The notes below the pieces were generated by a model that ran no database searches, was not told the origin of the DNA, and saw nothing but the letters and a program-made list of their open reading frames with translations. From Syntrophales bacterium (GTDB taxonomy: Bacteria > Desulfobacterota > Syntrophia > Syntrophales > PHBD01), in assembly GCA_963668175.1 (NCBI GenBank), contig OY764159.1:1184001-1248000 (forward strand): a DNA stretch of 64,000 nt, given 5' to 3'. Both the position numbers and the translations under genes were made by a program. Below, piece after piece: positions 1 to 64,000 of this stretch (position 1 is its first letter; every line of letters begins with the position of its first letter).

Positions 1-144
1 CTGGTGAAATCGGCGTACGAGGCCCTGTCCACGCCGCTGACTTATGTCGTTGTTTTCTATCTTAAAAAGTCGGAGAAGGTTGACCATTACGATCACGCGA
101 CGGATTTCAACCCTTTCCTGTGGAATGAATTGCGGAGGCCTTGA
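1..144 (+). CDS. C-terminal fragment of a queuosine precursor transporter (YhhQ/VUT family), truncated by window edge
   Basis: Frame 1 reads LVKSAYEALSTPLTYVVVFYLKKSEKVDHYDHATDFNPFLW...TGA, matching the family's C-terminal 'E...TPLTY....LK..E..D.YD..T.FNPF' pattern. Confidence 0.7.
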   Translation: MVKSAYEALSTPLTYVVVFYLKKSEKVDHYDHATDFNPFLWNELRRP

Positions 145-147
145 GGC

Positions 148-348
148 ATGAGCGACAAGCGCGTTTCAGAAAAGAAAAGGAAGATGGCTGAGCGGTGCCT
201 GGAATGTCCCGTATGCCGGCATGCAAGAAAGAAGCAACGGGGGCCCGTCTTCTGGTTTGTCCGCACCATCGAGGGCGATCTCTGTCCCTGGTGCAAGGCG
301 TACGAAGAGGTGTACGGAAGGAAGGCTCACGAACCGACAGGCGGATGA
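148..348 (+). CDS. Small Cys-rich hypothetical protein (CxxCxxC...CxxC)
   Basis: 66-aa ORF starting 3 nt after the upstream stop, GGAGG RBS upstream, CLECPVC and CPWC motifs. Confidence 0.7.
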
Positions 349-511
349 AAAACGCCCGGCTATCTCTCAATTGGTGCGCCGCGCCTCCTGCATAGGACGT
401 TGCGCGGCTGGTGCGTGTCCTGAGAAAGAAATGGCGGAATCCGCAATAACCATGATAGGAAAAGAAAGGATTGCGCCGTACAGATTGCGTGTAACAGAAA
501 GGGGAATTAAG

Positions 512-2206
512 ATGGACCAGGGCAAGACACCCGTCCCGTCCGATTTCATCCGGGATATCATCGACGAAGACATCAAGAATGGCAAGCATCAGGGGCGCGT
601 GGCGACGAGGTTTCCGCCCGAGCCGAACGGCTACCCTCATATCGGTCATGCCAAGTCGGTCTGCCTCAATTTCGGCATCGCCGCCCAATACAAGGGTACT
701 TGTAACTTGCGGATGGACGATACGGATCCCACAGGGGAGAGCATGGAGTTCGTCGAGTCGATCATCCGCGACGTGAAGTGGCTGGGGTTCGACTGGGAGG
801 ACCGCCTCTATTACGCCTCCGACTATTACGAAAAGCTGTACCAGTTCGCCGTCCATCTCATTAAAATGGGGCGGGCTTTCGTCTGCCAGTTGACTCCCGA
901 CGAAATGCGGGAGCACCGGGGTTCCTTCACGGAGCCGGGTAAAGACAGCCCCTGCCGCAACAGGTCGGTCGCCGAAAACCTCGATCTGTTCGAACGCATG
1001 CGGGCGGGGGAGTTCGAAGACGGTTCTCACACGCTCCGGGCCAAGATCGACATGGCGTCGCCCAACATCACGATGCGGGACCCGATCATGTACAGGATCA
1101 AGAAGGAGCGGCATTACCGGACCGGCGATCAATGGTGCATCTACCCCATGTACGATTTCGCCCACTGCCTCTCCGATTCGATCGAAGGAATAACGCATTC
1201 GATCTGTACGCTCGAGTTCGAAAACAACCGGCCCCTCTACGACTGGTTCCTGGAAGCGGCCGATGTGGAGCATCGCCCGCAGCAGATCGAATTCGCCCGT
1301 CTGAATGTGAGCTATACGGTCTTAAGCAAGCGCAGGCTTATCGAATTCGTGGAGAAGGGCATCGTCGCCGGATGGGACGATCCGCGGATGCCGACTCTTT
1401 CCGGTATGCGCCGCCGTGGATACACGCCTGCCGCCATCCGCGACTTCTGCGAGAGGATCGGCGTCGCCAAGAACGACAGCCTGGTGGACATGGCGCTCCT
1501 GGAGAATTGCCTCCGGGACGACCTGAACGAAAAGGCCCCCCGGGTGCTTGCGGTACTGCGACCCCTGCGCGTCGTGATCGAGAACTACCCTGAAGACAAG
1601 GTGGAGATGCTCGATTGTCCCTACCACCCGAAGAAGCCGGAAATGGGCTCCCGCAAGGTGCCTTTCTCCCGGGTGCTCTATATCGAGAAAGACGATTTCC
1701 TGGAAAATCCTCCCAAGAAATTTTTCCGGCTGTCGGTCGGCCGGGAGGTCCGCCTCCGCTACGGTTACTTCATTAAGTGCACAAGCATCGTGAAGGACCC
1801 TGCCAGCGGCGAGGTGATAGAAATCCGCTGCACGTACGATCCGGAAACAAAAAGCGGCTTCGCCCCCGACGGGAGGAAGGTCGACGGCACCATTCACTGG
1901 GTGTCGGCCGCCCATGCGGTCCGCGCCGAGGTGCGCCTCTATGACCGGCTCTTCAACGTTCCGGACCCGTCCCGGGAGGATGCGGATTGCACGGATTTTC
2001 TCAATCCGAATTCCCTGGAGGTCCTGCACGGCTGCCTGGTGGAACCCGGCCTGAACGGCGCCGCCGCCGGTTCCGGTTTCCAGTTTGAGAGGCTGGGCTA
2101 TTTCTCAGTCGATGCGGTCGATTCGACGGAGCAGGCCCCGGTCTTCAACCGGACCGTCACGCTCCGGGACTCGTGGGCCAAAGCGGCGGAAAAGGGCGGC
2201 AAGTAG
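512..2206 (+). CDS. glnS: Glutamine--tRNA ligase
   Basis: [18 protein letters not shown] (HIGH), [28 protein letters not shown]; start trimmed to MDQGK after AAGGGG RBS. Confidence 0.97.
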
Positions 2207-2229
2207 GCTGAACGTTAATAAGAATGTGC

Positions 2230-2267
2230 AAAGGGGGATGAGCCCGTGAGGCCATCCCCCTTTTTTA
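2230..2267 (+). terminator. Intrinsic terminator between convergent glnS and methyltransferase genes
   Basis: AAGGGGGATG...CATCCCCCTT stem followed by T-run. Confidence 0.8.
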
Positions 2268-2345
2268 TATGCAGATGACCGGCCGTGGCGGAGGGATTTC
2301 CGTTTCCGATCAGGGGTGCATCAGCCGGCCGCTTTGACGGCGGAT

Positions 2346-3152
2346 CTATTTTTCCGCCGTTCCCTTGAAGAAGGTGTAGCAGAAGGTTCCGTCCCCGGCC
2401 GTTGTCCGCAGAAGTCCGCGGATGCCCTTCTCCCAGGTGTCTCGATCTATCAGACCCGCCGCCAGGGCCGCATCCTTGACTCCTTCGACCATGGCGGTAA
2501 ACGTCTGCTTCGTGAATCCTTCCACAAGATGCGGCCTGCTGGCGTCGACATAGACCATCCGGGGAGACACGCGGATGTCCCTGAAGCCCGTCTCCTTCAT
2601 CAGCGGGTAGAGTTGCCGTCCGATGAGCGAATTTCCGCCCAGTCCGGCCTGGAGGTCGATGAGGCACCGGATCGCTCTTAGGGCCTCGACGCTCTCGGGG
2701 TGGAAATAGGCGGAGCCGTGGTCGCCTTCGATGACGGTGATGGTGCCTCCCGGCTTCAACACCCTCATGAGATGTCGGAGGGCTTCCTGGGGGCGGCTCA
2801 GGTGTTCCAGGACAAAGCAGAGGAAGACGTGGTCGAACTGGCCGTCCGTAAAAGGAAGGTCGTAGATATCCGCCTTCCGGAAACGGACGTTGTCCAGGCC
2901 GGCTCTGTCCGCCGCCGCCTCGGCTTTGGCGAGGGAATCGTCGGAGATGTCGATGGAAAGAAAACGGGCCCGGGGACTCTTTTGGGCCAGGATCACCGTC
3001 TGGGCCCCGACGCCGCATCCAGCCTCCAGCACCTCCGCCCCCGGGGGGTACGAGGTGTCGCCGTGCAGCAGTTCCGTCAGCGAACCAGCCTGGGCAAGGA
3101 GCCTCCGGTCTTCCTCCCCGGAGTATCCGTGGACGTAACGATCGTCTTTCAT
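2346..3152 (-). CDS. Class I SAM-dependent methyltransferase
   Basis: VLEAGCGVGAQT motif I; FDHVFLCFVLEHL; LKPGG. Confidence 0.9.
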   Translation of the reverse strand: MKDDRYVHGYSGEEDRRLLAQAGSLTELLHGDTSYPPGAEVLEAGCGVGAQTVILAQKSPRARFLSIDISDDSLAKAEAAADRAGLDNVRFRKADIYDLPFTDGQFDHVFLCFVLEHLSRPQEALRHLMRVLKPGGTITVIEGDHGSAYFHPESVEALRAIRCLIDLQAGLGGNSLIGRQLYPLMKETGFRDIRVSPRMVYVDASRPHLVEGFTKQTFTAMVEGVKDAALAAGLIDRDTWEKGIRGLLRTTAGDGTFCYTFFKGTAEK

Positions 3153-3221
3153 GGAAACAATCCTCCCTTGATCTTTTTACTTCACGATTTTACCGGATAA
3201 AGAAGAGACTTGTCTTGTACG

Positions 3222-4022
3222 TTATTGCGCAAATGAAGAATATTGTCCGGGCGTTAAACCCGTTATGGACTTGAAATGCCGGGTGAGGTGGCTCTGATCG
3301 AAGAATCCCGCGGCCTGAGCGGCATGTGCGAGGGGTACCCGGCGGGCCAGAAGTTCTTTCGCCTTGTCGACGCGTACCTGGGTCAGGTAGGCATGGGGGC
3401 TGAGTCCCGTCTCCATGCGGAAGACACGAATCAGGTGATACCGGCTCATGCCGGAGACGGCGGCCAAGTCGGCCAGAGAGATATTTTCCCGGTAGCGGTC
3501 ATGGATAAGGCCCCGGACCTTTTGCACGGCCGGCCGTTCCCTGCCTGTCCGGAAGCCGTTCGGCCGCGCGGTTGCATGGCGTCCTATCATTCCGATAAGC
3601 GCGGTAAGGAAACGCGTCTCTTTTTCAAGACGATTTCCGCAGTCGTCAAGCGATGCGAAGAAATCCCTGAGGAGGCAAGCGACATAAGTGTCGCGAATCA
3701 CCGGGGAAGGAAAATAGGGGACCTCCGCCGGCCGTCCCGCCGTATCTTCCGCCGCCTCCCGGAGTGCTGCAGCAGATGGATACGAGCATCGGTAAGTCCA
3801 GCCTCCCTCGTCCGGTGCATACCCCGTATGCGGTTCTCCGGGGTTGATAAGGCAGATATCGCCCGCCGTTGCGTAATGCTTGGCGCCGCGATAGTCCGTA
3901 GCCTGGACGCCGGCTTCGATCAGCCCGATTGCGAATCCTTCATGGATATGCCGGGGAAAGACATGGGTGATATAGGTCGCCTTGATGCATTCCAGGCCGG
4001 CAAGGTCGGAAAACCGCGACAT
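3222..4022 (-). CDS. AraC family transcriptional regulator
   Basis: N-terminal cupin FPRHIHE; C-terminal HTH pair ending GFFDQSHLTRHFK; start at MSRFSD. Confidence 0.92.
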   Translation of the reverse strand: MSRFSDLAGLECIKATYITHVFPRHIHEGFAIGLIEAGVQATDYRGAKHYATAGDICLINPGEPHTGYAPDEGGWTYRCSYPSAAALREAAEDTAGRPAEVPYFPSPVIRDTYVACLLRDFFASLDDCGNRLEKETRFLTALIGMIGRHATARPNGFRTGRERPAVQKVRGLIHDRYRENISLADLAAVSGMSRYHLIRVFRMETGLSPHAYLTQVRVDKAKELLARRVPLAHAAQAAGFFDQSHLTRHFKSITGLTPGQYSSFAQ

Positions 4023-4352
4023 CGTTGCCCCTTCTTTATGTGAAGGGTGTGCTTTGTCCGCCGTTCTTCTTTTCATTCCGGTCTGTAACACGATCTGTCT
4101 CACTGAGCCTTTAAGGTTCCTTACGTTTGTTTAGCCGGATGCGCTAGAAAGTCGTTACGCGCATCGGAAAGAATACATCCCCCCGGCCCATACGATACCG
4201 TTCAGGAGGGCGATCATAACACGGTGAGAAATGCTTGCAACAGGATAATCTCCGCCGGAAAGGCGGTCGTCGATAAACGATAATTACGGCGATAAGGTTT
4301 GGAAAAAAGACGAAATAATTCGGAAAAAAAACGGCAGACTGACGCCCCGTTT

Positions 4353-4847
4353 TTACATAAGATAATTCTGCAGGGTCTGGTAACTGCGGAAGTCGGCATC
4401 AACAAATGCCGTGCCGATCTGGACGTCCTCTTCGGATTCGAAGACACGCTGCGGCTGGCACCTCATCTTGAGCGGCCTTGTGGCAAAAGGAAGGGTAAAG
4501 ATGATGTCGAATTCCGCTTCCGTGTTACCGGCCTTGATTTCCAACGCCGTGCCTTTGGGGACCGATATTTTGATGCCTCCCAGGGAGATATCCATGATCG
4601 TACCCGTTTGGTACCCTCTCGCGTCCGCCCTGGCTTCGGCGATGAACGCGGGCAAAGCCACCTGCCTCCTTTCGAATTGTCGCTGGTCGCTCTCTACACC
4701 GCGGAGGACTTTTCTCTCTTTCAGGTATTTGTAGAGCATGTTTTCTATCACCGACGAGAGGCTCTGTCTTTCATCCGCCGATATCTTTTCCAGGGAATTC
4801 CTTATATCCATGTTGGTGCGGAAGCAAATGGTAATGTCTTTCTTCAT
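4353..4847 (-). CDS. Ribbon-helix-helix + PilZ domain protein
   Basis: N-term ITICFRT...LEKISADERQSLSSVIENMLYKYL (RHH-like); PilZ motifs RQFER (RxxxR) and DISLGG (DxSxxG). Confidence 0.8.
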   Translation of the reverse strand: MKKDITICFRTNMDIRNSLEKISADERQSLSSVIENMLYKYLKERKVLRGVESDQRQFERRQVALPAFIAEARADARGYQTGTIMDISLGGIKISVPKGTALEIKAGNTEAEFDIIFTLPFATRPLKMRCQPQRVFESEEDVQIGTAFVDADFRSYQTLQNYLM

Positions 4848-5622
4848 TTTCGAAAATCCTTCCCTGTTCTTGCCTTGCAGGCAAATAAGAAAATGATCAA
4901 CCCTCTCATCTAAACATCGGGCCGCGCAAAACCTGACTTTATGCTTCTTCGGCCAATAGTAATACAAAGCGAAACCGCATGTCAAGCGCTATCTTGTCCA
5001 ATAAGGGGTTTTTCCTGCCAGAATATTGCCAGGTTAACGGGGGTGACGGCTTGTCCGCGGACATGGCTCAGGGCAAAGATATTCGCGCATCGGGTCCTGC
5101 GATGTCGCCCTGGGCTTGCCGATCTTCAGTCAGAGGAATCCTCCTCACCCGTTTCTGTCCGTAACGAGGTGTATTTGGACTCCATCGTATGTTAGACGCG
5201 CCTGTCTTCTCCGGGATCATCTTGAAATTGCGGCAGAAGAATCAAATCACCTACCGCTATTTCCAAGGGGCGGCCGCCACAGATACGAGGTCAGCTTCAA
5301 AATTCTACAACAGGGCTGCAAATTCCGGATGTTGCCAAAGGGCGATGCCAGAGAATATAGCTTTTCCTGGCTTCGCGCCCGGTCTTGTCCCTGGAGGAAG
5401 ATATCATCGTAACCGAACGGAATCTGGCAGTGAAAAGCCGATCTACGCGCCGGGGAGACATGGTCGAAACTGAAGTTGAGCGAAATGCATGACGGAAGAA
5501 ATATTCTTCATTTACATTTCTTAATTTCACAAAGGCTGTCTGACAATGTAATGTCGTCCGTGCTGTCCGCTGCCCGCTGTCCGGCCCGGACAGGAATTCC
5601 CTGGAAAAGGAGAAGTTGTGAG

Positions 5623-5952
5623 ATGAAGAAGATCATAATTGGCCTGTTTGCACTTCTCGTCGTTTCACTCAACGGCGTTCCGGCGGGTTACCCTGCCGAT
5701 ACCGAGAGAACGCAGGACAAATCGGGCATGCCGCCTCCCGAAGACGGCCGAAAAGAAAGGAGACCCATACCGCAAGCCGCCATAGATGCCTGTACGGGCA
5801 AGAAGAAAGGGGCATCCTGTTCCGACGGAAGAATCACGGGTCTGTGCGATTACACCCCGGATAAGAAATATTTCGCCTGTAAACCCCAGGGACCTCCTCC
5901 CGACCAACGGAACAACAAACAGGGACCTCCTCCCGAACAGAACGCCAAATAG
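5623..5952 (+). CDS. Small exported Pro-rich protein with four Cys
   Basis: AAGGAG RBS, signal peptide MKKIIIGLFALLVVSL, AIDAC.GK..G..C...C...AC pattern. Confidence 0.75.
   Translation: MKKIIIGLFALLVVSLNGVPAGYPADTERTQDKSGMPPPEDGRKERRPIPQAAIDACTGKKKGASCSDGRITGLCDYTPDKKYFACKPQGPPPDQRNNKQGPPPEQNAK
5887..5936 (+). repeat. Direct repeat CAGGGACCTCCTCCCGA x2, 33-bp period (encodes QGPPP twice)
   Basis: Identical 17-mers at 5887 and 5920. Confidence 0.85.
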
Positions 5953-6144
5953 ACGCTTGCGCCGCTCCCTCATCTCGAGTTATCCGTGAGAGCGGATCGG
6001 GGATGTAACACCGGAAAAAGTATAAGGCAACGGCAGGATGAATCCTCGTTCATCTTTTGATAGAGGCGGAACGTTTGACGGAAACACCGGATAAAGCCCG
6101 GCTTTCCGGGCACGTTTCCGGTCCCGGCGATTACGTTATGCTCT

Positions 6145-6191
6145 AAAAAAGCAAAAGGTTACGGCGGTAGGGCCGTAACCTTTTGTTTTCT
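6145..6191 (-). terminator. Terminator downstream of tRNA-Lys (probably bidirectional)
   Basis: GCAAAAGGTTACGGC...GCCGTAACCTTTTGT inverted repeat flanked by A-run and T-run. Confidence 0.8.
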
Positions 6192-6267
6192 TGGTGGGCC
6201 GTATGGGAATCGAACCCACGACCAACGGATTAAAAGTCCGCTGCTCTACCGGCTGAGCTAACGGCCC
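6192..6267 (-). tRNA. tRNA-Lys(UUU)
   Basis: Reverse complement GGGCCGTTAGCTCAGCCGGTAGAGCAGCGGACTTTTAATCCGTTGGTCGTGGGTTCGATTCCCATACGGCCCACCA; cloverleaf, encoded CCA. Confidence 0.97.
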
Positions 6268-6470
6268 AGGATGATCGAACTCTTGAAGGCGTGCCCTATT
6301 AACAGCATGGTGAAATGTTGTCAAGAGGAAACCACTTGCGGGGCGAAAAAAGATCGGTCTTCGGTTATATGCCTTTTTGGCGAGGAGCGGGGCGGGGTGC
6401 GGCCGCTTCTTGCGGCCGCTGCTCCCATCCGCTCTATACGGATCGTCTCCTTCGTCTTTATCAGCCGCCT

Positions 6471-7784
<1,314 letters not shown>

Positions 7785-9374
7785 TCACATTTCCAGTTGT
7801 TTCACGGCGATGACGTGCGGAAGGTTTCTCAGTTTGTCGAGAACGTCCTCGGTTACGAGTGTATCCGTCGTCAGGACGACCAGGGCCTGTTTGTCGAACT
7901 GCTCCCGACTCAGGTGGAGCCGTGCGATGTTCACGTTGTTCTGTCCTAGGGTCGAACCGATGTTGCCGATGACGCCGGGCCGGTCGTTGTTGGACAGGTA
8001 GATCATGTAGCCTTCAGGTATGACGTCCAGTGTGAATTTATCGATACGGACGATCCGTGCGTCCCGGCGGCCGAATATTGCCCCCGCCGTATAGTGGCTG
8101 TTTCCCTCGGACGTCTTTACGGTCAGGGCGATCATGCTTCTGTAGTCCTCGACTTTGGTGCTCTTCGATTCAATGACCTTGATGCCTCTCTCTTTGGCGA
8201 TGACCGGGGCATTGATGAAGTTCACGTGCTCATTGTCCAGGATGGGGGTCAAGAGCCCTTTCATCAGGGATATCGTCAAGGGGGCGACGTTGTAGTTCAG
8301 AATCTCCCCGCTGTATTCGATGTGCACTTCCTTAATGGCTTCCGATACCAACTGGGCCTGGAACTTTCCCAGCTTCTCCGCCAGATCGATATACGGCTGC
8401 ATGACGCTTAAAAGCTCGGCGCTCACGGAGGGCACGTTGACGGCGTTCTGTATCTCCCCCTTGGTCAGGTAGGCGGCGATCTGCTCGGCCACGGCGATGG
8501 CGACGTTGACCTGGGCTTCGTCCGTTGCCGCCCCCAGATGAGGCGTACAGATGACGTTTTCCAGGGATACGAGTTCCATGTTCTTGGTCGGTTCTTCCTC
8601 GAAGACGTCGAGTGCGGCCCCGGCGACCTTACCGGAAACGAGAGCGTCGTAAAGATCCTTTTCGCTGATGATCCCGCCGCGGGCGCAGTTGATGACGAAA
8701 ACGCCTTTTTTCATTTTCTCGAAAGCCGCCGCATTGATCAATCCCTTCGTCTCCTTCGTCAGGGGGGTATGGATCGTGATGAAGTCCGCCTTGGCCAGCA
8801 GTTCATCCAGCGTCACCAGGGTAACACCCATGTTGTCGGCGCTTTCCTTGGAGATGAAAGGATCGTAGACGACGACGTGCATCTTCAGGCCCTGGGCCCG
8901 GTCGGCGACGATGGCGCCGATTCTGCCGATGCCGATGACGCCCAGCGTCTTATTGTAAAGCTCGGTGCCCATGAACTTGTTCTTTTCCCACTTTCCCGCC
9001 TTCACGGAGGCCGTGGCCAGGGGGATTTGGCGGGCGAGGGAAACCATGAGGGAAATGGCGTGCTCGGCGGTGGTGATCGTATTGCCGCCCGGCGTATTCA
9101 TGACGACGATGCCCCGTTTGCTGGCCGCCGGGACGTCGACGTTGTCCACGCCGATTCCCGCCCTGCCGACGATGCTGAGCTTCTCCGCATGGTCGATGAT
9201 TTCCTTGGTGACTTTGGTGGCGCTCCTGATCGCCAGTCCGTCGTAATTCTTGATGACGGCTTTGAGCTCGTCGGGCGTCAGGTTCGTTATCACATCGACC
9301 TCGATGCCCGGCGTGTTTTTCAATATTTGTACGCCTTCCGGAGAAAGCTTATCGCTGATCAATACCTTTTTCAT
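7785..9374 (-). CDS. serA: D-3-phosphoglycerate dehydrogenase (long form with ASB/ACT domains)
   Basis: GRAGIGVDNVD, GIGRIG, INCARGG, TPHLGA; C-terminal ACT (NDRPGVIG). Confidence 0.96.
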   Translation of the reverse strand: MKKVLISDKLSPEGVQILKNTPGIEVDVITNLTPDELKAVIKNYDGLAIRSATKVTKEIIDHAEKLSIVGRAGIGVDNVDVPAASKRGIVVMNTPGGNTITTAEHAISLMVSLARQIPLATASVKAGKWEKNKFMGTELYNKTLGVIGIGRIGAIVADRAQGLKMHVVVYDPFISKESADNMGVTLVTLDELLAKADFITIHTPLTKETKGLINAAAFEKMKKGVFVINCARGGIISEKDLYDALVSGKVAGAALDVFEEEPTKNMELVSLENVICTPHLGAATDEAQVNVAIAVAEQIAAYLTKGEIQNAVNVPSVSAELLSVMQPYIDLAEKLGKFQAQLVSEAIKEVHIEYSGEILNYNVAPLTISLMKGLLTPILDNEHVNFINAPVIAKERGIKVIESKSTKVEDYRSMIALTVKTSEGNSHYTAGAIFGRRDARIVRIDKFTLDVIPEGYMIYLSNNDRPGVIGNIGSTLGQNNVNIARLHLSREQFDKQALVVLTTDTLVTEDVLDKLRNLPHVIAVKQLEM

Positions 9375-9387
9375 ACTAGCTCCTTCG

Positions 9388-10512
9388 CTATGCGCTTATC
9401 TTCGCGAGATAAATCTTTTCCAGCTCTTCGATAGCCGTCCGGATGTCCGCCGGTTCAATCGTCGGCCCGCACCAGAACCGGAATCCCGGAGGGGCGTCCT
9501 TATAGGAACCGATGTCGTGGGCGATATTCTTCTTGCTCATCTCGGAGGCGATAGCCTTGAGAAATTTCGCCCGCTCATCCTGCGGCATGGCCTTCACTTT
9601 TTCGCTCACGACTGACAAGCAAACCGACGTATTGGAGCGTGTTTCCTTGGTCTCCGCCAGGAACTCGATCCAGTCGGTTTTCGCTACCCAGTCTTCAACG
9701 ATTTTAAGATTGGCCAGGCTCCGGTTAAAGAGCCCCTTAAGGCTTATTTCGGAGGCCCACTTCAGGGCATCGAGATAGTCCTCCACGCAAAGGAGGGACG
9801 GTGTGTTGATAGTGTCCCCGACGAAGATAGCCTTGTCCACCTTGCCCGATTTCTTCATGCGGAAGATCTTGGGCAGGGGCCAGGGGGGATCGTACGATTC
9901 GATCCGCGCAATTGCCCGGGGGCCGAGCACAAGCATGCCGTGGGCGGCTTCACCGCCGAGACATTTCTGCCAGGAAAAGGTTAAAACATCGATCTTGGAC
10001 CAGTCGATGTCCATGGCAAAGGCCGCACTGGTGGCATCGCAAAGCGACAGGCCCTGGCGGTCGGCGGGGATCCAGTCCCAATTCGGGATCTTAACGCCGC
10101 TGGTCGTGCCGTTGGCGACGAAGACGACGTCGTTGGTCCAGTCCACGGAGCGAAGATCGGGAATTTTTCCGTAGTCGGCCTTGAGAACGGTAGGACTGAG
10201 CTTCAGCTGCTTGGTGATATCGGTCGCCCAGCCTTCGCCGAAGCTTTCCCACACGAGGGCCGTGACGGGCCTCGGTCCGAGAAGCGTCCACATGGCTGCT
10301 TCAAAGGCGCCCGTATCCGATCCGGGAAGGATTCCTACAAGATAATCGCTTGGAATATTAAGGATTTTCTTCGTTTCGTCAATGGCCTTGGCGAGCTTCT
10401 CTTTGCCTGCGGCCGACCGGTGAGAACGGCCGACGGGAGCATCCCTGAGGACGTCCAGGTTCCATCGGGGTCTCTTGCTGCAGGGGCCGGAACTAAAATT
10501 GGGATTGTGCAT
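9388..10512 (-). CDS. serC: Phosphoserine aminotransferase (Methanosarcina/alphaproteobacterial type)
   Basis: [26 protein letters not shown](PLP)[17 protein letters not shown]; upstream of serA. Confidence 0.92.
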
Positions 10513-10743
10513 GGCTCTTTCCTTTAAAGTAGTGTGCAAGCCGTCTCATATATCAATATTATTGTGATTACTCAAGAGAACTTTTGGTTTGACGGGAAAG
10601 AAAAAAAAACATATGTATTCTGCGCATCTGGCCGGAACATGGCTGAACAGGTCTTCCGTATGACGAGCCTGACAGGATAGCGGCGGCCGCCCGTACAATG
10701 CGACCGTATTTTATATGGACGCAGAAATAAAATCCAGGACCAA

Positions 10744-12123
10744 ATGATGAAAACCCCTCCGCCCAAAAAAGTCAAGACGATGTTTTTCTGTCAGAATTGC
10801 GGCTACCAGTCGTCGAAATGGCTCGGCAAGTGCCCTTCCTGCCAGGAATGGAACCGCTTCGCCGAAGAGGAGATACGAGGGGAAAACTCCGTTGCCGGAT
10901 CGGCGGATTTTCAATTCAATGAGGCGGCCGTGCCAATCGACGCCATCGCCATCGACGACTCGGAGCGCCTGGCAACGGGAATGGGTGAAATCGACCGGGT
11001 CCTGGGAGGCGGTATCGTGGGCGGATCGGCAATCCTCGTCGGCGGCGATCCGGGGATCGGAAAATCGACGCTGCTTTTGCAGGTTTTACAGAAGCTGGCG
11101 GCAAGGGGGCAGCGGGTCCTCTATGTGTCGGGAGAGGAATCGGCCAAGCAAATCAAATTGCGGGGAAAGAGGATAGGGGCCTCGTCGGAGAACCTGCTCG
11201 TCCTCGTCGAAATCGCCCTGGAAAATATCGTTCAGCAAATCAAGGATATCAAGCCCGCAGCCGTCGTGATCGATTCGATCCAGACGACCTACTCGTCCCT
11301 CCTCTCTTCGGCGCCGGGAAGCGTCGGCCAGGTGCGGGAATCGTCCGAGCGCCTGATCCTCCTTTCGAAGAAAACGGGTATTCCGCTGTTCCTCATCGGG
11401 CACGTCACCAAGGACGGTTCCATCGCCGGGCCGAAGGTGCTTGAGCACATGGTGGATACGGTCCTCTATTTCGAAGGCGATTCCGGCCATGTCTACCGGA
11501 TTGTCCGGTCCATCAAGAACCGCTACGGGCCGACGAACGAGATAGGCGTATTTGAAATGAGGGACAACGGCCTCATAGAAGTGGGCAACCCTTCGGCAAT
11601 ATTTCTTGCGGAAAGGCCCGAGGGGGCCGCCGGTTCGGTCGTCGTTCCGAGCGTCGAGGGGACCCGGCCGATCCTCATCGAGATACAGTCGCTCGTCAGT
11701 CCGACCAGCTTCGGGATGCCGCGGCGGACGGCCATCGGCGTCGATCAGAACCGCGTTTCGCTTCTCGTTGCCGTCATGGACAAGATAGGCGGCATGCACC
11801 TGGGCAACCAGGATATCTTCATCAACGTCACCGGTGGCATCAAGGTGGACGAGCCGGCTGTGGACCTGGGCGTCGTGTCCTCCATGGCGTCGAGTTATTA
11901 CGACCGCCCCGTCTACCCGGGGACCGTCGTCTTCGGCGAAGTGGGGCTTACAGGCGAAGTCAGGGGGATCGGCCAGATGGACTCCAGGATCAGAGAAGCA
12001 GCCAGAATGGGATTTACCCGCTGTATCCTTCCCAGGACCCAGGGCCGGGATCAGGAAGCCGTGCCCGGCATAAAAGCGGTCAGAATAAGCAATATCAAGG
12101 AATTGGCGGAGTATTTGTTTTAA
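10744..12123 (+). CDS. radA: DNA repair protein RadA/Sms
   Basis: CQNC...CPSC zinc finger, GDPGIGKST, KNRYG, Lon-like C-terminus. Confidence 0.97.
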   Translation: MMKTPPPKKVKTMFFCQNCGYQSSKWLGKCPSCQEWNRFAEEEIRGENSVAGSADFQFNEAAVPIDAIAIDDSERLATGMGEIDRVLGGGIVGGSAILVGGDPGIGKSTLLLQVLQKLAARGQRVLYVSGEESAKQIKLRGKRIGASSENLLVLVEIALENIVQQIKDIKPAAVVIDSIQTTYSSLLSSAPGSVGQVRESSERLILLSKKTGIPLFLIGHVTKDGSIAGPKVLEHMVDTVLYFEGDSGHVYRIVRSIKNRYGPTNEIGVFEMRDNGLIEVGNPSAIFLAERPEGAAGSVVVPSVEGTRPILIEIQSLVSPTSFGMPRRTAIGVDQNRVSLLVAVMDKIGGMHLGNQDIFINVTGGIKVDEPAVDLGVVSSMASSYYDRPVYPGTVVFGEVGLTGEVRGIGQMDSRIREAARMGFTRCILPRTQGRDQEAVPGIKAVRISNIKELAEYLF

Positions 12124-12199
12124 AGACCGCGGCGTGCTATTTTGGCGTTGACGAGAGGCGCGACCGGTCATTTCCGCTTATTGAAACCGAGGTAATCGT

Positions 12200-13093
12200 A
12201 TGATCGTGGATAGTATAGGCAAGTTGGGCGAGGGGCTCTACGCCATCGGTTCGGCGGACCTCCCTGCCTTCCTGCTTTTGGGGGAGCAGCCGGCCCTCTT
12301 CGATGCCGGGATGACCTTCATGGGACCCCTCTACCTGGAAGGCCTGAAAGAACATCTCGGCGATGCCGGCAGGCTCCGATATCTCTTTTTGACCCACTCC
12401 CACTTTGACCACAGCGGGGCGGCGCCCTATCTCAAAAGAAAAATTCCGGGACTTAAGATCGGCGCCCACAGCCTGGCGGCCGAGACCTTCAAGAAGCCCA
12501 ATGCCGTGGAGCTGATGAGGAGCCTGAGCCGGGACAGCGAGGAGAAATACAGGGACCTGATCGGCGGCGAGAATATTTGTTTTGACGCCCTGCCCGTGGA
12601 CATCGTCCTGGCGGACGGCCAGGAGATAGACCTGGGCGCCGGTTTAGGCTTCCGGGTGATTGCTACCCCCGGACACACGAAGGACTCCATCAGCCTGTAT
12701 ATTCCCCGGCTCAAGGCCCTGATCACCGGGGAGGCGGCGGGTGTCTTTGACCGCAACTTTACGACACACCCGCAGTACCTGTCCAGTTATGCGGATTATA
12801 TGGCCTCTTTGGAAAAAATGGTCTCCCTCGATGTCGATATCATCATGATGGCCCACCATTCCACACTGACGGGCGACGACGCCCGCACGTACATGCCCAA
12901 GGCCATCGAAACCGCCAGGCAATACCGGGAGCGTATCGTAAGGTATCTTGAAGAGTTACACGGAGATCGCGAAGCGGTTGTCCGGAAAATATTCAGGGAG
13001 GACTACGAGGAGAGGGGGGCCATCCGGCAGGAGACCCGGCCTTTTCTCATCAACCTCGCGGCGAAAGTCAAGGTTGTCGCCGAAAACAGATAA
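12200..13093 (+). CDS. Metallo-beta-lactamase fold hydrolase
   Basis: THSHFDH, TPGHT motifs. Confidence 0.9.
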   Translation: MIVDSIGKLGEGLYAIGSADLPAFLLLGEQPALFDAGMTFMGPLYLEGLKEHLGDAGRLRYLFLTHSHFDHSGAAPYLKRKIPGLKIGAHSLAAETFKKPNAVELMRSLSRDSEEKYRDLIGGENICFDALPVDIVLADGQEIDLGAGLGFRVIATPGHTKDSISLYIPRLKALITGEAAGVFDRNFTTHPQYLSSYADYMASLEKMVSLDVDIIMMAHHSTLTGDDARTYMPKAIETARQYRERIVRYLEELHGDREAVVRKIFREDYEERGAIRQETRPFLINLAAKVKVVAENR

Positions 13094-13141
13094 GAATATT
13101 GAAATACATAGACCCGTGACGGGTTTGGAAATTGGTTCATC

Positions 13142-14146
13142 ATGTCTCAGGAAAAGCTTCAAACGCACTTGTTGCAGAAAGACAAAACAACAGAATCCTT
13201 CGTGAGGGATTTCTTCTTCGGCCAAAGCGGCATTGCCCGGGAAGGCCGTATAAGCCGCGCCGCGCTGTTATTCGATTCCCGGACCCAGGGATGGGTCGGT
13301 CTTCCCCATGGCGGTATCGGGATGGGGGCCATGGTGGAACTTGCCGAAACCCTTGACGCTTGCCCTGCCGACAGGGGCCTGCGCTATCCGATGTCTATAG
13401 AGTATCGCCTGGGCGGTTCGCCTGCCCGCATCGGCGACACGGCGATGGCAGAGGTCTCGGCGGGCGACGGCCATATCTCGGGCAAAATAACCATTGGTTC
13501 CGATCCGTCGCCTTACCTGACGGCCATGATCCGTTACGGAGCCCAGGACCAGGAGGGACAAGAGAATGTCCCACTCTTCCTGCCGAAGGATGCCTCGGGA
13601 TTGCTCAAAGACTGGGTGCGTCTGCCGCACTATAAATACTGCTTCGTTTGCGGCACCGAGCGGCAGCGCCCCGGCTTGAACCGCAGCTTTCACCTTCTCG
13701 GCTCTTCCCTTCCCGATAAGATTATCGTCTCTCCCATCGGTTTGGATGAAGGCGATCTCTATACCGTTTGCCGCTTTCAGGAGCGAGGCCTTATCCATCC
13801 GGTGGCTTTTCTGGCGCTTCTGGACGAAACGGTGGGCTGGGGCGGCTTCATGGCCTCCGGGAGCGGCGGGGTTACGGTCCGCATCCGGTTCACTTTTTAT
13901 CGCGATATCCGGGTCGGCGAACGCATTGTAATCTTCGGCCGCGGCGACCGGGTCAGGGGCAAGGCGCCGAGACTCCTCTTTTGGGGGTCCGGCGGGGCCA
14001 TGGCCGTCCACGACGACGGCCACCTGGAGACGGTAATCACTGTATCCGGGCAGTATCTCGGCGTAACGGAGCTTACCGAGCAGATGAAGGTGGAATTGCA
14101 GCCGGCGGATCTGACCCGGAAGGCCTTCGATATGGCCGGGTCGTGA
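13142..14146 (+). CDS. Double hot-dog fold (thioesterase-like) protein
   Basis: GWVGLPHGGIG and CFVCG...LIHP...ALLDE hot-dog motifs. Confidence 0.65.
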   Translation: MSQEKLQTHLLQKDKTTESFVRDFFFGQSGIAREGRISRAALLFDSRTQGWVGLPHGGIGMGAMVELAETLDACPADRGLRYPMSIEYRLGGSPARIGDTAMAEVSAGDGHISGKITIGSDPSPYLTAMIRYGAQDQEGQENVPLFLPKDASGLLKDWVRLPHYKYCFVCGTERQRPGLNRSFHLLGSSLPDKIIVSPIGLDEGDLYTVCRFQERGLIHPVAFLALLDETVGWGGFMASGSGGVTVRIRFTFYRDIRVGERIVIFGRGDRVRGKAPRLLFWGSGGAMAVHDDGHLETVITVSGQYLGVTELTEQMKVELQPADLTRKAFDMAGS

Positions 14147-14194
14147 ATGTCGTGGCGGTTCTAGGCTTTCCCGGCTGCGGCATATTCGCTCGAC

Positions 14195-14953
14195 TCAGGA
14201 TGTTTCCGGTGTGCAGGCCTTCGTCAGCCTCAGGATATTGGCCCCTGCAATCTTTTCGTAGTCTCTCTCCGGGAGTTTCATGGAGGCGATTTTGCGAAGT
14301 TCCTGGCCCGGGCGGCCGAAAGGAAAGTCGCTGCCGAAAAGGAGCCGGTCGCTTCCATAGCGTTCAAGAAACATCTTGATCTCATACGTCGCCGCCAGCG
14401 CCGTGTCGGCAAAAACAGTCTCATCATCCCAAATACGGGCGTCGAAAAGGTCGTGGAATCCTCCGTTGAGCATGCCCATGTGGGGAATGATGACGGGAGT
14501 GCGGCCGGCCACCCGCTTGATGAAGCAGAGGGTGTTATCAAAGGACTCTTCGAGGACGACGGGCAGAGCCAGCCGGTAGGCTTCGTTCAGGTAGGCCTCG
14601 CAGAGGGGGTCGTCATAATGATAAACGGGTTCGTCTTCGTGACGGTGCCATTTGATACCCCTGAAACCGTCCTTCAGTTCGTCTTTGCGGAAATCGTTCC
14701 AGACGAAATGGTAGGCGAAGATGTCGTCCCGGGACTGCTGGATGTCCAGAAGATACTTGTTGGCCCTCCGGCGGCAGGCCGCCCAGAGGGGGGTGTCTTC
14801 GAAGCGGTAGTTATAGCGGTCGTATATGTCTTCCACGGGGGCGAAAAGGCAGGCACCGTCTATGCCGCCTTCGTCCAGGTATCCTTTCAGCAGGTTGTAG
14901 GGAAGCTCGCTGTTCTGAACGCCGCAGTGCATGTGGGAGTCGATAATTTTCAT
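14195..14953 (-). CDS. Amidohydrolase family protein
   Basis: IIDSHMHCG, GIKWH, IIPHMG, LFGSDFPF. Confidence 0.9.
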   Translation of the reverse strand: MKIIDSHMHCGVQNSELPYNLLKGYLDEGGIDGACLFAPVEDIYDRYNYRFEDTPLWAACRRRANKYLLDIQQSRDDIFAYHFVWNDFRKDELKDGFRGIKWHRHEDEPVYHYDDPLCEAYLNEAYRLALPVVLEESFDNTLCFIKRVAGRTPVIIPHMGMLNGGFHDLFDARIWDDETVFADTALAATYEIKMFLERYGSDRLLFGSDFPFGRPGQELRKIASMKLPERDYEKIAGANILRLTKACTPETS

Positions 14954-15116
14954 GAGACCTCACGCTTTTCGCAAATCGATTAATCAATCCTTTCACGAAT
15001 ATCAAGATATATCGTCTAGATAGCACAAAATTTCAGGCACCGCTTTTCTTTTTGCACGCGTGATGAGTTTATGCTATAGGAACCTCCTTTCTTTGGAAAG
15101 TCTTTTTTTGATCGCT

Positions 15117-15193
15117 GCGCCCATAGCTCAGCTGGATAGAGTATCAGACTACGAATCTGAGGGTCCTTGGTTCGAATCCAAGTGGGCGTGCCA
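15117..15193 (+). tRNA. tRNA-Arg(ACG)
   Basis: GCGCCCATAGCTCAGCTGGATAGAGTATCAGACTACGAATCTGAGGGTCCTTGGTTCGAATCCAAGTGGGCGTGCCA. Confidence 0.97.
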
Positions 15194-15199
15194 TAACCG

Positions 15200-15232
15200 A
15201 AAAAGGCCGGCATGATTTTGCCGGCTTTTTTT
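15200..15232 (+). terminator. Terminator after tRNA-Arg
   Basis: GCCGGCA...TGCCGGC stem plus T-run. Confidence 0.8.
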
Positions 15233-15546
15233 CGTCGGTTCATAACCCGCTTCCATTCCAATGTTCTCTTATGGTTGTTTGACGTGCCTTTCCCGCGCTA
15301 TTCGTCCCCTTTTTTCTCCGTTCTCCAAGGGAGGCTTCCATTTTTTTTGTATCCAAGGAAAATTTTTTTATAAAAAAAGTCTATGGACAACAGTGTATAG
15401 ATTGTCAGTAGTATATAGTATATATATGCCTGAATCTGTTTTTAAAGGTATTTTTAAGGTCTATATAAGTATGTCAAATAAAGCGTAGAAGCTTGTTTGC
15501 GGGAATTTTATCAGGTGATGGAAAAATGTAAGTAAATATTAAGAAG

Positions 15547-15756
15547 TGTAAAGAAGAGTGACAGTGAGACGATGCCTCGAGGCATACCGGAAAGTCTTAA
15601 TTATTCCGTAGAATACGGTAGTAAGAGACGTGTTCTCGCGGTTACGCCGATTATTCGGGTTGTCGGATATTTTTACAGCGTGAATGATAGCTGCGGGGCA
15701 GGCATAGGAGATTTGTTATTGAATTCGATATGTTTCAGGTTGGTATCAAATATGCA
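15547..15756 (+). promoter_or_regulatory. Sigma-54 promoter with two TGT-N11-ACA enhancer (PEP-CTERM/PrsR-type) boxes
   Basis: TGTAAAGAAGAGTGACA (15547), TGTCGGATATTTTTACA (15661), and -24/-12 TTGGTATCAAATATGCA (15740-15756, GG-N10-GC). Confidence 0.7.
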
Positions 15757-15794
15757 ATTGCAGACGCATCAACTACAGTTCGAGGAGTGGGATA

Positions 15795-16421
15795 ATGAAA
15801 AAACTGTTTTGCGTTCTGGCGATTGTGGGTGTTTTGATGTTTTCGGTCCCGGCGATGGCCTTTTTCATCAATTTTGAAAACGGGACGGATGGAGCGGGCG
15901 TCATTGGTATCCCTGGCGTGACTTTTCAAAATTACGGCGGTTATCCTCCGATGTATGGAGACAGCCGTACGGGAGGCTACAACACAACTTCCGACGACTT
16001 GGGCTATGGTTCCGGTAACTATCATCACAACGGCAACTTCTTTATCTGGGCAGGGGAAGCGGCCGATGCAAGGGGCGTCAAGATCGATTTTACGAACAAT
16101 GACGGTACCTGGTTCAAAACGGGATATTCGTCTTTTAGTATCTTTGTCGTTGAAGCCTGGCTGACGGACGGCACCATGATCAGTGTAACAGGCGAGGCTA
16201 ATACGGATGGGCCCATGGGTTATCTCATGATTACTGCCCCTGATGGAAAGACCATCGATTACATTGTTCTGCACGATACGGGAAATTATTGGCTGGCCGA
16301 TAACATGAGCGGCGACGCTACGGGTGTTACTTACGGCGCAGTTCCCGAGCCCGCCACGATGTTGCTCTTGGGGTTTGGCCTGGCCGGTGTGGCAGTGGCA
16401 AGAAAGAAATTCCGCAAATAG
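15795..16421 (+). CDS. PEP-CTERM sorting domain exoprotein
   Basis: Signal peptide; C-terminal VPEPATMLLLGFGLAGVAVARKKFRK; GAGGAG RBS. Confidence 0.95.
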   Translation: MKKLFCVLAIVGVLMFSVPAMAFFINFENGTDGAGVIGIPGVTFQNYGGYPPMYGDSRTGGYNTTSDDLGYGSGNYHHNGNFFIWAGEAADARGVKIDFTNNDGTWFKTGYSSFSIFVVEAWLTDGTMISVTGEANTDGPMGYLMITAPDGKTIDYIVLHDTGNYWLADNMSGDATGVTYGAVPEPATMLLLGFGLAGVAVARKKFRK

Positions 16422-16444
16422 TCTCTGTCTCCAAAAGGAAAAGC

Positions 16445-16477
16445 AAGGGAGGGCCATTGCAGGCCCTCCTTTTTTTT
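16445..16477 (+). terminator. Intrinsic terminator
   Basis: GGAGGGCC...GGCCCTCC plus T-run. Confidence 0.85.
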
Positions 16478-16964
16478 ATCCTGCAAACGCGATCAAGTCA
16501 TTAGAATAGCCTTTTGTGCGTGACGGTCGGCCGATGACGCCCGTAATAGTCTTTGGGCGCACCGGCAGGCGAGGCCCGTTTGCCGCTATCGTTTCATATC
16601 GCAATCGAACCGTTCGGTCACGACGGTATTTCCGGCGCACAGCTGGCGTCTCATCGATTTGCAGGGTGAGACGTTTGTCGCATCGCTGCCGAATGACGGC
16701 GACCTCTTGGCGCGCAACAATTTAAAATTCCAATAATAATCAGGGGTGATGTTTACCATCGGCCAATTATGCCAGGTATATGCTGGCATAATGACTGATA
16801 GCAAACGGCATTGCACTAGGCAAAGAAATGTTATACGAAGCAATGCAAGGAAGATAGCGAATACCATATCCGAACCGAAAAGCATCGGATTGGCAAGTAA
16901 TATCGAGTTATATAAGTAATTAATTATTGCTGAAATAATAAAAGATATTCCACGAGGGGGCATC

Positions 16965-17231
16965 ATGTGTTTGGCTGTTTGCAATAAGAAGTTAGGCGGT
17001 TGCGGTTATTTAGGTGACGATCAGGAGTGGGTGAGGCAAGGCGATCAATATCTCTGCCCGAACTGTCATAAAGACCGTATGTATTTCCTGTTCGACTATA
17101 ATGTCGAGGCCGTAGTTGAAGGATCGATATTGAAAAAAGCGAAGAACATGCTCGACGAATACTATGGGAAGCTCAACGGGAAATCGTATGATGCTGCCAT
17201 GGGCGCCGGAGCATCCCTCCATACCGTATAA
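16965..17231 (+). CDS. Small hypothetical protein, possible zinc ribbon
   Basis: GAGGGGG RBS; C-x6-C and CPNC motifs; 88 aa. Confidence 0.6.
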   Translation: MCLAVCNKKLGGCGYLGDDQEWVRQGDQYLCPNCHKDRMYFLFDYNVEAVVEGSILKKAKNMLDEYYGKLNGKSYDAAMGAGASLHTV

Positions 17232-17683
17232 AGCTGTAAAAGGTGCGTATAGAGGCTTAACTCAGTCTATCAACGTTTTTTTACCGGCGCCGGCCCAAAA
17301 TCACCGAAGGGCCGGCGTCGTCTGTTCTGCACGGGAATCATTTGTTGTATGCCGTATTCGCATATCGACGGATACGGAACCTGCCGCTAGAATCACTCAT
17401 TCTATCTTGTTCCGATGAAATAACTCTTGCGGATAAATCGCTCGGCCGCGGTACGGCTCTCCGCTTATGTCTGCGTTCCTGCAGTTGCAGGCTCTTCTTG
17501 GATCAATCGCCGCACGTCTGGCATCGGACAAAATCCGGTGCGAATAAGGTTTCTCATCCTATGCCAGGAATATCGATTTTCGCAGGATAATATCAGACGG
17601 AGGCGGATTGCCCGGTGCCTGAAGCTATATTAGTATCCCTCGACCAAAGGTACCTGGGAAGAAGCAAGAGGAGGTGCCGCGAC

Positions 17684-17842
17684 ATGACGACGAATATGGG
17701 CATTGTCGGCGTGAAGATGAACGAAAAGGTCGAGTTCAATCCCCAGAAAGATCTCTTGGGGAAGGTTGACGGCTTTTCCTTAATCCCGCAGAATCGTTTG
17801 AAAGACAAAGGCCTGCGGCGGCGAATCCTTACAGCTATTTAA
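17684..17842 (+). CDS. Putative 52-aa microprotein
   Basis: GAGGAGGT RBS about 8 nt before ATG; MTTNMGIVGVKMNEKVEFNPQKDLLGK... Confidence 0.45.
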   Translation: MTTNMGIVGVKMNEKVEFNPQKDLLGKVDGFSLIPQNRLKDKGLRRRILTAI

Positions 17843-17921
17843 CCGGTTATCGGCACAAGCATTTAAAGATTTGGGTCATGAAGCCTTATCCGTAGGTAGA
17901 AGTGGAAAGGGGGGCAGAATC

Positions 17922-18038
17922 ATGAAAAAGACCAGAATCATAAAATATGCAAAGGCAAATAGCAGTAGAAAAACAAAGATAAACCAAGGCTGGGTTGACC
18001 CAACTTATACACCGAAGATTTTAACCAAGGGCTTTTAA
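17922..18038 (+). CDS. Putative 38-aa basic microprotein
   Basis: AAGGGGGG RBS; MKKTRIIKYAKANSSRKTKINQGWVDPTYTPKILTKGF; not in ORF track. Confidence 0.4.
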   Translation: MKKTRIIKYAKANSSRKTKINQGWVDPTYTPKILTKGF

Positions 18039-18130
18039 TAGCCCGCTAGTATCTTCCTTAGGAGTTGGAGGAGACAGTCAGCAGTTGTCGTTCGTTGTCG
18101 TCGCTTTTCTCGGAACTGTCTACTCCAGAT

Positions 18131-18171
18131 GCATGAACGGGGCGCACGCCACGCCCCGTTTATGTTTTTTT
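18131..18171 (+). terminator. Strong intrinsic terminator
   Basis: GCATGAACGGGGCG/CGCCCCGTTTATGT stem plus T-run. Confidence 0.85.
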
Positions 18172-18201
18172 AGCCCGCCGGCGGTAACTTCCCCGAATGT
18201 T

Positions 18202-18954
18202 CTAGGTATAAATCTTTTTGTCCTTTAATTTGTTCCAAGTATCTTCCGAGTACCATATATCGACGAACTCAAGAAGAGAATCCCGCTCCCTCATCCTGAT
18301 GTCCGCTGCAATGGGATTGCGGAGCAGAAGTTTGATGCTGCGAAACGGCGCATTATCCTTGGCGGCAAACTGCCGGGCGATATCATGCGCGTCTTTTTCC
18401 AGGCCGGCTTCGTTCGCAACCTGGTGCACCAGGCCGAGGCTGCAGGCCTCTTCGGCGGAGTACATCGCCCCGGTATAAACGGCCGTTTCCGCATTCTTCT
18501 GTCCCATCCATAACTTAATCATATCGACGCTGCCGGCGAAAAGCGATGAGCCGAAATTGATTTCGTTGAGGGATATTCTTGCCTTTCCGGAAACCATGAT
18601 CCGGTAGTCGCAGGCGATGGCGATCATGCAGCCGCCCGCGATCGTGTGGCCGTTCAACGCCGCAATGACCGGTTTGGGAAACAGAAAAAGATCACGATAA
18701 AAATCCGTAAATTTTGTCAAATAACGGAGAAAGGCCTCCCGGGCGTATCCCATGAATTCCGGTATATCGAAACCGAAAGTGAAGAATTTACCCGTTCCCG
18801 TCAAAATGACGGCCTTCGTTTCCCGGTCCTCCGCAATCTCCCGGAAACAGGCCGTCAACTCGTCGACGACCGATTCGTTCAGCGCGTTCACCTTTCCACG
18901 GCTAAGACGGACCGTCGTAATCCCTTCCGATCTTTCCGATATCAGATGCTGCAT
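18202..18954 (-). CDS. Enoyl-CoA hydratase/isomerase family protein
   Basis: FTFGFDI, PKPVIAALNGHTIAGG, crotonase fold. Confidence 0.92.
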   Translation of the reverse strand: MQHLISERSEGITTVRLSRGKVNALNESVVDELTACFREIAEDRETKAVILTGTGKFFTFGFDIPEFMGYAREAFLRYLTKFTDFYRDLFLFPKPVIAALNGHTIAGGCMIAIACDYRIMVSGKARISLNEINFGSSLFAGSVDMIKLWMGQKNAETAVYTGAMYSAEEACSLGLVHQVANEAGLEKDAHDIARQFAAKDNAPFRSIKLLLRNPIAADIRMRERDSLLEFVDIWYSEDTWNKLKDKKIYT

Positions 18955-19117
18955 GACTCCCCTCCTTTTTAAGGTATTGGCGTCCGGTATGCTACCAAAC
19001 CGGACGCCAAGACAGAGGGGACATTATATATTTCAGGATTGTTAAATCTTGGAAAGACGGGAACGGACGGCCCGCCTGGATCATCCCGGATGTTAACAAG
19101 CTTGATCGATGGGTGGG

Positions 19118-19798
19118 TTATTTCCCCGGGATGGGTTTCGAAGAAGCCCCGGCATTTTCCCTGTATGCCCCGGCAAAGGTGAGAACGCACATATGGCGGT
19201 AGGTTGGGTGTGTTCCGCAGGCGACGCCGATGACAACGAATTCGGGGTTCATGAGATTCGTTCGGTGTCCCCGGCCGGGAACGCCGTCGTCGACGATCAG
19301 GTTCATGACGACGGCCCGGGCTTCGTTGCTGCCGTATTCGATGTTTTCGCCGACGGACTTCACCCAGGTGCCGTAACGGTTCACCCTGTCGTCGGCGCCT
19401 TTCCCGTTGCGTCCGGCATGGCCTACGGCCCCGGATGACTCCTGCTCAGTCACGAGATCCCTGGCCCCCAGGGACATGCCTCGCGATACGGCTAGGGGGG
19501 GACTGCTCCGCGCCCGACCCAGATATCTGACCGCCTCGTCAAGGGCCGCTACGCCCTCTTTCGTAACGATGGGAATGCCGCCAGGCTTCTCCAATCTTTT
19601 TCCCTGGTAATAGATACGGTTCCGTTCGAGAATACGGCGGTAGTTTCCGGGATTGCCGCGGGCGAAGTTGATCTCTTCGACCACGGCCTGTTCCAGTGGG
19701 GAGAGAAAGGGGGCTTCCTTTGCATGGCCCGGCTGCATGTCTCCACCGGAAGGCAAAACATGTTGGACGGCCGACAACAGGAAAACCGCAATCAGCAT
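19118..19798 (-). CDS. CAP (SCP) domain protein
   Basis: GENIEYG, LIVDDGVPGRGHRTNLMNP; start uncertain. Confidence 0.85.
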   Translation of the reverse strand: MLIAVFLLSAVQHVLPSGGDMQPGHAKEAPFLSPLEQAVVEEINFARGNPGNYRRILERNRIYYQGKRLEKPGGIPIVTKEGVAALDEAVRYLGRARSSPPLAVSRGMSLGARDLVTEQESSGAVGHAGRNGKGADDRVNRYGTWVKSVGENIEYGSNEARAVVMNLIVDDGVPGRGHRTNLMNPEFVVIGVACGTHPTYRHMCVLTFAGAYRENAGASSKPIPGK

Positions 19799-19856
19799 TG
19801 CCGTTACAAGGGGCGAAATATGCCGGTTCAGGGGGCCTCCGAATTAGTACAAACGG

Positions 19857-20078
19857 TTATTTCCGGTTGATAAGCCACAGGACGAGGGAGAGGACGATGC
19901 TGATGATGACGCTTGTCGCCAGGGGGAAATAGAAGGTGAAATTTTCTCCCTTGTATTGGATATCGCCCGGGAGACGGCCGAACCACGGGAACTTGCCGCC
20001 CAGGATCAGCAGCAACCCGATGACGGCGACCGCCAGGCCCACAAAGATCAGTATCCTGCCTATGGGGGATAGGTCCAT
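19857..20078 (-). CDS. DUF2905 small membrane protein
   Basis: GRLPGDI...FYFPLATSVIIS signature. Confidence 0.9.
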   Translation of the reverse strand: MDLSPIGRILIFVGLAVAVIGLLLILGGKFPWFGRLPGDIQYKGENFTFYFPLATSVIISIVLSLVLWLINRK

Positions 20079-20161
20079 CGCGCCCCTAAGCCAAACCGGA
20101 AAAAGATATCCAGGTCAAAATGGTTTTAATGGTTTCAGTCTTATGAAACGGCCTGCCGGTA

Positions 20162-20569
20162 TCATGCGGTAACGTACACGCCTCTCTTCTGTTTGGTGAT
20201 TTGTCCCAGCTTCTGGGCCCTGTATATGACGCTCCGGACTTGCTGTTCGTCAAAGCCGGATTTTTTGACCAGGTCACCCGTGGTGATACCGTTGCTCTCT
20301 TTGATGAGTTCGATTAGTTTGATCGAAATATCTCCCCGCTTCACTTTCTTTCTTGCCGGTTTTACACCTTTGCCCGTTTTCGGAGATTTCCCGGCGGCCT
20401 TCTTTCCCGCTTTCAGTTTACGGGCGCCGGATCGCGCGGCCTTGCCGGCTTTCTCCTCCGCGAGCATTTTTTCGATAATCTTGAAATAGGTTTTTACAAA
20501 TTTCTCCGTCCCCTCGATTTCAATTTCCTTCGACTGCGGATTGATTCTGATTCTCGATCTTTCGGCCAT
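20162..20569 (-). CDS. Basic putative DNA-binding protein (Lys/Ala linker + C-terminal winged helix)
   Basis: K/A-rich middle; GITTGDLVKKSGFDEQQVRSVIYRAQKLGQI...RGVY; AAGGAGG RBS. Confidence 0.7.
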   Translation of the reverse strand: MAERSRIRINPQSKEIEIEGTEKFVKTYFKIIEKMLAEEKAGKAARSGARKLKAGKKAAGKSPKTGKGVKPARKKVKRGDISIKLIELIKESNGITTGDLVKKSGFDEQQVRSVIYRAQKLGQITKQKRGVYVTA

Positions 20570-20885
20570 TGTTCGCCTCCTTCAAGTGAATATCTGATAA
20601 CTTATATATAAATTATTATTTATGAAAAAGCAAATTATCTTCCCGCGGCAACGACAATCTTTTATATTAATGGATACATAGAGGGTGTTGTTTCCAATTG
20701 TTACATTTGCACAACTTCATATTTACAGTTTCAAAGGTGTATCCGCCTGTTTGTTGTTCTGCAAGATACAGAAATGATTTCGAACAGATAGCGATATAGA
20801 AGAAATGATCTCAGAATGAGTATTGAGAATTCAACAAGGAGGTTTTGTATAAATGCATTGCGGAAAGAAGCATGCATAAAAGAAA

Positions 20886-20938
20886 GGTGCAGCGGCCTTC
20901 GTTCCATAAAGGGACGGGGCCGCCGCCTGTTTCTTTTT
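20886..20938. terminator. Hairpin downstream of nrdJ, probably terminator
   Basis: GCGGCCTTCGTTCC...GGGACGGGGCCGC stem with flanking A/T runs. Confidence 0.6.
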
Positions 20939-20976
20939 CCGCCGATCAGAGAGAGACAACAGGACCGAGAGGCGCG

Positions 20977-23211
20977 TTACGCGCATTCGCTGTATCCGCA
21001 CAGGCGGCATACCATGCATCCGCCCTCATGTTCCACGATGCCGCCGCAGTCCGGGCAGGCGCCCCTAGCGAGGGCGACCTTTTCATGGATCGTTTCATAG
21101 CCGTTGGCCGCCATATGGGATTGGATGGCCTTGGCGACGGCGTCGGCGCAGGAGAGGATCTTGTTGTCGCCGAATCCGGACGGGGAATGGCAGGAGATGC
21201 CTTGCAACTGTTTGATAACCTGCTTGGCCTGGACGCCGCTGCGCCAGGCAAGGGAAACCATGCGTCCGATGGCTTCGCTCTGGGACGCGGCGCAGCCGCC
21301 CGCCTTGCCCATGGTCGTGAAAAGCTCGAATAGCCCCTGGGTATCCTGATTCACCGTGACGTAAAGGGGGCCGCAACCCGTCTGCATCTGGTACGTCCAG
21401 CCCTTCAAGACCTTGGGGCGCTCCCGCTTGATCACTTTTTTCTCTTTATCAGCCGTGAGCCTCGCGGGAGGGGCTTCCTTCTTGCCTTTGGAGAGGACCT
21501 GCTTGTCCCTGCTGCCGTCGCGATAGATAGTAACGCCTTTGCAGCCCAGTTGATAGGCCAGCCGGTAGACTTTTGTGACGTCGTCGACGGTAGCCCCGTT
21601 AGAGAAATTGACGGTCTTGCTGACGGCGTTGTCCGTGTATTTCTGGAAGGCTGCTTGCATCTTGATATGAACTTCCGGCGAGATGTCGTGTGCCGTCACG
21701 AAAATCTTCCGGACGTCTTCCGGAACGTCTTCCAGGTCTCGGACGGAACCGCGTTCGGCGATGAGTTGCATCAGCTCGGGGGTGTAGAAACCCCTTTCCT
21801 TGGCGATCCGTTCGAATAGGGGATGGACCTCCACCAGGATGTCGTTATCCATCACCTGGCGTACGTAAGACACGGCGAAGATCGGCTCCACGCCGGACGA
21901 GGCATTGGCGATGATGGATATCGTTCCCGTCGGGGCAATAGTGGTCACCGTGGCGTTCCGGATCGGGGGTTCGCTCTTCAGGTTGTAGGTGGACCCGCTG
22001 AAATTCGGGAAGGGACCCCGTATTTTCGCCAGTTCGCGGGATTGTTCGTGCCCGTTCTCCTGGATGAAGCGCATGACTTTCTGGGCCAGCTCAAGGGCCT
22101 CGTCCGAGTCGTAGGCGATATTCAACATGATCAGCATGTCGGCCCAACCCATGACGCCCAGGCCTATCTTCCGGTTGCTGCGGGTCATCTCCTCGATCTG
22201 CGGCAGCGGGTATTGATTCACTTCCACAACGTTGTCCAGGAAGCGAACGGCCAGCTGAACGACCTCTTTGAGCCTCGCCCAGTCGATCTGGTCCTTCTTC
22301 ACCATCTTCGCCAGGTTGATCGACCCGAGGTTGCAGGACTCGTAGGGCAGGAGAGGCTGTTCGCCGCAGGGGTTCGTCGATTCGATCTGGCCGACGTTGG
22401 GAGTCGGGTTGTCGCGGTTGAGGCGGTCCAGAAAAACAATCCCCGGCTCACCGTTTTCCCATGCCTGGGCGACGATCCTGTTGAAGACCTTTTGCGCGTT
22501 CAAGCCGCCGGTGACCTGCCCGTTTCGCGGATTGATAAGGTCGTAATTCTCGTCGTGCTCCACGGCGGCCATGAAGGCCTCCGTCAGGCCGACGGAGATA
22601 TTGAAATTGTTCAGCTGTTTGGTGTCGGCCTTGCACATGATGAAATCCATGATATCCGGGTGATCGACGCGCAGTATGCCCATGTTGGCTCCCCGCCGCG
22701 TTCCCCCCTGCTTGATGGTTTCCGTGGCGACATCGAAGACCCTCATAAAGGATATCGGCCCGCTGGAAATGCCCGCCGTGGTCAGAACCTGGTCGTTGGC
22801 GGGGCGCAGCCGGGAAAAGGAAAAGCCGGTGCCGCCGCCCGATTTGTGGATCAAGGCGGTATATTTGACGGCATCGAAAATCTCTTCCATGGAGTCGCCG
22901 ACGGGCAGGACGAAGCATGCGGAAAGCTGGCCCAGTTCCCGTCCCGCGTTCATCAGGGTCGGGGAATTGGGCAGGAACTCCAATCCCACCATCATACTGT
23001 AGAACTGTTCCGATAACTTGGCCGTGTCGGCCTGGGCATCGAATTTCCGGTCGGCCGCCGCGATGGCATCGGCGACCCGCTTGAACATATGGGCCGGCGT
23101 TTCCAGCACCTTGGCGTCCTTGTCCCGCTTCAGGTAGCGCCTTTCCAGGACGGTCATGGCATTTTTGGATAAGTGCAAAGTAGCAGGCATAGCGGAAACT
23201 CTGTTAGGCAT
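20977..23211 (-). CDS. nrdJ: Class II (adenosylcobalamin-dependent) ribonucleotide reductase with C-terminal TSCPD/Zn-ribbon
   Basis: PNSPTLMNAG, QLSAC, GGTRRGANM, TNPCGEQPL, TIAPTGT, C-terminal CPDC...CMVCRLC. Confidence 0.95.
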   Translation of the reverse strand: MPNRVSAMPATLHLSKNAMTVLERRYLKRDKDAKVLETPAHMFKRVADAIAAADRKFDAQADTAKLSEQFYSMMVGLEFLPNSPTLMNAGRELGQLSACFVLPVGDSMEEIFDAVKYTALIHKSGGGTGFSFSRLRPANDQVLTTAGISSGPISFMRVFDVATETIKQGGTRRGANMGILRVDHPDIMDFIMCKADTKQLNNFNISVGLTEAFMAAVEHDENYDLINPRNGQVTGGLNAQKVFNRIVAQAWENGEPGIVFLDRLNRDNPTPNVGQIESTNPCGEQPLLPYESCNLGSINLAKMVKKDQIDWARLKEVVQLAVRFLDNVVEVNQYPLPQIEEMTRSNRKIGLGVMGWADMLIMLNIAYDSDEALELAQKVMRFIQENGHEQSRELAKIRGPFPNFSGSTYNLKSEPPIRNATVTTIAPTGTISIIANASSGVEPIFAVSYVRQVMDNDILVEVHPLFERIAKERGFYTPELMQLIAERGSVRDLEDVPEDVRKIFVTAHDISPEVHIKMQAAFQKYTDNAVSKTVNFSNGATVDDVTKVYRLAYQLGCKGVTIYRDGSRDKQVLSKGKKEAPPARLTADKEKKVIKRERPKVLKGWTYQMQTGCGPLYVTVNQDTQGLFELFTTMGKAGGCAASQSEAIGRMVSLAWRSGVQAKQVIKQLQGISCHSPSGFGDNKILSCADAVAKAIQSHMAANGYETIHEKVALARGACPDCGGIVEHEGGCMVCRLCGYSECA

Positions 23212-23254
23212 TACAATGATCTCCTTGAAGATTCGATAAGATAACCAGAACTGG

Positions 23255-23301
23255 GTACTACATATAGTATAGGAAAGCTTTTTAAACGCAATATCTGGGA
23301 A
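23255..23301 (-). promoter_or_regulatory. Tandem NrdR boxes over the nrdJ promoter
   Basis: GTACTACATATAGTAT and ACGCAATATCTGGGAA, 31 bp apart, fitting acaCwAtATaTwGtgt; adjacent minus-strand TTGACA at 23303-23308. Confidence 0.8.
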
Positions 23302-23414
23302 ATGTCAACGGAAAAATGACCGATTTTTGCTGAGAAGGGATATCTGCCCGAAACGCTTTGTGTTTACGCGTGAAAGAAGAGAAAAATCCGCCGGCCGGAC
23401 GGGTCAGCTTCTGA

Positions 23415-24107
23415 CTACGGCGCGCTGCCGTTTATGCAATTGAGCATCTTTTCACTTTCGATAAAACGAAGGGTGGCTGTCCCTGCAGGGGATGTGCCGT
23501 TTCGGGATGCGATAAACGCCTTTAAATCTTCTATCGTGTCGATATCGCGCCAGCATGGAAGAATCGCAAGCCGCAGGCCTTTCGCCTTGATGATCCTGCA
23601 TGTGCTTTCGCAGACGCTGTCCGAGCCCCAGGGAATCTCCATGAAGGCATCCGGCAGAAATGCGGCGGCCTTGAAACCAATCAGGTAGTATCCGCCATCC
23701 GCGGCGGGGCCGATCACACAGTCGTTGGTTCCCAGTGCGGCGAATCCTGCCTCGACGATCGTCGCCGGCAGGTCGGGGAGGTCGCTGCCGATCAAAAGGA
23801 GCGAATCGTAGCCCTCCGAAAAGATCTTCCGGAAGGCATGGCTCATTCTTTCTCCCAGGTCGCTCCCCTCTTGGGGCTCGCAGGGACGGTCGTGGCCCAG
23901 CCAGGCCGCCACGCTCTCCTGTTGATCGGGCGGATAAAAGAAGAGCCTGACATCGAATGGTCCCCGGCCCATCGTCTCCAGGATATCCGCTACGAAGTGC
24001 CGATAGAGCATTCTTGCGTTCTCTTCCCCGATGGCCTTCGCCAGGCGGGATTTGACGGTTGCCGCACCGGGCGCCTTGACGAATATGATGAGTCCTTGCC
24101 GCTCCAT
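23415..24107 (-). CDS. TIGR04282/DUF2064 family transferase (arsenosugar biosynthesis-associated, CofC-like)
   Basis: IIFVKAP...VKSRLA, QEGSDLGERM, IGSDLP, GPAADGGYYLIG, DIDTIEDL. Confidence 0.88.
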   Translation of the reverse strand: MERQGLIIFVKAPGAATVKSRLAKAIGEENARMLYRHFVADILETMGRGPFDVRLFFYPPDQQESVAAWLGHDRPCEPQEGSDLGERMSHAFRKIFSEGYDSLLLIGSDLPDLPATIVEAGFAALGTNDCVIGPAADGGYYLIGFKAAAFLPDAFMEIPWGSDSVCESTCRIIKAKGLRLAILPCWRDIDTIEDLKAFIASRNGTSPAGTATLRFIESEKMLNCINGSAP

Positions 24108-24234
24108 GGAACCATTATAACGGGGATGGCCGCTCCGGGCAAGAAGAAGGCGCAATGGCCCCGTTCCCGGGCGACGACCGGGAATCCACGGCCGCCGTTT
24201 CCGGCCGATATGACCGTTTCGCCGCGTTCCCGGT

Positions 24235-25320
24235 CTATTTGAAGATGTTGTAGTCGAGGCCCCGTATCCGCGCCCTTTCGGCGAACCAGTCGTCTTCCGT
24301 CAGGGGCGGTTTGGTCAATTTGTCCGGCGCCTTGCGGACCAGGCGGATCGCGTCCGCCGGGCAGCGGCGCACGCAAAGGCCGCAGCCGATGCACTTTTCC
24401 TCCACGACACGGTATGCATCTCCGTCTTCCGCGACGGCGCCGACCTGGCAGCGTTCGTCGGCACAGAGGCCGCAGCCGATGCACGTATCGGCGTCGATGA
24501 CGGCATAGTGGTAGGAATTGATGACCACCGACGCCGGGATGCCGAGGTCGTTGATGGCGCTGAGGACTCCGCAGCAGCACTTGCAGCAGTTGCAGATATA
24601 GATGTGCCCCGCCTGGATATTGTACGTGAGATGGACCAGGCCGGCTTCTTCGGCCTTGTCGAGCATTGCGTAGGCCTCCTCCTTGGTGATGACCCGTCCC
24701 GTCGGCGATTTTTTGAACATCCCGGGTACTGGGGCGATGCCCAGGCAGACTTCCAGCGGTTTGTCGCAGGGATGGCCCATCAGGGACTTCTCTTTTTTAC
24801 AGATACATTCGTTCAGGAGAAAGGACCGGCCGGCTTCGATAATGGCCGAAACCTTCTCATACGACAGGCTTTCCTGGTGGCTGGGTATCACCTCGTCGAC
24901 GGCGATGGTCTGCATGAGCGGCGGCTTCTTCGAGAAAAATTCCCTGCCGTAAAGAGGCCAGTATTCCTCCATCAGTTCGGCGAATTCTTTGTCCATCCGG
25001 CCGAGCTGAAATTCGTAGATACCGAATATCCAGGGCATCATTTTAAAATACCGGGTTTTGTCCAGGCGGATCGAGAACAGCTGTCCCGCGACGACCATGT
25101 CGAAAAGCTTTGCCTCCAGGCCTTCCAGGGGGCGGCCCGTGCGCTCGGCGATCTGCTCGGCCGATTCAAACGTCATCTTCAGGTCGCAGAAAAGGTCTGC
25201 CTGTTCGGGGAGGAAGACTTTCTTCAAAAGCTTGATTTCCACGCCGCTTTCCGAGGCAGGGTAGCCGTTCGGCAAGGTATCCAGGACTTTGGCCAACCGC
25301 TGATACATGTCGTCGCTCAT
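24235..25320 (-). CDS. Fe-S protein with N-terminal helical/HTH-like region and C-terminal 2x[4Fe-4S] ferredoxin domain
   Basis: CICK, ICNCCKCCC, CIGCGLC...C, CIGCGLCVRRCP; start at MSDDMYQ. Confidence 0.85.
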   Translation of the reverse strand: MSDDMYQRLAKVLDTLPNGYPASESGVEIKLLKKVFLPEQADLFCDLKMTFESAEQIAERTGRPLEGLEAKLFDMVVAGQLFSIRLDKTRYFKMMPWIFGIYEFQLGRMDKEFAELMEEYWPLYGREFFSKKPPLMQTIAVDEVIPSHQESLSYEKVSAIIEAGRSFLLNECICKKEKSLMGHPCDKPLEVCLGIAPVPGMFKKSPTGRVITKEEAYAMLDKAEEAGLVHLTYNIQAGHIYICNCCKCCCGVLSAINDLGIPASVVINSYHYAVIDADTCIGCGLCADERCQVGAVAEDGDAYRVVEEKCIGCGLCVRRCPADAIRLVRKAPDKLTKPPLTEDDWFAERARIRGLDYNIFK

Positions 25321-25373
25321 GATCCGATCTCCGTTCGTTATTTTGGCATGTTCTCTTTGTTTGCGTCCTATCG

Positions 25374-25967
25374 TTACGGCTCTGTTCTTATCTTTTCCGC
25401 TTTCTTGCCGGCGATGACGGTCTTTCCCGTTTCCATGAGGAGTTTCGTGACTTCCTCTTCCGTCATCTCGGCGATCACGCCGTTGTTGCTCAGGACGGCA
25501 AGGCCGTGGGAGAATATCCACATCTTGTAGAGAATGTCCTTCTTCTCTTCGAGGGTGAACCCCGGCAGGACCGATTCGTCGCGGAGCCTCTCCATGACGG
25601 CTTCGACGACATAGCCGTGACGCCCGCCTGTCTCGTCCCCGGGCTCGTCTTCGCCGGATTCCTTGGAGTAGAGCATCCGGAAGAGGTTCTTTTCGATTTG
25701 GGCGAACAGGACGTAACCGATCCCCATGTCGAGAAATCGCCATCTCGATCTCTCTTTTGTCTGGTAGCGGATGAGCAGGTCGGAAGCCCTCCGGGCGATG
25801 GCGTCCTTGAGTTTCTGCATGCAGCTCAGGCCCGAGTAGATCGGCATCGTGGACGACCCCAGTTCCCGGGCGATCATCCGGGCCGTGCACCTTTCCCAGC
25901 CGTGCTTCCGGGTAACGGAAAAAGCCGCGTCCACGATATCTTCTTTGGTAAATCGTACTTCCGGCAT
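25374..25967 (-). CDS. TetR family transcriptional regulator
   Basis: N-terminal HTH IVDAAF...TARMIARELGSSTMPIYS. Confidence 0.9.
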   Translation of the reverse strand: MPEVRFTKEDIVDAAFSVTRKHGWERCTARMIARELGSSTMPIYSGLSCMQKLKDAIARRASDLLIRYQTKERSRWRFLDMGIGYVLFAQIEKNLFRMLYSKESGEDEPGDETGGRHGYVVEAVMERLRDESVLPGFTLEEKKDILYKMWIFSHGLAVLSNNGVIAEMTEEEVTKLLMETGKTVIAGKKAEKIRTEP

Positions 25968-25982
25968 AGGATGTTATCTCTA

Positions 25983-26020
25983 ATAACTGCCGTTATATAA
26001 CAACAGTTATATTCAGTCAA
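25983..26020 (-). promoter_or_regulatory. TetR-type palindromic operator overlapping a sigma-70 promoter
   Basis: ATAACTGccGTTATATAACaaCAGTTAT palindrome; minus strand TTGACT-N17-TATAAC. Confidence 0.75.
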
Positions 26021-26082
26021 GGCCAAAAACGAAGATAAATCCATAGGCGTTTCACGGTTCGGGATGCCGTGTTAAAAAAACC

Positions 26083-26113
26083 TTGACCTGACTACCGCTT
26101 CATAGTTCAGAAT
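26083..26113 (+). promoter_or_regulatory. MerR-family promoter/operator with 19-bp spacer
   Basis: TTGACC-N19-CAGAAT with spacer dyad CTGACTA...TAGTTCAG; MerR-family gene in the downstream operon. Confidence 0.65.
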
Positions 26114-26132
26114 GATCTGAAAGGAGATTCCT

Positions 26133-26633
26133 ATGTCCATATTTACGGCGAAGCGTTTTGAATATGCGTGTTCCCTGCCCGTAGAGGCGCCTGCCGACGA
26201 GGTCTTTCCGCTTCTTTGTCCCGTGAGGGAGTACGAGTGGATCGACGGCTGGGATTGCCGGCTGGTCTATTCCCGGTCCGGTCTGGCGGAAATGAATGCC
26301 GTCTTCACGACGGATTTCTCCGGCGAGGGTCTCACGGTCTGGGTTACGTCCCATCACGATCCGGCGGCCCGCCGGGTTTCCTATATCCGGGTCACGCCGG
26401 GAATCAAGGTCCTGAGGATGGATTTGCAGGTGGAGGAAGTCCCGGAGGGGCATTCCCTGTGGCGGATAGCCTATACCATGACCGCCCTGGGGGAGGAGGG
26501 CAATGCTTTGATCGAGCATCTGTCGGCGACGAACGGCGGGGAACTCGCGGCCAGGGCCGGACTTCTGGGTCGCATGTTGAACCATTTCCTCAAGACGGGC
26601 AGGATGCTCAAAAAGGAGGAATGGCCCAAGTGA
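26133..26633 (+). CDS. SRPBCC/START-like ligand-binding fold protein
   Basis: APADEVFPLLCPVREYEWIDGW N-terminal pattern; AAGGAG RBS. Confidence 0.7.
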   Translation: MSIFTAKRFEYACSLPVEAPADEVFPLLCPVREYEWIDGWDCRLVYSRSGLAEMNAVFTTDFSGEGLTVWVTSHHDPAARRVSYIRVTPGIKVLRMDLQVEEVPEGHSLWRIAYTMTALGEEGNALIEHLSATNGGELAARAGLLGRMLNHFLKTGRMLKKEEWPK

Positions 26634-27178
26634 AGCCCTACCCCATGACAGTCGGCCAGTTGGCGAAGCAGGCGGGTCTGTCCCGAAGCACGCTTCTCTA
26701 TTACGATTCCATCGGTCTCCTGCGACCCACGGGACGGAGCCGCGCCAACTATCGGCGGTATACCGAGGAGGACGCCCGGCGTCTCGAAAAGATTCGTCTT
26801 TATCGGCAGATGGGTCTTTCCACGACGCTCGTCGCCGAAATTCTCGCCGCCCCCAAGAGCGGCGTCCGGGACATCCTGGAGAAAAGGCTTTGGGAACTGG
26901 GCAAGGAAATCGGTCGCCTGAGGGAACAGCAGGAGGTCATCATCCGGATACTGCAGGACAATTCCCTCCGGGGGCGGCTCTCGTTTCTCAGCAAGGACGA
27001 CTGGGTTGCCCTCTTTCGGTCCGCCGGCCTCGACGACGAGGGGATGGAGACGTGGCATCGGGAGTTCGAAAAGCTCTCCCCCCATTCTCATCAGGAGTTT
27101 CTGGAAGGGCTCGGCATCCCGGCCGCAGAGATTGACCTGATCCGGAAAGCGTCCCGGAAGGGGACTCCCGGGAAATGA
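26630..27178 (+). CDS. MerR family transcriptional regulator (Cys-free)
   Basis: TVGQLAKQAGLSRSTLLYYDSIGLL...NYRRY; GTGA overlap with upstream stop; C-term WHREFE...H.EFL..LG. Confidence 0.92.
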   Translation: MKPYPMTVGQLAKQAGLSRSTLLYYDSIGLLRPTGRSRANYRRYTEEDARRLEKIRLYRQMGLSTTLVAEILAAPKSGVRDILEKRLWELGKEIGRLREQQEVIIRILQDNSLRGRLSFLSKDDWVALFRSAGLDDEGMETWHREFEKLSPHSHQEFLEGLGIPAAEIDLIRKASRKGTPGK

Positions 27179-27197
27179 AGAAAAGGAGGTTCTGATT

Positions 27198-27956
27198 GTG
27201 AATAATCAACTGATGATCGGTTTGTGGCGCCTCATGATCCAGCTTCCCCCGTCCCTTCTGGAGGGCAGGATGGCCAAGGCCAAGGAGAAATTTGCCAGGG
27301 AACTGGCCTTCATGACCGGCGAACACCGGGCGGTCCATCATTATGTAGTCCGTCAGCTTCCCTATGCAACGTCCCCTCTCGCCCCGGAGGCGATCGCCGC
27401 CGCCCTGGGCATGGACCGGGAGAGGGTTGAAACCCTGCTGGACGACCTCGAGAGGCATATGACCTTTCTTTTCAGGAACGACCGGCGGGAGGTTGTCTGG
27501 GCCTATCCGGTTACGCTGGAAAAAACGCCCCACCATCTCACCTTCGGCACGGGTGAAACCGTTTATGCCGCCTGAGCGGCCGACGCGTTCGCGGCGCCCT
27601 TCGTGCAAGGGCGGTTGAGAAAAGAGTCCCTGTCCGTCACCGTTCGTTCGGAATGCGCCCATTGCGGCCGTCCCATGGAGATGGAAATCGACAGCGACCT
27701 TGCGTACCGCGTAAAAGATGACGACTGCCGGCCCGTCGTCTTTATGCCCGACGTCGATCTTTACAAGCTTAAGGATGCCAGCATCATCGACGCCTTCTGA
27801 AAGGAGAGCGTCTTCTTCTGGTCAGAAGAGCATGCCAAGGCTTACAGGAAATCCGTTCATAGGATTCGTGGCGTCTATTTCAGCGCCGCACAGCTGGTCC
27901 GGGCAACCCGCGTCGCCCAAAGCGCCCTTTTCGGCTTCGACGGTCCTGCGCCGTGA
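27198..27956 (+). CDS. MerB (organomercurial lyase)-like selenoprotein, 252 aa, predicted Sec126 and Sec201
   Basis: Single frame with UGA at 27573 (VYAA-U-AAD, cf. MerB YAWC96ALD99) and 27798 (IDAF-U-KESVFF, cf. MerB SFC159CHVHFF); each followed by a SECIS-like hairpin; AAGGAGG RBS; WAYP..TPH motif. Confidence 0.85.
27592..27617 (+). other. Candidate bacterial SECIS element for UGA 27573
   Basis: CGCCCTT-CGTGC-AAGGGCG; apical loop begins 26 nt after UGA with GU at loop positions 2-3. Confidence 0.65.
27808..27835 (+). other. Candidate bacterial SECIS element for UGA 27798
   Basis: TCTTCT-GGTC-AGAAGA; loop begins 19 nt after UGA; GGUC loop like the E. coli fdhF SECIS; bulged lower stem GCGT/ATGC. 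Confidence 0.75.
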
Positions 27957-28079
27957 AGCCTTTCGTCGGCAAAGCTGCGAAGGTTCTTCCCGCCGCTTTT
28001 TTGCCTTGTTCGCCCTGCGTTATTATAGTATGAAAGTTCCCTCGAAACGTCGGATGCGTTTTCAACAGGGAACGGTACG

Positions 28080-29255
28080 ATGAGAATCATTCTTTTTACC
28101 GGCAAAGGGGGAACCGGTAAGACCACCTGTGCTGCGGCCACTGCTATGAAGACGGCAGCGTCAGGTTTGCGCACCCTCATCATCTCCACGGACTCCGCCC
28201 ACAGCCTGGCCGATGCCCTCGACGTCAAATTGGGGCCCGAGCCGGCCGAGGCGGCGGAAAACCTCTACGCCCAGGAACTCGACATCTATTACTCCATGCG
28301 CAAGTACTGGGGGAACCTCAGCAATATGCTCCGCCAGGCCTTAAGCTGGCAGCGCATGGACCGGATGCTGGTGGAGGAAATGGCCGCCCTGCCGGGTATG
28401 GCGGAGGCCTCGGCCTTCCTGTGGGTCGACAAGTATTACCGGGAAGGGGAGTACGACGTCCTTATCGTCGACAGTGCGCCCACGGGCGAAACCCTGACCC
28501 TCCTCACGCTGCCCCAGGTCAGCCGATGGTGGACCTCCAAGCTTTTCCCCTACCCGAAGATGGCGACGAAGGCCTTCGGCGCCTTTGTGCATGCGACGAC
28601 CGGCATCCCCCTGGACGAAAGCTACCGGGAGCTGGACGACCTTTTCACGAAGCTGGAGAGTCTCTATGAGATTTTCAGCAACCCCCTGATCACCTCCGTC
28701 CGCGTCGTCACCAACCCGGAGAAAATGGCCGTCCAGGAGGCCAAACGGGCCTATACGTATCTGCTGCTTCACGGCTACAGCGTCGACGCCGTGATCGTCA
28801 ACCGAGTCCTGCCCGATGCATCCGCCGACTCTTTCTGGAAGGGTTATCTGCAATCCCAAAAGCATTACCTGGAGGATATCGGGACGTCTTTTTATCCCCT
28901 GCCTGTCTTCACGCTGCATCATACAGGCCGGGAGGTGTTCGGCATAGAGATGCTCGGCCGCCTCGGCGACGGGCTCTATGCGGGGCGAAATCCCGTCGAG
29001 GTCCTTCATGCGGAAAAATCTTTTGTACTGGAAGATGTGGGGGAAATCGTGAGGCTCAAATTGAGGCTGCCGTTCTTTGAGAACAGCGACTTCAGGATCG
29101 AGCAGTTCGGCGACGAGTTGGTCATCAACATCCGGAACAACCGGCGCAATCTCTTCCTGCCCAAATTCATGGGCCATTTCGTCATCCGGGACTATTATTA
29201 CGAAGATCCGAACCTCGTCGTTCTCTTTTCACGGATTACGCCTTTCGGATCATGA
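28080..29255 (+). CDS. ArsA/Get3 family ATPase with C-terminal HSP20-like domain
   Basis: GKGGTGKTT, STDSAHSLAD, DSAPTGET; C-term GDELVINIRNNRRNLFLP. Confidence 0.9.
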   Translation: MRIILFTGKGGTGKTTCAAATAMKTAASGLRTLIISTDSAHSLADALDVKLGPEPAEAAENLYAQELDIYYSMRKYWGNLSNMLRQALSWQRMDRMLVEEMAALPGMAEASAFLWVDKYYREGEYDVLIVDSAPTGETLTLLTLPQVSRWWTSKLFPYPKMATKAFGAFVHATTGIPLDESYRELDDLFTKLESLYEIFSNPLITSVRVVTNPEKMAVQEAKRAYTYLLLHGYSVDAVIVNRVLPDASADSFWKGYLQSQKHYLEDIGTSFYPLPVFTLHHTGREVFGIEMLGRLGDGLYAGRNPVEVLHAEKSFVLEDVGEIVRLKLRLPFFENSDFRIEQFGDELVINIRNNRRNLFLPKFMGHFVIRDYYYEDPNLVVLFSRITPFGS

Positions 29256-29396
29256 TTGCGATGTCGGACCGTTTACGCCGGGCCTCTTTTCGCGCATCCG
29301 AACACAGGCCATGTATTCCCTTGCCCGGACGGCTGTTTGAAGAGGGGGCGGATGTCCGCCCCCAGCGATTTTTTACTTAGCGGAATGTGTATTTGC

Positions 29397-29699
29397 CTAT
29401 TTCTTGTGACATTGCGTGCAGGTGTTGAACGCTTTGGTCCCGTTGTGGCAGGCAAAGCAGAACTTCCCCGAGGTGTGATCGGCCATGGTGATCTTGGCCT
29501 CTTTCTTCATTGTGAACAGTCCCGAATGGCAGTCGTTGCACGACAACCCTTTATCGGCATGGGTTTTCCCGTGAAAAACGACCTGCCCTTGTCCGCCCCC
29601 GGCGTAGGTGATATCCTTGCTGCCGTCTACAGCCATAACGTTTACGGCCATAAATGCAAAAACAATGATAATGGCTGCTGCACTAAAATACTTCATCAT
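29397..29699 (-). CDS. Periplasmic triheme cytochrome c (c7-type)
   Basis: Signal peptide; CNDCH, CFACH, CTQCH; VVFHGKTH. Confidence 0.9.
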   Translation of the reverse strand: MMKYFSAAAIIIVFAFMAVNVMAVDGSKDITYAGGGQGQVVFHGKTHADKGLSCNDCHSGLFTMKKEAKITMADHTSGKFCFACHNGTKAFNTCTQCHKK

Positions 29700-29764
29700 G
29701 GGTTTTTCTCCTTCCTTCGTACTCCTGCTTTTAAATTTTTTTACCGCTATGCATAGTCTTGCAA

Positions 29765-30631
29765 CTAATCGCCCGATTTCCATTGTCCGCCTTCCTTGAC
29801 GAAGGTGAACCAGGTATTGTCCCCGCACAGGGCCACCGCCCGGTCGTCCCGGACGACGACGCGCTTGAGGGATTTGAGGGTTTTTTCCAGGTCTTCGGCC
29901 CCCTCCTTGGCGAACGCCTTGACGCTCTCTTCCGTCAATTTTTCCATCATGACGGCGTTACGGCGATTCGCCTGTTCGCTGGATACGGCCTTGATCCCTT
30001 CCAGATCGCCCTTTTTCATGGCGGCGATTTTCTGCCGCAGGACCTTGATCTGCGGGCTTTCCTGGGCCTGTTTGCCTTTCACGTCCGCCGTAACCGGCAA
30101 CTCCTGGAAAAGCGGGGCACTGAATTTTACCATGTACGATAACTTCGGCAGTTCCTCGCTGCCTGACGCCCGATCCTCCGTATGTGCGACCTCTCCCGAG
30201 ATACGGGTCTTCGAAATCGTAAGTCCCTTCAGGGGCGGCTTTGCCGTATCGACGAGAGAAAGGGTCATCAGGGTCAAGCCTTCCTGAGGGGGTTTGGCAA
30301 GGAGCGTCACCAGCACTTTGCTGCGGTCTTTGGGGTCGAACTGGAGGAGCAGGCCCGTCACCCGGCCTTCCTTGGCCAGTTCGGCTACCGGCAGGAAGGC
30401 AATCCCTCGCAGTGACTCCTGCGGGATTTGCCGGTCGGCAAGGACGATACGGATCTCCCTGGGTCTATCCAGCAGGCCTTCGGCGTTATCGTGATAATGG
30501 GCGTAGGCCTCCGTTAACGCCACCTTCGTTTCGTTCATCGTCAGCACGCCCTGCGCCTTGCCGGGATCGATGGCATGGGCCGACGGGCAACAAAAGAATA
30601 TCAAAGAAGATATGACTATGGCTTTTTTCAC
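29765..30631 (-). CDS. Exported hypothetical protein
   Basis: AAGGAGGA RBS before GTG; signal peptide ending AHA; 288 aa. Confidence 0.75.
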   Translation of the reverse strand: MKKAIVISSLIFFCCPSAHAIDPGKAQGVLTMNETKVALTEAYAHYHDNAEGLLDRPREIRIVLADRQIPQESLRGIAFLPVAELAKEGRVTGLLLQFDPKDRSKVLVTLLAKPPQEGLTLMTLSLVDTAKPPLKGLTISKTRISGEVAHTEDRASGSEELPKLSYMVKFSAPLFQELPVTADVKGKQAQESPQIKVLRQKIAAMKKGDLEGIKAVSSEQANRRNAVMMEKLTEESVKAFAKEGAEDLEKTLKSLKRVVVRDDRAVALCGDNTWFTFVKEGGQWKSGD

Positions 30632-30794
30632 CGAAGTATCCTCCTTACCGGGAATCACCTCCGGCGGGCGCGCCGGGATATGCCCGACGGTCACTTCCTG
30701 CGACGCCTTGATCCTTATCCCAATTTACGAAGAATCACGGCCGGTTGTCAACGAGATTTTGCAGAGTCTCGCGTGCGGGGATTATTTTCGAATA

Positions 30795-30876
30795 ATACTA
30801 TATATGGATATATAATCGTTATCTTCTACTATATATTGTGTTTTTTCTTGACTTTTTCCATGAAAGTCCGTATACT
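30795..30876 (+). promoter_or_regulatory. Tandem NrdR-like boxes followed by a consensus sigma-70 promoter
   Basis: ATACTATATATGGATA (30795) and CTACTATATATTGTGT (30826), 31 bp apart; TTGACT-N17-TATACT at 30848-30876. Confidence 0.6.
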
Positions 30877-30882
30877 GACATC

Positions 30883-31006
30883 ACCCTGAAATAAGAGATA
30901 CTTATACGGCTTATTCTTGTGCCTGAAACAAGAGGCGGCTAAGTATCAACATATCTATGGACCAAGGCGGCCGGTTGCCTGACGATTGTTCCCGGCCGCC
31001 TTTTCT
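30883..31006 (+). ncRNA. Candidate structured small RNA or attenuator leader
   Basis: Lies between the promoter and a terminator (AAGGCGGCCGG/CCGGCCGCCTT-TTCT); stems GATACTTA/TAAGTATC and TCTTGT/ACAAGA; no RBS-led ORF. Confidence 0.45.
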
Positions 31007-31258
31007 ATGGTCCCGAGGGCAATATCCGCAACGGGGACAACATACGGCAAGATATCCCGTCGATGCCCGATTCAACGTGTTCGGGCCGGGTCCCTGCCGA
31101 TTTTTTCGACATTCGACCTGAAATCGGTTATTGTTTGTGAACGGCGGCTTAAAAGGGAACCGATTGCTCTTCTGTTAGATGCATTCAATCCGCATGGAAT
31201 CAGATGGAAGAAATGGTAAATCGCCGCTCATATGGCAGACGCATTAATGGAGGCATCA

Positions 31259-32284
31259 ATGAAGACAGTCAGGTTGGGCAAGACGAATCTGATGGTTGCC
31301 GAGTTGGGATTCGGCGGTATTCCCATTATCCCGTTGTCTGTGGAAGAAGGGGCGGCCGTCGTCCGCCACTGCTACGATCTCGGGATTACCTTTTTCGATA
31401 CGGCGAATATTTACGGAGACAGCGAAAAGAAGATAGGGATTGCCCTTGCGGATGTCCGGGGCAAGATCGTCCTCGCCACCAAGTCGCTGCGGCGGGACGC
31501 AGAGGGCATAGCCGGCCATATAAGCAGCAGCCTCGAAAATCTCAGGACGGACAGGCTCGATATCTACCAGCTTCATAATATCTCGAACGACGATACGGTG
31601 CGGCAGATCTTCGCCCCTGGCGGCGCTTACGAGGCGGCGGAAAAAGCGAAACGGGAAGGAAAAATCCGTTTTATCAGCTTCTCCTCCCACAACGTGGCCA
31701 TTGCCATTAAGATGTGCCGCACGGGGCGGTTCGCGACGGTTCAGATCCCGTTCAATTTTATCGAAACGGAGCCGGCGGACGAACTTTTTCAGGTCGCCCG
31801 CGAACTCGACATGGGGATCATCGCCATGAAGCCCCTGGGCGGAGGACTCCTGGAACGCGCCGATCTCTGTTTCAAGTTTCTACAGCAATATCCGGAAGTC
31901 CTCCCGATTGCCGGCGTCGCCTCCAGGGAGGAGATGGACGAGATCGCCACCCTGTACCGGGCGCCCCAGCCCCTTTCCGAGGCCGACCGGGCCAACATGG
32001 AAAAGATCAGAGCGGAGCTGGGGAAGCGCTTCTGCCACCGGTGCGGTTACTGTCTGCCCTGCGAGCAGGGCGTCAGAATCCCCGAGGTGATGATGTTCCG
32101 GTCCATCCTGAAGCGGATGCATCACGAGCGGGCCGTCAATTTCTCCAAAGACCCGCTCGGTACGGTGGAATCATGCACCGAATGCGGCGAATGCATTGAA
32201 CGCTGCCCCTACGATCTGCCCATACCGGAGATGCTGCGGGAGAACCTGGCGCTGTATCAGGAAGCACTGCGCCGCCGGAAATAA
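31259..32284 (+). CDS. Aldo/keto reductase with C-terminal Fe-S motifs
   Basis: GFGGIPI, FDTANIYGDSE, IAMKPLGGG; CHRCGYCLPC and CTECGECIERCP. Confidence 0.92.
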   Translation: MKTVRLGKTNLMVAELGFGGIPIIPLSVEEGAAVVRHCYDLGITFFDTANIYGDSEKKIGIALADVRGKIVLATKSLRRDAEGIAGHISSSLENLRTDRLDIYQLHNISNDDTVRQIFAPGGAYEAAEKAKREGKIRFISFSSHNVAIAIKMCRTGRFATVQIPFNFIETEPADELFQVARELDMGIIAMKPLGGGLLERADLCFKFLQQYPEVLPIAGVASREEMDEIATLYRAPQPLSEADRANMEKIRAELGKRFCHRCGYCLPCEQGVRIPEVMMFRSILKRMHHERAVNFSKDPLGTVESCTECGECIERCPYDLPIPEMLRENLALYQEALRRRK

Positions 32285-32328
32285 ACCGGCTGCAGGCTCA
32301 CTAAAAAACGCCCGTTAAGGATTCGAAA

Positions 32329-32796
32329 ATGAACCCACAGGAAATGGAAGAAAAAGCGGAGGCCCTGTTCGGCGACCTTTACCATTGCAGCCAGGCCGTC
32401 CTGGCGGTCGGGCAGGAAAAGCTGAACGGCGGGGTCAGTGCTGAATTGATCAGGGCGATGGACGTCTTCGGCGGGGGGCTCGGCGGCCACGGCGAGACCT
32501 GCGGGGCGCTCGTCGGAGCCCTGGCGGTCATCGGACTTATGGATGGGCGCAGCGCCGGAGGTCAATATCCCGAGATGAAGATGTGGATAGATGCCCGCGA
32601 ACTGGTGAGACGTTTCCGCACGGAGATTGCCGGCGGCCATATCCTCTGCCGGGATATCGTCGCCGTGGACTGGACGGACCCGGATCAGGTCAGGGCATAC
32701 CGGGAAGGCCCGAAGCGGGAAATCTGTAGGAAGCTTACCGGCCATACCGCCAGGCTTGTCGGCGAGATCATCGAAAAGGCCCGGGCCTCAACGTAA
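32329..32796 (+). CDS. C_GCAxxG_C_C family putative redox protein
   Basis: HCSQAV, FGGGLG, TCGALVGA, LC, IC. Confidence 0.88.
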   Translation: MNPQEMEEKAEALFGDLYHCSQAVLAVGQEKLNGGVSAELIRAMDVFGGGLGGHGETCGALVGALAVIGLMDGRSAGGQYPEMKMWIDARELVRRFRTEIAGGHILCRDIVAVDWTDPDQVRAYREGPKREICRKLTGHTARLVGEIIEKARAST

Positions 32797-32867
32797 AAAA
32801 TGTTTGCTTGCCCTCTTTGGGACCCGGTCAGGCCGGATCAATCGGCCGTTTCCGGCCGCTAAAGACG

Positions 32868-33596
32868 TTATCGGTTTGATTCTTTTCTTCTTACACCGTA
32901 CAGGGTCCGGCCGTGGCGGTAGTATCTCGACAGTTTTTCCGGCGACACACCAAGAAAATAGGACGCGATCAGAAACCAGTTGCGAAGAGTGGTGTAGGCA
33001 ATGCCTTCCGCCTCCCATCGCCGCGGCGATGTCGCGGCCGGTTCCGGTATGATGTAAATCCGCCTTCCCGCCTTCTTGAGGTTGCGCATGAGGGCGACGT
33101 CCTCCATGAGCGGAATCGGGGGGTAGCCGCCGATCCGTTCGAACGCCTCCTTCCGGATAAAGATGGCTTGGTCGCCGTAGGGAATTCTTGTCAGGCGGGA
33201 ACGGAGCGACGCGACGCGGGATATCAGCCGTAACGGAAGCCTCGTCGAGTCGATCCTGAGGTCGAAGGCGCCGCCGTCAATGTCGCCCGCCGTCATGACC
33301 TTATCGATGAGCGTCAGGGCCCGACGGGGCAGTCTCGTGTCGGCGTGGAGAAAGATCAGGTAGCGGCCCGCCGCCGCCGCGGCTCCCGCATTCATCTGGC
33401 AGGCCCGTCCCCGCGCCGACGACAGGCGTCGCGCCCCTTCGTCGGCGACGGCATGGATGGTATCGCCCGAGGAACTGCCGTCGACGACAATCACCTCCCC
33501 TTCTCCGGCCCTTTCCAGGGAGCGGATATGACCGATCAGAGGATTGATCGCATCGGCTTCGTTTAAGACGGGAACGATGAAGGAAAATGTTGTCAT
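32868..33596 (-). CDS. TIGR04283 family glycosyltransferase 2 (arsenosugar biosynthesis-associated)
   Basis: IVPVLNE, GRACQMNAGA, FLHADT, YGDQAIF, PLMEDV, TSPRRW. Confidence 0.88.
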   Translation of the reverse strand: MTTFSFIVPVLNEADAINPLIGHIRSLERAGEGEVIVVDGSSSGDTIHAVADEGARRLSSARGRACQMNAGAAAAAGRYLIFLHADTRLPRRALTLIDKVMTAGDIDGGAFDLRIDSTRLPLRLISRVASLRSRLTRIPYGDQAIFIRKEAFERIGGYPPIPLMEDVALMRNLKKAGRRIYIIPEPAATSPRRWEAEGIAYTTLRNWFLIASYFLGVSPEKLSRYYRHGRTLYGVRRKESNR

Positions 33597-33654
33597 CCGG
33601 TCTCACAATTTCTTGAATCCGCCACAGGATCGCTTTCCTGCCGGCGCCGGTATC

Positions 33655-35118
33655 CTAGGTTTCCGAGGGTGGATTGCATGCCCTTCCCTTGAGGTGGAAG
33701 AGGAAGCGGAGAATCCCCCGCGTCCGGTCGCTGAACAGCTTATCGGCGTAATACCGTCCGGCGGCCCGCTTCGATATTTCCGACAGGGTCGGATAGAGGT
33801 GTACCGCCTCGGCCATCCTGGACAGGCCGAGGCCGCCGCTTGCGGCGACGATCCATTCATGGATGATCTCCCCGGCCCGGTGCCCGGCAATCTGGCATCC
33901 CAGGAATTTTCCCTTCGGATCAATCAGGATCTTGATCTTGCCCGCCGTTTCCCCCTCCGCAAGGGCGCGGTCGTTTTCGCTGAAGAGTTCTTCCTCGATG
34001 CGATAGGGTATGCCTTCTTTTGCGGCCCGCTGTTCGTTGAGCCCGATACTGGCCACCTCGGGGTCGGTGTAGATACACCAGCCGACCTTCCTGTGGTCGA
34101 CGCGCCTGGGCAGCCGCAAAACGGCGTTTGTCAGGGCGATACCCGCCTGGTAGCCGGCGGCGTGGGTGAACGGCATAAGGCCGTTGACGTCCCCGCAGGC
34201 ATAGATATGCCGTATGTTTGTCCGCATGCGGTCGTCCACCGGGATATGGCGGGGGCCGACGGTTATCCCGGCTTTATCGAGATCGAGTCCGTCCAGATTC
34301 GGTTTCCGGCCGACCGCTACGAGGAGGGCATCGCCTGCAATGACCTTCATTCCGCCGCCGGCCGGGGCGGCCGTTACCTGCACCGCCGTTCCGTCCGCCG
34401 CTGCCTTGACGGCCCGCGTGCCTGTATGTATTTCGACGCCGTCTTCCCGGAGCCGGGCCTGGACGATGGCGGACATGTCGGCGTCCTCCTGCCCCATGAT
34501 CCGGTCGGCAAACTCCACGACGGAAACCGAAGACCCCAGCCGGGCGAAGGCCTGGGCCAGCTCCAGACCGACGGGCCCGCCGCCGAGAACGATCAGACGG
34601 GCGGGCAGGTCCCTGAGGGAAAATATCGTTTCGTTGGTGAGGCAGGGAACGGAGGCGAGGCCCTCCAGGGGCGGAACGACGGGGCTTGATCCCGTGGCGA
34701 TGATCCAGCTTCCGGCGCTGATTCTTTTGTTCTCAAAAATGACGGTGTGATCGTCGGCAAAACGGCATTGGCCGAAACGGACATCGACGCCTAATCCGCA
34801 GAAACGTTCGGGGGAATCCTGGCTCTGGATTGTCTCAATGACCGAACGGACACGGTCCATGACGGCCCCCAGGTCGACCGGCGGCCGTTGAATGTCCGGC
34901 AGGCCGAAGGCAGGGAAACGTTTGGCCAGGGCCCAGAGGCCGGCCGTGCGGATCAGCGTCTTGGATGGTACGCATCCGTGGTGGAGACAGTCCCCGCCCA
35001 GTTTGCCCGATTTTTCGATCAGGATTGTTTTTGCCCCGAAGCGGGCGCCGCCGGCCGCTGCCGTGAGGCCCGCCGCACCGCCGCCGATGATGCCCAGATC
35101 GTAATCGAAACCGGCCAT
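33655..35118 (-). CDS. Flavoprotein disulfide reductase (mercuric reductase-like/LpdA class)
   Basis: GGGAAG, GGDCLHHGCVPSK, GGGPVGLE, HLYPTLSE; lacks NmerA domain and C-terminal Cys-Cys. Confidence 0.88.
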   Translation of the reverse strand: MAGFDYDLGIIGGGAAGLTAAAGGARFGAKTILIEKSGKLGGDCLHHGCVPSKTLIRTAGLWALAKRFPAFGLPDIQRPPVDLGAVMDRVRSVIETIQSQDSPERFCGLGVDVRFGQCRFADDHTVIFENKRISAGSWIIATGSSPVVPPLEGLASVPCLTNETIFSLRDLPARLIVLGGGPVGLELAQAFARLGSSVSVVEFADRIMGQEDADMSAIVQARLREDGVEIHTGTRAVKAAADGTAVQVTAAPAGGGMKVIAGDALLVAVGRKPNLDGLDLDKAGITVGPRHIPVDDRMRTNIRHIYACGDVNGLMPFTHAAGYQAGIALTNAVLRLPRRVDHRKVGWCIYTDPEVASIGLNEQRAAKEGIPYRIEEELFSENDRALAEGETAGKIKILIDPKGKFLGCQIAGHRAGEIIHEWIVAASGGLGLSRMAEAVHLYPTLSEISKRAAGRYYADKLFSDRTRGILRFLFHLKGRACNPPSET

Positions 35119-35296
35119 ATCTGTCCTTTCCTTATGATTTTCTCCGACCCTTCTCAGATATAAAGTAACAAAGTGGACCCCCCGTCACAACAGAAATTCT
35201 CTTGAAGGATAAACCGGTGTTTTCCCCCTTTTCCGGCGGAATGCGCCGGTCGGCAGGTGTCGCCATCCGGTTGTGCCCCTAACGATAAAAATTGCC

Positions 35297-35325
35297 TTGT
35301 AATACGTGTGGTTATTCCGTATAAT
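35297..35325 (+). promoter_or_regulatory. Sigma-70 promoter for the octaheme cytochrome gene
   Basis: TTGTAA-N17-TATAAT. Confidence 0.6.
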
Positions 35326-35372
35326 ATGAAAAGGTTGGGTATCGCTCAAAACTTTTTTATTGGGGAGGCGCC

Positions 35373-37013
35373 ATGAAAAAATATGTTTGGGCAATCGGTG
35401 TTCCCGTCTTTATCCTGGCCGTCATCTCTTTCTCCATCCGTCCGGGTGTTCCGGCCCAGAAGTCCCCTGCGAAGCCGCAGGGGGCCGCCGATGCGGAAAA
35501 ATGCTACCAATGCCACGGTCCCATCAAGGAGCTTCGCCAGATGGGAAAACATGCAAATGTCGCCTGCGCAAGCTGCCACTCCGGCCTGGATCGCCATTTG
35601 CAGAGCTACTCCGCCCGCCCGGTTACCGAGAAGTCCTGGAAGGCCTGCGGCCAGTGTCACAAGGACCAGTACAACTCCTCCATGAAAGTCTCGTATCTCC
35701 GGCCGGCGAGGGATGAAAAATCGCTGCCCACGGGGCGTTCTCCCAATCCCCTCTGGGAAAAGCTGATGATGGGCCATCCTTTCACCAAGGAGCATTCGGC
35801 GCCGAGAAGCCATCCCTGGATGCTGGTGGATATCCTTCTCGTCGACCGGGCCTTCGGAGGCCGTTTCCAGCCCCGCGAAGACTGGCGATACGTCAATACG
35901 AAGCCCGACGTAAGCGTCTGGGACATCGTGGTCGATAAATATCCCGACATCAAGGAACAGAAGCCGATCCTCCCCCAAACCGGCGCCGGGGCGAATCCCG
36001 TCTGCTTCCAGTGCAAGAGTCAGGACCAGATCCTCGACTGGGCCTACATGGGCGACCCGGTCAAGGGGGCGAAGTGGTCACGGACCTCTCCCGTCCTTGA
36101 ATTTGTCAAGGATCTCAAGCACGGGGCCAACTGCTATACATGCCACGATCCTCATGCAACGAAGCCCCGGATCGTTCGCGACGCCCTGATCGATGCCCTG
36201 ACAACACCGAACGGCGATACGCTGTGGCACAAGGACCCCAAAAGAACGGGTTTCAAGGTCGTTGCCATGGGTATGAGGGGCTTTACGCGCAAAATCGCCA
36301 TTCTCGACAAGTACGACTCCCGCCTCCTCTGCGGCCAGTGCCATGTCGAGTACGCGTGCAATCCCGGTACGGACCCCAAGACCGGACAGCCCATTACGTA
36401 TGCGGACCGCCGCACCAACCATATTCCTTTCAAGGACGTCTTCGCCCTCTACGACCATTACACGAATATCGTTCCCTTCCTCGACTTCCGTCATCCCCTG
36501 ACGGGGGCCTTGCTCTGGAAAGGCCAACATCCGGATACGGAGGCCTTCTACGCCTCGAAACACGGCCGGGCCGGCGTCAGTTGCGACGACTGCCATCTGC
36601 CCAAGGTCCGGGACAAGAATGGCAAGGTCCTCTATACGTCCCATTACGCCGTGACGCCGAAAGTTCAGCTCCAGACGACCTGTCTGCGCTGCCATCGCGG
36701 CTGGACGGAAGAGCAGGCCCGGTATGCCATTGAGTCCGTCAAGGCCCACATCAAGGGCAAGATGCGAAAGGCCGAATTCTGGCTCGCGGCTCTGATCGAC
36801 AAAATCGTTGAGGCGAGGAAAGCCGGCGTGAACAAGGACATCATTAAGAATGCCCAGGATCAGCACCTGAAAGCCCATATCCTCTGGGAATTCTGGACGG
36901 CGGAAAATTCGGACGGCTTCCATAATCCGGAGATGGCGAAACTGTCGCTGACCAAGTCGATCGACGAGGCGCAAAAAGGCATCGCCATGCTCGACAAGGC
37001 CATGAATCCGTGA
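35373..37013 (+). CDS. Octaheme cytochrome c nitrite reductase (NrfA superfamily, ONR type)
   Basis: Seven CXXCH plus one CXXCK (CFQCK); CGQCHVEY, AENSDGFHNP; N-terminal signal. Confidence 0.9.
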   Translation: MKKYVWAIGVPVFILAVISFSIRPGVPAQKSPAKPQGAADAEKCYQCHGPIKELRQMGKHANVACASCHSGLDRHLQSYSARPVTEKSWKACGQCHKDQYNSSMKVSYLRPARDEKSLPTGRSPNPLWEKLMMGHPFTKEHSAPRSHPWMLVDILLVDRAFGGRFQPREDWRYVNTKPDVSVWDIVVDKYPDIKEQKPILPQTGAGANPVCFQCKSQDQILDWAYMGDPVKGAKWSRTSPVLEFVKDLKHGANCYTCHDPHATKPRIVRDALIDALTTPNGDTLWHKDPKRTGFKVVAMGMRGFTRKIAILDKYDSRLLCGQCHVEYACNPGTDPKTGQPITYADRRTNHIPFKDVFALYDHYTNIVPFLDFRHPLTGALLWKGQHPDTEAFYASKHGRAGVSCDDCHLPKVRDKNGKVLYTSHYAVTPKVQLQTTCLRCHRGWTEEQARYAIESVKAHIKGKMRKAEFWLAALIDKIVEARKAGVNKDIIKNAQDQHLKAHILWEFWTAENSDGFHNPEMAKLSLTKSIDEAQKGIAMLDKAMNP

Positions 37014-37091
37014 AGGCCGGTCCGGCCGTTCGCATCAGTGTCGCGGACGAGGGGAAACGGCATCTCGCACCGGAAGCAGGTGGATGAAGTA

Positions 37092-37283
37092 ATGAGAATC
37101 AGGATCGAAAAACGTTTCTGCCAGGGCTGCGAGCGCTGCGTCAATATATGCCCCGAGGTCTTTCGGATGTGGGGCGAATTTCTCAAGGCGAACTTCGAAG
37201 TGACGGAACCGGAAAAACACCGTCAGGCCGTCATCAGGGCCATAGAGGAATGCCCGTACGATGCGATCGCCGTCGATTTATGA
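37092..37283 (+). CDS. Monocluster ferredoxin
   Basis: CQGCERCVNICPEVF...ECPYDAI. Confidence 0.85.
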   Translation: MRIRIEKRFCQGCERCVNICPEVFRMWGEFLKANFEVTEPEKHRQAVIRAIEECPYDAIAVDL

Positions 37284-37299
37284 CGGCTGTTGTCGTCCC

Positions 37300-38295
37300 T
37301 CAGGCGGAAGCCACGATAAGCCCTGAGCCGCCGGGCGGCTTGAAGGGCAGGCGCCTGATCTTCCGGGCGCCGGCGTCCGCCAGCATGTCCATGATCTGTT
37401 TCTCCGAATAGGATTGCCCCGACTCCGTTCCCAGAAGCATGTTGAGAGAGAAAAGGGCGGGATGGAGGGGGCCGTCCATACTGTCGTCAAGAATAAATTC
37501 GTGAACGATGATCATGCCTCCCGGCGTCAGGGCGGTCACAGCCTTCCCGATGATTTTGCCGCACGTCTCCGGGCCTTCTCCGTGCAGGACCTGGGAAAGA
37601 AGGACCACGTCGTAATCGCCGCCGATATCGTCCCTGACGAAATCGCCCTCTCTGAAGGCGATACGGTCGGTCAGGCCGAAACGGTCCACCGTCTGCTTAA
37701 AGAAGGACCTCGTCGTCGGCAGATCGAAAACGGTGGCCTGAAGGTCGGGGTACTTCCGGCAGAAATGGACGGCGTACGTGCCCGGGCCGCCGCCCAGGTC
37801 GAGGAGATGGCGCCTGCCGGCAAGATCCACCTCCGCAGTGACGAGGGGGGCGACCTTCATGGCGATGTTGAACATACCCATCAAGAACCATTCCCGCTGC
37901 TCGTCGCTTCCCATGAACGATCGCGACCGGTTCGGACGGCCCGATTTCACAACCTCGTCGAGGTGCGACCAGAATTGCATCAGGTGGTGATGATGGAGGA
38001 TGATATAGCCGATGTAATCCGGCGAATCTTTTGAGAGCCAAATCCTTGCCGCATCGGTATTGCGATAGGTATCTTCCCTCTTTTCAAGGAGTTTCATTGC
38101 GGCCAGGGCATTCAGGAGCCTGGATGCCGCCCGGGGATCCGCGGCAATTCGTGCGGCGATCTCGGAGGCGCTCAAGGTTTCCTTGCCTACGGCCGTGAAG
38201 ATATCGAGGCTGACGGCCGCCTGAAGCGTGCAAATCTGCCAGTAATCGCTCGACAGATGAAGCAGGTGTTCGCTGCTCCATGGATGTGTGTCCAT
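37300..38295 (-). CDS. O-methyltransferase family protein with dimerisation domain
   Basis: LLDLGGGPGTY, VFDLP, GDF, LSQVLH. Confidence 0.9.
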   Translation of the reverse strand: MDTHPWSSEHLLHLSSDYWQICTLQAAVSLDIFTAVGKETLSASEIAARIAADPRAASRLLNALAAMKLLEKREDTYRNTDAARIWLSKDSPDYIGYIILHHHHLMQFWSHLDEVVKSGRPNRSRSFMGSDEQREWFLMGMFNIAMKVAPLVTAEVDLAGRRHLLDLGGGPGTYAVHFCRKYPDLQATVFDLPTTRSFFKQTVDRFGLTDRIAFREGDFVRDDIGGDYDVVLLSQVLHGEGPETCGKIIGKAVTALTPGGMIIVHEFILDDSMDGPLHPALFSLNMLLGTESGQSYSEKQIMDMLADAGARKIRRLPFKPPGGSGLIVASA

Positions 38296-38625
38296 AACCC
38301 CTCCCTCTTGGCAGGTACCGGTCCGCCCGCCTCCATTTTCCAAGATTTTCAACGTCTGGGGTGATTATAACCGGTTTTATCCGCTTGTTCCATCATAATC
38401 CGTCGGAAGAGCGGCGCCCGTGTTCCTGTCGTCCTTGATGCCGCCCCGAAAATGGCAAAGGAAGAATTTCCCCGGCGTGAACAGGGCACTGCCGGGCATT
38501 ACACCCCCGTCGGACCGCTGTAGAGGCAACCGGCCGGGATTTCAACAATAACCGCGCGATTGAATTGACTTTGCGGGGTATTCATGTTAGGCAACGCTCA
38601 ATTTAAAGGAAGACGGGAACCGGCC

Positions 38626-39372
38626 ATGACGAAAGCGGAACTGGCGAATATTTTTTTGCGCTCCCTTGCGATCCAGGGTTCCCTCAATTTCTGGCGTATG
38701 CAGAACGTGGGTTATGCCTTTGCCATGATGCCGCTGGTGAGGAAAATGGCTTTGGACGAAAAGGATGTCGCGGAGATGATGCGGCGGCATCTCCAGATGT
38801 TTAATACGCACCCTTATTTCTCCGGCCCGATCATCGGGTCCGCCGTAAGGATCGAAGAATCGCGTCCGGCGAATCCCGGTGCCGGAAAAGAGGCCGATGC
38901 CTTGAAGTACGCCCTGATGGCCCCTTATGCGGGTATCGGCGATTCTTTCTTCTGGGGGTCCTTAAAGCCGCTTTCGTCCGTTGTCGCCGTGGCGCTGGCT
39001 TTGGGCGGATGCCTGGCGGCCCCGCTCGTTTTTCTCCTTTTCTATAATCCGCTTCATGTCTGGATCAGGGGAAAAGGATTCCTGGAAGGCTATCGGAAGG
39101 GGCGGGACGGCATCGAAATGATTAGAAAAATGGATCTGCCGCGTATCGGGGGGTGGCTCCGCTGGATATCGGTCGGGTTTCTGGCCCTTCTTACGATCCT
39201 GGCGACCGTCGACTTTCACGGCCTTCAGGGTGTGTACGATCCGTTTCCGAAGATCGCGGCCCTGGCGGTCGTTATCATGATTTATCTGGCGATTAAAAAA
39301 AGGATTTCTGCCAATTTGATATTATATGCTATATTTATCGTATTATTAACGGTATCCTATCTGGCCGGATGA
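38626..39372 (+). CDS. PTS mannose/fructose/sorbose family IID component
   Basis: QGSLNFWRMQNVG, RHLQMFNTHP, MAPYAGIGDSFFWG. Confidence 0.9.
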   Translation: MTKAELANIFLRSLAIQGSLNFWRMQNVGYAFAMMPLVRKMALDEKDVAEMMRRHLQMFNTHPYFSGPIIGSAVRIEESRPANPGAGKEADALKYALMAPYAGIGDSFFWGSLKPLSSVVAVALALGGCLAAPLVFLLFYNPLHVWIRGKGFLEGYRKGRDGIEMIRKMDLPRIGGWLRWISVGFLALLTILATVDFHGLQGVYDPFPKIAALAVVIMIYLAIKKRISANLILYAIFIVLLTVSYLAG

Positions 39373-39459
39373 CGGTTCCTGCTTCCGAAAATCGGGATGC
39401 GGCATCGTCCGCCGGAAAAAGGAACCGGCAAGTGCTATTTCGTTGTGAATGTATCGTCG

Positions 39460-39729
39460 ATGACTGTTATAAAAAGCTTTGAGATAAAAAACAAACTGGG
39501 TATCCATGCCCGGGTGGCGGCCAAGATGGTCGGCGTCGCCAGTCGTTACCGGGCGAAGATTTATCTGGAAAAGGACGGTCAGGAGGTAAACGCGAAGAGC
39601 CTCCTGGGGATTCTCACGTTGGCCTGTCCCCAGTACAGTTATCTGACAATCCGGGCGGAAGGCGACGATGCCGGTGAGGCCGTCGAGGACTTCGCCCGTC
39701 TCATTGAAGATAAATTCGGCGAGGACTAG
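39460..39729 (+). CDS. ptsH: Phosphocarrier HPr
   Basis: NKLGIHAR (His15) and NAKSLLG (Ser46). Confidence 0.93.
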   Translation: MTVIKSFEIKNKLGIHARVAAKMVGVASRYRAKIYLEKDGQEVNAKSLLGILTLACPQYSYLTIRAEGDDAGEAVEDFARLIEDKFGED

Positions 39730-39842
39730 GGCCGCATCCTTTGCATGTGAAGCATTTTCACCGCAGGATGGAACTCGAAGCGTCTTTTCCTACCGCCAGA
39801 AATAAGTGCAGGGAATATTCCTGACCGCGAGGTTATCGATTC

Positions 39843-41642
39843 ATGTCTGATGATGATGTCAAGAATACTGTTGTTCTGAGAGGAATCGGCGTTTCGCCGG
39901 GGATCGCCATCGGCAAGGCATCCCTGTTCGACAGCCTCGATTCCCCCAGTGCCTTTTACAAGCTGAAGGACAAGAATTTCGTCAGCAAGGAAGTGAAGCG
40001 TTTTCGGACGGCCCTGGCCGAATCTATCCGGCAGCTCCGGGAAGTCAAGGGCAAGATGACGTCCATGGAGGAGATGGACCCCCTCTATATCATCGACGTC
40101 CACATCATGATTTTGAAAGACCGGTCCTTCGTGAAGCGGACCGTGCAGAACATCCGTGAGAATGGCGTCAATGCCGAGTGGGCCGTCAAGATGACCGTCG
40201 ACCGTTACCGGGACATCTTCGAAAAGATGGAGGACGAGTATCTTCGCGGGCGCATCAGCGACGTCCAGTACGCGGGCCAGAGGATTCTCAGGAACCTGAC
40301 CGGCGCCGAACGCAAGCCCCTGATGGAGACGGGGGAAGACATCATCGTCGTTGCCGCCGACCTTTCCCCGGCCGATACGGCGCAGATGAAAATAGACCGC
40401 GTGCAGGGATTCGTGACGGATATGGGGGGCAAAACGTCCCATACGGCCATCGTTGCCTGTTCGCTTGAGATACCGGCCGTCGTCGGCCTGGAGAAGGTAA
40501 CCCGTCTGGTCCGGACAAACGACGACCTCATCATCGACGGCATTGCGGGACTTGTCATCATCAATCCCGATCCGGAAATCCTGAGGCGATACGAGGTCAA
40601 AAGGAGGGACTACCACGAGGCCCGGAAGGAACTTCTGGAGCACGCCAAGCTGCCGGCCGTGACCAAGGACAACCGGAGGGTGGAGATCGGCTGCAACATC
40701 GAATTCGTCGAAGAGCTGCCTTCGGCGCTCGCTCACGGGGCGGAGGGCATCGGGCTTTACCGGACGGAATTTATCTACGTCAACCGCGAGCAGCTTCCCT
40801 CGGAAGATGAACATTTCGCGAGCTACCGCAACGTCATCGGCGTTCCGGGGATGCATTGGTCGACGATCCGCACCTTCGATCTCGGGGGGGACAAATTCTT
40901 TTCCAATCCCAAGCTCGCCAAAGAGATGAATCCGCAAATGGGGCTGCGGGCGATCCGCTTCTGTCTCAAGGAGATTCCCCTGTTCAAAATGCAGCTGCGG
41001 GCGATTATCCGGGCCAGCCATTACGCAAAGACCAGGGTGCTGTTTCCCATGATATCGGGCATCGAGGAGATCCGGGAGACCAAGCGGATTTTCAACGAAG
41101 TGAAAGAGGAATTGAAATCGCAGAAAGTACCGGTCGGGGAAGATATCGAGATCGGTGTCATGATCGAGGTGCCGTCGGCCGTAATCATAGCCGATAAGCT
41201 GGCCAAAGAAGTCGATTTTTTCAGTATCGGCACCAACGACCTGATTCAGTACTCGCTGGCCATCGACCGCATCAACGAGCAGGTCACCTATCTCTATGAA
41301 CCCCTGCATCCGGCCGTCTTGAGGCTGATCAAACAGGTCGTCGACGTCGGCCACAAGGCCGGCATCCGCGTCGCCATGTGCGGGGAAATGGCGGGCGAAC
41401 CCTTATACACATTGATCCTCCTGGCCCTGGATCTCGACGAACTGAGCATGAACGCCCTCGCTATCCCGAGGGTGAAGAAGATCATCCGGGCGTCGAGCGT
41501 TGAAGAAGCGAAGGTGCTCCTCCGAAAGGCGATGTCCTTTTCTTCGGCGACGGAAATCCGGATGTATGTCGAAGAATACATGGAACGGCGGTTCCCGGAG
41601 GAATTCCTGAGCGACCCACGCCATGAAATCCCCTCCTACTAG
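39843..41642 (+). CDS. ptsI: PEP-protein phosphotransferase (Enzyme I)
   Basis: GGKTSHTAI, GIGLYRTEF, RTFDLGGDK, SIGTNDLIQY, CGEMA. Confidence 0.96.
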   Translation: MSDDDVKNTVVLRGIGVSPGIAIGKASLFDSLDSPSAFYKLKDKNFVSKEVKRFRTALAESIRQLREVKGKMTSMEEMDPLYIIDVHIMILKDRSFVKRTVQNIRENGVNAEWAVKMTVDRYRDIFEKMEDEYLRGRISDVQYAGQRILRNLTGAERKPLMETGEDIIVVAADLSPADTAQMKIDRVQGFVTDMGGKTSHTAIVACSLEIPAVVGLEKVTRLVRTNDDLIIDGIAGLVIINPDPEILRRYEVKRRDYHEARKELLEHAKLPAVTKDNRRVEIGCNIEFVEELPSALAHGAEGIGLYRTEFIYVNREQLPSEDEHFASYRNVIGVPGMHWSTIRTFDLGGDKFFSNPKLAKEMNPQMGLRAIRFCLKEIPLFKMQLRAIIRASHYAKTRVLFPMISGIEEIRETKRIFNEVKEELKSQKVPVGEDIEIGVMIEVPSAVIIADKLAKEVDFFSIGTNDLIQYSLAIDRINEQVTYLYEPLHPAVLRLIKQVVDVGHKAGIRVAMCGEMAGEPLYTLILLALDLDELSMNALAIPRVKKIIRASSVEEAKVLLRKAMSFSSATEIRMYVEEYMERRFPEEFLSDPRHEIPSY

Positions 41643-41667
41643 GGAAGCGGTCCGGGATTTTGGCCCC

Positions 41668-41694
41668 GTTGCGGAAGGAAGCAACGTCTTTTTT
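41668..41694 (+). terminator. Terminator after ptsI
   Basis: CGTTGC-GGAAGGAA-GCAACG then TCTTTTTT. Confidence 0.6.
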
Positions 41695-41745
41695 ACCTCA
41701 CCGCTATTTGTTCACGCTACTATTTGGATAGGATAGATCGACCAT

Positions 41746-44370
41746 ATGCCGACCTCTCGGGAAGAAGATACAAATCAACAGCAGCGGGAATACTACGCGG
41801 GCTCTCTTTATGAAGAGGACAATTACCCCATTTCCCGGCTGATCAAATCGATGTTGTCCAAAGTCAATATCGACGAGGAGACCATCAAGACCATCCAGTC
41901 CCAGGCCGCCAAGGGGACGGTTGTGTATGCCTTGAAACACGGAAGCCATCTCGACAGCCTTATCATCCGCGAGCTGGCTTCTCGCGTGGACATCCCCCGC
42001 CCCGTTTATGTCCACGGGGTGAATATGGTCCTTTCCCAGCCCTTTGCGGTGGCCGTCAGGGTCGTCCTCTCCAGGCTCGTCTATTTCTTCTTCCGCAAAG
42101 GCAATCCCGATCCCGTCCAAACGGAATACCTGAAGCGGACCGTGGCATCCGGACACAGCGCCATCATCCATCTGGGGAGTTCCGAGTTTTACAAGAGCCC
42201 GTCGACGGAAGACGCGGTGAACCAGCTGATGGATGCGGCGAGAATATCGGACACACCCGTGGTGATTGTGCCCATCCTCATTACCTTCGGCCGACGGAGG
42301 GAAAAGGAAAACGAAAATATCGTGGAGATCGTCTTCGGCCAGTCCGAGAATGCCGGCATCCTGCACCGGCTGATCGTTTTTCTCCGCTATGCGAACAAGG
42401 CCTTTGCCATGGCCGCCGAACCGATCGATTTGACCGAGTACAGCCGCGACACGAGCATGCCGAAGGAGCAGCTCTACCAACGCCTGAGAGGCGAATTGAT
42501 TTCCCGGATCGACGAGGAGAAGGCGTCCATCGTCGGACCCGTACTGAAATCGAGACAAGAGATGATCAGTCTGGTGCTCAAGGACACGGGGCTCGTCCGG
42601 CTCATGGAAAATATGTCCGAGGAAGAGAAGAAGGACTATCGCGTCGTCCATCGCCGCGCCGAGAAATACCTCGACGAGATCGCGGCGAAGTACGACGAGA
42701 TAGTCATCGAAATGTTCGATCATGCCCTTACGTGGCTCTGGAACAACATTTACGACGGTCTGGTCGTGGACCGCGAAGGCATGCTGAAAATCCGGAATAT
42801 CGCCAGAAAAATGCCTTTTGTGGTCATTCCCTGCCATAGAAGCCATATCGATTACCTGCTCCTGTCCTATGTCTTTTACAAAAACAATATCCAGATGCCT
42901 TTCGTGGCCGCGGGGACCAACATGCAGTTCTGGCCCATGGGGCCCATCTTCCGGCGCTCCGGCGCTTTTTTTCTCCGCCGCAGCTTCAAGGGCAACATGC
43001 TCTACGGCGAGGTCTTTTCCCGGTATCTCAAGATCTTGATCAACGAGGGGCTCCCTATCGAGTTCTTCATAGAAGGCGGCCGCAGCCGCACGGGGAAGAT
43101 GGCCCTTCCCAAGTACGGGCTTCTCTCCATGATCATCCAGGCCTTTACGGAAGGGACCTCCGATGACCTGGCGGCGATACCAGTCTACGTCGGGTATGAC
43201 AGAGTCATCGAGGAGTCCTCGTATCTCAAGGAGCTCGGAGGGGCGGACAAATCGGCCGAGAAAGCGACGGATATGATCAAGAGCAGCAAGGTCTTGAGGA
43301 AACGATACGGTCATGTCTATGTCAATATCGGCGAGCCGATCTTTCTCAAATCCTATCTCGCTTCGCTGGAAAAATCCTATGACGCGATGACCATGGAAGA
43401 GCGCCAGAGCCTTTACCGGAAAATCGGCTACGAGATTGTGCTCGCCATCAACCGGGTTTCGGTCGTGACGCCCTTCGCCTTCATCGCCGCGGGATTGCTT
43501 TGCCACGACCGGCGGGGAATATCCTACGACGACCTGATGGAAGTTCTCGGCATCTTCCGTGATTATCTCAATCTGAAGCAGGTCAAACTGGCGGCGACCT
43601 TCGCCGACGAGCAGAGGGCTGTGGACAACGCCCTGTCCCTGTTCGACCAGGCCGGCCTGATTTCGCGGATCGGCGAGGACGAAGAGGAAGCGGACGATGT
43701 CGAGGAGATCGTCTACTCCCTCGAAGACGAAAAACGACTGAACATCGAATACTACAAGAACAACATCCTCCACTACTTTCTGCCGGCTTCGTTTCTGGCT
43801 ATCGCGATCCTTTCGAAGCGGGAGGACATGATCCTTTTGAAGGACATCATGGAGGATTATGTCTTCCTGAAGCGGCTTTTCCGCTACGAGTTCATTTACG
43901 ACGACAGCAGGGATGACGCCGACGAAATACGGGAGCTGATGTCCTATTTCCGGGAGCGGGGGATGATTTTCCTGGAGGACCGGGAAGGGGATGCCTGGAT
44001 CGTTGTGCGGGGCATCGGACGGAGCAATCTGGTCCCCTTTGAAGGGCTTGTCCACAATTATATCGAATCCTATTGGGTGGCCGTCCGGGGCTGCTCCTAC
44101 CTGCGGAAAGGGACCCTGTCCGAGAAGGATTTCATGCGGAAGCTTCGCGGCCTGGGAGAAAAACTGTTCCAGAAAGGCGAGATCCGGCGGGCGGAAGCGC
44201 TGTCCCAGTCGAATTATGCCAATGCCCTGCGTTTCCTGCAACTGGCCGATATTCTCGTCGTCGAAGAAGTGATGGAAAAAGGCGCCAAGCGGGCGATCAA
44301 GTTCTATTCCCTGACCGACGACCGTTCCAAGCTGGAGGGACTCCGCCGCCGGCTCTTCAATTTCATGTAA
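41746..44370 (+). CDS. plsB: Glycerol-3-phosphate acyltransferase, PlsB-like
   Basis: HRSHIDYL (HxxxxD), GAFFLRR, FFIEGGRSRTG; GPAT C-terminal region. Confidence 0.85.
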   Translation: MPTSREEDTNQQQREYYAGSLYEEDNYPISRLIKSMLSKVNIDEETIKTIQSQAAKGTVVYALKHGSHLDSLIIRELASRVDIPRPVYVHGVNMVLSQPFAVAVRVVLSRLVYFFFRKGNPDPVQTEYLKRTVASGHSAIIHLGSSEFYKSPSTEDAVNQLMDAARISDTPVVIVPILITFGRRREKENENIVEIVFGQSENAGILHRLIVFLRYANKAFAMAAEPIDLTEYSRDTSMPKEQLYQRLRGELISRIDEEKASIVGPVLKSRQEMISLVLKDTGLVRLMENMSEEEKKDYRVVHRRAEKYLDEIAAKYDEIVIEMFDHALTWLWNNIYDGLVVDREGMLKIRNIARKMPFVVIPCHRSHIDYLLLSYVFYKNNIQMPFVAAGTNMQFWPMGPIFRRSGAFFLRRSFKGNMLYGEVFSRYLKILINEGLPIEFFIEGGRSRTGKMALPKYGLLSMIIQAFTEGTSDDLAAIPVYVGYDRVIEESSYLKELGGADKSAEKATDMIKSSKVLRKRYGHVYVNIGEPIFLKSYLASLEKSYDAMTMEERQSLYRKIGYEIVLAINRVSVVTPFAFIAAGLLCHDRRGISYDDLMEVLGIFRDYLNLKQVKLAATFADEQRAVDNALSLFDQAGLISRIGEDEEEADDVEEIVYSLEDEKRLNIEYYKNNILHYFLPASFLAIAILSKREDMILLKDIMEDYVFLKRLFRYEFIYDDSRDDADEIRELMSYFRERGMIFLEDREGDAWIVVRGIGRSNLVPFEGLVHNYIESYWVAVRGCSYLRKGTLSEKDFMRKLRGLGEKLFQKGEIRRAEALSQSNYANALRFLQLADILVVEEVMEKGAKRAIKFYSLTDDRSKLEGLRRRLFNFM

Positions 44371-44520
44371 GCCGGAGGCGAAGAAGCGAAAGGACTCCGG
44401 GCGACGGCAGGCTTGTCGATGATACGCGTTTCCGTGACGCCCGATCATCAGTAGGGCCGGGTCTTTCATGTATCGACCCGCCGGGGGCGAACCGGGCAGT
44501 GAAGGCAAGGAGAGCAGACG

Positions 44521-45051
44521 ATGTCCGATTTCAGGGAAGTGGAAGCCGGCCGTAAGCCGTTTAAACAGGCCTATGTGGCCGTCATGCTCTGGTTCGTGGG
44601 CCGCGCCATCCAGGCGGCGGCGAGAACGGACGAGGCGGTCCGTGAGGAATTCGCCGCGTTTCCTTCCGGCTTTAACTTTGCCCTTGGGGTGATGCCCGCC
44701 GGCCCCTATATGGTCGTGGGCAAGGATGAAGACGGCCGCGTCCGTTACAGGGGATGGAAGACGGCGGGCCGGAAGATCGATCTTGCCCTCCGGATCAAGA
44801 GTCTCGAGGCCGCCATGCTGATCTTCACGTTTCAGGAGGGCAACGCCGCGGCGGCGGCCAGAAACCGCCTGGTCGTCGACGGTGATGTGCCGTCCGCCTG
44901 TGCGGCCATCCGTATCCTTGAGATTGTGGAAGTCTACCTTCTTTTCAAACCCATTGCGAAACTGGCTGTCAAGAGGTATCCGCGCTGGTCCCTCGGTCGT
45001 TTGCTGGGCGGACGCCTCCTGGTCTATGTCCGGACCATTGCCGGCATATGA
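44521..45051 (+). CDS. Hypothetical protein, possible SCP2/sterol-carrier-like fold
   Basis: AAGGAG RBS; C-terminal AAARNRLVVDGD resembles the SCP2 'A...G.L.v.GD' pattern. Confidence 0.6.
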   Translation: MSDFREVEAGRKPFKQAYVAVMLWFVGRAIQAAARTDEAVREEFAAFPSGFNFALGVMPAGPYMVVGKDEDGRVRYRGWKTAGRKIDLALRIKSLEAAMLIFTFQEGNAAAAARNRLVVDGDVPSACAAIRILEIVEVYLLFKPIAKLAVKRYPRWSLGRLLGGRLLVYVRTIAGI

Positions 45052-45065
45052 AAAAGGAGTGAGCC

Positions 45066-46214
45066 TTGGAGTCCTTTTATCGATACGAATTTTCCTCGCC
45101 CGTAAAAATCAACGCCGGTCACCGGGCGCTGGACCACCTTCCTTTCGAGCTTCGAGCTTTTAATGCCGTAAAACCCCTGGTGGTTACGAACAAACGCCTG
45201 GCAGACCGGGGCGTTGTCGCGACGATCGTCGATGCCTTCAAGGATTCGGGGATGGCCCTCGGCATCTTCGACAACGTGCCGCAGGAACCGGATGCGAAGC
45301 TGATCCGGGATTTGACGACGCTGTACCGCGACAAGGGGTTCGACGCCGTGGTCGCCCTGGGGGGCGGGACCGTAGCGGATACTGCCAAGGTGCTGAATCT
45401 GGTCGTTTCGGCAGGACCGGAATATCTCGCGGAAGCTGCCGGCGAGGACCGGGTCCCGGGTCCCCTCAAACCCTTTTTTCTGCTGCCGTCAGGTGCTTGG
45501 GACGGACGCGAAAGCTCCCGTTATGCGGAGCTTGGCGGCCGGGAATACGCCTCTCCGCACCTGATGCCCGATCTGGCCGTCCTGGACCCTCGTCTGATGG
45601 TCGCGGAACCGTTTGCCGTAACCGCCGCATCCGTTCTGGCGACGCTGGCGCAGGCCGCCGATGCCGGACTCGGTTCGGAAAGGAACCCCCTGACGGGCGC
45701 CTATGCCGCGGGGGCATTGAACATCGTTCGGAGGCACCTCGATTCGATCCTGGCGAATTCCGGAAACCGGTCGGCCCTCCTGGCCCTGGCGAACGCCGCA
45801 TGCTTCGCCGGCTTTGCCTTCTCGAACCTGGGGCCGGGCATGGCCTACAGGCTCGGACGGGCCGTCGCCCTTATCGGCCGCCTCTCTCCCGGGTTCTCGA
45901 TGGGCGCCGTCCTGCCCCACGTCCTGGCCTGTTATCGGAGCCGATACGGGACGGGAACGGCCTTGCCGCTTTCCGGCGATTCGGGCGTTTCCGGGGAATC
46001 GCAGGGATGTTCCGGGGCAGAGGCCGAGGATGCGGTGAAGGAAGCCCTGAAAAAGATTCTGAAGGCCGTTGCAGGCTACAACTCTCTCAGGGAAGCCGGT
46101 TTCCCGGAAAGTGCCTTAAACGAAGCGGCCGTGAAGGCGGCCGGCGCAAAAGAATCCCGGGACGATTGCCTGGATGTCCTGAAGAAGGCCTTCGACGGAG
46201 CAGCGGGGCCTTAA
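45066..46214 (+). CDS. Iron-containing alcohol dehydrogenase homolog lacking metal ligands
   Basis: ALGGGTVADTAK, MPDLAVLDPRL; Asp/His ligands substituted; TTG start after AAGGAG. Confidence 0.85.
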   Translation: MESFYRYEFSSPVKINAGHRALDHLPFELRAFNAVKPLVVTNKRLADRGVVATIVDAFKDSGMALGIFDNVPQEPDAKLIRDLTTLYRDKGFDAVVALGGGTVADTAKVLNLVVSAGPEYLAEAAGEDRVPGPLKPFFLLPSGAWDGRESSRYAELGGREYASPHLMPDLAVLDPRLMVAEPFAVTAASVLATLAQAADAGLGSERNPLTGAYAAGALNIVRRHLDSILANSGNRSALLALANAACFAGFAFSNLGPGMAYRLGRAVALIGRLSPGFSMGAVLPHVLACYRSRYGTGTALPLSGDSGVSGESQGCSGAEAEDAVKEALKKILKAVAGYNSLREAGFPESALNEAAVKAAGAKESRDDCLDVLKKAFDGAAGP

Positions 46215-46235
46215 ACCCGGGAAAAGGTGAATGCC

Positions 46236-47483
46236 ATGGATATTCCTCCTTATTACGAGTTTTGCTGCCGTGTGAAGATCATATCCGGGCAGCAGGCCCT
46301 TGAACGCATTCCCGGCGTCCTGGCTTCATTCCGGGCGCGCAGGGCGATGATCATTGCCGACAAAGGCGTCAGCGGCGCCGGTCTCGTCGATATCGTCAGG
46401 GACGCCGTAAAGGGCGGCATCGAAATCGGGGCCGTCCGGGACGACGTCCCGCAGGATTCGGACCTGCATGTAGTGAGCAGGCTTGCGGCCGTCTATAACG
46501 ATGAGCGATGCGACGCGATCATTGCCGTGGGAGGCGGGTCCGTCATGGATACGGCCAAGGGTGTCAACATCCTCGTTTCCGAACAATCCACGGACCTGAT
46601 GGCGTTTTACGGCGCAGGCGTCCTGAAGAAGCCGTTGAAGCCCCTTGTCGCCATACCGACCACCGCGGGCACAGGCTCGGAAGTGACCCAGGTCGCCGTC
46701 ATCAAGAATCCCGAGCAGCACCGGAAGGTCCTCTTCGTCAGTTATTTCCTGATGCCCGACGCCGCCGTTCTCGATCCCCGCATGACGCTGACCCTGCCGC
46801 CGGCCATCACGGCCGCGACGGGCATGGACGCCCTGACCCATGCGGTGGAGGCCTATACGTGTCTTTCCAAAAACCCCGCGAGCGATGTGCATGCCCTGGC
46901 GGCCATTGAAATGCTGAGCGGCAATCTCCTCAACGTCGTCCGGAATCCCGGCGACCGGGAGGGCAGGCTGGTTCTGGCCAACGGTGCGACCCTGGCGGGG
47001 ATTGCTTTTTCCAACTCCATGGTCGGCATGGTCCACACGCTGGGACACTCGGTCGGGGCCGTATGCGGCGTTCCACACGGGGTCTGCATGGCCATCTTCC
47101 TTCCTTACGGCCTGGAGTACAATATGCACAGGAACGGCGGCTATACGGCGGAGTTGCTATCACCCCTCGCCGGCCGGGAGATTTGTGATGCAACGCCGCC
47201 CGCGGAGCGCGCCCGCCGGGTTGTGGCGTTGATAAGGCAGCTGAACCAGGATCTGCACGAGGCCACGGGTGGGAGGCACGCCCGCTTCATGAAGGAAATC
47301 GTCGACCGCGAAGGCCGGCCCGTTGTGCCGAGGGAAAGCCTTCCCGACATCGCCCGCACGGCCCTGGGCGACGGATCGATTTTTTACAACCCGGAAGACC
47401 TGGACTACGACGACCTCCTGATGGTCACGGAAGCCGCCTGGGAGGGGAAGCCCCTCGATACGAGCAGGATCAGAAAGGGCTAA
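46236..47483 (+). CDS. Iron-containing alcohol dehydrogenase
   Basis: GGGSVMDTAK, PTTAGTGSE, GMDALTHAVE, HTLGH...VPHG. Confidence 0.93.
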   Translation: MDIPPYYEFCCRVKIISGQQALERIPGVLASFRARRAMIIADKGVSGAGLVDIVRDAVKGGIEIGAVRDDVPQDSDLHVVSRLAAVYNDERCDAIIAVGGGSVMDTAKGVNILVSEQSTDLMAFYGAGVLKKPLKPLVAIPTTAGTGSEVTQVAVIKNPEQHRKVLFVSYFLMPDAAVLDPRMTLTLPPAITAATGMDALTHAVEAYTCLSKNPASDVHALAAIEMLSGNLLNVVRNPGDREGRLVLANGATLAGIAFSNSMVGMVHTLGHSVGAVCGVPHGVCMAIFLPYGLEYNMHRNGGYTAELLSPLAGREICDATPPAERARRVVALIRQLNQDLHEATGGRHARFMKEIVDREGRPVVPRESLPDIARTALGDGSIFYNPEDLDYDDLLMVTEAAWEGKPLDTSRIRKG

Positions 47484-47520
47484 CATCACGACGGACAAAG
47501 CCTGCGGAAGAAAGAAACAC

Positions 47521-49482
47521 ATGCCGACACATGACGGATACATGGGAAAAATTCTCCTGGTCGATCTCTCTTTGGGGGATATCCGGGAAGAGGAGATAGA
47601 GAGGCGCCTCTACGAGCAGTATCTGGGCGGCACGGGGCTTGCGGCCCCCCTGCTCTACGACATGATCCCCGCCGGTGCGGACCCCCTTGGTCCGGACAAC
47701 GTACTCTGCTTCCTGGCGGGTCTCCTGACCGGTACGGGCAGCCTCTTTGCCGGCCGCTGGATGGTCGCCGGCAAGTCGCCGCTGACGGGGGGCTGGGGCG
47801 ATGCGAACTGCGGCGGCACGTTTGCTCCGGCCATCAAGCGAAGCGGCTACGACGGGATCTTCGTCAAAGGGATAAGCGCCGGTCCAGTCTATCTTTACGT
47901 CCGGGACGGCCGGGCGGAGTTGCGGGACGCCTCGCACGTGTGGGGCATCGACGCCGTGGAAGCGGAAACGTTGCTCAGAAAGGAAGCGGGAGGTCAATGC
48001 CGGGTGGCCCTGATCGGTCCCGCCGGGGAAAAACTGTCCCTGATCTCCGGCATCTGCAACGACGGGGGGCGGATCGCTGCCAGGTCGGGCCTCGGGGCGG
48101 TCATGGGCTCAAAAAGGCTGAAGGCCGTCGTCCTGGACGGCCACAGACAGGTCGGGGTTTTCAACCGGGACGAGATCAAACGGCTGAGCCGCAAGTGCAA
48201 CCGCTGGGTCCGCTTCCAGGCGCCGCTGGTCCCGGGACCGATGACCTCCCATCTTGGGGTCCTTATGCGGGTCATGCCCACGCAGATGGCCATGGACGGG
48301 ATGGTCTACAAGACGATGCTCACGAAATGGGGCACGTGCAGCATGAACCAGGTCTCGATCGAAATGGGCGACGCCCCCATCAGGAACTGGGAAGGAAGCA
48401 GCGCCACCTTCGGCCCCGACAAGTCCGTCAAGGTCAATCCCGATGTCTTCGCGGGCCGCGAGAAGACGAAGTACCACTGCTATTCCTGTCCGCTGGGCTG
48501 CGGCGGGATATGCACGCTTCCCGGCGGGGACGGCGAAACCCACAAGCCGGAATATGAAACGATCCTGGCCCTGGGCGGGCTTTGCGGCAACGAAGATCCG
48601 GACAGCATCTTTTATATGAACGAGATCCTGAACCGGGCCGGAATGGACACGATCTCGGCGGGCGGAACGGCGGCCTTTGCCATCGAATGCTTCGAGCGGG
48701 GCATCCTCACCCGGGACGATACCGGCGGTCTGGAGCTTACGTGGGGAAACACGAAGGCCGTGGTTGCCCTGATCGAAAAGATGATCCGCCGGGAGGGGAT
48801 CGGCGATATCCTGGCCGACGGATCAAGGGCCGCCGCCGCGAAAATCGGCCGCGAGGCCGGGCGGTACGCCATCCATGCCGGAGGGCAGGAGCTCGGCATG
48901 CACGATGGGCGCAACGACCCGGGCTTCAACGTGCACTATGCCGTGGAGCCGACGCCGGGCCGCCATACGCTGGGCTCGCAGCTCTATTACGAGATGTTCC
49001 AGCTGTGGAAAAAGGTCGAGGGACTGCCGAAACCCCATTTGATTTACAGCAAGAACGAAAAATACCGCCTGGACGAAAAAAAGGCCGCGACGGCCGCCGC
49101 ATGCAGCAAGTTCATGAACGTCGTGAATGGTGCGGGACTGTGCCTTTTCGGCGTCATGATCGGGGCGGGAAGAACTCCGACCTTCGAATGGCTGAACGCC
49201 GCCACGGGATGGAGAAAGACCCCGGCCGAGTATATAGAGATCGGCGCCCGCATCCAGACCGTGAAGCAGTTGTTCAATATCAAGCATGGTATCGATCCCC
49301 GGGCGGTCAAGATGAACGAGCGGGTTTTGGGGAAGCCCGCCCAGGCAGAGGGGGCCAACAAGGGGAGGTCCATGGACCTGGAGAATGCGAAAGGCGACTA
49401 CTGGCGGCAGTTCGGCTGGGATGCCGAGACGGGCAGGCCGACGGCGGCAAGCCTAGCCGGGTACGGGATCAACCTGGCCTGA
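47521..49482 (+). CDS. Aldehyde ferredoxin oxidoreductase family protein (W/Mo-pterin)
   Basis: KSPLTGG, IGPAGE, ARSGLGAVMGSKRLKAV, CYSCPLGC, PEYET, GMDTIS. Confidence 0.93.
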   Translation: MPTHDGYMGKILLVDLSLGDIREEEIERRLYEQYLGGTGLAAPLLYDMIPAGADPLGPDNVLCFLAGLLTGTGSLFAGRWMVAGKSPLTGGWGDANCGGTFAPAIKRSGYDGIFVKGISAGPVYLYVRDGRAELRDASHVWGIDAVEAETLLRKEAGGQCRVALIGPAGEKLSLISGICNDGGRIAARSGLGAVMGSKRLKAVVLDGHRQVGVFNRDEIKRLSRKCNRWVRFQAPLVPGPMTSHLGVLMRVMPTQMAMDGMVYKTMLTKWGTCSMNQVSIEMGDAPIRNWEGSSATFGPDKSVKVNPDVFAGREKTKYHCYSCPLGCGGICTLPGGDGETHKPEYETILALGGLCGNEDPDSIFYMNEILNRAGMDTISAGGTAAFAIECFERGILTRDDTGGLELTWGNTKAVVALIEKMIRREGIGDILADGSRAAAAKIGREAGRYAIHAGGQELGMHDGRNDPGFNVHYAVEPTPGRHTLGSQLYYEMFQLWKKVEGLPKPHLIYSKNEKYRLDEKKAATAAACSKFMNVVNGAGLCLFGVMIGAGRTPTFEWLNAATGWRKTPAEYIEIGARIQTVKQLFNIKHGIDPRAVKMNERVLGKPAQAEGANKGRSMDLENAKGDYWRQFGWDAETGRPTAASLAGYGINLA

Positions 49483-49545
49483 TACCTTTGGGGCATCGCC
49501 AATTTTTCATTTTGCAATCGCGAAAAAAGAGGTAGACATACAGAG

Positions 49546-49965
49546 ATGGCCTACAGGATAACGGAACGCTGCGATGGGTGCGGGGCCTGCGTCAGATGGT
49601 GCCCGACGTCGGCCATTCGCGGGGAGAAAAAGGCGCGTCATGCCGTCGACGGCGGCCTCTGTATCGAATGCGGGGCCTGCGGCCGGGTCTGCCCGCGGGG
49701 GAGCGTGGTCGACGCCTTCGGCATCCCGGCGGTCATGCAGAAAAAATCTCTATGGGAGAAACCGCAGATAGATGCGAAGGCGTGTATGCTTTGCGGGATC
49801 TGCATCGATGCCTGCCCGGCCGGATGTCTCGGGCGCATCGATGTCGCCGGCGACGTCCTGAGGGAGAGGATCGCTCTGACCGATGAAAAGGCCTGCCTCG
49901 CCTGCGGTTTCTGCCGGCGCGAATGTCCCGTGTCGGCCGTCGCCATGGCGGGACCTTCTGCATAG
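49546..49965 (+). CDS. Polyferredoxin (four [4Fe-4S] motifs)
   Basis: Four CxxCxxCxxxCP motifs. Confidence 0.9.
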   Translation: MAYRITERCDGCGACVRWCPTSAIRGEKKARHAVDGGLCIECGACGRVCPRGSVVDAFGIPAVMQKKSLWEKPQIDAKACMLCGICIDACPAGCLGRIDVAGDVLRERIALTDEKACLACGFCRRECPVSAVAMAGPSA

Positions 49966-50060
49966 ATTGACGAATATGGAATGAGCCGGACGGGGGATTC
50001 TTTTAAATTCGAGGCCGGAGAAGATTTCGAGAAAATGACAAACGGGAGGAATACAAACCT

Positions 50061-51530
50061 GTGAGACTCTACAATACACTGGTGAACAAGAAGCAGGAGT
50101 TGAAAACGATACGGGAAGGCAAGGTCGGTCTCTATATCTGCGGGATAACGGCCTACGACAGCTGCCATGTGGGGCATGCCCGGTCCGCGGTTGTGTTTGA
50201 CATTATCACGCGATACCTGCGCTATCGAGGATACGACGTGACCTACGTCAAGAACTTCACCGATGTCGACGACAAGATCATCGGCAAGGCGAACGCCGAA
50301 GGGACGGACATCGCAACCATAGCGGAACGCTATATCAAGGAGCATAACGACGACATGGGGGCGCTGGGCGTCGTACCGCCCACGGTGACCCCGCGGGCGA
50401 CCGAATACATCGGCGGCATGATCAAGCTCATTGAGACGCTGATCGCCAAGGGCCTGGCCTATGTCATGGACGGCGACGTCTATTACGCCGTTAGCAAATT
50501 CTACGGCTACGGAAAACTTTCCGGCCGAAGCCTCGACGATATGATCGCCGGCGCCCGCGTCGATGTGAACGAGCGGAAGAACAATCCCCTCGATTTCGCT
50601 CTCTGGAAGGCCAGCAAGGAGGGCGAACCCTGGTGGGAGAGCCCCTGGGGCAAGGGACGGCCGGGGTGGCACATCGAATGTTCGGTTATGAGCCAGCATC
50701 TTCTCGGCGATACCTTCGATATCCACGGCGGCGGCGAAGACCTCATCTTTCCCCACCACGAAAACGAAATCGCCCAATCCGAGGGGGCTTCGGGCAAGCC
50801 CCTGGCGAATTACTGGATGCATAACGGCTTTGTCCGGATCAACAAGGAGAAGATGTCCAAATCTCTGGGGAACTTCTTTACGATCAAGGACATGCTGGCA
50901 AGCTACCAGCCGGAAGTCTTGCGATTCTTCATGATTCAGACCCACTACCGGAGCCCGGCCGATTTCTCCGGCGATTCCCTTGCCGAGGCAAGACAGGGGC
51001 TCGAACGCTGCTATACGGCCCTCAAGGCGATCAAGGACGCCCTCGCGGGACATGTCGTTCCCGCCGGGATACCGGATCAACTGACCGGCCAGGACGAGGC
51101 GTTTTATAAGATCGTCGCCGAATTGCCGCAGAAGTTCCAAGAGGCCATGGACGACGATTTCAATTCCGCCAAGGCGATCGGCCATATCTTCGATGCGGTG
51201 AGGCATATCAACGCCTTTGCCGGCAAATCCTTCGCGGCAACGCCTGCGGCCCTGTTCGTCGTGGACGTGGCGAGGCGGAACCTCCTTGAAATTGGGAATG
51301 TCCTGGGCCTCTTCCTGATGGATCCCGACGACTATTTCGACCGCGACCGGACCCTCGAAGTCGCGAAACGCGGGCTCGACACGACCCTTATTCTGCAATT
51401 GATCGGAGAGAGAAACGCCGCCCGGGCCGCCAAGGATTGGCAGAAGGCCGACGAGATAAGAAAGGCCCTGGCGGAGATGAAGGTCGTCCTGAAGGATACG
51501 CCGACGGACACGCTCTGGCAGATCGAGTAA
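50061..51530 (+). CDS. cysS: Cysteine--tRNA ligase
   Basis: CGITAYDSCHVGHAR, GRPGWHIEC, HGGGEDLIFPHHENE, KMSKS. Confidence 0.98.
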   Translation: MRLYNTLVNKKQELKTIREGKVGLYICGITAYDSCHVGHARSAVVFDIITRYLRYRGYDVTYVKNFTDVDDKIIGKANAEGTDIATIAERYIKEHNDDMGALGVVPPTVTPRATEYIGGMIKLIETLIAKGLAYVMDGDVYYAVSKFYGYGKLSGRSLDDMIAGARVDVNERKNNPLDFALWKASKEGEPWWESPWGKGRPGWHIECSVMSQHLLGDTFDIHGGGEDLIFPHHENEIAQSEGASGKPLANYWMHNGFVRINKEKMSKSLGNFFTIKDMLASYQPEVLRFFMIQTHYRSPADFSGDSLAEARQGLERCYTALKAIKDALAGHVVPAGIPDQLTGQDEAFYKIVAELPQKFQEAMDDDFNSAKAIGHIFDAVRHINAFAGKSFAATPAALFVVDVARRNLLEIGNVLGLFLMDPDDYFDRDRTLEVAKRGLDTTLILQLIGERNAARAAKDWQKADEIRKALAEMKVVLKDTPTDTLWQIE

Positions 51531-51905
51531 GACTGGAGAGCTTTCAGTATCTAAAGAATAGGCACGGATATCGTCCCGAAAGCCTTCCTGCGCCAGGCCT
51601 CCGCGCGGTAGACCATCCGTCGTTTAAGAAGTTTAGGGCAAAGAATCTGTCTAACCTGGAAAATCAGGATACACAGCCGGTTCATCAATGACCCTCGTCG
51701 GTTTGTATTACAGGTCGGCCATGCGGGGGATGAGTATCTTGCGGACTACATTCAGCTTGACAAACAGCCACCATCTGTACGATAATCCGGACCAGGCTTG
51801 TTGCCCGGAGTAGGTGATTTCCTGAAGCCTTTAATACCCTCGATCGGGATGGGATGATGGAGGGAAAGACAATCCCGCAAAGACCCAAAAAGGATTGGAG
51901 GCTGC

Positions 51906-52757
51906 ATGAGGACGATCCGCACCATCACCTGGAACCTTTCCGATACCGGCGATATCGGTCCGAAGATTGATCTGCTCAGGGAGGCTATCCGCGAAGCCGG
52001 TGAAGACACGGGGGTCATTGTCTGCCTCCAGGAAGTGACCAGCCAGTATTATCGTGAACTTCTCAACTGCGGCCTCTTTTCGGAAATAGTCTGTTCGCTG
52101 AATGTCCGCTCGTCGGACCGTTTCGATCCCGAGGATAGGCCCCTCGGGTGCGCTTTCGGCTGCACCGGCAAGATCAATCTGGGGACCGGATCGATCTCCG
52201 GCAGGCTGCCCGACATGGACGCATCGAATGCTATGCCGCAGTCTTCTCCGGAGACCGACCACGGCATGATGCATCTTGTCAATGTCCATTCCCTCAACGG
52301 TATCAGCTTCAATAAAATGAAATCGGTCCAGTCTGCATCCGTTGCCCGGTATATATACAGCCTGGCGAAACACAACGAATCGGTCATATTCTGCGGCAAG
52401 ATCAGCGATGATTTCCTGGAAGAGAACGATACCCCCTCTGAGGAAGCCTCGCCGTCTTACGGAAACTGGCCGGACCCGGCCGGAACGTTTTTCGGCGTGA
52501 ATCCCCGCCACCACCTCCAGGAGGCGTTGAGGATGTGGCTGAAGAGCAACCCGGTCTGCATGGCGTCGCGTCTGCAATCGCCTGCGGACGGTCCTTTAAG
52601 CGTAACGCTTATCAAGGGAGGGGATCATCACTACGATTTTCTCTTTATCTCACCCCAGTGGGTTGTAAAGCACATCGATCAGCGCCAGGACGAATCCCTT
52701 AGAGCCGGAAGCCGCCACGCCATGGTCGTCTGCGACCTGGCCCATGAAGCAGCCTGA
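51906..52757 (+). CDS. Endonuclease/exonuclease/phosphatase (EEP) fold protein, divergent
   Basis: TITWN, CLQEV, VNVH, YDFLFIS, SRHAMV. Confidence 0.7.
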   Translation: MRTIRTITWNLSDTGDIGPKIDLLREAIREAGEDTGVIVCLQEVTSQYYRELLNCGLFSEIVCSLNVRSSDRFDPEDRPLGCAFGCTGKINLGTGSISGRLPDMDASNAMPQSSPETDHGMMHLVNVHSLNGISFNKMKSVQSASVARYIYSLAKHNESVIFCGKISDDFLEENDTPSEEASPSYGNWPDPAGTFFGVNPRHHLQEALRMWLKSNPVCMASRLQSPADGPLSVTLIKGGDHHYDFLFISPQWVVKHIDQRQDESLRAGSRHAMVVCDLAHEAA

Positions 52758-52874
52758 TCCCGGTACTATTCCATTGCTTCGTCGGTATGCTTTTCCTCTT
52801 CAGCGTCCTGTCCTCTTCGGTCCGCCGGGAAAAGGCCACACAAGATCCCTGGATATGAAACCTCAGGTCTATCT

Positions 52875-53495
52875 ATGAAGTATCTCATCGCATCGCTCTT
52901 CTGGATAGCTTGGTGTGCTCTCCATAGCGTTCTGATTGCAACGCCGGTCAAGACCTTCTTCGAACACCTCCTGGGACGGACCTTTCGCTTTTATCGCCTC
53001 GCCTACAATCTGATCGCATTCCTAACCTTGATACCCGTGTTTCTAGTTTCCCGCACAATTTCCTCGCCGCTGTTCTGGCGATGGGAGGGGATGCTGAAGA
53101 TGGTCCCTCTTTTCCTTCTGGCTTGCGGCGCGTTCCTGTTTCTCGCCGGCGCACGGCGATACGACGGCCTGGAGTTCCTGGGGGTCCTGCAGATACGTGA
53201 GAACAGGTTAGGAGCCTCGATCTCTTCCGGCGACAGATTGAGCTTGGACGGCATCCACCGCGTGATCCGCCATCCCTGGTACACGGGAGGCATCATGGTC
53301 GTCTGGGCGAGGGATATGACCGTCCTCGATCTGATCGTCAATGTTATCTTGACAGTCTATTTCATTGTCGGGGCTTGCCTGGAAGAGGAGAGGCTGATCC
53401 GCGCCTTCGGCGAACCCTATCGTCTCTATCGGAGGGAGGTGTCCATGCTGCTGCCCGTCAAATGGTTGAAGACTGTTCTTCGCGGGAGGCATTAG
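52875..53495 (+). CDS. Isoprenylcysteine carboxyl methyltransferase/NnrU-like membrane protein
   Basis: HSVLI, GIHRVIRHPWY, EEERLIRAFGEPY..YRREV. Confidence 0.85.
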   Translation: MKYLIASLFWIAWCALHSVLIATPVKTFFEHLLGRTFRFYRLAYNLIAFLTLIPVFLVSRTISSPLFWRWEGMLKMVPLFLLACGAFLFLAGARRYDGLEFLGVLQIRENRLGASISSGDRLSLDGIHRVIRHPWYTGGIMVVWARDMTVLDLIVNVILTVYFIVGACLEEERLIRAFGEPYRLYRREVSMLLPVKWLKTVLRGRH

Positions 53496-53544
53496 GGAGA
53501 TGTTGGAGGTTTTTAGGACGGAATGACGGACGGGTCCGGATGTG

Positions 53545-54711
53545 TCAGGCACCTTCGATCAAATCGAACAGGGAAAAGACCTTGGCGAAGCGCATCTCCC
53601 AGGTATGCTCCGTCCTGGCCCTTCGGTAGCCCGCAAGGCGAATCTCTTCCGCCGTATCCGGATGGGCGAGGAGATAGCGGATTTTCTCCAGCAAGTCGTC
53701 GAATCCCGTATAGGTCATGATCTCCTCCCCCGGCACGAACACGGATTCGATCTCGGGATGGTGTTCGGTGAGGTAGAGACCGCCGCTCATGGGGATCTCG
53801 AAGTCGCGGCCCTTGAGGCAGAAGGTGTCCTGGTGCCCGGAGACGCCTCCGAAGCCGAGATTGATGCGGCTTCGCGAATAGAGCTGCGTCATGGCCGGAA
53901 GCGAAAGCGGACCGTTCGGCCAGCCGTGCCCGTAGGCCTCGACCCGGATGCCCTTTTCGATCAATTTCCCGATGACTTCCGGCCGGTTGCCGTAGCACTG
54001 TCCGACAAAGGAGACGTCGATCGTCTTTTCGCAGTCGACGGGCCGGTGAGCATCCGGATTGGCCCCTTCCGGAAGGTAGAGGGGCGTGGCCCCTTCCACG
54101 CAGTATTTTTTCAGGGCGTCTTCGGTGCTTGTCCAGGAGAGGTCGAAATAACGGCAGATGTCCCGGGCGCCCATGGCAAGTCCGTTCCTGATCCTGCCGA
54201 CGAACTGTTCCTTGTCGTTCAAAGCGAGATTGACCATGGGGATACCGAAGACGGCCAGTTCCGTCATGGCCTCCGGCCCAATCAGCTCTCCCGACAGGTA
54301 GGTGAAGACGAGGTCCAGCGGCTTTTCACGGTGCCGGGATGCGACCTGTCCGACGAGATGCCTGTTCATGGCTGCCTTAAGCGTCCTGTGCCAGCGGTCT
54401 TCCTCCTGGTGGTTGAACTCGTCGAACCAGTCGTAATGCTGTACGGCGCCGAATTTCGCAAGCGCCGGCAGGAGCGAGTCGTTTTCCCAGGTATAGTGGT
54501 GATAGACGGCGAGAATATTGAGCGTTCCCTTGGGTTTTGGCGAGATGCGGGGATGCCGGGCCCGTAAACTCTCCCGGATGGCGCCCTCGCCGGGGATCGA
54601 AAGGCCCATCTCGCGAAACCGCTGCCCGTAGAAGCGCAGTTCCCGGGCCAGGCGCCGTCGGTTCAGCCATGATCTTATGCGATGCCGGTAATTCTTCAAA
54701 GGATCGTTCAT
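53545..54711 (-). CDS. CgeB-like glycosyltransferase (GT1_2 domain)
   Basis: DVSFVGQ.YGNR, SRINLGF, KGRDFEIPMSGG, EHTWEMR. Confidence 0.85.
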   Translation of the reverse strand: MNDPLKNYRHRIRSWLNRRRLARELRFYGQRFREMGLSIPGEGAIRESLRARHPRISPKPKGTLNILAVYHHYTWENDSLLPALAKFGAVQHYDWFDEFNHQEEDRWHRTLKAAMNRHLVGQVASRHREKPLDLVFTYLSGELIGPEAMTELAVFGIPMVNLALNDKEQFVGRIRNGLAMGARDICRYFDLSWTSTEDALKKYCVEGATPLYLPEGANPDAHRPVDCEKTIDVSFVGQCYGNRPEVIGKLIEKGIRVEAYGHGWPNGPLSLPAMTQLYSRSRINLGFGGVSGHQDTFCLKGRDFEIPMSGGLYLTEHHPEIESVFVPGEEIMTYTGFDDLLEKIRYLLAHPDTAEEIRLAGYRRARTEHTWEMRFAKVFSLFDLIEGA

Positions 54712-54712
54712 G

Positions 54713-55660
54713 TCAGGCGGTGTCGCGCCATAAGGTGTAAAGCCTCTGGCCGTTGGACTTGTTGACGAGGTCATTCATCATGTTGAGCACATGGCCCGCA
54801 TCGAAGGCGGGGACGGACAAGGCACGGGACGCGTCGCTGCAGATGAGAAGGGCGCCGACACCTGCCCCGACGAGGCAGATATCCGTGTCGGCCGGTATCT
54901 TCCGGAGGATGTCGTCTTTCATTGTCGGCCAGCGTGTCGTAACATAGGCAGCGGGAATCTCGACGAAGGACAGCTCCGGGCGGCTGGCGCGGTTCTCGAA
55001 CCATCGTACGCATGCCTCCCTGTTCCAGTCGGAATTCAGGATGCAGATCTTCCTGCCGTGAACGAGCCGCGCGAAAAGGTTTGAGGTCAGATAGGCGTAA
55101 ACGATATAGAAGGGGATGTAGTTGCCGCACGTAAGCTCGATTCCCTGCCGGCGGAGGAGATCGAGGAAAAGTCCGGCGGAGGGGTCCTCCTTCTTTTTTC
55201 TCTTGAAGGACCAGAACTTTCGTGTTTCCTGTTCCATCCCGTAACGCCCGATGTTGCCGGGATAGACAAGCGGCGCCAGATGCCCAGTTTTAGCCGTGAA
55301 AGCCAGGGCCTCGATATGCCGGGGCATTGCCTCGCGTATGGCCTCGGCCGATTCGGCCTGCTGATAGAGACCGTTGCAATGAAGGTCGAAGTCGTAATAG
55401 GCGTACTCGCCGTCGGCAAAACGTACGACCGGGAGGGCCTCCTTCCGGCCCATGGCGGTTTCCAGGCGCTTGTGGAGGATATCCAGATAGTCGTCGCCGG
55501 AGGCGACATCGCGGTGCAGGAGGCAGAATTCCTGGTCCGCCATGGCATGTCCGAAGACATCGTAGACGGGCATGTTGTCGATGCCGCCGACCTTCAGGTG
55601 GCCGAAGCGGAAGAAGCCTTCCGACAGGAGTTGAGTTAAGTAGTGCTTTTGTTCCGTCAT
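54713..55660 (-). CDS. Hypothetical protein of the glycan cluster, possible GT-D-like fold
   Basis: VVRFADGE and LVGAG...DAGHV motifs; tightly coupled to neighbours. Confidence 0.6.
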   Translation of the reverse strand: MTEQKHYLTQLLSEGFFRFGHLKVGGIDNMPVYDVFGHAMADQEFCLLHRDVASGDDYLDILHKRLETAMGRKEALPVVRFADGEYAYYDFDLHCNGLYQQAESAEAIREAMPRHIEALAFTAKTGHLAPLVYPGNIGRYGMEQETRKFWSFKRKKKEDPSAGLFLDLLRRQGIELTCGNYIPFYIVYAYLTSNLFARLVHGRKICILNSDWNREACVRWFENRASRPELSFVEIPAAYVTTRWPTMKDDILRKIPADTDICLVGAGVGALLICSDASRALSVPAFDAGHVLNMMNDLVNKSNGQRLYTLWRDTA

Positions 55661-55719
55661 GATGCCCGATATCCAGCTTGATGTCGCTTCTTCTTCATTT
55701 TATCGTGTCTGCCGGTTGC

Positions 55720-56085
55720 TCACCACATTTTTTCGAAGTCGCTCTTCTGGTAGGTCTTGTTCAGGACGTCGAAGTAGCTCGAGCGTTTGTTGGCGCGGAA
55801 ATGATCGACCAGCGGCCGGTTGAAGATACGGAAGAGGAAGGCAACCGGCGTGAGAACGGCGAAATAAATGACAGCGAGGATGATCTTCGAATTGACGTTG
55901 CCCAGGACCATCGCGAATTTCAGCCAATACCGGGCCAGGGACGTCGTGATCCGGGTCTCGAAGACGCCGCCGATTAAAAGCAGCAGAGCCGCCCAGACGA
56001 GCCAGGAGGCGCCGAAGATCAAGTAGGCCCCGATCAGCGCTGCGGAAAGGACGGCAATGGTTTTTAATGTCTCTGTTTTTTCCAT
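55720..56085 (-). CDS. SxtJ family membrane protein
   Basis: WLKFAMVLGNVNSKIILAVIYFAVLTP; downstream of a carbamoyltransferase. Confidence 0.85.
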   Translation of the reverse strand: MEKTETLKTIAVLSAALIGAYLIFGASWLVWAALLLLIGGVFETRITTSLARYWLKFAMVLGNVNSKIILAVIYFAVLTPVAFLFRIFNRPLVDHFRANKRSSYFDVLNKTYQKSDFEKMW

Positions 56086-56089
56086 GTTC

Positions 56090-56236
56090 TTAAAACAGGG
56101 TATAAATGAATGGGGCAATGGCGGAGCCGCTCGTAAATATCAGGATGCCGATTAGAAAAAGCACGATCACCATCGGCAGAAGCCACCACTTTTTTCGCTC
56201 TTTCAAAAACATCCATATATCTTTCAAAATTTCCAT
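56090..56236 (-). CDS. DUF5989/SxtK-like 48-aa membrane protein (not in ORF track)
   Basis: MEILKDIWMFLKERKKWWLLPMVIVLFLIGILIFTSGSAIAPFIYTLF. Confidence 0.9.
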   Translation of the reverse strand: MEILKDIWMFLKERKKWWLLPMVIVLFLIGILIFTSGSAIAPFIYTLF

Positions 56237-56324
56237 TTATCGCGTACCTTTCTTTTCCGGTTCTGACTGTCATGCGCAGCTCCCGCCTTCTCCGTCCCCG
56301 GCGGGCGGCACATAGGCCTTCATT

Positions 56325-58187
56325 CTAATCGAGGCCGTACTCCTCGCGCCAGTCCCTTTCCTCGTGCCAAACGGGCTGCTCCTGTTTGTCGAAGACGAAA
56401 TCGCCCACGACGAGGTAATCCATGTCCGTTCTCATAAAGCATCTGTAGGCGTCTTCGGGCGTACAGACGATAGGCTCGCCCCTCACGTTGAAGCTCGTAT
56501 TGACGATGACGCCGAAGCCCGTCTTTTCCTTGAAGGCGTTGATGAGGTTCCAGAAACGGGGATTGGTTTCCTTATGGACCGTCTGGAGCCTCGCCGAGTA
56601 GTCCAGGTGTGTGATGGCTGGGATATCGGACCGGACGTAATAGAGCTTCTCCCGGATGGGCATCCGGTGATAGCCTTCCGGCAGCGGGCATCTTCGCTTT
56701 TCGCTGACGCCCGCAATAAGCAGCATGTACGATGACGGGGCCTCCAGGTCAAAATAATCGAGGCGGTCTTCAAAGAGTACCGAGGGTGCGAAAGGTCGGA
56801 AGCTTTCCCGGAACTTGATCTTGACGTTAAGGCGCTTCTGCATGTCCTTGTTCCTGGCGTCACCCAGGATGGAACGGTTGCCGAGTGCGCGGGGGCCCCA
56901 TTCCATACGGCCCTGGAACCAGCCGACGGCCTTGCCCGAGGCGAGGTATTCCGCGACGCGGGTGCACAGCTGCATGAAATCGTCGTAGTGATGATAGGGT
57001 GCCTTGTAACGCTTGGCAGTCGAACGGATGTCGAATTCGGAGAATTCGGGTCCCAGGAATGCGCCACCCATCCGGTCGGTTCGTCCGTTTACGGTCCGTC
57101 CGTTTTCGAAATACATGTGATGGATCGCGTAGGCCGCACCGAGCGCGCCGCCGGCATCGCCCGCCGCCGACTGGATCCATATGTCGTCGAAGACCTTCTG
57201 CTTGAGCAATTTGCCGTTGGCCACGCAGTTCAGGGCGACGCCGCCGGAAAGGCAGAGCCGCTTCGACGAGGTCAGTTTCTTGGCGGTTTCGGCCATCTTG
57301 AAGACGACGTCTTCCGTAATCTGCTGGATAGCCATGGCCAGGTCGGCGTGGTGCTGCTCCAGGGCGCTTTCCGGCTTCCGGGTGGGGAAGCCGAAGATTT
57401 CGGCCCATTTCTCGTCGTTGACCATCCGCAGGCCCGTGGCGTAGTCGAAGTATTCCTGGTTGAGCCAGACGGAGCCGTCTTCCTTGACGTCGACGAGTCG
57501 GTCGCGGATGATCTTCCGGAAATCGGCGACCCGCTGGGACTGGGGATCGCCGTAAGGCGAAAGGCCCATCAGTTTGTATTCTCCCGAATTTACGCGGAAA
57601 CCCAGGTAGTAGGTGAAAGCCGAGTAAAGGAGGCCCACCGAGTGGGGGAATTTGAGTTCCTGAAGGACCTTGATGTCCCTCCCTTCGCCGTGGCCGATGG
57701 AGGCCGTCGCCCATTCGCCGACGCCATCGACGGTCAGGATGGCCGACTCTTCGTAAGGCGAAGGGAAGAAGGCGCTCGCGGCGTGCGAGAGATGGTGGTC
57801 CGTGAAGAGGAGCCTGGTCTTATCGCGGTCGTAGGGGCCGAGTTTCTGAAGCTCCTCGCGGATGAGGGACTTCAGGAACACCTTCTCCTTGATCCAAACG
57901 GGGATGGCGGAGAGGAAAGACGTGAATCCCCGGGGGGCAAAGGCGTAATACGTTTCGAGAAGCCTTTCGAACTTAAGCAGAGGCTTGTCGTAGAAGGCCA
58001 CTGCGTCCAGGTCGGCCGCCGATATGCCGCCGTACTCCAGGCAAAACGCTGCGGCCCTGGACGGAAAGGAGGGGTCGTGCTTCCTTCGCGTAAAACGCTC
58101 TTCCTGGGCTGCGGCAACGATGTCGCCGTTCATGAGAAGGGCTGCCGCCGAATCGTGATAAAATGCCGATATGCCTAAAATATTCAT
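56325..58187 (-). CDS. Carbamoyltransferase (NodU/CmcH family)
   Basis: GISAFYHDSAA, HHLSHAASAF, DGVGE, GEYKLMGL, GPRALGNRS, NTSFNVRGEP. Confidence 0.95.
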   Translation of the reverse strand: MNILGISAFYHDSAAALLMNGDIVAAAQEERFTRRKHDPSFPSRAAAFCLEYGGISAADLDAVAFYDKPLLKFERLLETYYAFAPRGFTSFLSAIPVWIKEKVFLKSLIREELQKLGPYDRDKTRLLFTDHHLSHAASAFFPSPYEESAILTVDGVGEWATASIGHGEGRDIKVLQELKFPHSVGLLYSAFTYYLGFRVNSGEYKLMGLSPYGDPQSQRVADFRKIIRDRLVDVKEDGSVWLNQEYFDYATGLRMVNDEKWAEIFGFPTRKPESALEQHHADLAMAIQQITEDVVFKMAETAKKLTSSKRLCLSGGVALNCVANGKLLKQKVFDDIWIQSAAGDAGGALGAAYAIHHMYFENGRTVNGRTDRMGGAFLGPEFSEFDIRSTAKRYKAPYHHYDDFMQLCTRVAEYLASGKAVGWFQGRMEWGPRALGNRSILGDARNKDMQKRLNVKIKFRESFRPFAPSVLFEDRLDYFDLEAPSSYMLLIAGVSEKRRCPLPEGYHRMPIREKLYYVRSDIPAITHLDYSARLQTVHKETNPRFWNLINAFKEKTGFGVIVNTSFNVRGEPIVCTPEDAYRCFMRTDMDYLVVGDFVFDKQEQPVWHEERDWREEYGLD

Positions 58188-58303
58188 AATCCGATATATC
58201 GATCTTTAAAGCTGTCCATGAAATACGAAAATCCGTCGCCGTTCATATCGTGTTATTGAGGGGTTGGCAACCTATTTTCTTGGCGCCGGGCTGAGTCCGG
58301 CCG

Positions 58304-59167
58304 TTACATGCCTTTCGTCTCTTCGTAGATAACCTTGTATCGCGTCAGTTTTTCCCGGGCGGCGGTTTTATCTCTCAAAAATGGCATCGTCGCCCGCAGA
58401 CTGAATATCCGCCAGCGGGCCTTCATGATGTCGGCTCGCCTGATGCGATCGACGGTTTCCGGGCGGTAATGTTTCCGATAGAAGTGATATTCCGCCCGCA
58501 CTTTTTTCCTCCATCGCTCAGCCGTCGGGGATTGTCTTTCGCTCTGTCCCCCGACGTGCATGACAACGGCGTTTTCGGCGTAGCCGATTTCATAACCCGC
58601 CTCCCTTATCCTCAGGCAGAGATCCTCGTCCTCGCCGTAGAGGAAGAAGGATTCGTCAAAACCGTTGACGGCGCGGATGATATCTGTTCTTGCCGCCATG
58701 GCGGCGCCGAGAACGCAGGCGATACGGCCGGGGAGGGCAGAGAGTTCGCCTGCTGCGTATTGTTCGCCCGGATAACGCTGGGAGACGGACTCCTGGTCGG
58801 TCCCGTCGGGGTTGACCATCCGGGCGCCTGCCAGGCCGACGAGGGGATTCCGTTCAAGAAAATCGCCGAGCGTCTTTAGGGTACGAAGCGGCAGCACCGT
58901 GTCGGGGTTGAGGAAGAAAATGAACCGCCCACGGCACAAGGGAAGGACCTGGTTGTTGGCGGCCGCGAATCCCCGGTTTTCGATGTTGGCAGTGAGATGA
59001 ACACCGGGAAATTGCCTGCGGATGACATCGGTGCTGTTATCCGTCGAGGCATTGTCGACAACGAATATCTCCTTTTCGCAATCCTCGCTTGCAAGCGCAG
59101 ACGCCAGGCATTCGCCGATGAGATCGGCCGTGTTATAAGACACGATAACGATGGAAAAATCGATCAC
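58304..59167 (-). CDS. Glycosyltransferase family 2
   Basis: IVIVSYN, VVDNAS, NRGFAAANN, LNPD, FFLYGEDEDL. Confidence 0.93.
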   Translation of the reverse strand: MIDFSIVIVSYNTADLIGECLASALASEDCEKEIFVVDNASTDNSTDVIRRQFPGVHLTANIENRGFAAANNQVLPLCRGRFIFFLNPDTVLPLRTLKTLGDFLERNPLVGLAGARMVNPDGTDQESVSQRYPGEQYAAGELSALPGRIACVLGAAMAARTDIIRAVNGFDESFFLYGEDEDLCLRIREAGYEIGYAENAVVMHVGGQSERQSPTAERWRKKVRAEYHFYRKHYRPETVDRIRRADIMKARWRIFSLRATMPFLRDKTAAREKLTRYKVIYEETKGM

Positions 59168-59179
59168 GCCTCACTCCTG

Positions 59180-60343
59180 TCAGCGCCGGGATATGTCATC
59201 ATAGATCGCCTCCATCTTTGTCGCTGCGGCATCCCAGGCGCACGCTTCCGCCGTCCGCCGGGCTGCCCCGCCGAGGGTGTGCCGCGTTTCATCGGAGAGA
59301 AGCCTTGCGATCCGGTCGGCTATGGCGTCGCTGTCATCCGGACTATCGATGACGTAGCCGTTCTCTCCCTCACGGACAAGGTCCTTCGCCCCGACGCGGC
59401 CGCTGATGATTACGGGCAAAGAGGCGGCCATGGCCTCCAGGACGACCATCCCGAATGTATCGAACTGAGAGAGCATGGCATAAACATCCGCCGCCATATA
59501 AATTCTGTCCAGTGTGTCCCTTTTGACGACGCCGGTGAAGACGAGTCTCTCTTCCACGCCGAGGTTGCGGGCCAACGTCCTGTACTTTTGCTGATCGCCT
59601 TTCCCCACGATCACCAATTTCAATCCTGAAGAGGGATGCTTTTCCAGGACTTTGGCCACGGCGGCGATCAGCCGGTCAAGGCCTTTGACGTCGAAATTCA
59701 TGGAAACGAAGAGGACGACGATGTCGTCCTTCCCGATCACGTAGTGTTCCCTCATGTCCCGGCGGCACTCGTTGCGGTCAAGGCCAGCGTATGCAGACAA
59801 GGCGACGCCGGGATGCATCACTTCGATCCTCGTTGCTTCAAGGTCGGGGTACGCCTCAAGCAGAACGTCCCGGGTCAGCGTCGATACGGGCATAATGCGG
59901 CGGCAGGCCGGGTTCCGGATCAGGCAGCCCTCGACCCACGCCGTGCCCCGGTCGAAGAGGGACGGCCATCGCTTCCGTCTGATTCTTTCGATCCAGATAC
60001 GGTGAGGGATGCCGTGCATCGTGAAAATATCGGCAGAGAATATTCGGTCGTGGGTGTGGATAACATCAACATTGAGGCGGGTTAGGGCCTGTTGAACAAA
60101 ATAGGCGAAGCTGATCGTCGTCAGGAATTTAGGGAAACGGATGATGGGTATTTTATGAAAAAAGACGTGCTCCGACCGGGCAGACCAGCGATTGGCGAGG
60201 ACATGCATCTCAAAGCGGCCCTTGGCGGCGATCCGTTCGGTCAACTCGGCCGCAAATCCTTCCGCACCTCCGACGAGGCCGTATTTGGGAATGACGACGG
60301 CGATTTTCTTAATCGTTTCGGATGGCAAGTTGGCTGAAATCAT
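59180..60343 (-). CDS. Glycosyltransferase family 4
   Basis: GGAE, KGLD, DTFGMVVLEAMAASLPVI. Confidence 0.93.
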   Translation of the reverse strand: MISANLPSETIKKIAVVIPKYGLVGGAEGFAAELTERIAAKGRFEMHVLANRWSARSEHVFFHKIPIIRFPKFLTTISFAYFVQQALTRLNVDVIHTHDRIFSADIFTMHGIPHRIWIERIRRKRWPSLFDRGTAWVEGCLIRNPACRRIMPVSTLTRDVLLEAYPDLEATRIEVMHPGVALSAYAGLDRNECRRDMREHYVIGKDDIVVLFVSMNFDVKGLDRLIAAVAKVLEKHPSSGLKLVIVGKGDQQKYRTLARNLGVEERLVFTGVVKRDTLDRIYMAADVYAMLSQFDTFGMVVLEAMAASLPVIISGRVGAKDLVREGENGYVIDSPDDSDAIADRIARLLSDETRHTLGGAARRTAEACAWDAAATKMEAIYDDISRR

Positions 60344-60353
60344 GCGTCAAAGT

Positions 60354-61619
60354 TCAAGTTTGATTCGCTTCTCGAAGGGAATCCGGTTTCTGTTCCATAT
60401 GCCACAAGACGGTCATCATGCCCATGACGAGATAGAGCGCGATGGCCGGCGGACCGCTTAAAGTGTTTTCGAAAAGACTCTGGGTAAAAAGAGCGGCGAA
60501 GGCGGCAAGAAGACATAGACCCCATTCCCTCACATACGGGGACCTTCCTTTCCTGATGAGACCGAGAGCCATCTTCACGAAAGCATAGACTGCATAAAGA
60601 AAGAAAGCCAGCCCCACGAGTCCCGTCCGTACGGCAACGTCTATTATGCTGTTGTGAGGAGCCCTGGCAGGAGCGGACTGCTGGTACCGGGCAGGCAGGC
60701 GGGCATTGTATTTCTCCAGAAGACTTTTCTCGCCGTAGGCCTCCATGCCGAAGCCGATGCCGGCAATGGGGTAGTCCTTCACGATTTCGATATAGTTCAG
60801 GGCGATCTTGAGACGGTCCGTTATTTTTAGCTTTGCCATGAGGTCGGATGGTGAAAAACGGTCCCTCACGGGCATGATAAGGAGGGCCAACAGGAGGAAC
60901 GCTGCCAGGAAAGCAGAAATGCGCCTGTGCTTCATGATCAGGGGTGCCATGACGGCAAGAGAGACTATCATGGCGACGAGGGCACTTCTCGCCATCGTAG
61001 CGAGGGTGGCGACGCCGAGGATTGCCAGACATGCCAAGGCTGTCGCCCGGCCGTAAGGAGTTTTATCCCGGATCAGAGAGCCAAGGGCGAGAACCATGGG
61101 GAATAGGGTCAAGGTGCCGATGATGTTGGAAGAGAGTTCGTCAATGGAGACCAGACCGAGCTTCGTATCCAACGAGAACCCCTGGACGGCGTAGAAATAG
61201 ATCAAGGCCCAGAGGGCAAAGACCGTACTGGAACCGACAACGACGCCTATAAGCATGGATAACCGTTTCTCGTCGGGAAAGAAATGAACGACGAGATAGA
61301 GGAAGATCAGGTATTGGACAAGATGGGCATAAAAGTCGTGGATGCCGTTTTGGCGGTCTAGGGCAAAGACGAGTCCCACGAGAGACCATGCGGCAAAAAG
61401 GGCAAAAGGCAGCGTCAAAGGATTCCGGAAATGGAACGTCTTTTTCCCTGCGATATAGAGAATGATGGCGAACAAGAAAGACGCGTAGAAGCTGATGTTT
61501 TCGATGGCCGTCTTATGCGGGAAGGGATTAATCGCGATATAAACGCCAAGCAGAAAGGGGATACTGCCTGCCAGGAGCCGGAAAGCAACGGAATTCGCAC
61601 GAATCATTTTTACTTGCAT
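60354..61619 (-). CDS. O-antigen ligase family membrane protein
   Basis: Multi-TM; TMARSA, PIAGIGFG, APHNS. Confidence 0.88.
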   Translation of the reverse strand: MQVKMIRANSVAFRLLAGSIPFLLGVYIAINPFPHKTAIENISFYASFLFAIILYIAGKKTFHFRNPLTLPFALFAAWSLVGLVFALDRQNGIHDFYAHLVQYLIFLYLVVHFFPDEKRLSMLIGVVVGSSTVFALWALIYFYAVQGFSLDTKLGLVSIDELSSNIIGTLTLFPMVLALGSLIRDKTPYGRATALACLAILGVATLATMARSALVAMIVSLAVMAPLIMKHRRISAFLAAFLLLALLIMPVRDRFSPSDLMAKLKITDRLKIALNYIEIVKDYPIAGIGFGMEAYGEKSLLEKYNARLPARYQQSAPARAPHNSIIDVAVRTGLVGLAFFLYAVYAFVKMALGLIRKGRSPYVREWGLCLLAAFAALFTQSLFENTLSGPPAIALYLVMGMMTVLWHMEQKPDSLREANQT

Positions 61620-61707
61620 GCTTTCATGCCGCTCTGGATTATAAGCGCCGCCACCGCATCTGCCGATCGAATCTGCAAACGCTTTCGGGCGGTTCCCTGC
61701 GCCGGCG

Positions 61708-62919
61708 TCATTTTCTTCTTTTTTCCGGCTTCTTCTTTATAAGATCGGCAAAGGACCCCATCGATGCCGGGGCTTTATTGACATACGCCCGGTAATCGTC
61801 CGCCGGTTCTTTTGACGGCTTTTCCGTTTCTGCTTCCACGTCGGCCGCCGCCGGGGACAGGGATATTTTCCGTTGCCCCTTGTCCACCGAATCGACTTTC
61901 ACTTCGATGGCATCCCCTTCCTTCACGACGTCGCGGGGATGTTGGATACGCTTGCCGCGGCCGAGCTTGGAGATATGGACCAGTCCATCCACCCCAGGCC
62001 CGAGATTGACAAAGGCGCCGAAGGCCGCCAGGCGGACGACGGTTCCCGTATGGAGCGTGCCTTCCGGATACTTTGCCAGCGCTTCTTCCCATGGGTCGGC
62101 CAGCGTTTCTTTCAGAGAGAGGCTGATGCGGTTCTTTTCCCAGTCCAGACGTGTTATGGCTACGTCCATGGTTTGTCCCACGGCCAGACGTTCATGGATG
62201 TCCTCCACGCGCTCCCAGCCGATCTCCGATATGGGCAGGAGCCCCTGGATACCTCCTATGTCCATGAATGCGCCGAAGGGCTTGATGGATGCCACTGTTC
62301 CTTTGACGACCATGCCCTCTTTCAGGCTCGCCTTCAGGGCCTCCTCATCCTTCTTGCGCTGTTCTTCCAGAAGGACCCTGGCGGACAGGATGATATTGCG
62401 CCCCTGTTCTCCGTACTGGGTGATTCGGAAGGTAATACGCCGCCCTATATAGCCCTGAGAATTCTCTATTCTCTGAAGGGCCATCTGAGAAAAGGGACAG
62501 AAACCCCGCATAGCCCCGGCCAGTTTGACCTCGAACCCTCCCTTGACTTCCTTTTCCACCAGACCTTCGATCGGGACGCCGTTCTGCCACACCTCTTCCA
62601 GGTGTTTGCGGGCGGAATCTCCGGCGCCTATCTTGGTCGTGAAAAGTTTTTCGTTGTGTTTCGAGGAGAGGAAGTAGGCCGTGATGGTATCGCCTTCCTT
62701 GACCTGGAGGTTGCCGTCGTCGTCGGTCAGTTCCTTCCTGTCGAGATAACCCTCGTTCTTGCCGCCCAGATCGATGAATATCCAGTCGTTGGCAATCTTG
62801 ACGACGGTGGCTTCAATCTTCTGCCCCGGTTTCAGATAATCCTTCTTGATTGCCGTTTTTGCAAACAGTTCGGCGAATGTAAGCTCTTCATCCAATGTGT
62901 CTTTTTCATCTGCTGACAT
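61708..62919 (-). CDS. rpsA: Ribosomal protein S1-like protein, four S1 domains
   Basis: FAELF, repeated FGAF.D/N.G.GL..ISE/K; 403 aa; possibly a second paralog. Confidence 0.8.
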   Translation of the reverse strand: MSADEKDTLDEELTFAELFAKTAIKKDYLKPGQKIEATVVKIANDWIFIDLGGKNEGYLDRKELTDDDGNLQVKEGDTITAYFLSSKHNEKLFTTKIGAGDSARKHLEEVWQNGVPIEGLVEKEVKGGFEVKLAGAMRGFCPFSQMALQRIENSQGYIGRRITFRITQYGEQGRNIILSARVLLEEQRKKDEEALKASLKEGMVVKGTVASIKPFGAFMDIGGIQGLLPISEIGWERVEDIHERLAVGQTMDVAITRLDWEKNRISLSLKETLADPWEEALAKYPEGTLHTGTVVRLAAFGAFVNLGPGVDGLVHISKLGRGKRIQHPRDVVKEGDAIEVKVDSVDKGQRKISLSPAAADVEAETEKPSKEPADDYRAYVNKAPASMGSFADLIKKKPEKRRK

Positions 62920-63292
62920 GTATGGCTGTCCTTATGTAAAATTATTGTCGTACCTGTGAATGTGGCCGCTATGGCCTTCCTTGACCGAATATGCCGCCAC
63001 TGCCCGAAGGGACTTCCAGGCCGTAACTCCATAATCTTGTTTGAGATGGAATAGCTTTAAGATGCACCCGGATCGGTCATGGATGATATTGTTTCCTGCC
63101 TATCATTACTCGAAATATTTCGCAACCGTCTTTCCCGTTTCGCCGGTTAACGCCTTTCGTCATATCCCCGGATGGAATCCGCCGATTCTGCACGTGTGGC
63201 ATTAAGTCTGGAAAACGCCTTGCTTCCCGCCCATGTCCTTCATCCCGAAAAGCAGGGAATGTTGTCCGTTTTTGTCCGGCTACCGCCTGCCA

Positions 63293-63330
63293 AAAAGGGG
63301 CAAACTGGAAGCAGTTGGCCCCTCTGTTTT
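63293..63330 (-). terminator. Terminator downstream of tRNA-Gln
   Basis: AGGGGC...GCCCCT stem; A-run on + strand is the U-tract on - strand. Confidence 0.6.
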
Positions 63331-63333
63331 GCA

Positions 63334-63407
63334 TGGCTGGGAGAGAGGGATTCGAACCCCCATTCACGGAGTCAGAGTCCGTTGTCCTACCATTGAACGA
63401 TCTCCCA
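63334..63407 (-). tRNA. tRNA-Gln(CUG)
   Basis: Reverse complement TGGGAGATCGTTCAATGGTAGGACAACGGACTCTGACTCCGTGAATGGGGGTTCGAATCCCTCTCTCCCAGCCA. Confidence 0.96.
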
Positions 63408-63519
63408 ACAATTTACGGCTACGGATGCTGCGTTCATAACATTAACGGTTGCCGTTATCAACAGAAAAATGGCCGTCCCGTTCCGGAATCCCTCAGCCGC
63501 ATCGGCCGGGCGTTTCCGG

Positions 63520-64000
63520 CTAGATTCCCCGGTCCAGCCAGCGTTTCAGGCCGGTCGACTCTTCATTGTCCCAGCGGGGGGAGAGGCGGACCTTCATGAA
63601 GGCCTCAAAGAGTTCCACCATGGTTTCGATGGCCGTCTCCAGCAGGTAGATTCTTTCCATGATAAGCCCGTCCCGGTCCTGTTCGTTGTCATCCGGCTCG
63701 GGCATAACGGGGAGCTTCAGCGACTGAAACTGGAAACGGTCCGCCTTGAAGGTGAATTCCCACTGGTTGCTGTCCCGCTCCAGCTTGATCCGGGCCTCCT
63801 TGATCTTCTTGCCGCGGCGCAGGGCCTCTTTCCCTTCGCTAAGCCCCGCGTGGAGTCCCTGACAGACGACCGTCTCGGAATACTCGCCTTCGCCCGATTC
63901 GAGGACGATGCGGCGGATGAACTCGACGGCGACGTCGCCCCGGCCGGGAATCAGGACCGAACCGTTTCTCTCTTCGCTCTTGAACCACAACCAGGTAAGA
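63520..64000 (-). CDS. Conserved hypothetical protein (possibly RdgC-related), 5' end outside window
   Basis: Open to window edge: LTWLWFKSEERNG...EGKEALRRGK. Confidence 0.7.
   Translation of the reverse strand, partial: LTWLWFKSEERNGSVLIPGRGDVAVEFIRRIVLESGEGEYSETVVCQGLHAGLSEGKEALRRGKKIKEARIKLERDSNQWEFTFKADRFQFQSLKLPVMPEPDDNEQDRDGLIMERIYLLETAIETMVELFEAFMKVRLSPRWDNEESTGLKRWLDRGI

What the first reader, a model, noticed from the sequence alone, without database searches (positions are those of the whole stretch)
27198..27956. Hidden MerB-fold lyase with both catalytic cysteines recoded as selenocysteine
Seen: the ORF track splits this locus into 125-aa and 65-aa pieces plus an uncalled tail, but all are in one frame separated only by TGA at 27573 and 27798. 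Readthrough gives 252 aa: ...WAYPVTLEKTPHHLTFGTGETVYAA-U-AADAFAAPF...VRSECAHCGRPMEMEID...ASIIDAF-U-KESVFFWSEEHAKAY... Established: enterobacterial MerB uses Cys96/Asp99 (YAWCALD) and Cys159 (SFCCHVHFF) for C-Hg protonolysis. Both UGAs fall exactly on those two Cys, and the Asp three residues after the first is kept. Two independent nonsense mutations hitting only these codons is implausible. Inference: a di-selenol organometal(loid) lyase acting on methylmercury or another alkyl-metal(loid). Sec-containing MerB relatives (e.g. SaoL) have been described, so the family idea is not new. Whether this two-Sec subfamily and its operon are described needs checking.
Basis: partly seen in the sequence, partly recalled or inferred. 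Interest (0 to 1): 0.88.

Follow-up and report, generated by a model that had tools for sequence, protein, structure and literature searches.

The report
MerB-like enzyme with two selenocysteines
This is one intact gene for a relative of the methylmercury-splitting enzyme MerB in which both metal-gripping cysteines are written as selenocysteine, a design that is common in anaerobic sediment bacteria but is cut into fragments by gene callers and missing from the selenoprotein catalogues I could read.

Summary
Window 27198-27956 (+) is one reading frame of 252 codons with TGA at codons 126 and 201.

It has the MerB fold: Pfam MerB scores 59.9 bits, and the 11 best structure matches are all MerB or MerB2. 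The two TGAs and Asp129 align to MerB Cys96, Cys159 and Asp99.

Both TGAs are kept in 80 of 80 related genome loci. In 80 metagenome loci, site 1 is TGA in all 80 and site 2 in all 79 that reach it. Each TGA is followed by a hairpin. In those hairpins synonymous codon choice is almost frozen, and the base changes that occur keep the pairs. The genome has selA, selB, selD and tRNA-Sec.

This is not SaoL, the one published MerB-like selenoprotein, which has a single Sec. A 2026 table of 119 selenoprotein families lists no two-Sec MerB form.

In a 401-genome sample of the phylum, 65 of 87 MerB-fold matches carry two in-frame TGAs.

Enzyme activity and substrate are inferred, not shown; methylmercury is the leading guess.

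The scan found this family before on other DNA.

The parts
27198..27956 (+). Whole gene: 252 codons plus the closing TGA. A MerB-fold protein with Sec at residues 126 and 201.
   Evidence: Pfam MerB 59.9 bits against GA 27. AF2 pLDDT 83.2 and pTM 0.82. The top 11 Foldseek hits are all MerB or MerB2.
27183..27189 (+). Shine-Dalgarno-like AAGGAGG, 8 nt before the GTG start.
   Evidence: Read directly. Homologues start at the aligned position, MKNKLM.G.WR.
27573..27575 (+). First in-frame TGA (Sec126), at the position of MerB Cys96.
   Evidence: alignment (lyaaCavD against LYAWCALD). TGA in 79 of 79 rows of A2 and 80 of 80 metagenome loci.
27582..27584 (+). GAC, Asp129, at the position of MerB Asp99.
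   Evidence: Invariant in A2 and in A1.
27595..27613 (+). SECIS-like hairpin 1. The stem is CGCCCUU / AAGGGCG and the loop is CGUGC. The stem starts 22 nt after the U of UGA1 and overlaps the codons for T/A133-P-F-V-Q-G-R139.
   Evidence: Codon choice is frozen at residues 134-138 (78-79 of 79 rows; 63 of 79 at Q137, where the alternative makes a G-U pair). 93.5% of cells are paired. Pair 24-40 has 6 GC-to-UA double changes and pair 28-36 has 16 UA-to-UG changes.
27654..27656 (+). TGC, Cys153, at the position of MerB Cys117 (the buried Cys of the SSHCA motif).
   Evidence: alignment. At least 90% conserved.
27798..27800 (+). Second in-frame TGA (Sec201), at the position of MerB Cys159.
   Evidence: alignment (daFCkesvFF against QSFCCHVHFF). 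TGA in 79 of 79 rows of A2 and 79 of 79 metagenome loci that reach it.
27808..27835 (+). SECIS-like hairpin 2. The lower stem has 4 pairs and the upper stem 7 pairs (UUCUUCU / AGAAGAR), with loop GGUC. It overlaps the codons for S-V-F-F-W-S-E-E-H-A.
   Evidence: Codon choice is frozen at F206, F207 and E210 (79 of 79). 98.7% of cells are paired. Pair 22-27 is UA in 64 rows, CG in 12 and UG in 2: the Trp208-to-Arg change (TGG to CGG) travels with TCA to TCG.
27954..27956 (+). True stop codon (TGA).
   Evidence: Homology ends here. In relatives the stop is TGA, TAG or TAA at varying places. No conserved hairpin follows it.
26621..27178 (+). MerR-family regulator, 185 aa from ATG 26621, ending 19 nt before the lyase gene. 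It has no cysteine.
   Evidence: Pfam MerR_1 56 bits. Sequence. The same kind of gene lies just upstream in 16 of 80 loci, and a MarR-like gene in 22 of 80.
26133..26633 (+). Context: a small ORF with a weak SRPBCC / polyketide-cyclase likeness. It overlaps the regulator's start by 13 nt.
   Evidence: Pfam PF10604 17.9 bits, below GA 27.4. A 35%-identical copy lies directly after the lyase gene in one related genome (L039 = L196).
28080..29255 (+). Context: an ArsA/Get3-type ATPase with an HSP20-like C-terminal domain, 123 nt downstream.
   Evidence: Pfam ArsA_ATPase 276.6 bits. Found near the lyase gene in only 1 of 80 loci. That locus and the copy in G002 (72% identity, upstream of the regulator) are from the same genome.

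Best explanation
A single, intact selenoprotein gene. While translating it, the ribosome reads UGA at codons 126 and 201 as selenocysteine. Each UGA is served by its own hairpin in the coding sequence just downstream, through SelB and tRNA-Sec. The product is a 252-residue MerB-fold protein: an N-terminal winged-helix part and a C-terminal catalytic core. Its active site is Sec126 / Asp129 / Sec201 in place of MerB's Cys96 / Asp99 / Cys159. By analogy with MerB, I infer the following mechanism. An organometal cation R-M+ binds one selenolate and then the second. Asp129 passes a proton to the carbon. The hydrocarbon R-H leaves, and the metal stays held between the two selenolates until cellular thiols or sulfide take it. 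The most likely natural substrates are organomercurials such as methylmercury. Expression is probably controlled by the regulator encoded directly upstream. My confidence by part: two-Sec MerB-fold selenoprotein about 0.93; catalytic carbon-metal(loid) lyase about 0.65; mercury as the natural metal about 0.4-0.45.
For: Shown by computation, in five groups.
(1) One frame with two TGAs.
(2) MerB family and fold. Pfam gives 59.9 bits. Foldseek's top 11 hits are all MerB or MerB2, with E 6.5e-12 and TM 0.73-0.77 by target length (0.57 for the NMR model at rank 11); the next hit has E 0.027. The profile alignment puts U126 on Cys96, D129 on Asp99, C153 on Cys117 and U201 on Cys159.
(3) Conservation of both TGAs. 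They are kept in 80 of 80 genome loci. In 80 metagenome loci, site 1 is kept in all 80 and site 2 in all 79 that reach it. All 26 full-length hits in a 401-genome phylum sample carry at least two TGAs, down to 40% identity; one further partial hit has one.
(4) RNA-level selection. At conserved residues, codon entropy is near its maximum across the gene, except at residues 134-138 and 206-211, where it falls to about 0. The base changes that do occur keep the pairs, including GC to UA at site 1 and UA to CG at site 2.
(5) Cys stands at the same sites in some relatives. Eight database proteins have C at site 1 and end just before site 2, and two have C at site 2. Canonical MerB has Cys at both.
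The full Sec machinery is in the genome: SelA, SelB, tRNA-SeC with anticodon TCA, and SelD, which itself carries one in-frame TGA. TGA is also an ordinary stop here, closing 17 of 39 long ORFs in the window.
For the mercury reading: the homology itself, and the invariant Asp. The genome encodes HgcA at 451 bits against a cut-off of 275. A review passage states that selone mimics of MerB cleave Hg-C faster than their sulphur analogues (PMC11639659, passage read).
Against: No experiment supports activity, selenium content or expression; no RNA run was listed.
Hairpin folding energies are no better than shuffled sequence (z -0.7 and -1.4 for the cores), and no Rfam SECIS family matched. The SECIS case therefore rests on conservation and covariation alone. 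Those hairpins overlap strongly conserved peptide motifs, which leaves few informative columns: one pair with double changes per hairpin.
Against mercury: no mer-operon context. No MerA reaches its cut-off in the genome (best 386.6 bits against 454). The adjacent MerR-type regulator has no cysteine at all, and the MarR-type one in other loci has almost none, so neither looks like a thiolate Hg(II) sensor.
The link to HgcA is weak. By my hand cross-tabulation, 26 of 54 genomes with a two-TGA MerB-fold gene have HgcA over its cut-off, against 93 of 347 others. Related genomes are not independent.
A di-selenolate site should hold Hg(II) very tightly, and no partner to remove it is evident.
Confidence: 0.6

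Rival explanations
1. Same selenoprotein and same chemistry, but the natural substrate is an organometal(loid) other than mercury, for example organoarsenic, organotin, organolead or an organoselenium/tellurium compound. It would work in anoxic settings where the known oxygen-dependent C-As lyase cannot.
For: There is no mer context and no MerA over cut-off. The regulators lack Cys. In this window the gene sits 123 nt from an ArsA-type ATPase. It also lies between members of the two 'arsenosugar biosynthesis glycosyltransferase' families, TIGR04282 and TIGR04283, both over their cut-offs. The ArsA-type and SRPBCC-like neighbours recur, in a different order, in one related genome. The SaoL authors likewise caution that a Sec at the metal site may change the substrate range (bioRxiv 10.1101/2022.07.06.499078, passages read).
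Against: The arsenic-flavoured neighbours are not conserved: ArsA in 1 of 80 loci, TIGR04283 in 2 of 80, TIGR04282 in 1 of 80. The genome's ArsS homologue lies about 680 kb away. All characterised MerB-fold enzymes act on C-Hg bonds (established knowledge). That the known C-As lyase needs oxygen is recalled, not checked here.
Confidence: 0.2
2. A non-catalytic metal-binding protein. The Sec/Asp/Sec site would bind a soft metal ion or an organometal tightly, for sequestration, hand-over or sensing. The N-terminal winged helix might then bind DNA or a partner.
For: Two selenolates would bind Hg(II) and other soft metals very tightly, and no release partner is seen. Foldseek matches the N-terminal roughly 90 residues weakly to MarR/MepR regulators (E 0.06-0.2). 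Earlier unchecked notes of this scan report the same two-Sec domain fused to an adenylate cyclase in another genome, which would suit a sensor domain. The genomic context is variable, as for a stand-alone binding protein.
Against: The catalytic Asp is invariant in the 79-row alignment A2 and the 30-row A1. Canonical MerB has the same winged-helix-like N-terminal part and is an enzyme (one search aligns it from residue 52). A separate regulator gene sits upstream in 38 of the 73 loci that have at least 700 nt of upstream sequence. I did not check the cyclase fusion.
Confidence: 0.15
3. Not a selenoprotein: either a pseudogene with two nonsense mutations or three separate small genes, or TGA is read as another amino acid under a deviant genetic code.
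For: Gene callers split the locus. 27 of 29 full-length database homologues show W at both sites, as if called under a TGA=Trp table. Hairpin energies are unremarkable.
Against: Both TGAs are kept in every complete homologue examined, with protein conservation running across them. A single MerB fold spans all three pieces. TGA is the commonest ordinary stop in the window, closing 17 of 39 long ORFs, and it ends this very gene. A complete Sec machinery is present. No fetched locus has TGG at either site.
Confidence: 0.02

Closest known systems
SaoL, the 'selenocysteine-assisted organometallic lyase' (NCBIfam NF040728; Haft & Gwadz, bioRxiv 10.1101/2022.07.06.499078, passages read)
   Same: A MerB-fold protein of anaerobes. 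It carries a UGA-encoded Sec at the position of MerB Cys159 and keeps the Asp. Databases truncate it at the UGA. Its substrate is unknown, presumed to be an organometal.
   Different: SaoL has one Sec, in a Cys-Sec dipeptide, and keeps Cys at the Cys96 position. It marks a conserved nine-gene SAO locus with transporters. Here both positions are Sec (A-A-U-A-x-D and F-U-K/R) with no neighbouring Cys. The SaoL model scores 44.7 bits against a cut-off of 140. The NCBIfam scans of the window's neighbours returned no Sao family. The only recurrent neighbour is a regulator.
MerB, organomercurial lyase of mer operons (Pfam PF03243; PDB 3f0o, 3f0p, 1s6l; MerB2 5c17)
   Same: The fold matches (Foldseek E 6.5e-12). 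The order of the N-terminal winged-helix-like part and the catalytic core is the same. The active-site positions and the buried Cys117 equivalent are in register. The F-F-x-S...H motif after the second site is shared.
   Different: The two catalytic Cys are Sec. About 19% identity. NCBIfam MerB models score 56-57 bits against cut-offs of 193-200. There is no Cys160 equivalent. An extra 35-residue N-terminal extension is modelled with low confidence. There is no merA, merT or merP context, and no MerA over cut-off in the genome.
A second two-TGA MerB-fold group seen here (motifs GQ-U-AFE-S and A-U-STMNFFRSEEH)
   Same: MerB Pfam matches of 40-65 bits with TGA at both catalytic positions in 8 of 8 loci fetched. 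It occurs in the same phylum, sometimes in the same genome and even on the same contig (G412 C13).
   Different: Glu stands in place of Asp three residues after the first Sec. The two Sec are 65 residues apart, not 75. It forms a separate, well supported clade (96/97 against 97/97). It was not found in the window's own genome.

Membership tests
MerB family (Pfam PF03243) | Match to the Pfam MerB model above its gathering score | tested here: met
   59.9 bits against 27, residues 106-236. 43.4 bits when the genome is read with stops in place.
MerB family (Pfam PF03243) | MerB three-dimensional fold | tested here: met
   AF2 model with pLDDT 83.2. Foldseek ranks 1-11 are all MerB or MerB2, with TM by target 0.73-0.77 for ranks 1-10 and 0.57 for the NMR model at rank 11.
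Organomercurial lyase MerB, equivalog level (NCBIfam NF033555, NF009710) | Score above NCBI's curated cut-off | tested here: not met
   56.4 against 200 and 57.4 against 193.
Organomercurial lyase MerB, equivalog level (NCBIfam NF033555, NF009710) | Catalytic Cys96, Asp99 and Cys159 | tested here: not met
   Asp is kept, but both Cys positions are TGA. Sec is chemically analogous to Cys but is not Cys.
Organomercurial lyase MerB, equivalog level (NCBIfam NF033555, NF009710) | mer-operon context (merA, Cys-type merR, merT/P) | tested here: not met
   No MerA over cut-off in the genome. The upstream MerR-type protein has no Cys. The NCBIfam and Pfam scans of the neighbours returned no MerT or MerP match.
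Organomercurial lyase MerB, equivalog level (NCBIfam NF033555, NF009710) | Cleaves Hg-C bonds | not testable with these tools
   Needs an enzyme assay.
SaoL (NCBIfam NF040728) | Score above the curated cut-off | tested here: not met
   44.7 bits against 140, and only residues 64-178 matched.
SaoL (NCBIfam NF040728) | Single Sec in a Cys-Sec dipeptide at the Cys159 site, with Cys at the Cys96 site | tested here: not met
   Sec at both sites. The residue before Sec201 is Phe.
SaoL (NCBIfam NF040728) | Lies in the nine-gene SAO neighbourhood | tested here: not met
   No Sao family among the NCBIfam hits of the neighbours scanned. The recurrent neighbours in 80 loci are regulators, a thioesterase and others. 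The Sao models were not searched genome-wide.
Bacterial selenoprotein (general criteria) | In-frame UGA conserved among homologues, with coding conservation downstream | tested here: met
Bacterial selenoprotein (general criteria) | SECIS hairpin shortly after the UGA | tested here: met
   Conserved hairpins after both UGAs, with frozen synonymous sites and pair-keeping changes. Caveats: energy z-scores are unremarkable and there was no Rfam match.
Bacterial selenoprotein (general criteria) | Homologues with Cys at the Sec position | tested here: met
   Cys at site 1 in P0012, P0034, P0040, P0042, P0045, P0047, P0050 and P0054. Cys at site 2 in P0032 and P0046. MerB has Cys at both. The DNA of these variants was not seen.
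Bacterial selenoprotein (general criteria) | selA, selB, selC and selD in the genome | tested here: met
Bacterial selenoprotein (general criteria) | Selenium shown in the protein | not testable with these tools
   Needs 75Se labelling or mass spectrometry.

The most novel reading that the evidence does not exclude
Two-selenocysteine MerB-fold enzymes are the long-sought mer-independent methylmercury demethylases of anoxic sediments. On this reading they are stand-alone, selenium-dependent C-Hg lyases carried by many mercury-methylating lineages, this genome (which has HgcA) among them. They would be the commonest form of MerB-fold gene in this phylum and invisible to merB surveys, because gene callers cut them at the UGAs. 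Net methylmercury production in such habitats would then depend on selenium supply.
Probability: 0.25. Interest if true: 0.9.

Novelty: new variant of a known kind. Interest (0 to 1): 0.7.

Why it matters
MerB is the only enzyme known to split the carbon-mercury bond of methylmercury. Surveys use merB to judge where the neurotoxin can be degraded.

A critical review states that demethylation pathways in anoxic settings remain unresolved and that reliable molecular probes are lacking (PMC10114901, passages read). A large mer-gene survey treats Cys96, Asp99 and Cys159 as strictly conserved (PMC8261052, passages read). Genes whose two Cys are UGA are cut short by gene callers, so such surveys have probably missed them (my inference).

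In a 401-genome sample of this phylum, 65 of 87 MerB-fold matches carry two in-frame TGAs. The hidden form is therefore the majority there.

If these proteins are active lyases, three things follow:
- They give a concrete, testable candidate for anaerobic demethylation.
- They link mercury cycling, or other organometal cycling, to selenium availability.
- They offer a natural test of what selenium does better than sulphur at a metal-carbon cleaving site.

They also show a gap in annotation. No NCBIfam model names this family, and the NCBI examples seen are unnamed or 'hypothetical' fragments.

Tried and rejected
- Rfam scan of 27150-28000 at E up to 10: no SECIS family, only chance hits.
- Single-sequence folding: the hairpins fold no better than shuffles, so I do not use energy as evidence.
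- Expression: no RNA holder was listed for this stretch. The one raw-read run laid (X13) gave no reads.
- Fused or longer forms: a search of proteins of 444-2000 aa found none. This is weak evidence, because UGA truncation would hide them.
- Checking that W in the JGI proteins is TGA: none of the fetched loci encodes those exact proteins; only P0055 and P0058 matched, and they have no such W. 'W = TGA' therefore stays an inference.
- DNA of the Cys-bearing variants: the scan with P0034 returned relatives that have TGA at both sites (L110-L112). The scan with P0032 found nothing.
- Conserved operon: ArsA, the Fe-S protein, the TIGR04282 and TIGR04283 proteins, the AKR and others recur in 0-3 of 80 loci. 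I rejected them as family-wide partners.
- HgcA co-occurrence: only a roughly two-fold enrichment, among non-independent genomes. It does not support a functional link.
- Papers not held: Haft & Tolstoy 2025 (PMC12013261) and the journal version of Haft & Gwadz (PMC9879109). I saw the former's families only through the 2026 review's table.
- Pseudogene and alternative-code readings were rejected (see the rival explanations).
Full report
**The observation.** Window 27198-27956 (+) reads as one frame from GTG 27198, which lies 8 nt after AAGGAGG. The frame runs to TGA 27954-27956. In-frame TGAs stand at 27573-27575 (codon 126) and 27798-27800 (codon 201).

**Family and fold.** Read through with Cys standing in for Sec, the protein matches Pfam MerB at 59.9 bits (gathering score 27) over residues 106-236.
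- It falls far short of NCBI's cut-offs for true MerB: 57.4 against 193 and 56.4 against 200. The same holds for SaoL, at 44.7 against 140.
- An AlphaFold2 model was built on 79 aligned family members. It has mean pLDDT 83.2 and pTM 0.82, with only residues 1-17 and 250-252 poorly defined.
- Foldseek against the PDB gives MerB or MerB2 structures at ranks 1-11, with E 6.5e-12 to 4e-07. TM by target length is 0.73-0.77 for ranks 1-10 and 0.57 for the NMR model at rank 11. The next hit has E 0.027.
- A profile of the family aligned to E. coli MerB puts Sec126 on Cys96 and Asp129 on Asp99 (YAWCALD). It puts Cys153 on Cys117, and Sec201 on Cys159, the first Cys of SFCC. I confirmed the numbering by counting along the printed alignment.

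**Are the TGAs real and conserved?**
- In 61 related genomes, own genome included, 8 had a match. All 7 full-length ones have two in-frame TGAs; the eighth is a partial hit with one.
- A scan of one genome per species found 454 stretches encoding a relative. Of the best 80 kept, 66 carry the FFWSE motif and all 66 have TGA at both sites. The other 14 have FFRSE, and I read TGA at both sites in all 14.
In the best 80, TGA stands at site 1 in 80 of 80 and at site 2 in 79 of 79; L188 ends before site 2.
- In an evenly drawn sample of 401 genomes of the phylum, 26 had a hit at E <= 1e-10. Every full-length hit had two TGAs (three where the closing stop was counted), down to 40% identity.
- Invariant residues lie on both sides of each TGA: A125, A127, D129, P134-G138, F206, F207, S209, E210 and H212.
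- Contigs of two public runs from one sample cover both TGAs with no differences. That sample may be the source of this genome, so this only argues against an assembly error.

**Recoding signals.** Each TGA is followed by a conserved hairpin.

The strongest evidence is codon choice. I took residues conserved in at least 90% of 79 sequences and measured the entropy of their codons.
- Across most of the gene the entropy is near its maximum: Pro 1.5-1.8 bits, Gly 1.6-2.0 bits, Phe 0.9-1.0 bits.
- At residues 134-138 it collapses. The codons CCC, TTC, GTG, CAA and GGG are used in 78, 79, 79, 63 and 79 of 79 rows.
- At residues 206-211 it collapses again. TTC, TTC and GAA (E210) are each used in 79 of 79 rows.

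Pair counts agree.
- Hairpin 1 has 7 pairs and loop CGUGC, and its stem starts 22 nt after the U of UGA1. Of its cells, 93.5% are paired. Five pairs are never broken, there are 16 UA-to-UG changes, and there are 6 GC-to-UA double changes at its base.
- Hairpin 2 has 4 + 7 pairs and loop GGUC, and is 98.7% paired. Its loop-closing pair is UA in 64 rows, CG in 12 and UG in 2. The amino-acid change Trp208 to Arg (TGG to CGG) travels with the silent change TCA to TCG.

In the laid runs, contigs of other organisms match the window only at 27564-27623 and 27800-27841, the two post-UGA segments.

Against this evidence:
- The folding energies of the window's hairpins are no better than shuffles (z -0.7 and -1.4).
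- No Rfam SECIS model matches.
- Each hairpin offers only one pair with double changes.
- The shuffle control of the pair-counting tool is known to be lenient for related sequences.

That the GGUC loop resembles the E. coli fdhF SECIS loop is recalled, not tested.

**Machinery and code.** The genome, a single 4.57-Mb contig, has the following:
- SelA, at 514.6 bits.
- SelB, by its wing domain in a 639-aa frame.
- tRNA-SeC with anticodon TCA.
- SelD, which itself has one in-frame TGA.

The second 'tRNA-Sec' hit is a pair of tRNA-Ser genes. TGA closes 17 of 39 long ORFs in the window, and it closes this gene. The code is therefore standard.

**Cys/Sec interchange.** Among database proteins, eight have Cys at site 1 and end exactly before site 2: P0012, P0034, P0040, P0042, P0045, P0047, P0050 and P0054. 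Two have Ser at site 1 and Cys at site 2: P0032 and P0046. Of 29 full-length homologues, 27 show W at both sites. These are most simply gene calls under a TGA=Trp table. I could not confirm that on their own DNA, and I did not see DNA of the Cys variants.

**Surroundings.** The gene is preceded by a MerR-family regulator (26621-27178, 185 aa) that contains no cysteine.
- Across the 80 genome loci, the only recurrent neighbour is a regulator just upstream on the same strand. It is MarR-like in 22 loci and MerR-like in 16. That makes 38 of the 73 loci with at least 700 nt of upstream sequence.
- A 4HBT thioesterase is adjacent in 10 loci.
- Both regulator types lack a conserved Cys cluster. The MerR type has two invariant His in a WH..EFE...HQEFLE motif.
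- The ArsA-type ATPase 123 nt downstream recurs in 1 of 80 loci. That locus belongs to one genome of the same family. There the SRPBCC-like ORF, the regulator, the lyase gene and the ATPase occur together in a different order.
- The genome encodes HgcA at 451 bits against a cut-off of 275. It has no MerA above cut-off and no second MerB-fold gene.

**Wider picture.** I searched the Pfam MerB model, reading through stops, in the same 401-genome sample. It gave 87 matches in 66 genomes. By my hand count of the table, 65 matches have two in-frame TGAs, 10 have one and 12 have none.

Many of the two-TGA matches are not close relatives of this gene. I fetched 8 of them, and all 8 have TGA at both catalytic positions. 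They carry different motifs (GQ-U-AFE-S and A-U-STMNFFRSEEH), with Glu in place of Asp and a 65-residue spacing.

I built a tree from 24 rows: 14 of this family (every third of the first 40 rows of A2), 7 of the Glu group, and 3 single-Sec or Cys forms. L212 and L221 were left out. Each two-Sec group forms its own well supported clade (97/97 and 96/97). The deep branches are long and their order is unsure. For the remaining two-TGA matches I did not check where the TGAs lie.

Cross-tabulating by hand gives the HgcA comparison. HgcA over cut-off is present in 26 of 54 genomes with a two-TGA MerB-fold gene. It is present in 93 of 347 without one. For this gene's own family the figures are 14 of 26 against 105 of 375. 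Two further genomes, G350 and G229, have HgcA split or cut at contig ends. This enrichment is modest and the genomes are related, so I draw no functional link from it.

**What is known.**
- The Haft & Gwadz preprint (passages read) describes SaoL. It is a MerB-like selenoprotein with one Sec in a CU dipeptide at the Cys159 site and Cys at the Cys96 site, and it lies in a nine-gene SAO locus. None of the passages returned by my term searches mentions a two-Sec form.
- A 2026 review tabulates 119 prokaryotic selenoprotein families. I read its Table 1 in full. Its only MerB-like row is SaoL, with one Sec. 'PF03243' does not occur in its text.
- The BSepDB paper does not contain 'MerB', 'SaoL' or 'lyase'.
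- Full-text searches for 'selenoprotein' plus 'organomercurial lyase', and for merB, selenocysteine, demethylation and anaerobic, gave no description of it.
- I could not read Haft & Tolstoy 2025 or any supplementary tables, and these could bear on the novelty claim.
- Earlier agents of this scan met the same family in at least 25 other genomes and reached the same reading. That is not independent evidence.

**Mechanism.**
- Shown: the gene structure, the conservation, the RNA constraint, the machinery, the fold and the active-site register.
- Inferred: SelB-dependent insertion of Sec at both UGAs, and a MerB-type protonolysis in which two selenolates bind the metal and Asp129 delivers the proton.
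- Open: the metal. Mercury is favoured by homology and by chemistry. A review passage says selone mimics of MerB cleave Hg-C faster than thione ones. Mercury is weakened by the lack of mer context and by the Cys-free regulators.

**Verdict.** This is a real, widespread two-selenocysteine MerB-fold family, distinct from SaoL and apparently uncatalogued. It is a new variant of a known kind. Interest is 0.7.

Noticed in passing
Loci L211-L218 (genomes G311, G254, G225, G104, G141, G412, G275, G015): A second MerB-fold group with TGA at both catalytic positions. It has Glu instead of Asp after the first TGA (GQ-U-AFE-S ... A-U-STMNFFRSEEH) and a 65-residue spacing. It often sits in the same genomes as the window's family. 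In G412 the two lie 17 kb apart on one contig.
   Followed up: partly
Own genome C1:2038640-2039629 (L099), outside the window: A full-length HgcA (mercury methylation corrinoid protein) at 451 bits against a cut-off of 275, with no in-frame stop. The organism is a likely mercury methylator. No MerA reaches its cut-off.
   Followed up: partly
window 23415-24155 (-) and 32868-33596 (-): Members of the paired TIGR04282 and TIGR04283 'arsenosugar biosynthesis glycosyltransferase' families, both over their cut-offs, flank the region about 9 kb apart. The ArsS radical-SAM homologue of the genome lies far away, at C1:1892545-1893444.
   Followed up: partly
window 32329-32796 (+): A C-GCAxxG-C-C family protein (TIGR01909, 56.4 bits against 47.4). 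This family includes selenoproteins. This copy reads without an in-frame stop.
   Followed up: no
window 33655-35118 (-): A FAD-dependent pyridine nucleotide-disulfide oxidoreductase that scores 337.8 bits on the MerA model (cut-off 454) and 440 bits on PRK06370. It lies about 6 kb from the lyase gene and is not a conserved neighbour (0 of 80 loci).
   Followed up: partly
window 26133-26633, 26621-27178, 27198-27956 and 28080-29255, compared with L196 (G002): The same four genes (SRPBCC-like ORF, MerR-type regulator, two-Sec lyase, ArsA-type ATPase with HSP20-like tail) lie together in one related genome, in a different order. This may be a small functional cluster, but it was seen in only two genomes of one family.
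   Followed up: partly
Own genome C1:4129230-4130159 (L208): SelD itself carries one in-frame TGA, so the selenophosphate synthetase of this organism is a selenoprotein.
   Followed up: no
window 24235-25890 (-): A 551-aa protein whose only recognised part is a C-terminal 2x[4Fe-4S] ferredoxin domain. The first roughly 420 residues match no Pfam or NCBIfam family. Weak relatives lie near the lyase gene in 3 of 80 loci and in two of the extended contexts.
   Followed up: no
window 29256-30900 (+): Several ORFs directly after the ArsA-type ATPase (29256-29756, 29759-30142, 30241-30615, 30575-30889) have no Pfam or NCBIfam match.
   Followed up: no
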